36,943 bases of DNA from Calcarisporiella thermophila CBS 279.70 (lineage: Eukaryota > Fungi > Calcarisporiellomycota). The position numbers were made by a program, and so were the translations under genes. The number at the start of each line of letters is the position of its first letter. Position 1 is the stretch's first letter. This document shows positions 1-36,943 of the stretch, in pieces. A model generated the notes under the pieces. It was not told the DNA's origin. It was given only the letters and a program-made list of their open reading frames with translations, and ran no database searches. Where the stretch lies: positions 902,510 to 939,452 of the forward strand of contig NW_027192195.1 in the NCBI RefSeq assembly GCF_041956535.1, given 5' to 3'.

Positions 1-672
1 GGATGGAGTGGTTAACGGCGTTCCGACAGTTGACGTGAGAGTGTAGGTCGGGTACACGGTCACAGTGGTCTTAGGTGCTTCCGGTGGTACATCAGGAGGA
101 GTAGTCAATGGGGTGCCATAGTATGATGTGAGAGTGTATGTCGGGTATACAGTCACGGTAGTCTTAGGTGCATCAGGAGGTACATCAGGAGGAGTGGTCA
201 GTGGAGTGCCATAGTATGAAGTGAGAGTGTAGGTTGGATACACAGTGACCGTTTCTTTTGGCGCCTCAGGTGGCACATCAGGAGGAGTGGTCAGCGGAGT
301 GCCATAATAAGAAGTGAGGGTGTATGTTGGATACACGGTAACAGTTGTCTTGGGCGCTTCTGGTGGCACATCAGGTGGAGTGGTCAACGGAGTGCCATAA
401 TAAGAAGTGAGGGTGTATGTTGGATACACGGTAACTGTTGTCTTGGGCGCTTCTGGTGGCACATCAGGTGGAGTGGTTAACGGGGTACCATAGTATGAAG
501 TGAGGGTGAAAGTTGGATACACTGTCACTGTTTGTAACGCAGCTCCTGGTGGGACGTCTGCAGGAGTAGTTAAAGGTGTGCCATAATAGGATGTAAGTGT
601 GAAAGTGGGCGTTATAGTCACTACAACTGTTGGAGCTCCTGGTGGAACATCTGGAGGTATCGAAAGCGGTGT
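1..672 (-). repeat. Coding tandem repeat, 93-bp unit (consensus TPLTTPPDVPPEAPKTTVTVYPTYTLTSYYG), 7 full units plus a partial one
   Basis: Period seen directly, e.g. gccataataagaagtgaggg at 301 and 394. Among the core units differences are mostly at third codon positions. Confidence 0.95.
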
Positions 673-1089
673 GCCTATAGTCGATGTTAAAGTATACGTT
701 GAATACACGGTAGGTGTTACAGTCACGGTCTCTGTGACTTCCACCTCAACCGGTGTAATAGTCTCTGTCTCTGTGACTACCTCCTCAACCGGAGTAATCG
801 TTTCGGTGACGTACTCGACCACCTCACTTGGGTAGATGGTTACCGTGTCTGTCACGGTAACAGTATTGCCGTATGGATCTGTCCCGGTAATTATTACTGG
901 CGTAGTATAGATTTGGTTTGGATCATATCCTCCCGGAACTTTACCACCAAGGAGTCCACCAAGAATATCCATCTTTTTTTGTAGTAAGGCTCCGATTAAT
1001 CCAAGTGTTCTGCGCTGCATTGGAGGCACGGCGCCCGCCGTGCCAGATAACGCGAGCGTAGCTATCGCTAATAGTGTGGTTATTTTCAT
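1..1089 (-). CDS. Secreted Thr/Pro/Tyr-rich tandem-repeat (adhesin/cell-wall-like) protein, 3'-truncated by the window edge
   Basis: ATG at 1089 and 363 codons with no stop down to base 1, which is why it is absent from the ORF track. Signal peptide MKITTLLAIATLALSGTAGA, dibasic QRR, an acidic TETITPVE region, then at least 7 copies of a 31-aa repeat. Confidence 0.9.
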   Translation of the reverse strand, partial: MKITTLLAIATLALSGTAGAVPPMQRRTLGLIGALLQKKMDILGGLLGGKVPGGYDPNQIYTTPVIITGTDPYGNTVTVTDTVTIYPSEVVEYVTETITPVEEVVTETETITPVEVEVTETVTVTPTVYSTYTLTSTIGTPLSIPPDVPPGAPTVVVTITPTFTLTSYYGTPLTTPADVPPGAALQTVTVYPTFTLTSYYGTPLTTPPDVPPEAPKTTVTVYPTYTLTSYYGTPLTTPPDVPPEAPKTTVTVYPTYTLTSYYGTPLTTPPDVPPEAPKETVTVYPTYTLTSYYGTPLTTPPDVPPDAPKTTVTVYPTYTLTSYYGTPLTTPPDVPPEAPKTTVTVYPTYTLTSTVGTPLTTPS

Positions 1090-2519
1090 TTGCTTTTCAT
1101 GTAATGAAAAATAGCGAAACGAAAGCAAATGGTTGATGTAACATTAAGTGAAAAATAAAAATATTTGAATTCAGGCAATATTTCTAGGGTCCTAAGAAAA
1201 TAATTAAGAGAAGGGGCCTTAGTCACCCTGCACTAAACATCCAACTATTTAAGGGTATTAATAGCTAGCTCCTATGACCAAAAAGGAAAGTTAAAATAGA
1301 TTTTAAACCCTTATTAAATATCCCAAGCTTGACATCTGATGGCGCATTCATATTTTTCTGAGATTACAGAAATTTTATTTATTATCTAATCAATTAAAAG
1401 GTAAAATTTTTGTCAGATAGTCTAACCTGAATAAATAGAGCAAATAAGTATATAAATACATGTTAATATGAGATTAAAATTATAATAAATTACCAAATAT
1501 AAAGTGTCTCAATCTTCGTCAAAGAAAATGGAGCGACTTTGTGCTAAATTTAATTCTCCTATTTATATCGAAGGTATAATGGTTCTCTGACGTAAGAAGA
1601 TTACGTTGGCACGATCTTTGTCGATCTTAGCAATGAAATATTGATGGCCATGTTACTGAGATATCATCAAGGGGGAATTTGTATTGATATAATCTTTAAC
1701 TAGGGTTCGTAAATTTGGTACTTTTTCTATTCAATTCTCTATATCCACAAATCATACAGGATTTCAACTAAAATTTTTAAATTTCTTTGCCATTGCTGAC
1801 ACTATAACTTAACCCTTGCTCTTAGTAATAGACCGGGGATAGAAATCTGTTCACCAAAAAAAAAAGCTCCCATGCCTAACTATACTCTCGACATTTTGTA
1901 TCAAAACAAGTTAGTTTGATGCTGCACTTAGCAACTCCTTTACTAAAGCTGGCTAAAACTGTTTTGTCAAATTAATAATGAAAAACTTTTGAGTTAAATT
2001 ATTCCAATATACTTTCACCCATTCACATTCGTATAGGATAATCAATATTAATAAGAATAATGTCGCATGAAAAAAAAAATGATTAGTTAGAAAAAACTTA
2101 TCCTAAGTGATAGTAGGTTATAAGGTGTCAATTTAAAAAAAATGAACGTTCTGGGAATGAACTTAGAGCCTTCTGTATGAAAAAAACACTATATATTCGC
2201 CCAGCATAAAATTGTTACGGAAAATATCTTTCGTTCAAAGAGAATTACCTGCTGTAATAAGGGGGTTTGACGCGCGGGAGGAGGAATGGTGTAGTGGTCT
2301 ATTTCTTGGAGGAGGTGGAGAAATTTAGTGGTAAGTACTCATCAGTGCTAACGAGAGTTCAAAGCTTGCTTCTCCCTCCTGCAATCTAGTGTCTGGGCTT
2401 TCCAATTGATTTGAATATTATGGCAGTCACGCGTAGTCACAGGCGTAAACAATGATTTTTTGGTTTTATTCAACTATATAATTTACTTAAACCTACGGGC
2501 CATCAAAAGTAGAGTCAAA

Positions 2520-5157
2520 ATGGGGAAAGTTCATCGAAAAAAAACAAATGCTCGTAAAAACCCCACTGGGGTGCCATCAATTAGCGATCTGGAACGAGCT
2601 TCTACAGAGTTACAGATCCCCGCAATGAGAGAAGAAGATATAGTACCAGTCATACAAAAGGTATATTTCAATAGCACAGTCAAAAATCCACGTTTGATTG
2701 ATACCTTTTATTTTAGCTATCTTCGCCTGATACATCAGAGCGCGCTTGGGCTGCCGCCTGCTGCTCGAATCTTGTACAGCATAATCTTGCTACCCGAAGA
2801 TTACTCTGTTCTAAAGGGCTCATAAAACTGTTAATCGAGCGACTTATCGATCCTCCTGAGGTTTTAGTCGAAGTTACTGGCACATTAAGAAATCTAGCCT
2901 TGATAGAACATGAATTGTGTGTCGAGATGTACAACAAAGATATAATTACACCGTTACAGCGTTTGATGGTGGAGGTAGCATAATTAAAATTCTCCGATTG
3001 CTATCTATAATTCAAAATAATTTTAATTCTTCGTGCAGATTTCCAAAACCATTAAAGCTGTCTTGGATGATGCTCCAATTTCTGAGAAACAGGAGAATGA
3101 AGCTCGGAAACTAGTATGGGATTTGGCCGATAATATTATATCCATTTTTTGGAGTTTGAGGTAAGTTTAGGCTAGAATAACCTCAACTTTTTTTTTCTTA
3201 CGATATAACTGGTTTATAGCGAGAATTCTCAGAAGGCCTTGAGCCGTCTTAACAAAATGGATATAGTTGCATATTTAATGGCATTTTTGTCAATTATTCC
3301 AAATGATAAGGTGCCACTTCGCGTTAGCGTAACAGCTGGTATGTAGTATTTAACTTAGCTTTTCGCTATAGTTTGCTAACCCTTTCTATTTTTTTTTTAG
3401 CTGAATGCCTTCATACTCTCACCGATGACAATAAAGATGGGCTCACACCGTTTAAACAACACCCTGAATATACAAATGTGCTTATTGGAATCGTAAATAA
3501 TACTAAGAATGACGAAGAATACACCCTCCTGCGCGTGCTTGCTTCTGGTATTTATTAACTTTAAAATCGTATTAAAAATGCCAGTATAAATAATACATTT
3601 ATACGCTTTAGGAATTCTGCTTAATATTCGTCATGTAATTCCTTCAACGGAAGTCGAAGATGCGACCACGGAGATCAATAAACTTGTAATACCAGTTCTT
3701 TCTCCTGTATTAGCATGTGATATCCAGGCGTCTGCAGTAATGGCTGAAAAAATATCCGAGGTTCGTTTTATTCTTTACAGCACATTAGTTGCTTAATTAA
3801 CTTAGACTATATCAATTCCTAGCAAATACCTAAAGAGGCGGTTGATTTAACGAAATTGAAGCGGGTCGTTAGCCAAGAAGAAGTAACTTTTTTTTCTGAA
3901 AGCTTTTTATCTACTTGACTCTTAACGCTTTTTTTTACCAGAAAACTTTAGAGACAATTGAAATGAGACTCAAGGCCCTTCAATTCTCACTCGAATTTCT
4001 TGCTGATATCTGTTCTCAGAGCACAGAAAATGAATGGGACGATCAACAAGAAAACAATGAGAACGGTGATGTAATGCTTGATGAAGACGATAGAGATGAA
4101 GAGACCATGGAAGATGAAGATGTAGAAACAGCAAGCGAGGCAATTACTGGCAAAAATGATGCTGTGTCTGAAGCGCTTAAGTGCCACCCCATTTATCGTA
4201 TATTGTCTCATGAGGTCGTGCCTCAACTAGTGCGACTTGCGGAGCCTTTTTCCATTCCTTCCAATCTCTCACCTACTATTGTCGAAGCACTTAATACGGT
4301 GCAATTGAGGGCGCTTGAATGTTTAAATAATTATTTGTTGACAGTGGCAGAGACTCCAGGTCGACCATGGTATAAAGAACACGAAGAAGATGCGCGGCGG
4401 TGCTGGACATGGATTTTTGGCGTGGCCGCTAATACTGGTGTGGTTAGAGAAGAAATAAGGACAAGCATGACTGAAGTGTTGGCAGGATGTCTTTGGACTT
4501 TGGCTAGAGGTTTAGAGGCCCAAGTGGTAAGTGTTTTAAAAGATACGACGCTCTGAACTTTTTTATTCATTTCTTTTATTTATCATCATTTCAGCCAATA
4601 ACGGACGAGCAAATTCAATCCCTCATATCTGGTCTTACTTCCGGCACCAGCGGGAGCCAAGCGCGCATTATCGGCACGTTGGGAGTAATTGCGCGTCGAC
4701 AGGGTCAAATTGAAACCAATAAGGTAGGTGATAGATTGAAATAACCGATAGAGTATTTACTTATTTTCTCTTTCGTGCAGATGATCGGTCAACTTCTCCT
4801 TCGTATTGTCCATGAACTACCCCCGAATGGCACCACTTCACCAGAATGTGCCATTGAGGCTCTTAATGCAATTTATGATGTGTACGGTGACGCGGAATAT
4901 GATTATGATTTACCAGTTTTTGTCGAGGGAAGGTTTTTGGATGCTTTACGGAATTCTGTCCTCCCTGTGCGTGCAATGGTATGCATTCCTTGGTTTGAAC
5001 CTTTAAAGTATCGAAATGTGGTAGCTTAATGTTAAATTTGTTACAGATGAAGTCTATCGATCGAAGGAAGCAGAATGAACTACGATTACGTGCAGATGAA
5101 GCACTTATGAACCTAAGGGCCTTCATCAAGTACAAGGAGAATGAGCGCAAATGCTAG
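2520..5157 (+). CDS. SYO1: Synchronized import protein 1 (Syo1/HEATR3), ARM/HEAT import adaptor for Rpl5-Rpl11, about 672 aa
   Basis: 11 exons with GT-AG junctions join in frame: 2520-2660, 2717-2974, 3039-3160, 3220-3338, 3401-3547, 3612-3760, 3823-3882, 3942-4526, 4595-4723, 4781-4978, 5047-5157. Basic N-terminus MGKVHRKK..RKNP, ERAWAAACCSNL, an acidic loop, and C-terminal motifs IEALNAIYDVYGD.EYDYD and ADEALMNLRAFIKYK. Confidence 0.85.
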
Positions 5158-5553
5158 AAGCACTTGTTATTAACGACTCAATGTCGAAAATATAGTCTAC
5201 AATATAGCTCCACTTACCTAATGTGTAGATAATTATTTATCTATTTAGGATTCAACACTTTAAAGCTCAAGATATAAACGTTAAATTTCATGGAAATGAG
5301 TGTCTTTTAAGATAGTTTCCAAAAAAAATAAGAGAGCAGTGGATGATAAAAAGTCCAATTAATTTTATCATATTTATCAGTTTATAAAAGACCTAAAATA
5401 GTGGTATAAAAAGGAGAGGGGAAAAGAGAAAAAGAGGAAAATAAAAACAGAATATAAAAAGAAATGTTGAGGTTATCAAACAGTTAATTACAGAAAAAGG
5501 AAACACAAATATGGCGCGAAATAATAGAGAAAAAATTCAATATGTGCATAGCG

Positions 5554-6758
5554 CTACCCAGAAATCGTATTATCCAATATCATGGTCACATCCTCTACAT
5601 GTGCAAGATCCTCCAAAAACGCTACCATATCTGTTAACTCAGTATCATGTGGGTCCGAAAACCAAGATGAAACTGGTACAGCGTTTGCTGGGTGAAATAG
5701 GTAAGAAACAGGCGAGTTATCGATTATCACAACATTACGGAGATCACGACCCAACTGGGAAAGGTCCTACAAAAATAATACAATATGTATGAATTAAACA
5801 CGGCATTGCAATAGTTAACAATTATCAATGTTTGTAAGCCACCTACCTTCACATAATTACCCTTGTGTTGGAAACAAGATTCTCTAAATAAGCGATGCCG
5901 GACTACCTTGTGAACATCAAGTAGATCGAGAACTGGGTCAGCATACTTAGCAAGACTGGCAGTGAATACTACAATCTCATATAGTTCGCCCATTCTCTTC
6001 ATAAACTCATCAACTCCAGGGCGCTTAATTACGTATACGTTATGAATTTGATTTTCAATCTCGACAGGGACAATAAAGTCAGCCTGTTGCACAGCCTAAA
6101 AATCCATCTTATTACTCAATGCACTTATCACTCAGACTATTGATAATTCATACCTTAAATGAGCTGTGGACTAACGTTTCGTCTAAGTCCAATACCAAAC
6201 ATTTCCTTTCCTGATCCATTGGGTCAGGTTGGCGTAGCAACCAAGTCTGCTCAGCCATAGATTCGGGCTCAACAACTGCTACCTCCTCATTCACGCCTTC
6301 ATCTCTATCTGATTCGCCTTGATCTTCTGTTCTTTCTGGCTCTATTATTATAGCAGATTTTCTTCCTGTCCCATTTAAAGTAGCCTGGGATGCATTTCCC
6401 TCAAGAAATGCACGCGATGTGCAGCATAAAAGTAGAGAAAAAAATCCTCGTGGATTCCTTGGAGAAGGAACAGCAGGAGGTTCTGGAGGCGATGTAGGGG
6501 ATTTTACAAGCTGAGCTGCTGAAGGAGGAAATGTTACATCCTTGCTCCCATTATTGCTCTTTATAGAATTCTTGAGAGGCACTTCAGATCCTGATATGGG
6601 CTCTAAGTAGAAAGGATTGAAAATATAATAATATAAACGAGATAATATAGTTTAATACCTTCTTGCTCCTTCTTCATCACATTCGCTTTTGTTCGTCCAT
6701 CGGGTGACACTTGAGTGATAACAGAGGAGAGCACAGAAGATGATTCCGGTACGTCCAT
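5554..6758 (-). CDS. PSR1: Psr1/Psr2-like CTD small phosphatase (FCP1/NIF HAD domain), about 336 aa
   Basis: Exons 6758-6659, 6602-6154, 6095-5847, 5766-5554. Motifs [60 protein letters not shown]. Palmitoylation-like GFFSLLLCC upstream of the domain. Confidence 0.9.
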
Positions 6759-7229
6759 TTTGGGGGATGAATCAAATATTCTCCTCAAAAGACGATAAAA
6801 TAAAAATAAAGAAAAGAAAAAATTAAAGTGAATATAAATTTACTTGCAATATTCTTCAGGATTAACGATAAAATTTGAGTTCTAAATCCTTAAAACAAGA
6901 GGAAAAAGAAAAAAAGAAAAAGCGCTAAAAAAATTTGATTAATAAAAACCAGCGTATAAGGGTGATATTAACGCATTCAAAATAATATAAATGTTAATAG
7001 TATAAAAAACAATATAAAAGGATTAATCGTCTAAACTCTTCAAAACATCACTTCAAAGACTTCAGCTCCAAGATTGTATGTGGAGGTGTGTGGAAGTTTG
7101 TTTGAATCCAGTCTATGTATTTTACAAGCCACTCGAGTAAGCACATATTCCTAAAATTAATGAATTGCTTTACTCTTGAGATTTTGTTGCTCAACATCCA
7201 AGTAATTTTACAACAAATTTTGTATCGAT

Positions 7230-7812
7230 ATGGCAGATAGAGTAAGTGCCATTAGTTATGAATCGATATTATAGTGATGACATTTATTCGATGTTTAGGC
7301 AAGAGGAGGACGTGGTGGTGGAGGTGGAAGGAATCGGGGCAGCTACGGTGGGAGCGAAGGTCGTCGAGGAGGCCATGGTGGGAGAGACAAAGATAGCGAG
7401 AAACCAAAGAGAGAATCCATCCTTGATCTTTCCAAATATATGGATAAGAAAATTCGCGTAAAATTCAGTGGTGGGCGCGAAGGTATAATTGTCATAGCAA
7501 ATTGCTATATCATAATATAACATTCTAAAATATTTATCACCCCAGTGTTTGGCGTGTTGAAAGGGTATGATCAATTATTGAATTTGGTGCTTGATGAGAC
7601 CAACGAAAGCTTGCGAGGTCAGTATACTTCTTTTATAACTATTAGAGTCACTCATACATACTTTTATTACTTTAGATCCGGAAACTGGTCAACTCACTGA
7701 TAAGACTCGGAACCTTGGCTTAGTGGTGCTCCGTGGGCCAACTGTTATCCTGATATCCCCTGTCGATGGAATGGAGGAGATAGAGAATCCATTCGTAACA
7801 GATGAGGCGTAG
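7230..7812 (+). CDS. LSM7: U6 snRNA-associated Sm-like protein Lsm7, about 134 aa, with an RGG-rich N-terminal extension
   Basis: Exons 7230-7241, 7299-7482, 7546-7617, 7676-7812. Translation KPKRESILDLSKYMDKKIRVKFSGGREVFGVLKGYDQLLNLVLDE...RNLGLVVLRG...ISPVDGMEEIENPF is the Lsm7 signature. Confidence 0.95.
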
Positions 7813-9270
7813 TGCCCTTTTTCTTTTATATGGGTTACAATCGTTGCTTTATATGCTGTAAAGATGAAAGTGCGAGATATTGTTGAGCATTTTTAAAAAA
7901 TTCATTTCTCAAATTTTACTTTTGCTTTTAGAAATAATAACTAAATAAGAATTTGGTTGAATTATAAAGGTAGAGCTTACTCAAATGAAAAGATAATCTA
8001 CAAAAAAAAAAACGAGTAGTTTATGTCAAACAAAAATAGGGTTTTTAAAATGTCTACACTTAAGAATATGGAAAGAATGTTAAATATTCTTTCAATACCC
8101 TTATAAATGCTGTTCGAAGAGGATTTTGAACAGCGTTTCGAGTATCTGCTGTGTTCAGAATATGTTCTATAACTGCTTTACATTTTGCAAAAAATTTAGT
8201 GCATACTCAAAATTTTCTTATAATTCCGAATACCTGAATGCATATTTTCATTGCATTTTTGGAAAATACATTCACAGTTTCCAAGGTCTATTGTGCTTCA
8301 TGTATTTCCTCTAGCTTGGGTGTGCTGAGTAATTTTTGCCAGAGAAATACTTTGCTTGCTTGAGTAACTGATACATTGACTGGTCTAATAGCTCCACTAT
8401 TCTAAGTTTCTCGCGTGAGGGCAGGTTTGAAAATACGGTCAATGTATTTCAGACTAAAATATATATAATAGCTTATATCGTATCGCTATTTATCCGATGG
8501 CTGAGCGTAAACTGATAACTGCTATTTTCAAGAGTTTATTGTTGCCATTAAACTATATAGAAAGTGGACTATAATTTCCATCATACATTTATAATGAGTA
8601 ATTTCATAGTAGAATGTGTTCAATCCTCGAATAGATTAATTCATGTAAATGAACCATAGGCGCAGTTCACATACCTGTAAATGCCGACTGCTAATATATG
8701 AATTGGGATAGAAACTTCCGTATTTGTCAACATATCTAAATGCGCATGCATTATCCAGCCATCTGTTTTTCAAAGTTCATAATTGGCGTTAAATCAATTC
8801 CAGTTATATATATATTCTTCTGAATAACCACATATCACACATATATTAGTATTTCTGAAATTATCAATTTCATGTTTATGACCATAATGTAGATGCATCT
8901 TGGACATTTTTTTATATGTATCCATAAAAATATGTTAGCTTGAATAACTTCCACTATTAACACAGATAATCTATTTTTTATTTGATATCCAGCGAATTAT
9001 TAATTTATGAACAGAAAAATATCATGCACACTGAGTTTCAAATACGAGTGTGGCTTGTATGCTAGCCACTTCATGATTCTCCGCCTCCATGAGAAAAACG
9101 AAATAGTTGAAATGACCATTTAATTGGATTTAATTACTTTCACCTTAATGAATAATTAGCCATTACTGAAATTTCTTATACTTTAGTAGCACTTGATTTA
9201 TAACCTCTTCATATATACCCTTACTCCTCCTTTAATCACATTAAATATACTTTTTTTTATACCCTGCGAT

Positions 9271-12250
9271 ATGAAATATTATTTCATTGCATTGTTTTTA
9301 GTTTTGCCTAATCTTCTTTCCTCTGCGCAGGAGACTGGCTCCACCATTTCGAATTTTCCACCATGTGTCGTTGGATACAAGACCGATATATGGGCATTTG
9401 GACGTGTTTATGACCGAACGGGCATTTTTAACGCTCGTGCGCCTTTTAGCGTGAAGAACATTCCATGGACAAGAATCGGAGATTTACCTGCTATAATGGA
9501 AGGATATTGCGTACTAGGTTTAGACAGAATATATTTTTTAGGAGCGGCTGGCTCTTTTAGTGGAATTTCATCGGCAGATTATACTTGTAATTTAGGTAAA
9601 AATTATTGAATATTTAACTAATTTAGTATTTTTACTAGAATGATTTTTCACCATAGAGTATTCATCGACAACTTCCTCCTCTATTCAATCTACGACTTCG
9701 TCATTCTCTTCAGATAACTTGACGACAAGCATCTCTACATCTCAAAGCATTATCACGAGCACAATTAACTCCTTTCCAACATCACCAACGTCCAGTTCCT
9801 CTTATATTCCATCCTCCTTATCGTTTACCACCACGACCTCTTCGCTTCACCTGACAACTCCTACTCCAACCACATTAACATCTACTACAACAACGTCACT
9901 TTCGGAACCCTCTACTGCTGATAGCTTACCTGATGCTTCAGCAACAAATTCAATCGGAGAAGATAGCACAGACGAGGGTGTGATGGGAAAGAGCATACAT
10001 AGAAAAGGATTCCAAATAAAAAGAAATGTAAACGGACTGAACAAGAGGCAGAGCCAGATTCAACGTCCGGTATATTTTTATGACCTCGTCAAGAAGACTG
10101 TGTGCATACCGCCTCAACTTGGAGAAGGATTAGAAACGTTGGAGTTCGCTACACGCATTGTGGCTGCAATGATATCTAAATCCGAAATGTTTATTCTTGG
10201 TGGGCAGAACGGAGCCTTGCAAGCCTATCTTCTTAATGTAGATAAATGGTCTATTGAAAGCCTACATTCTGAGGGACCCAAGCCGGTAAATCTGCAGCCA
10301 CAGTCAGTAGCTGCTATCGTGGGATCGACTGTGTATTTATTTGGCGCTTATTCACCTGAAGATGTCTCTATAAGTGGCTCGTTCACTCTATATAGTTATG
10401 ATCTCCACTCTAAGAAGTGGAGTAAAGAGGCTAAATCAGTATTTGGCAATATATCTCAGTCACTAGTAGCGCCAGCCGCTGATAATCAAATATACGTAAT
10501 ACCAGTGCGTGGGACGGGATCAGGACCAGTGCAAGCTTTTGATCCTGCATCGAGAAACTTTCATTCTCTCGACATAAATAGCGATGGAAACGCGAGTTTC
10601 ATTCCCCAACAAAAGAACTTAATCTCGGCCCGCGCATTGCCTATGTATAACCAAATTGCTGTTTACAACTTCCTGACCAACGGTAGTGGAGAATATTTAT
10701 ATTCTCTAGATATTGATAAGAAGCAGTGGTCTCAGGTATTGGAGCCAACAGGAGACGCGCTTATTTTCCCAATCACCGCCTCGAATCAGAGCACAATCGA
10801 TTTCAAACTAATTATCGGTTCGGTTGTTGGTGGAGTGGGCGGATTAGCATTAGTAGTTGGAATCGTAGTATATCTAATCAGACGTCGGAGAAACCATAGA
10901 CAAAAGGAAATGACAATGTCTTCACACCGTAATTCTCTTCAAAGGAGCCGCCATTCCTTGAGGAGTATTGAGAAACGAACCGCTAAGGAGCAACCACTTC
11001 CCCTATCTCCCTCCTCCACAAAATTTGACTCGGGCTCAGCCTCATTCTTGTCTGACTCGCGTCTTGACCAGCGTGCGCCATATCTGACTCAGCTGTCAGC
11101 TATTCCTACCCATGACCCACGAGGTTCGCATCATCAAAACCGTCATTCGATATCGCATATATCTCCCCAAATGCCACGACATTTTTCACCACAGAACATG
11201 GAGCGAAGGAGTCTGAGTTTGAATAGACCGCGTGTGAGTATCGATTCTTATATCTCCTCTCCTGGAGGCGGCCTAGGATCTTCAATGGAACTAGGAGGAG
11301 ATAGCCCCCTCACCATGGCAGAGTTGCACGAAACGTATTTCAGCAGTCAACCCATGCTCCTTCATGAACACGAAATATTCCAATATCATCCTCACGCCGC
11401 GGGTGGCTCAATCATTTTGGATGAGTATTCTTTGATGGATGAACCAGTTATTACTGCCACAAATGGAGGACTAGTAAGACAGGCCGTACGAATGAGCGAC
11501 TCTAGCACCGTTTCTTTGGTATTTTTTGCCGACGAATACGCCTTCTGCCAAGAGGTCACCATTGCTCGCTATTTAGCTTCCCCTTACGTGATGAGGGTGA
11601 TTGAAGCCTTTGAGCTTCAAACTCCTGGTCACTTGCAACACATATCGCTGGTCTACCCTTTTCTACTTGTTGCAGAGCCAACTCGCTACCGTCTTGACCA
11701 AGTGATCCGGTCCCGTCCTAGTTTCGATGATGTGACCTATTGGCGCCTAGTAGCTAAGAATATTGCACAGTCGCTGATGCACCTACATAATCGGAAAATT
11801 GTTCATTTAAACCTGGAGCCTGCCTGCTTTTTCTCAGAAGCAGACGATATGACTACCTGGCAGCTTGCTGCATTCCACTTCGCCCACTTCTACGGCGAAA
11901 ACCTCCAAGACATCCCGTTGAGCAATTACTCTCCGCCTGAGCTTCTTCTCTTACATCCGTCTTCAGCTGCATGCTTCAAAATGGACATGTGGTCTGCAGG
12001 CTGCGTACTTTACGAGTTGTATACCCGTGTGCCATTATTTACCGATGCTGAAGATGCCCGCGCACAATTGATGGCCGACGGCGTTCAGTGGCAACCGCCA
12101 CTAAGAAATGTTCAGACTGATGAGTGGATAGTTCCTGAGAAAGACATTCGGGAGATTCTATTGGGACTCTTGCAAGTGATACCTGAGAAACGCTGGGATG
12201 CGACTTGGCTCTTAAGGATGTTAAATACCCCTCAACGAGACTTGTATTAA
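9271..12250 (+). CDS. Single-pass receptor-like pseudokinase: signal peptide, Kelch-like ectodomain with Ser/Thr insert, TM helix, degenerate protein-kinase domain, about 972 aa
   Basis: Exons 9271-9595 and 9657-12250 join in frame. Signal MKYYFIALFLVLPNLLSSA. Kelch-like strands DIWAFG, RIYFLG, EMFILGG, TVYLFG, YSYDLHSKKWS, YSLDIDKKQWS. TM LIIGSVVGGVGGLALVVGIVVYLI followed by RRRR. Kinase C-lobe motifs YSPPE, DMWSAGCVLYELYT, PEKR. Confidence 0.88.
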
Positions 12251-12727
12251 CCAGGTCTTTTTTTTTTAATACCTATTCTATCGGATATTCCATTTATTTA
12301 AACGTTAGGATGCTCTATTTCTATTAGCTATAAGCATATATCCATCACGCTTGTTTAGTGGAGCAGCATAACGCACCTAATGATTCGACCATTTTATTAT
12401 ATACCATTTTAAGATTTTGTATGTAGTCCATTTATGCTCTATTTATACGTTTGATTGTTTGGTTTATTTTGCTCTTTAACTTTATATTTCAACTCTTGAT
12501 AAAGCTTTAATTAGATTGGAACCCAAGAAGGAAACAAATAAAATGATTAAGGAATTTAATCTTCACGACAATGTGCTTCTGAGAAGCAGAAAAATGAAAG
12601 AATAAACAACACGACGGAATCAAAAAGCTAACACCTACGCACATCCGGAACAGCGGACGGGAATTAGGATAAAAAGCATGCTTCATGGATATTATAAATT
12701 ATAAATTAAGTGATTTATTTGAGATGA

Positions 12728-13726
12728 TTAATAATAGTCTTGTAATTTGCAATTTCCACCCTGATAAATATCGACTTTGGTAACATGGTGTTTACCATCG
12801 AGATTCTTGTAATTATCCTCCGATACACAGAAGAAGTCGATATGATGGGCACCAAAAGAATAAGAGGTATCGTCAACGAGTAGGCATCCCTAGTTCAGCG
12901 TAACATTAGGTTAGTAAACTGCAGAATAGCAAGGGGTTTTAGAAAGTAGAGGAGGATTTTTAAGTCCCCTTAAACAAAGGTCCGATGGCTTGCATCACTT
13001 ACATTGTGTATTTTCCTACTTCCGGGTATCCTCCATCCTTTCAATTGGGGAACGAAAATTTTCGTTCCAGGCTTTATGTCGTTTGCAGCAATGCTCACGA
13101 ACGGCCTAAGCGGTGTACTCATGCTGGTCTGTCCGTACGGGAACTTTTTGTTGTTTACCAGCTCAAAGCACTCGAAGTCGTCATCGCACTTGCAGTTTCC
13201 GTAATTAACGAGCAAACCATTGCCCAGAATCCCGGAGCCCTCCATTGCTAAGGCTTCGGCAAAGGATTTGGTAACTTTTGCAATAGATTTACCCCCGCAA
13301 GTTGCCAGTTTCACTATCTTGCCAGTTTTCTTTGTTTTCTCTTTCTGATGGACAAGCCAGTAATAGGTGCTATTTTGATATGTTGGAGATGAGTGAACAA
13401 TTAAAACTAGAGGGATTGGTTATAAGTATAGGGAAAACGAAAGATACTAACAACTTTGCCCCCCTTTGCAGTAGTTTTCCGCCTCCTCCACCCCCTCTTC
13501 CTCCCCTTTTGTCTCGCTTATCCCCCGCTTCTTGTTTCTTTCCTCCATTATTCTTTTTTTTTCCAGCTTCCTTTTTTCCTCTTGCTACCAGCTCACTTCT
13601 TACGACAAGATTCATGAACTCACTATCCCTCTCATAGACCTTTAACTCTCGTCCTTGAGCATCGCTACTTGCGAGTATAAGAGCCGATACGCTCAAGAGA
13701 AGGAAGGCTGGAGTTAGCAACCGCAT
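12728..13726 (-). CDS. Secreted 3D-domain (MltA-like double-psi barrel) protein with a basic Lys/Gly-rich linker, about 267 aa
   Basis: Exons 13726-13452, 13369-13003, 12889-12728 join in frame. Signal MRLLTPAFLLLSVSALILA. Domain motifs FTYYW, FAEALAMEGSG, PFVSIAANDIKPGTKIFVP, HNGCLLVDDTSYSFGAHHIDFF resemble the 3D-domain pattern (A.D...P.GT...; DTG...IDLF). The gene is solid; the family call is from motif recall. Confidence 0.75.
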
Positions 13727-14620
13727 AATAAATGAACTTAAGTGGTAAAATGAATGAATAAATGAGAGTGATGGAATGAAGAGAAATGAGGAAAAGGTGA
13801 ATATAAAATTAGATAAAGGTCAAGGTAAAGTCTGTTCCTGCAGACCTCTCTCTTTTCGAACACGTTTAAAAGGGGAATATGAGGGAAATAATACAGAGAA
13901 ACAAAACCGTAAAGAGGGGTAGAAGGGTGGTATAAATCGGCCTAAAGGGAAGTAAAAGAGAGAGGTCTTAGACTAGAGATGATTATATATAAGAAGGGAA
14001 AATCCGAACGAAAATCCAAAGGATAATAAATAGGAAAAAAAACGACAGTGTTCTTTTCTTTTTATTTTGAGCAGTTCTTCTTTCCCCGCAAAAGCAAAGT
14101 ATTTAATAAATCCCCACACGATGTTCATTGAACCAATATAGACCCCTCCAATCAAGCCCAAGGGTTTTCGTGATAATTGCCAATTTTGGTGAAAATGAGG
14201 TGCTTGTTCGGTAAACAACACGTGGAGAGATGGAGGTTCTAGTTCTCAAAAGAAACATGCAAAATAAGTAAATAGAGGACAAAATGCGTTTAGCAATCAA
14301 GAGGTTAGTAAATTTTTAAATTGCGAGTAAGAGGAGACGAAAGGGCCATCATCAGGTCCATGTATAATTTATTTTCGTAAATCAATGGCAATTAACGTCA
14401 TGCACCTTCCACCCCTTTCGCTTGTTAAAGAGAAAACCATACATGTGCAATTAGGATGCACAAGAAGGGCATTAGTCTTTTATATGACCTTTCGCAGCTT
14501 CAAATTATTCGTTCAATAGCTGTTCCTTTAGAACTTTATGTACAAAGTGTAGTCGCTTTATTTCGTTCTATTGATACACACAAAGTAGATGCTTGAAGAT
14601 GAACAGCTGTTCACAGCGGA

Positions 14621-15220
14621 TCATTGATCCTCAAGTAATCCATCGACGTTGTTACCATAAGCAGAGAAAAACACTAGAGGTGCTTCAGTTTTTTTGCCGC
14701 CCAGCTTTTCATAAAATCGGATCGCTTTCTAAAACGTCAAACCAGGCTGATGAGCATATATGTGGGAGTGAGAGTTAATCCAGCAAGTTACCTCATTCCA
14801 TGAATATGCCACCCATTCCAGTCCAACATATCCCATCTCCTTACACAACTGGGCAAGATTTCTCACTAGTTTTTGCCCCACCCCCAGGCTTCGGTACTCC
14901 TCTCTTACATACAAGAGTCTCATGTACAAAGTATAGCCACCACTCGTTGCTGCAAAAGAGGGATAACTAAGGGTCATACCGAGTACCTTCTCCTTTTCTC
15001 CCTTTTCCTCACAAGGTGGAAGAGTCGCAAGAAAAACGCGGGCAATGGTTGGCTGACCGTCGGGAGTGAAGAGTGAAGATGTGAAATTAGAGGCCGGGGT
15101 CTCCCTTTTATGAGGAGCCTCATTTTCATAATCCATCAGCTCGTAACAAAGATGATAAATGGTTTCGCAATCGCTAGGAGTTGCAGGACGGATAACGACT
15201 TGACGGGACATAGGAGACAT
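14621..15220 (-). CDS. GNAT acetyltransferase, diamine/spermidine N-acetyltransferase (SSAT/Ats1)-like, about 178 aa
   Basis: Exons 15220-14792 and 14728-14621. Motifs IRPATPSD, LYVREEYRSLGVGQKL (acetyl-CoA motif A), WNEKAIRFYEKLG. Confidence 0.88.
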
Positions 15221-15373
15221 AAGGTTAAGATTAAATTTACGTTATATTGTGCAAATGCTTTCCGGAACGAAATCAGTTTATCCAGTAAGTCGAAAATACA
15301 CTCTTATATAGCATTTTTCTAGTTCCAGGTCAGATTCCTGAAAATCGATTGAGAAATTGTGAGCAAAACAGTG

Positions 15374-15386
15374 GCATGACTCATGC
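15374..15386. promoter_or_regulatory. Gcn4/CpcA/AP-1-type bZIP site (GCATGACTCATGC) upstream of the GNAT gene
   Basis: Perfect ATGACTCAT core with symmetric flanks, about 155 bp upstream of the ATG at 15220. Confidence 0.45.
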
Positions 15387-16743
15387 TCTGCTTCTTCCCA
15401 CGAATGGAGAGGGAATCTGAAATGTAATTTTCAATTTACCAATTCTGGTTGTTTTGCACTGTATTGTGGTCACTATAGGGTTGTAAAATTACCTACATAT
15501 ACAAAATTACTGTATTATATCCGTGTTTTATTATTTTTATAATAAAATACCTATCCTACAAAATATATAGGGTAGGAAATCTCAGTAATAGGATTGAATT
15601 ACCTTCACGTTGAAATTGCAAATATCTACACAGGTGTAAAGAGTAAAGCGATGTTTTATGGAAGAATATTCATACAATATGTAAAACAGACTTTCAGGGT
15701 TCAAAATGGAAAAAAAAAATAACAATATACGAAATTTTGGTAATATCCTACTTTTCCTACAGCTGTGTTAGCAAAAATACAATTCACAGCGCTAGCCACA
15801 ATATTATTAGTGATGTTACTGGCAATTCACCATATCATGCAATTGCAAAAATAAACGATAACCTGATGGTATCCCATTGTTTAATTTTGCGGAACAGGGC
15901 AGAGAAAAGCTCACACGGACCAAATGGACACCCATCTTGCACAATTTCGGGTCACCTTTTTCGCGTAGCCAGACACTCCTAAGTTTTCGATTGCCGAAAA
16001 AACGAGAACAGACATCTCGATTTTTCACTCGTATTTAATATACTATTTCACTTACAGTTATAACTTAGCTAGATAAACATCCAAGTTTGTATCAGATGTA
16101 AAGTTGCATAAAGTTGCATTGCCTTCTAGAATAAATAGTTGTAAAATTTTAGATTATCGCTGTCAATTTTTAGTATAGATGTTAAGTTGACATAATCGCA
16201 GACACGTGCCAACTAATTGAATAGGAGTTACTTCGACTCCTTTGATATTTCGGTTAAACTCATTACTAATTTTATTTCCCACACCCATTCTTCGAGCCTC
16301 TCACCGTATATAAATAAGTCCTAAGTACAAAGAATAGCCTCCTTTAGATGCAACGTAGACTGGATAACAATGGCCAAGCCTGACACGAGTCCTTTATATC
16401 CGCTTGTATAGGAAGACGAGGTAATTGCTAGGCGTACCCGAGCAAAGAATGATTTACTCTCAGGAGAGAAGAAAGAATCAGTGTAATTGGACTCATTGAC
16501 AGATTACATTACAGAGTCGAGGTATTCATTGATTGTGAGCTCTAAGCATAGAGTGAAGATGATTTTATGCCGATGAGGCTTGAGAGATTGTTACTTCACC
16601 CAAACGCATTCATGCTTTATTAAAGAGAATGGAAATTCATATGAGGATATGAGCGAGAGAATATGAATTTACCATAACGTCCCAAATATATGAAGTTCTA
16701 ATGATTGATTAAGGAAAAAGTCGATAGATTGTTTTAAATCATT

Positions 16744-16903
16744 GAGGGTGTTCACGCTTCCAGCTTATTCGGATTATTTTGCTTAAAAATAAGCAAAATT
16801 CTGCATTTTAACTGGCTACTAAAAATCATTAGCCAATCACAATGCGCTATTTCGCTTATTTATGATCAAAATAATCAGAATAAGTGGAAGCGTGAACACC
16901 CCC
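16744..16903. mobile_element. MITE-like foldback element, about 160 bp, possibly PIF/Harbinger (Tourist)-related
   Basis: Left arm GAGGGTGTTCACGCTTCCAGCTTATTCGGATTATTTTG... pairs with right arm ...CAAAATAATCAGAATAAGTGGAAGCGTGAACACCCCC. Complementarity extends about 70 bp per arm. ATT flanks both sides (16741-16743 and 16904-16906), consistent with a 3-bp TSD. Confidence 0.72.
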
Positions 16904-18760
16904 ATTATGTTTCATTTTTCACATTAGTGGCACGAAGCACTGTGTATATTTAACACTGCTATTTCTTGATTTCTATAAAAGATTCCATTTTGTACAAAAC
17001 ATTAGTCAAACACTTAGTAATCAGCTTTTAAAAAACGCGCAAGAACTCCCATTTTTCCTCAAACGAGTGAAAAGAGATCTAGCCTATAGTTTGGGGTGGC
17101 ATTTGTGCGTGTAATTCGCAATGAAAACGATATCTTTTATTGTTTACAAACACCTCGCATGAAATAGTATATGCAAAAGTGAATTGGAACCTTCTTTCTT
17201 ATGAGTATATGGCGTTGGCTCGCGAGCTGCATTGAACTATCTGATTTAATTAACTCCCCCCTTGAGTAAATTCGCATTTGTCACTGCCAGTAACCCATTA
17301 TAATAAAAATAAAATCAACTATCCCTGGCTAAAGTTGATTTTGAAAAAAAAATAAATAAATTAAAACACAGATCCTGTACAAATATATATCCTTGTTTTC
17401 AACCATTTGTAAGACGAAGAAGGCTTAATATTATGTGAAAAGAGAGCGCATTGATATTACTTCAATAGAGTAGGAATTTTATGAAAGAAATCATTTGCTA
17501 GAGCCCAGGCGAAAGGAGAAAATAGAAGTAATTGTGTATAAAATTGGGATGGAAATCCAATACGGAAATGGGGAAAGGAGGAAAATAAAGATCCACGCGG
17601 GCATTTGCATTAGATTAGTCAATGGTGATTCTAAATATGTGTTTATTTAGATCTTCCAATCCCCCAGATGACAAATTGCAATTACCATTTAAGTTGTTGA
17701 TATACTGAATAGCAATACGCAGGATCTTCACTGGAAAAATTAATTTTCAAGTTTATCCCATGCGTAATATGAATGCATCTGCTTAGGGACTTGGTTTTGG
17801 TTGTAGTCAGTAAAATAAAAAAAAAAGGAATGATTGAAACATGATTTGAAAGGAATATATCAAGTCAGTTTGCTCGCGAAGAATCAAATCGTGTTGAACT
17901 AATGTAAATCCAGAAAACATTGTGTTTTTTAATGAGTCTATTTTTCCTAAACCTCACTTCTTTCGCAAGAGATTCAAACTTTCTGCTTCTTTCATATTGT
18001 CAGTTGAAGTCGGCATCCTACCAATCGAGTATTACTAGTAGATTAGCCATAAAAAAATCGAATGATGTGGAGAGCAACCACTCGACCTTTATTAATGAAA
18101 CAAAATTGGCATTGCTCTATCAGTAAAGCAAATAAATACTGAAATCTGTTAAAAGTCATTGTACAGCGAGGAGCTCAAACAAAGTAAGGCACATCCAATT
18201 TGCCCCCTCAACCCAATCTGGTAGAAGCTGTATAAAACAATTACTGAAATCATCACTATTTGCAATATTATTAAAGCAACATATCCTCGATAGTGTATCT
18301 ACTGAAATTTGCATCCTAATCCCTTCTACTAGGATCCCATATCGTCGCTATGCGAGTGTAATTGCCTGCGACATTGGCCTACGCTGGATATCTCGCGGGT
18401 CCTTTCCCGCTCTAACATGGAACACTCATGTCGGAGCGGCTTTACGTTTAATAGATGTTTAAAATCTAATATCAATGGATGCGATGCCTAATGATGAGCT
18501 AATTTTAATAATAAGATCGAGTTGGGAGGGATCGTGAGAGCGACTTTCTTTAAAAATTCAATATGCTTACTTTCCAACGAGATCAGGGGAAAGGCTAATT
18601 TAAACACCCAGTAAGAAGGACAGATAAAAAAATTAAAAAACCAAAAGACTGTACAAAGCGTAAGGAAAAAAAATATACAATAATTAAAAATAAACAACAA
18701 AGGAAGGACGGAGCAACATTCGAGTAGAAAGCTTGCAAAATGGAACAAAGGCTTTTTCAA

Positions 18761-20166
18761 TCAAACGTTGACGGTGGAGTGTACACTTTTTGATCTGGCG
18801 CCTAAGAAAAAAATCTCAACAAATAGGACTAGCACAAGGACAATCACCAAAGGGGAGAGTGTACGTCGCGATGCTTGATGCTGTTGTTGCTTCCCTGACT
18901 CTTCAGTGATTATCCTCTAAAAGAAAAAAAATATATTGAAGCACCGAATGAGTGAGTACAGATTGCCACTAAAGTGTGAAAACCCAAGCTTACCTTTTCT
19001 TCCACTTCAGCTCTCAATTTCTCTACTCGCTCCATGGCTTGGATTAGCCGAATGTCTATTTGTTCTTCTTTCTGAATCTGATCAGTTAATCTCCGTTTCA
19101 AAGACTTTAATTCTCCACTTGATTTTGCTATTTCCTCTCTCATTCCACGCATTTCTCTTAATAACCCTTGCCACCGTACCTCCTCATCCATATGCCTCTC
19201 AGTCGCTCTTCTCAGATTTTCCCTTACCACCCGTTGAGTATGGGCATCTTCCTCGTGGAGTTTAGATAGAGATTTTTGAGCATTTGTAAGCGCTGCAGCC
19301 AGAGCACTATAGAGAGGATGAGAGGGCGAAGAAGAACGGTAAGGTAGGATGGAGGATTTTTGCGGGGTAGAAGAGATAGGAATCGAGGCGGGACTCTGGT
19401 GTGATTTCCGCCGCCAGGGCGAGTCCAGGGTAGGCTCTGAGAATGGAATAGGAACAGGAGGGAAGTCTTCACTTCCATCACTCTGGCCAGAATCCCTCCT
19501 ATTAGATATTTTTAGCGTGGCTTTACTTTGAGGGGGGCTTTGTACTCTATCGGGCTGGTCAAAGACATCTGAAAAAAGATTACAATAGTTAGCAAATAAA
19601 TATGAATAATATCACTGTCTTTACGCACTAGTTGTTTTCCAATTTTGTTTCTCTATAAACAAGCTCGACCTGCTTGAATCTCCGGAATGAATGGAATTTG
19701 AAAAAGAATTATTTGCACCCAAATTATCAAGAGGCCGGTTATCTGGTATTTGGGAATCTCTTGCTGAGAATTCAGCCGACACTTTTGGAGAGTTAGGGGA
19801 TAGGCTGGCGAGTCTTTGCAGGCGACGATAGGGAGATGGAGAGGGCATCAGATGATTATTTAGCTGAAATTGAGGAGACTTTAGTGGTGTAGTTGAGAGC
19901 TAGTATGACAGATCAGCATCAGGATGGGCTCATAATATTATTCAAAATTTTTCAGTAGTGGGGCGTGTTACCTTCGAGACAAAGTCGCGCGTAATGTCCA
20001 TTTCATCCTTAGAGTTCCCATTCATGACGCGACTTGAGCTGGGGTCTATTAATGGATCTTCCACATTCTTCTTTTCTGTACGCCCGGAAGGGGGTATATC
20101 GGTGGAGAGGAAAATACTGGATAAGGATATTGGGTTTGCGTCGGAATCAAAGTAGCCAACGCGCAT
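18761..20166 (-). CDS. Hypothetical tail-anchored coiled-coil protein, about 398 aa (start uncertain)
   Basis: Exons 20166-19972, 19899-19629, 19568-18994, 18916-18761 join in frame with GT-AG junctions. Ser/Pro-rich N-half, a heptad region (LAAALTNAQ...LRAEVEEKR), C-terminal TM LSPLVIVLVLVLFVEIFFLG and a 12-aa tail. Confidence 0.75.
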
Positions 20167-20737
20167 AGATCTTAGAGAATTGATTGTGTGTATTTAGACA
20201 ATGCAAGAGCACTGAGGAATCATTAAAATCTAGGTTGCTGCGGAATTGAACTCAACCCTATGACTGGTGTGATTTGAACCATTTCTCAAACCATTAAAAA
20301 GGGACGCAAGTCTTGTAAATCCATATAAGAGGCTCTAGGGATCAAAGGAGTTTTCTCTCGATATTTGGTCACTCTACCTAAAGCATTTATCGTTGGAAGC
20401 CCTAGCACACCCCACGTTATTCAAGCTTTAATACACCATCAAGAGGTGACAAATCATGTGGCCAGAGTAGACGTGTTTTATATAGAAACCTCAAAAATGA
20501 ACATTATTCCGAGCTATTTAGGATGGCTTCCAGATGAACACGTATATATAATAACTTTTCGCATGCACACACACGTTCATATACGTGGATACAGTACAGG
20601 TATGGACGGGTTATTACATATCAAATCATTATAATAGATATAGCAATGGACAGGGATTGAAATAAATGTATAAACAAACTGAAGGATACCTTACAAGTGC
20701 GCCGACGAATGGCTAATTCTTGCAGAAACCATGTAAA

Positions 20738-22158
20738 CTACCGCTGATCTCCATGCAGGGTTTCTTGACGCTTTTGTCCAAATGCTACGAACGTCTCGAT
20801 ATAAGACCGGTGAATCTCTAGCTCTCGCTCAACTTTCTCCAAAGTATCCCTCACTTCATCCAGCCTCCGCAATTTCCCGCTAGCTAAGTCCAGCACTGGA
20901 ACTACGGCACGGATAGCATCGAGTATGTTCATCTTACTAAGCGCTCCCAGGCGGCCACCCCAGGATCCCACCGGAATCAAATAGGAGTGAGATTCAAAGT
21001 GATCGAGATTAAGCAACGCCATGCGATCCCTCAGATGCTCTCCCGCGAAATAGTCCATCCCCCGTGCAGAGAGGGTGTGGATAAATAGCTCTCGCAACTG
21101 CAGTATGGCTCCCTCTTCCATATCGGAGATAATACCTCCGTTCGCATCCACAACCTCGATCCATCCCTCCGAGTTTGTGACTCGAAGCAACTCCTGAAGA
21201 GCATGTGGCCATTGAGCAATGGTCAAAGCGGCCACGAAAAACCGCATATACACGTAATCAAAGCTACCATCCTCGAAGGGTAAACGAGAGAGGATGTTAC
21301 CCTGCACAAATTCGCAGTTTGTTGGAGGGTTGGCTGGAAAAAACGACGTTACCATATCCAAGCCGGTAAACCTTGAAGCCGGGTAGTCCTGAGCCATTTC
21401 CTAGGAAGAAAGGGGGGAAAAAATCATAGGGTAGCCATCATGGATTAGGAAAGTGAGTCTATGAGTTTTCGAAATAAGGCGCCATTACTATCAGCCATAC
21501 TGCTGGACCACAGCTAGATGATCGATCCAAATAACGTTAGGAAATTATACCGCAAAATAAAAAATATACACTTTACCCCACGTCCAGAACGCGACACCCT
21601 TTCCTGAGAAGGGGTTCCACTGGGGCCGAGAAATTTCTGAGCTCGCACCAGAGATAAGCCATGGTTATTTTTCAGCATTCACACTAAGTTTGTTGCTAGA
21701 GTACTCTACCTTTGAAGCCTCCAACGCATCATATAATGCTGCACGGTTAACCTTCTGCACTCGGAATCGTCATGAGGAAATAGGTACTTCGATCCAGAGA
21801 TTTTTCGAAATTTCCTCTCATACATCCACTCATACTTTTCGCTATTTTCACCGATCTGCGCTTCATTTTCCATCCATCTAGGCTCTGCCATGCCCGCTTC
21901 AGTGTCTGCCTCGATTTTGGATGGAGGTTCAGGGGAAGGCGAGAGAGGGGAAGCGGTCAAAGAGAGATGTAGCATTGAACTCGGCTTGAAACTTGCAGAG
22001 TCAGGCGGGTTGGCATTTATTGTTAGGATGCGCAATGATGCCGATCTAAGTTTCTTGAGCAAGTCATTACTTGGGATCTTTCTCCGAGGATTCGGCCTCC
22101 CTGATGATGTCGAAGTTGCTTCAAGGTTAGTCTTTGCTTGAGAGAGATTATTTCCCAT
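20738..22158 (-). CDS. Class I SAM-dependent methyltransferase (LaeA-like fungal family), about 398 aa
   Basis: Exons 22158-21710, 21636-21577, 21513-21489, 21400-20738. Motifs YLFPHDDSECRRLTVQHY, RVLDVGCGPAVWLIEMAQDYP, FTGLD, LPFEDGSFDYVYMR, ELLRVT..EGWIE, IPVGSWG. N-terminal MGNNLS fits N-myristoylation. Confidence 0.88.
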
Positions 22159-22773
22159 TAGATGAGCTAACTTGACAACTGAGCTAGTTTCCCCATCGAG
22201 TGATTTCGGGAGAGCTAGGTGAGACAAGGAGCCTTTGATTGTATACGTAGTTGAGATCTTGCTTAGATAGAGTTGTGTCCATTCCGGGTGGATTGCATTA
22301 TAGTTTCCAAATGCAGAATGATTATTTAGAAGCTTCTTGTGCTTGCTGCAGAATCAAACCGGGTATTGGGAGAATGGGAAGGCCGAGTTAGATGCCGGCC
22401 AAAGCGATGGGGCATAGCTTTGCTGTCAACCCATTGCTCCATTCCAAATGTGGCCATCTCCACTTCATTTTCTTTTACGAAAGCTGCCGGTATCCTACTC
22501 ATACTTGATACCACCTTTAGATATATAGATATATTAGCGAGCGTGCTTGGGCATCCGCACCCTCTGGAGATCCATATAAGAGAAAAGCTAATCGGCCATA
22601 GGCGCAGTAAGAAGTGTTTCAATAAATAGACAAATAAATAAATAAATAAAGGTATATAGAGAGTTAGATAAATAGCTATTTGGCAAAAACGTTTAAAAAA
22701 CAACAGAAAAACTCGCGATTGACGAGAGTAGCAAAAGTGGATATGGGTGTCCACCTAGAAGAAGAGACCGAAT

Positions 22774-24177
22774 TTACTGGCGCAATTTTATCAGGCCGAT
22801 TGGAATCTCGTCCTCATCATCCATTAATGTTTTCTTTGCACCCTTTCCCATTGATAAGGGTGCCACTGGGGTGGGGAATGGGGGTAGGGGAGAGTTTGCG
22901 TATGTATTGACGGCAGCACCGTATGGTGGCCATATTGCAGCACCATTTCCAACCTGCATAGAATATGCTCCAGCCAGCATAGACTGTTGTTGCATTAGCA
23001 ACGAGTTCTGCATCATCATAATCTGCTCTTGTAACAGTGCTTGTTGCGTTATTAGCCTATTTCGCTCTAACATCCATTCCCCATTTTCTTCTTCTGTAAA
23101 AGAGTTCATCTCAAAGCTGCCTCCATACATATTTGCAGGCCCCATTATTGGTGGTGCTCTTTGGTTTGGATCCATCGTCGGCATAGCTTGCCCAATCATG
23201 GACATAGGTCTCCCGACAGACGCTATCCTGGAGCGGGCGTGTAGTGATGCCCTTTCTCCTCGAAACACGTTGGAATCTCCGGGAATAGCCATAGACTTCC
23301 TCGAGTGGAGCTTTTGTGGATACCAGGGATTGGAGTAGGTTCTAGGGTCGGTATCTCGTTGAGAATTGCTTTCACTCATATCGGAATGAGGCAATCGATG
23401 CGACGCCCGACGTTCCTCACGCCTGCGATGATTAGCGGAAGGGTAGGTTGATAAATGCGCCGCGTCAGGATAGGCGAGGTGCGCTGGCCTTCGCTCACCA
23501 TTTGAGTTGGTTGACCCGGAAGGGGGTGGTGGGGGCGGCGGAGGGGCTCTTGCTCGCTCACGCGCACGCCGTCTCCGCGTAATATCGGACCATACTGCGC
23601 GCATCTCTCTCTCCTCATCCTCCTCAATATCAAGCATCTCTTGGGAGTGAACCGAAGATCCATCCTCAGAACTGGAGATAATACTGGATGGCTTTCTCAT
23701 TGAACGTGGACGTGTTTTCCTAACGCGTTGTTTTGGCTCGGCTTCCTCGATACCAAGAGAAAGTGGCTCAAGTGATGGAAGCGTCAGCAACTCGAGGTTA
23801 AATTTCGGTACAGAAGCGGTGTCCGTGGTGAGATTTTCTGAAGCTAGGGAATGAGATTCGACATGATCCCCATCACCTATCTCGGGCTGCTCACTATAAT
23901 GAATCTTCTCACCAGAACTTTCCAAGATTGAAGATTTATTCTTTGTGAATCTCGATTTATTCCATAGACGAAGTCCGCTTTTTTCTCTCTCTTCAGTGTT
24001 TACATCAAGGCGGCTCTCAATGACCTGCGACTTTGGTCCAAACATGCGTTTTATTCCAAGAGTTAACTTGCGACCACTAGTCGTACGCGTGGAGCGTGCG
24101 TCCGAATCATCTAGGTTGTGGGAAAATGGGGCTGCGTGAGCCGCGGCCTCGGCCTCCGTCAACGAATGAACGGACAT
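22774..24177 (-). CDS. Intronless hypothetical, largely disordered protein, about 467 aa
   Basis: Long ORF (first ATG 24177) with Ser/Arg/Glu-rich composition, a poly-Pro run, a Q/M-rich helical segment and C-terminal DDEDEIPIG. No recognisable folded domain. Confidence 0.75.
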   Translation of the reverse strand: MSVHSLTEAEAAAHAAPFSHNLDDSDARSTRTTSGRKLTLGIKRMFGPKSQVIESRLDVNTEEREKSGLRLWNKSRFTKNKSSILESSGEKIHYSEQPEIGDGDHVESHSLASENLTTDTASVPKFNLELLTLPSLEPLSLGIEEAEPKQRVRKTRPRSMRKPSSIISSSEDGSSVHSQEMLDIEEDEEREMRAVWSDITRRRRARERARAPPPPPPPPSGSTNSNGERRPAHLAYPDAAHLSTYPSANHRRREERRASHRLPHSDMSESNSQRDTDPRTYSNPWYPQKLHSRKSMAIPGDSNVFRGERASLHARSRIASVGRPMSMIGQAMPTMDPNQRAPPIMGPANMYGGSFEMNSFTEEENGEWMLERNRLITQQALLQEQIMMMQNSLLMQQQSMLAGAYSMQVGNGAAIWPPYGAAVNTYANSPLPPFPTPVAPLSMGKGAKKTLMDDEDEIPIGLIKLRQ

Positions 24178-24813
24178 GGTAATGCAGGGGTCGAATGGGG
24201 AGTGGCACCGAACCACCACGCCTCTCTCCTGGTCTAAGCGTTATAAGCTCACCTCGCGCGGCTAGCGCAGAAGAGAAAGAGAGAGAAGGAGAAAGGGAAA
24301 GAAGAAAAGAAAACTAGCTCTGCCAGAAAGAGGGAATGCGGAGGAAGGGAGAAGCGCAGAGAGAGGGTAGGGCGCAATTCGGCGCTTGGCTTCCACGCAT
24401 AACAGGAGCCAGGAGAGCGGAAGAAGGGAAAGGAAATCGGATGCTTAAGGAGCCCAATTCGAAAATAGCAAATGTGGAGTACTGGGACTATTCTGTATGA
24501 AGAACAAAAATATATGTGCAACGTGCCATCATCTGCGCAAAGTTGCGGGGAAACAAACACGCGACCTGCTAAAAGCATCGGGACTATGGCGGCTGTTCCT
24601 GGCCAAAAGGGTGGGCACGCTTGTTCCATTCATATTCAGCGCGTCTCCGCCCTGGAGGCATTCAGAGGAGCAGCCGCGCGCGTCTTATTGAAGAAAGGGA
24701 AGGAAATGAAATCGCATTATGCACTTCGCGCATCTTCGCGATAAAAATAGTAAAATTGCGATCCCAAAACAATTAAAGTCCGTTACATCCTCGTACCTTG
24801 GGTCTCGAACCTG

Positions 24814-24821
24814 TGACGTCA
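24814..24821. promoter_or_regulatory. CRE/ATF palindrome TGACGTCA in a divergent promoter
   Basis: Exact 8-mer between the two divergently transcribed genes. Single site, could be chance. Confidence 0.25.
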
Positions 24822-25055
24822 GCTTCTTTCTCCTTCGCCCACCTTCTATCCTCGCCTTTTTTTTTGTCTGCTCGCAAACCCCTCTCCAAAAGGACCATGG
24901 GGCACTGATCAATGGCGATTCCGCGCCCCATTCCACGATTCCCCCCTTCCCCCCCTCGTCTTCATAACGAAAGACGACGCACCACCCAAAATAACAAGGG
25001 TATCCTCTCTAGATACGCAAACTTACTCGCCAATGGCGGCAGTTACGGACATGCC

Positions 25056-26854
25056 ATGGTCGCGCTGGTGAGAGAGCGACGGTTCAAGCAGGCGAAGCGA
25101 CTCTTTGCCTCGACCAGATGGTAGCTACATGCTTTATGTTTCAAAAAAGAGATGAATTTTTGCTGATCATGCTGATTTCTGCTAGCAAACAATCCTTGAA
25201 GACGCGTTCATCATCTCCCCCCACCCCTCCATCAACGACACAATCCCTTACCAGCTGGCTCTCGACCGCGGGACGGCTGGTCTCTGGGATCTTTCCGCCG
25301 TCGTCGGTTAAGGAGGAGCTCCTTCCTCCCCCGGCTCCTCCGGCGCCTCCTCAGAAACTTGGCTTCGAAACTGCCATTGTGGAGATGGAGGTGGAAAACA
25401 CTGCCCTCCCCGAGAATACCTCGGTTGAAACCATACGGCCGCCTGTGGATGGGATGAACAAGGAATTCAGCGGTCGAATTGCGGTGGTCAAGGATCGAGA
25501 CGAGGAGGTGCCGCCCATGCCTGTGAAGCGGAAGAGGGGTCGGCCCCGGCGAGATGCAACGAATGTGGCCTGCCCCACCCGTCCGGCCCCGGTCTCTGGG
25601 TGCACCCCGCGGAGCCTGATGCAGCGGAAGGCTTCAGAGGGCAGGTGCAATAAGCAAAAGCGTGTCCTCCCGCCGCGGAGGGGGTTCCTGGCCAATGCGC
25701 TTCTTTCGCATCTGGAGGAGGAGCTTCCTCCCGACGCGGATCCTATCACCCACCAGGACGTCCTCTTTGTGGTGGGGGATGAAGAAGAGGGCAAGCGGCT
25801 CTTGGAGCTCTGCGAGTTGGACGAAAACTGCAGCGAGTATGCCCCCGGCGGGCCAAGTGCCGAGATCGAGGTCCCCAAGTTTCGCGTGCTTTCGCCAAGT
25901 GAGCTCGCCCTCCCTCCAGCCGGCAGCGCGCATGCGACGGCATACGAAGACACGTCGAATGAAGTCTATGCCCGGCGCCACCGGAAGCACGAGCTTTTCG
26001 AAAAGAAGCTCAAGAACCGCGAGCGCGAGCGACTCGCTCATGAAAGGTACCGCCAGCAGCTCGCCGTGGAGAAATTGCGTAATATGATCGAGGCAAATCG
26101 GCTCCTACCCATGGCTGCTTTCCGCATGGCGGAGGACCGCGAGCGAGAACGACACGAGGCGCAGCGGCAATTGCTACGGGAGGCAGAGGGCCTGCTACGG
26201 CGATACGAGGATCTCGGCTTTGGAGGCAGCGGGATGATCGGGGAGAAGAGGCGAAGGGAGGAGGAGGAGATCGAGGGAGCCTCATTGGAGGGGCTAGACA
26301 TGGATGTGTGCGGAAGGTTGAGTGGAGCGGACGAGTGCGTGAAGGTGTCTGTAAGCCGACGTTTGTCTCACTCTCATTCCAACCCCCGCCATTACCGCAT
26401 TCGACAACGCCATGCGTCGCCATCTCCCGCATCACCATCACCACCCACAACATCATCGTTGTCGTCGTCGTCATCATCCTCGGAACTCTCCACCCCACCC
26501 CCGCTTCACCCCCTACCTCTTGCGTCGCCGCAACAACCTCACGAGCCGAAGCAGGATCCCTCGCAACCCACCCAAACCCGGCGCCGATACAGTCGCTCTT
26601 CCTCTCTGGCAGCCCGCGGCCGCTGCCGATCCTCGTCTCCCTTCCCCTCTCCCGGCGCCGAGAAGAAAAAACCCCCCCTTACGACGTTTATCCGGCCCAA
26701 TCTTGGCCTTCCCTCAGGCGATCGCAAGAGTGCGCGCCTAATGCTGGCATTTGGCGCGCGAATGCCGCGGATGGCCATGGAGACGGATTTCTTCCTGCCG
26801 GAGGAGGAGTTTGGGGATGCCATGCGCGCTCGACTCATGCCCTGGGTGAAGTGA
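25056..26854 (+). CDS. PEHE/Sas4-like MYST histone-acetyltransferase complex subunit with an AT-hook, about 577 aa
   Basis: Exons 25056-25120 (alternative in-frame ATG at 24912) and 25186-26854. AT-hook KRKRGRPRR. IEVPKFRVL...YEDTSNEVYARRHRKHELFEKKLKNRERERLAHERY matches the P-E-H-E/Sas4 pattern. C-terminal PLTTF...LAFG...DFFLP resembles filamentous-fungal Sas4 tails. Confidence 0.72.
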
Positions 26855-27669
26855 GGGAACCCGTTAGCACATAAAATTCCCCCCCCCCCCCTTCTTGTCC
26901 TTTTTTTTTTAACAACGCCTCTTTTCTCCCCCCACATATGTACGCAATATATACTTTGGTTTCTTTTTCTTTTTCTTTTTCTTTCTTCCCCTTTTCTTTT
27001 CCTTTACATTTTTTTTTTTTAAAAAAAACATGTGGTCTTATAGGTAGTAGTTCTTTGGATGGGAATTTTCTTCACATTTCATTTTTTTTTTTCCTTCTTT
27101 TTTGTTATCCTCCTCACGTCTTTTAAAAATGTTATAATTTTTTTAGCTTTTTTTTTACTACATGGTCCCTCTCCCGGTAGTTAAGAGAAGAGAATAAAGT
27201 ATTGTAAGATAACGAAGATGGAGAGGCCTTTTCCCCTGTTATAGACTAGCCGTCGGCTTCTTCCAGCTTTCCTGGCCCTTCGCCAGCGCCCAAAATGAGA
27301 GGCGAAACAAAACCAAGATGATTATTATTCTTACTTCAGAGAAATTAGTTAAGAGAATAGGCAGAGAGAGAAAACTGATCATTATCGATGATAAGTGATG
27401 AGTCGAAAAGAAAAGGGGGACATAGAAAAACAAGAGAAACAGCAAAGAGGAGGAAAGTAGTAGGAAAAAAAAAAGGTATTAAAATAGCTAAGTGCACATC
27501 CAGGAAGAAGAAGAAGAAGAAGAAAAGACATCGCCTCCGAGAATCCATCCCAATTTATTCTGTTTTATATTTTCTCCATAAATAAATAAATAGAATGAAT
27601 AAATAAAAAGACAAAGGGAAAAAATGGAGGGGGAGGAGCAGGCCAACGAAGTGAAAGCAGCCGAGCGGC

Positions 27670-29486
27670 TTAAACAATGTATACGAGCATCTTTCTCCAC
27701 CAGGGGAGCGCCTTCTCGGAGTCGTCCTCGGTCTCGGGTTGGCGCCCCGAGTCCAAGTCGACGTCGCGCAGAGGCACCACCTTGGTGCGCTTGATGAGTT
27801 TGTAGGAGAGGTAGAAGACGGCGAACAAGCCCAGCCCAATGTAGGTGGCGAAGAAACTCTTCACATCGAAGGGGTCGAAGTACTTGTACCCGGACCCAAA
27901 GATCACCATAAGGCAGATGATCAAGCCGTAGATGTCCGCCCAAGGATGCAGGGAGGCCCGGTAGGGGAGCTCGTCGAGCGAGCGACCCTGCGCCTTCATG
28001 GCCATGCGGAAGCGGATATGGGTGCCCAGGATGCCGGCCCACGAGATGTACCCGGTGATGGAGGTCAGGTTCAGCAGCCAGAAGAACACCTGCTCGCTAC
28101 TGAACACGGCCGCCAGGGTGCATAGACAGCCGATCAGGGACGAGAACATGAGGGGCAGGATGGGGGCGCCCCACGACGTCACCTTGCCGAAAAAGCGGGG
28201 CGCCTTGCCCTCGCGCGCCAGGGCGCAGAGGGTGCGACTGGAGGCGTAGAGGGACGAGTTTCCGGCGGAAAGCACGGCGGTGAGGATGACGGCGTTGACG
28301 ATGTGCGCGGCGACGGCCCACCCGGCCTTCTGGAACACAAGGGTGAAGGGAGCAATGGACGCCGTGTCGGGGTCGCCGGACTCGAGCAGGTTCGGGTCGT
28401 CGGCGGGGATGCAGAGGCCGATCATGAGCACACTCAGGATGTAGAAGAGCAGGATTCGGAAGAACACGTTGCGGATGGCGCGGGGCACGTCGCGGCGCGG
28501 GTTCTGGGACTCGCCGGCCGCCACGCCCACGATTTCCGTGCCCTGGAAGGCGTACCCGGCCACCACGAACCCGTCGAAGAAGCCCCGGAACCCGTTCACG
28601 AACGGGCTGTAGGGGTCGCGCCAGTACCGGCCGCCGATGTAGTCGCCGGTGCCCCCGGCATCGACCACGATGCCGACGATGATGAACACGATGCACGTCA
28701 GCACCTTGATGAGCGAGAACCAGTACTCCGCCTCGCCGTAGGCGCGCACGCCGAACGTGTTGAGCGAGAAGAGCATGGCGAGGAAGATGAGGCCCCATAC
28801 CGCGGTGTGCACGTTCTGGGTCCAGAACTGGATGATGATGCCTGCTGCGGAGAGTTCGGACGCGAGGGTCACGGCCCACTAAGGGGGGGAGGCGGGATAT
28901 TAAAAAACGGACGAATAGAGCATTGGGTCAATGAGGAGGAGGGAAATTACACTCAGCCAGTAGTTCCACCCGAGGGCAAAAGTCAGCGCGGGATCCACAA
29001 AACGGCCGCCATAGTGGTTGAAGGAGCCGCTCAGCGGGATGTAGGTCGCCATCTCACCTAGAATGCGGGATCGGCAAGGGTTAGTATGGATCGGCATCCC
29101 TGCCACCGAAGAGGCGCCTTACCCAGGGCCATCATCATGCAGTAGACCATCAATCCCACGGCCATGTAGCCCAGCAGTGCGCCGAGCGGACCTCCCTTTG
29201 CAATGTTGTTGCCGGAGCCCAAAAACAGTCCGGTGCCGATCGTGCCGCCGATGGAGATCATGGCCAGATGCCTTGGCTTGAGCTTGCGCTTGATACCCTG
29301 CTGGAGCTTGCCCTGCTCGGAGCCGGCGTCGAATTCGAGCGCGCCCTTCTCAGCATCGACATACTGCACACCGGCCTTCTCCGCGGCCGAGCCGGGATGG
29401 ATCTCTGTCTTTTCGCCGAGATTGGGCCCCTCGCCGGCCCAAGGGCCCTGCGATGGCGGGGCGTTGCTGCTGTTGTAGTGGGACAT
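27670..29486 (-). CDS. Amino-acid permease (YAT family, APC superfamily), about 559 aa
   Basis: Exons 29486-29123, 29057-28951, 28878-27670. Motifs LKPRHLAMISIGGTIGTGLFLGSG, LGEMATYIP.SGSF, RFVDPA, YGEAEYWFSLIKV, AFQGTEIVGVAAGE..NPR, SAGNSSLYASSR. Substrate cannot be assigned. Confidence 0.95.
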
Positions 29487-30778
29487 GGCGCGGGGGGAGA
29501 GAGCCTCGTGGATTCGCTTGGAGTCTTGCCTAGTGCCTGGTCACGGGGGGAGAATCGCTATGCCTTGATTTGCAGCAGAGGCGGCCTGGATGAGGGATTT
29601 GGGGGAGAGAGGGAGGAGGTGAAACAGGGGCAGAGGAGAGCGCGCGAGCTCAGAGTGAGAAAAAAAGGACACAATTGTGGTGAATAAGTCAAATTAAAAA
29701 ATAAAAAAGGTTGGAAGTCAGTTTCTGCGCGCTCCCCCCCTCTGAAACCTTAACATTAACCGGCCATCCCCCCGCCTTGATAGGCACTGAGTTCCAAATC
29801 TGCGCGGGTGGAAGGCGACCGGACGGCCAATCTCCTTTAGCGGAAACCGCGAGAAATTGGAGCATCATGTGGTCAAGGACGCGAGAGAGGAGCTTTCGAG
29901 GGCCTCGCTCGGCCGACTCTGCGGGCTGCTGGTCCGGCGCAAGCCTACACGTGAAAACCCAATCTCCCCCCCGCTTGGCCGCCCGCCACGTCTGGGCGCG
30001 GAACCCTCGCCGCCATCGCCCCTCCCCATCGCCCGGGAAAAGCGCGAGGGCTGGGGCCCAAGACCAGAGCCTCCCCCCTGGGAGAAGACGGCCGATTTCT
30101 TCGGCTCTTGCGTTCGCACTCAGCCATGAAGTGGCTTGCAATTCTCTTGAAACCCCCCCCCCCCCGTTCGTCCCCTCCTATGGTTATGGTTTGCTTTGGA
30201 TAAGCGTGAGAAACGAGTGGCATTACAGCAGGGAGTCGCCACACCCTCTCTTCGCTTCGATTCATGAGACCATGCTTTGTTTGTGTATCTGGTCACTACA
30301 TCCTCTCCCCTCATCGGCCAGCATCGACTCGAATACTCTTCCGCTCTTGCTCTTGGCCTGCCCCCCCCCCCCCCCGCCACACCAGGGCGTTTCCTCCCCC
30401 TGCTCAGCCGAGTGAGTGGATATCTGGCTTGGAACGGAATGGAAGTGTAGTTGCGCAGCGGCGGTCGGAGCCGGGTGGGGCCTCGGGTTCCTCTCAGCTC
30501 AAGCCGCCGTGCAAAGGCCCCACGCGGCTAGTCGGGCTCATTGCACTCAGGCTCGCCAATCGACAAGCTGGGCCGGAAGCCTCTTGGGTGCCTGCCTGTA
30601 ACACCGGAATTTTGCTCCGCCAACTTATTCCAAAAGGCACCGTGGGCCTCGTAAGCCACGCGAGGATAGGGAGCCTCCATAGGGAGATAGCCAAGGTTCA
30701 AGTGTCAATCCCGTGAGGCCAGGAACAAGCTCGAGCACCACTCGTCCCAAAGATGGAAGTTGACTTTAGCTTTTTGCG

Positions 30779-31361
30779 TGACTAATCCTCCTCCGCCAGA
30801 GTCATAAGGACGGCGCTTACAACATCCACGCTGGGCGTCTCCCCGCCTTAAGCCCACGCTTGGTTCGGTTCCCCTATTTGAAAAAGAGAGATGAGCATGG
30901 CGGCGATCGAGGTTGAAGAAGCTCCACCGCGGATAGGCCTGGGCCAATCGCTGGCCTCGTTACGTGGCAACGGAGTGCGTCGTCATGGCTGACGTCATAG
31001 CCCGCGGCCTCAGGCCCACGGTGCTAGCTTGCCCCAGATAGACACCGTTAGGGTTTGGCGGAGTGCATGTCCGCAGTGCTCCGAAAAGCTTCAGGGGGAC
31101 GGCAAACCCGTTGGCTAGAGAGGAGGGTGGCTTCGCGGGCATTGTCTCTGGGTTAAGCGTGCCTGGATGGCACTCGGGAGAATACTTGGGACTTCCCGGC
31201 GGCCGTCTGTGGAGGCTTGTGCCCGAGGGCTGTGCCATGGGCGCGCCACCCACCATTGGTTGGAGATACGGCACGAACATCTATTGACATTAGTGGCGAA
31301 TGGACCACAGAGAGTCATTAGGGTGCACGGTGGTACTCATCCGAGGTCAGCGCTTGACTCA
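30779..31361. promoter_or_regulatory. Cluster of bZIP-type sites upstream of the permease
   Basis: TGACTAA at 30779, GAGTCA at 30799, TGACGTCA at 30990, GAGTCA at 31312, TGACTCA at 31355. Confidence 0.3.
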
Positions 31362-32561
31362 TCCTGCAAGTATGGCGAGTGCCCTGCCAGAATCCCTTGC
31401 GCACGTCTATTCTTTCCAAATCCTTGTCAGGCCTCACCCGGGCTTCCTTCTCTCGACTCCTGCGGGAATGGCTCAAGCACGAGATCATGCAGCCAAGCGT
31501 CCATTCATGGTCGGATTTCTAAGGGTGATCTAGAGGCGTGCTCTTTCCGCCGCGTCAACAGGCCAGATATAAACCGAGTATCTGGGCTCAGTGCAGTCCG
31601 CATTGGTTAAAAGGATATGGGTGCGCCGGTGGAGGTTCGCAGCCACTCACTGGCCGTCGATGGAGCGGCGGTACACAGGTATACAGTAGCACACGGATCT
31701 CCTCAGCGCCGCCGTGGTCACCATGGGCGGGTGCAACTTGGTTTGAATTTCCGCTTTCCTCCTTATGATCAGGATATTGCACCAGACGATACGGCATACA
31801 TCCTACTTTCCGGTGGGAGCCTATGCAGCTCTTCTCCGCACGTCTCCGCTGAGGAGCGCTTTCTGAAAGCTTTCTAAAACTCAAGAGGGGGCTGAATCTA
31901 GCCATCTCTGGCCTCCCCTCCCCCACATCGGGGTTCCCCTTCGCCTACTCGACCGTTCCATGGCCGACGATCCATTGGGATCTCTGTAGGAGATCCAATT
32001 TAGACGGAGGGGATCGACCTTGCGATTTCCGCTGCCAATCTTGGGGATTTTCATTAGGGGGGACTGCGTTTGGGAAAGCGCACTTCATATTCCATCCCAT
32101 CGCGCTCCTCCCGCTTTCCCACCCGATCTCGCCCAACCGTCCCCCCGCCTCTAGTCACCTGACGCCATGGCCTAAGAGGGTGCAGAGTCCCATCTGCTTT
32201 CGCCTACCCAAGCAAAAGAGCTGCCTCCGCCGTCAACCAAAAGAGACCACAGGGAATATATTTTATTTCATGAACCAATAAAGCAAACTCATCAAGAGGA
32301 AATTAGACGCGGCCCAAACAAAAGGAGAATCAAGCAATAATAAGAAAGCGCTGTTTAGACTACAATCACAATATTACAAAAAATGGTAAGAGGAAGGGGG
32401 AGAGGAGGAGGCGGAGGATGGGGGGGGGGGCAAGGCAAGAAGAAGAGATAAAATAAAGTACCAAGGAAGAATAAAAATAATTAAAAAAAAATGAAACCGG
32501 AAATAAGTCATAAGCACAAACGTAGATGACGGACGCCCGAGCTCCCCTACTCATGCTGTTC

Positions 32562-32950
32562 CTATGTGCCTCTTGCTCTCTTCCGCGAGCCAGAAGGGGG
32601 TGGTACACCAGGTTGCCCCATCCCCATTCCATTCATGTTCATGCCGCCGCCAGAGGCAATAAACCCATTGGCATCAAAGATATCCTGCGGATGGCTTGAG
32701 AAGAATTGGTTCAAGTCATACGGCTGCCCGGACGAGGGAATAAGCCCTGGCATAGCCATAGACGGCTGCGGCGGCGGCTGGGGTCGAGGTTGCGATAGGG
32801 ATGGCTGCTGTGGAGGATGGGGGGGTGGCGGTTGTGGCGGTTGGTGTTGTGGATGGAATTGTGTTTGGAACTGAGGATGCACGCGATGCGGCTGGGGAGG
32901 GCCCTGGAATGATTGGCGTTGTAGAGGTCGGGATGGTTGCGGTTGTGATG

Positions 32951-32982
<32 letters not shown>

Positions 32983-35900
32983 GGTGGCTGCGGTGGCTGA
33001 TGGGGAGGATGTGGTTGCGTTGGATGCTGAGGTTGTGGTGGTGGCGGTTGCGGGGGTTGTTGGGGGTGTCGCGGCGGTTGGAGAGAAGAGGGGGGCGCCC
33101 CCCCCCCCAAAGTAGCTTCCTCGAACCTGTTGGGGGGAGTAGTAGGGGGTGGTGAAGGAGCTGAACCCGGCCGCAGGCATGGAGCCGAGGTCGCGGGAGG
33201 CCGGGATCGGGGTGACCCCCGAGTAGAGGTTGGGCTGCGTCGGCGCCAGAGACCCCATGGGCATTCCTAGCCCCATGTCCATGTCCATGCCCATTCCCAC
33301 CCCCATGGCCGGCATCCCGTTGCCGGAGGCGGGGACGGAGGCGGGCGCCCCCGAGATGGAGGACATGGAGGAGGGCGCGGACGCACCGCCCGAGGAGGCT
33401 GCGGACTGGAACGGCGGCTCCATGGCGGCCCGACTAAGCGCGGAAAACGCGTCGCCGTAGAGGTTCGAGGCGAAGGGGCCGGAGCCGCCGGGGCCGAAGG
33501 CATCCTCCCCGGGCGCCATCATCAGGTCGTCCCCGATGGACTGCAGGAAGGCGTCGATGTCCTCGGGGGTGCGCTGCAGCTGGATGGACTCCATCCCCGG
33601 GAACAGGGCGCCGTCCTCGCTAAGCATGGAGCTGGGGGCGGGCATGCCATACGCGGTCTCCTCGGCGCGCTCGAACTCCTCCGGCAGGCCGATGTTCAGC
33701 GGCGGAAGCGACGGCTCGATGCTGAAGTCGACGGGGGTGCCCTGCAGGGTTCCGGAGGCGGCGGCCACGGCCGCGGCCGCGGCATCCACCGGCGAAGCAA
33801 ATGTCTGCGAGGTGGCGCCCGGCGACGAGCTGAACGCGGGCGAGGCTCGCTGGCCATCGAAGCCGATCATGGAGAGGAGCCCGCCGATCGCGCTGTTCGC
33901 CATGTAGTCGCCCGACTGCGGCACGCTGACGGAGGGGGTCGCGGACGGGGCGGGCGAGGCCGAGGCGACGGAGCCCACCTGGAAGGCGGCGGGGAACGGG
34001 AGGGGCTCCACGCCGCCCGCAGAGAGCAGCGGCAGCCCCGCCCTCTCCTCGCCCTCGGCGGCCGACTCCTCGACGCGCTCCTTCTCCAGCTCCTCAAGAT
34101 TGTCGGTGATCTGGTGCATCTCCAAAAAGGCCTCGATGCCGCCCACCAGTTGGTCGTACAGCGGCAGCAGCACCAGGGTGGAGTTCCGCAGCATATGCAG
34201 CAGGCGCACCAGGTTCCGCTTGGCCGTGAAGGTGATGACGGGCTCGGTGCGCAGGACGATCGCCTGCTGGTGGATCTTGGCCGCCAGCGTAACGGAGTCG
34301 CTGACCAGGTACACCTGGCACCACCCGATCCGCTCGATCAGCGTCTGGAAGAGGTCGGTGATCTGGTTGGCGGACTTGGTGCAGATGTTGAGGGAGAGAA
34401 GGGCGATGGGGGTGGGGGTTTCACGCACTTTCGGCAGGAAGAGCTTGTGCAGGTAGATCCAGCTGCCGTGGTACGCTATGTTGAGCAGGAGGGTGGAGAG
34501 GTCCTGGAAGCGGCCGTCGCCGGAGGGCACAAAGGGGGGGCCCTCGGCCTGGATCTGGAGGTTGGCGGGGAGGGCGTTGAACCAGTTGGTGAGCGAGTTC
34601 TCCAGCATGGAGATGGCGGAGAGAAGCGACTGCCCCGACTGGTCGGAGAGCAGCTGCTTGGCAACATCGCGCCGGACGCTGATCAGCTTGATCATCAGCT
34701 TGCAGAACTCGATCTTGTCCAACGTGTCCTGGTCCTCGTGGCCAAGCGGCGTCGGGTGGTCGACGTCGCAGTCGCGGTCGTCGATCATGGTGGAGCGACA
34801 AGCCTCGAGCACCGCGTGTGAATCGAGCCAGAACGCGGTCCACCAGAGCCGCTTCAGGCGCTCGCGGGGAACCGGCTCGTGGGCGGTCCCCGTTTCCTTG
34901 CGGTGGAGCTTCAAGTCCTGGGCCATCCGCGCAGCCAGCCCGATGTAGAGGTAGGCTTGTGCCGGCTTCGAGCTGCTGATCTGGTAGAGGAACATGTTGA
35001 TCAGCGCGTGGATGGTGTCGGGGTTGGAGACGTCGAACCGCTTTTTCAGGAGCTGCCGGGCCTGCTTGAAGTAGTACTCTCCGATGGTGTTGGGGTCTCG
35101 GGTGTCGTCGAAGTGGTGGTGTAGGGCAAGGTGTTTCGCGGTCCAGGCGAAGATGGAGTTGAGCAGGAGCGGGTCGATGGGGTTGTCCGACTGGTTGTGG
35201 TAGTGCTCGAGGAACTGCTTCTTGTCGACGACCTGGAAACAGAGGAAGCAGTCGAGGTACCGCTCGACAAGATGGTCAAGCACCTCCTTCGGCAGCTCCT
35301 GCTCCGCCGTATTTCGCTGCTGCTCCCGAAGAATCTCCTGCTCCTGCTCGGGGGTGATCTCCCACACACGCTGCTCCCCCATCCCATCCTCCCCCGGTGG
35401 ATTCCAGCCGGATTGCGAGGCATTATCTCGCCGACGGCGCGGACTCTTCTCAACGGTGAAATCGGGGTCGAGAAGGCCCCCCGTTCGATTCTCCTGCCGG
35501 ATGCTCAGCTGGCTGATCCCCTGGAGCAGAATTTTGTACAGATCCTGAACCGAGGCAATATTGGTATCGATCCGCAGCCCCGAGGGCGAAAGCGATAACT
35601 TCCAGGTCACGCCCTGTGCATTGCTGTCGCTTGCGGTGCCCTGAGCCAGCATCAGAGAGCTGGCGGCAAGCCCATTTGGGTCCGGGAGGGCGGGATTGCT
35701 TGGAACGCTCATCGTGTGCAGGCTATTTTTGATGGCCATCAGATCGCTCTGCATTTTTTGCATACGCGCTTTGAGCTGCTCCACATGATTGCCAAGCGTG
35801 TCGAATGCGTGTCCGTCGACACGGCGGGGTGGGGTAGAATAAGTGCACGGTAGCCCGGCTTGTGCGCAACGAGAACAACTTGGTTGAAGCTATGGGTTGA

Positions 35901-36328
35901 AAACAGAGTCAGAGCCACAGAGGAACAAACAACAGGGAGGCCAGGAGCAAAAACATGATCCTGCCCCCTGGTGGAGAAAGGGATGAGGAGAAAATATACG
36001 TACGAAATCGCATTTAACCTAAAATTGAGTCCATGACTGATTATTAGCTACCAGGATAAATCCGAAATAGAGGTATATGTATTCTCACCTTTTTCTTTCT
36101 GCAACGGATACCTGCATTAAGAGGAGAGGTGGAAGAACGAAAACGAGAGGGGGGTTTAGTCAAGTTCGAGGAATATCAAAAAAAAAAACCAGTAGTAGAA
36201 CACATACAAGCCATGGTGGAACGAGGTCGTCTTGCTTTACCCTGCTCGGTTCCAGCAGGAGGTGATGATCCATCCACCTGAAACGATGAGGATGACCCCT
36301 GGTAGCCACCTTCATGATCAGCTTCCAT
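32562..36328 (-). CDS. Zn(II)2Cys6 transcription factor with fungal-TF middle homology region (probable 1-bp frameshift near 33100)
   Basis: Exons 36328-36208, 36111-36089, 36018-36004, then 35889 onward give [29 protein letters not shown]. MHR motifs AYLYIGLAARMAQDLKLHR and ERLKRLWWTAFWLD. As assembled the stop is at 32716. Removing one base from the C11 run gives a P/Q-rich tail ending at 32562. Confidence 0.9.
32953..32982. repeat. (TGC)10 microsatellite: polyQ in the corrected frame, polyA in the assembled frame
   Basis: Counted directly. Confidence 0.9.
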
Positions 36329-36943
36329 GAGCTCTCAGTTCAAATTGCAACGGTTATTAAAAAAAAATGGAAGAAAAAAAAAAGAAAGAGAAAGCGAACG
36401 AGAAAGAAGAGGGAGGGGGGGATGATAAGGAGAAACGAAAGGAGATCTGGGAGTAGAATCGTCAACACACTTTTCCCTAGTGAAAAGACAATCGAATGAT
36501 GATTTTATTGGCCTATGTGATAACGTTATAAAGGGAAATGCAGCAGAGAGGCAAAAGTTTTCGACAATTTTCAAAAGAAGGACAGAGAATATCATATCTT
36601 GGACTATCTCCAGGATATCCCGCCGTATCTATGAACCTGAAATTTCTCATCCATTAGCATCGGGATTTCTCCACCAAGCTCACACGTGTTGTTGACCAAC
36701 GACCTTGCAAAGTCGGTTTTAGTCATGCTACCTTCTATTCTGGGCACTTTTTAATCTCGTTTGGTCGTCTCGCCCTCTCGTTTAAAGAAACAACACAGAG
36801 CGAGAAGCCGCATCAAAGTTATTGATAATCTGGCGTCATTGCCACAGCTGTATTTGTTGTACAGCCCTCGCCGTTGCATCCGCTCCATTGTGATCATCAC
36901 GAAAAAAAATAACCGATATTAAAATAGGCTAGAGTGGCAAAAT

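What the first reader, a model, noticed from the sequence alone, without database searches (positions are those of the whole stretch)
9271..12250. Fungal single-pass receptor-like pseudokinase with a Kelch-like ectodomain
Seen: one spliced ORF links signal peptide, propeller-like ectodomain, one TM helix with an RRRR stop-transfer, a long Ser/Arg/His-rich juxtamembrane region and a complete kinase fold. All three catalytic motifs are replaced: the VAIK lysine position reads VSLV (11510-11521), HRDLKPxN reads HLNLEPAC (from 11804) and DFG reads AFH (11870-11878). Structural motifs (alphaC Glu in QEV, YSPPE, DMWSAG, PEKR) remain, which suggests selection for a scaffold rather than decay. Established: cell-surface receptor protein kinases are typical of animals and plants and essentially absent from model Dikarya, apart from ER-resident Ire1. 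Inference: an undescribed surface-sensing receptor or co-receptor class in early-diverging fungi, analogous to plant atypical RLKs.
Basis: partly seen in the sequence, partly recalled or inferred. Interest (0 to 1): 0.85.

Follow-up and report, generated by a model that had tools for sequence, protein, structure and literature searches.

The report
Fungal Kelch-ectodomain receptor-like pseudokinase
This real gene of the fungus Calcarisporiella thermophila encodes a one-pass membrane protein with a propeller-shaped sensor outside and a catalytically dead kinase inside; it belongs to an apparently undescribed receptor-kinase family of Mucoromycota fungi, a kingdom reported to lack such receptors, and its relatives in arbuscular mycorrhizal fungi still look like working kinases.

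Summary
Confirmed. The 972-aa spliced model equals NCBI's uncharacterised VTP21DRAFT_9462 of Calcarisporiella thermophila: signal peptide, Kelch propeller, one TM helix + RRRR, kinase fold lacking the beta3 Lys, catalytic Asp/Asn and DFG Asp. Four paralogues share the layout, all dead; two share the intron position. Relatives occur across Mucoromycota: dead forms in Endogonales, Umbelopsidales, Mucorales and Mortierellales (kinase dN/dS 0.11-0.29 in the two informative pairs), and intact non-RD forms, 49-93% identical to one another's reference kinase, in 8 genera of arbuscular mycorrhizal fungi. The family is one clade apart from Ire1 and the genome's other kinases tested (100/100). No active family member was found in this genome, so a plant-style co-receptor of a sister kinase is not supported; a ligand-gated scaffold is likelier. 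Published surveys report no receptor-kinase architecture in fungi. Not shown: expression, surface location, ligand, ATP binding. The scan noted a paralogue before (s1-605895).

The parts
9271..9595 (+). Exon 1 (aa 1-108 plus first base of codon 109)
   Evidence: matches NCBI model P0001
9271..9327 (+). Signal peptide, about aa 1-19, cleavage inferred before Gln20
   Evidence: hydrophobic N-terminus; Gln at the mature start shared by three paralogues; SignalP not run
9349..9595 (+). First part of the Kelch beta-propeller (aa 27-108) with Cys32, Cys80, Cys106
   Evidence: pLDDT about 66-93; aligned with part 2 to one LZTR1/KLHDC2 propeller, Z 24; Cys32 and Cys80 conserved to AM fungi
9596..9656 (+). 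Phase-1 intron, 61 nt
   Evidence: GT..AG, 18% GC; same position (two codons + 1 nt after the conserved Cys) in paralogues P0004 and P0005; no RNA reads available
9657..12250 (+). Exon 2 (aa 109-972, stop TAA 12248-12250)
9659..10054 (+). Disordered insert in the propeller (aa 110-241): Ser/Thr-rich, then acidic, then basic
   Evidence: 57% S+T in aa 109-216; pLDDT under 50 for aa 114-241; present in paralogues, absent in AM-fungal members
10019..10051 (+). Two KR dibasic sites (K230-R231; K238-R239-Q240), Kex2-like
   Evidence: KR|Q invariant in three paralogues; KR frequent in ectodomains of Mucorales/Umbelopsis members; cleavage is inference
10055..10741 (+). Second part of the Kelch propeller (aa 242-470) with Cys258 and sequons N373, N420, N450
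   Evidence: Pfam PF24681 E 1e-12; AlphaFold and fold searches
10808..10879 (+). Single TM helix (aa 493-516), Gly-rich N-terminal half with GxxxG spacing
   Evidence: Kyte-Doolittle 2.54 over 19 aa; same helix in 33 family members
10880..10891 (+). RRRR stop-transfer / positive-inside cluster
   Evidence: 6 basic residues after vs 1 before the TM; same bias across the family
10892..11398 (+). Juxtamembrane region (aa 521-689), Ser/Arg/His/Pro-rich, poorly conserved except the last 30 aa
   Evidence: 31 S, 15 R, 14 H, 14 P in 170 aa; 26-27% identity to paralogues
11399..12247 (+). Pseudokinase domain (aa 690-972)
   Evidence: Pfam Pkinase E 2e-20; AlphaFold pLDDT 90.5, pTM 0.88; Foldseek TM about 0.74 to CDK/ULK1 at 17-24% identity
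11510..11521 (+). beta3 motif VSLV in place of VAIK
11804..11827 (+). Catalytic loop HLNLEPAC in place of HxDxKxxN
11870..11878 (+). AFH in place of DFG (DFE in intact relatives)

Best explanation
A type I membrane receptor that signals without catalysis. Shown by sequence and models: signal peptide, Kelch propeller, one TM helix, stably folded kinase domain with all four catalytic residues replaced, kept under purifying selection. Inferred: it passes through ER and Golgi (disulfides, N-glycans, O-mannosylated Ser/Thr loop), is cut by Kex2 at KR|Q into a two-chain propeller, and reaches the plasma membrane. There the propeller binds an outside cue (peptide or wall/microbial glycan; unknown), which changes pairing of the Gly-rich TM helices among the five paralogues; the dead kinase domain then works as a docking or allosteric platform for a soluble partner (most simply a cytosolic kinase of a MAPK-type cascade). 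It descends from an active non-RD receptor kinase that survives in arbuscular mycorrhizal fungi; catalysis was lost early in Mucoromycotina.
For: One open frame joins ectodomain, TM and kinase; five same-layout genes in the genome, profile score 269-307 bits (one split by an intron) against at most 69 for other kinases. Both sides of the intron build one propeller, Z 24 to LZTR1. N-glycosylation sequons are enriched in family ectodomains (274 vs 201 +/- 12 shuffled) but not in cytosolic parts (121 vs 115 +/- 9); basic residues follow the TM. Kinase dN/dS 0.11 (Fennellomyces vs metagenome relative) and 0.29 (Mortierella pair); in the query's paralogues the kinase is the best conserved part (44-47% vs 26-27% juxtamembrane) with synonymous sites saturated. 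Family clade 100/100, AM intact clade 98/97, Mucoromycotina dead clade 93/93 with motif columns removed. A plant non-RD receptor kinase, EFR, signals without its own catalysis (PMC8463890), a precedent for such a loss.
Against: No RNA or protein evidence for this gene. Location, ligand, cleavage and partner are all untested. Sequon statistics use related sequences, so they are not independent. Sequons and disulfides fit ER, Golgi or vacuole as well. Some family kinases have no TM, so the kinase domain can work off the membrane. dN/dS was measurable only in relatives, not on the query's own branch.
Confidence: 0.55

Rival explanations
1. A cell-wall or mechanical sensor in the manner of yeast signalling mucins and wall sensors (Msb2, Hkr1, Wsc1, Mid2): the glycosylated Ser/Thr loop is the sensing or inhibitory element, its cleavage or stretch is the switch, and the pseudokinase replaces their short cytosolic tails.
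For: 57% Ser/Thr insert ending in KR sites; a family member from a metagenome has only a signal peptide, a long Ser/Thr mucin stretch, TM and intact kinase (L050). The Msb2/Wsc comparison is from memory.
Against: The insert is a loop closed at both ends by the propeller, not a stalk; AM-fungal members lack it; the folded propeller is conserved across the family.
Confidence: 0.17
2. A co-receptor or decoy that pairs with a catalytically active transmembrane kinase, as plant BIR/DRIK1-type or animal HER3-type pseudokinases do.
For: Same overall layout; active family members exist in other fungi, including a Kelch-TM kinase in Umbelopsis that coexists in that genus with dead members.
Against: No active family member found in this genome: the active Ambispora and Umbelopsis kinases retrieve the dead paralogues first, then ordinary kinases at low scores. 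No TM was found upstream of 36 other kinase loci, but that is only about a quarter of the loci.
Confidence: 0.1
3. A sensor of an internal compartment (ER, Golgi, endosome, vacuole) rather than of the cell surface, functionally nearer to Ire1.
For: Topology evidence does not tell compartments apart.
Against: Not related to the genome's Ire1; no RNase domain; no C-terminal KKxx signal; conserved KR|Q sites suggest passage to the late Golgi (inference).
Confidence: 0.12
4. The domain keeps ATP binding or weak, non-canonical phosphotransfer.
For: Intact fold; some plant pseudokinases keep atypical activity (PMC9403797 abstract).
Against: Lys, catalytic Asp, Asn and DFG Asp are all replaced, and by different residues in each paralogue (V/E/R/N/E; N/A/S/N/T; A/S/G/N/G), the pattern of unconstrained sites.
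Confidence: 0.04
5. A decaying gene or a mis-joined model.
For: No transcript data for this species.
Against: Unbroken 868-codon frame; shared intron position and layout in paralogues; same layout in many genomes and on intron-free single-ORF contigs; purifying selection.
Confidence: 0.02

Closest known systems
Plant receptor-like pseudokinases (ZmDRIK1, PMC7158045; BIR-type, from memory)
   Same: Signal peptide, ectodomain, one TM, kinase fold without catalytic residues; presumed scaffold role
   Different: Kelch rather than LRR/lectin ectodomain; kinase not in the RLK/Pelle (TKL) group (Pfam PF07714 far weaker than PF00069); no active sister receptor kinase found in the genome
Animal receptor pseudokinases (HER3, PTK7, ROR, RYK, EphA10/B6; from memory)
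   Same: Type I topology, non-catalytic kinase domain
   Different: Those are tyrosine-kinase family; this is an unrelated Ser/Thr-type lineage with at most 24% identity to solved structures in fold search
Fungal Ire1
   Same: The main known fungal single-pass Ser/Thr kinase (PMC10463195)
   Different: ER luminal sensor, active kinase and RNase domain; the genome's own Ire1 is a separate gene on C4 and falls outside the family clade
Non-RD immune receptor kinases (EFR, XA21; PMC8463890)
   Same: Intact family members read HLD, HSD or FCD instead of HRD; EFR can signal without catalysis
   Different: Different ectodomain and kinase lineage; no immune function shown here
Kelch propellers of LZTR1, KLHDC2/3, plant specifier proteins; attractin ectodomain family (PF24981)
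   Same: Kelch-type propeller fold, Z 23-24, rmsd about 3 A
   Different: 9-17% identity; the structural matches are cytosolic adaptors; here the propeller is luminal or extracellular, interrupted by a 130-aa loop and fused to TM plus kinase

Membership tests
Pseudokinase (sequence definition) | Protein kinase fold present | tested here: met
   Pfam PF00069 above cut-off; AlphaFold pTM 0.88 and Foldseek prob 1.0
Pseudokinase (sequence definition) | Loss of beta3 Lys, catalytic Asp or DFG Asp | tested here: met
   All three and the catalytic-loop Asn replaced
Pseudokinase (biochemical definition) | No phosphotransfer; ATP binding status | not testable with these tools
   needs purified domain
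Receptor-like kinase architecture | Signal peptide + ectodomain + one TM + cytosolic kinase domain on one chain | tested here: met
   SignalP/DeepTMHMM not available, hydropathy used
Receptor-like kinase architecture | Plasma-membrane location and ligand-dependent signalling | not testable with these tools
   inferred only
Plant RLK/Pelle (TKL group) | Kinase domain belongs to the IRAK/Pelle/RLK clade | tested here: inconclusive
   No RLK/Pelle among best sequence or fold matches; PF07714 below cut-off; plant RLKs were not put in the trees, so exclusion is not formally shown
Ire1 family | C-terminal RNase (PF06479) and Ire1-type kinase | tested here: not met
   Protein ends with the kinase; only PF06479 match is on C4; Ire1 outside the clade, 100/100
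Kelch-repeat propeller | Closed propeller of four-stranded blades with Kelch-type repeats | tested here: met
   Pfam Kelch_1, Kelch_3, Kelch_6 above cut-off on the isolated ectodomain, PF24681 48 bits just under its cut-off of 50; 272 residues aligned to LZTR1 at Z 24.3
Signalling mucins (Msb2/Hkr1 type) | Long O-glycosylated Ser/Thr ectodomain, proteolytic activation, short tail without kinase fold | tested here: not met
   Ser/Thr stretch is a 108-aa loop within a propeller and the tail carries a kinase fold; cleavage untested

The most novel reading that the evidence does not exclude
Mucoromycota independently evolved a genuine cell-surface receptor kinase family with Kelch ectodomains. It stays catalytically active and highly conserved in many arbuscular mycorrhizal fungi, where it could perceive plant or microbial signals, and became a Kex2-processed, catalysis-free receptor in Mucoromycotina, including this gene.
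Probability: 0.5. Interest if true: 0.88.

Novelty: new variant of a known kind. Interest (0 to 1): 0.74.

Why it matters
[quoted passage not shown] This family is a counter-example spread over a whole phylum. It offers named candidate receptors for how arbuscular mycorrhizal fungi, Mucorales and Mortierellales sense hosts, bacteria or their wall, and a natural series from active to dead kinase within one family.

Tried and rejected
RNA evidence: no run was listed. Profile search with the TM-to-end alignment returned one new protein only, because candidates were capped. ESM Atlas gave generic Kelch+kinase or kinase clusters, no cluster of this family. The C-terminal 250-aa domain of the AM-fungal members has no Pfam, PDB or Atlas match. 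Pairwise BLAST of query vs AM ectodomains is not significant (E 0.006-0.08); profile-profile gives 96%, E 2e-9, which any Kelch domain might approach. A single origin of all dead forms, supported at 94 in the quick tree, fell to 32/15 once motif columns were removed: Mortierella forms may have lost catalysis separately. dN/dS of the two near-identical pairs rests on too few changes, and paralogue dS is saturated. Kwon et al. 2019 (pseudokinase census) was not held. Ten literature searches found no description of the family; most subscription journals are not covered. The spliced model was searched exon by exon by reference; the joined step was left out of the database searches, and the joined protein was used only as the database's own record P0001 and in a local translation check.

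Full report
Observation. Joining 9271-9595 to 9657-12250 gives 972 codons with no internal stop. The product is identical to NCBI's uncharacterised VTP21DRAFT_9462 of Calcarisporiella thermophila, an early-branching Mucoromycota fungus (placement from my own knowledge). The three replaced motifs are at the stated coordinates. Pfam finds a kinase (E 2e-20) and Kelch repeats (E 1e-12). Most of the ectodomain, the TM and the kinase lie in one 868-codon frame, so their fusion does not depend on splicing. The intron is GT..AG, 18% GC, and sits two codons plus one base after a conserved Cys in this gene and in two paralogues. No RNA run was listed. Database searches were run exon by exon; the joined protein was used only as the database record P0001.

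Ectodomain. AlphaFold with 20 family sequences folds aa 27-113 and aa 242-479 with block pLDDT of about 66-94 and leaves aa 114-241 disordered. The two folded parts align together to one Kelch propeller (272 residues, Z 24.3, rmsd 3.3 A to LZTR1; Foldseek). So exon 1 is needed to close the propeller, which supports the splice. KR|Q is invariant in the three closest paralogues, as are Cys32, Cys80, Cys106 and Cys258; Cys32 and Cys80 persist in arbuscular mycorrhizal (AM) members. I infer disulfides, O-mannosylation and Kex2 cleavage; none is shown.

Topology. One hydrophobic helix (aa 493-516) is followed by RRRR. Across 33 family members basic residues follow the helix, and N-glycosylation sequons are enriched before it (274 observed, 201 +/- 12 in shuffles, maximum 238) but not after it (121 vs 115 +/- 9). 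The sequences are related, so this is supportive, not a probability. It gives type I topology but not the compartment.

Kinase. The domain models at pLDDT 90.5, pTM 0.88 and matches CDKs and ULK1 at TM about 0.74 with only 17-24% identity: a complete fold with no close characterised relative. Lys, catalytic Asp, Asn and DFG Asp are all replaced.

Family in this genome. Four further genes have the same layout: P0004 (C9), P0005 (C35), P0014 (C46), P0020 (C5). A family profile scores them 269-307 bits (P0004 in two exon pieces) against at most 69 for any other kinase. All five are dead, with different residues at each catalytic position. Active relatives used as queries retrieve these dead paralogues first and then only ordinary kinases at low scores. 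Ire1 is a separate gene. A screen for TM helices upstream of other kinases found none in 36 loci, detected 4 of 5 family controls, and could not be finished.

Family elsewhere. Dead members with TM occur in Jimgerdemannia, Endogone, Umbelopsis, Fennellomyces, Apophysomyces, Halteromyces, Phycomyces, Mortierella and Gamsiella. Members with intact Lys, alphaC Glu, HLDxKPxN and DFE occur in Ambispora, Geosiphon, Cetraspora, Racocetra, Gigaspora, Dentiscutata, Acaulospora (72-93% identical to the Ambispora kinase) and Paraglomus (49-55%); most carry Kelch, TM and an extra C-terminal domain. No Glomerales (Rhizophagus) protein was listed, which I cannot explain. Umbelopsis isabellina has an intact Kelch-TM kinase of a side branch. 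Their glycine-rich loops are atypical and activity is untested. Some members lack a TM (two Mortierella proteins, Piptocephalis) and one has a mucin ectodomain. With catalytic columns removed, the family is one clade against Ire1 and six other kinases of this genome (100/100), AM members form a clade (98/97), and dead members of Calcarisporiella, Endogonales, Umbelopsidales and Mucorales form a clade (93/93); Mortierella is unplaced. The outgroup is small and sits on long branches.

Selection. Kinase dN/dS is 0.11 and 0.29 in two informative pairs of dead relatives; between the query and its paralogues the kinase is 44-47% identical against 26-27% for the juxtamembrane part, with synonymous sites saturated and frames intact. 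Neutral decay is rejected for the family; the query's own branch could not be measured.

Mechanism. Most likely (0.55) a surface receptor that signals as a scaffold: cue binding to the propeller, TM pairing, and recruitment of a soluble partner by the dead kinase. Intact members are non-RD kinases, a class associated with innate immune receptors, and one of these, EFR, signals without its own catalysis (PMC8463890); this is a precedent for the loss, not evidence of an immune role. Rivals: mucin-type wall sensor (0.17), internal-compartment sensor (0.12), co-receptor of an active TM kinase (0.10), residual catalysis (0.04), artefact (0.02).

Novelty. Kiss et al. 2019 report no receptor-kinase architecture in fungi (PMC6733946); Yin et al. 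2023 found 54 TM kinases in 18 fungi, with Ire1 the major family (PMC10463195). Ten searches found no description of this family, within the library's limits. Receptor pseudokinases are a known kind in plants and animals, so this is a new variant: new kinase lineage, new ectodomain, new kingdom. The scan reached a similar reading on a paralogue (s1-605895); that note is not independent evidence. Interest 0.74.

Noticed in passing
P0006:840-1092 and AM-fungal orthologues P0173-P0185; L050:5000-5620: Intact AM-fungal members carry a conserved 250-aa domain after the kinase with no Pfam, PDB or Atlas match; from memory it resembles the C-terminal part of Roco COR domains. Absent from all dead members seen.
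   Followed up: partly
L050:3242-5616 (JGI 3300047129, eukaryotic contig): Signal peptide + long Ser/Thr mucin stretch + TM + intact family kinase + the same C-terminal domain: ectodomain swapping within the family. Organism unknown.
   Followed up: partly
L043:3001-5516, L044:675-3216, L051:133-1431: Mortierella and Piptocephalis family kinases without TM, preceded by repetitive Thr/Glu/Arg/Gly-rich regions; two independent Mortierella sequences share the N-terminus.
   Followed up: partly
L019 (C27), L020 (C19), L021 (C10): Kelch-like ectodomain + TM + short tail genes with no kinase seen in the fetched stretch; possible receptor-like partners of the pseudokinases.
   Followed up: partly
one search hit list: No Glomerales (Rhizophagus, Funneliformis) orthologue listed although other AM orders have well-conserved ones.
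   Followed up: no
L013 (C46), P0014: NCBI's model of this paralogue starts at a downstream Met; the frame extends upstream into a hydrophobic signal-peptide-like stretch and the conserved Cys motif, so the model looks N-terminally truncated.
   Followed up: no
window:3915-35784: Neighbours are ordinary and unrelated: SYO1-like TPR, NIF phosphatase, GNAT acetyltransferase, methyltransferase, SAS4-like, amino acid permease, fungal transcription factor.
   Followed up: partly
window:24000-36000: GC rises from about 35-45% to 52-71% in the right third of the window, apart from one dip; paralogue P0005 also lies in GC-rich DNA.
   Followed up: no
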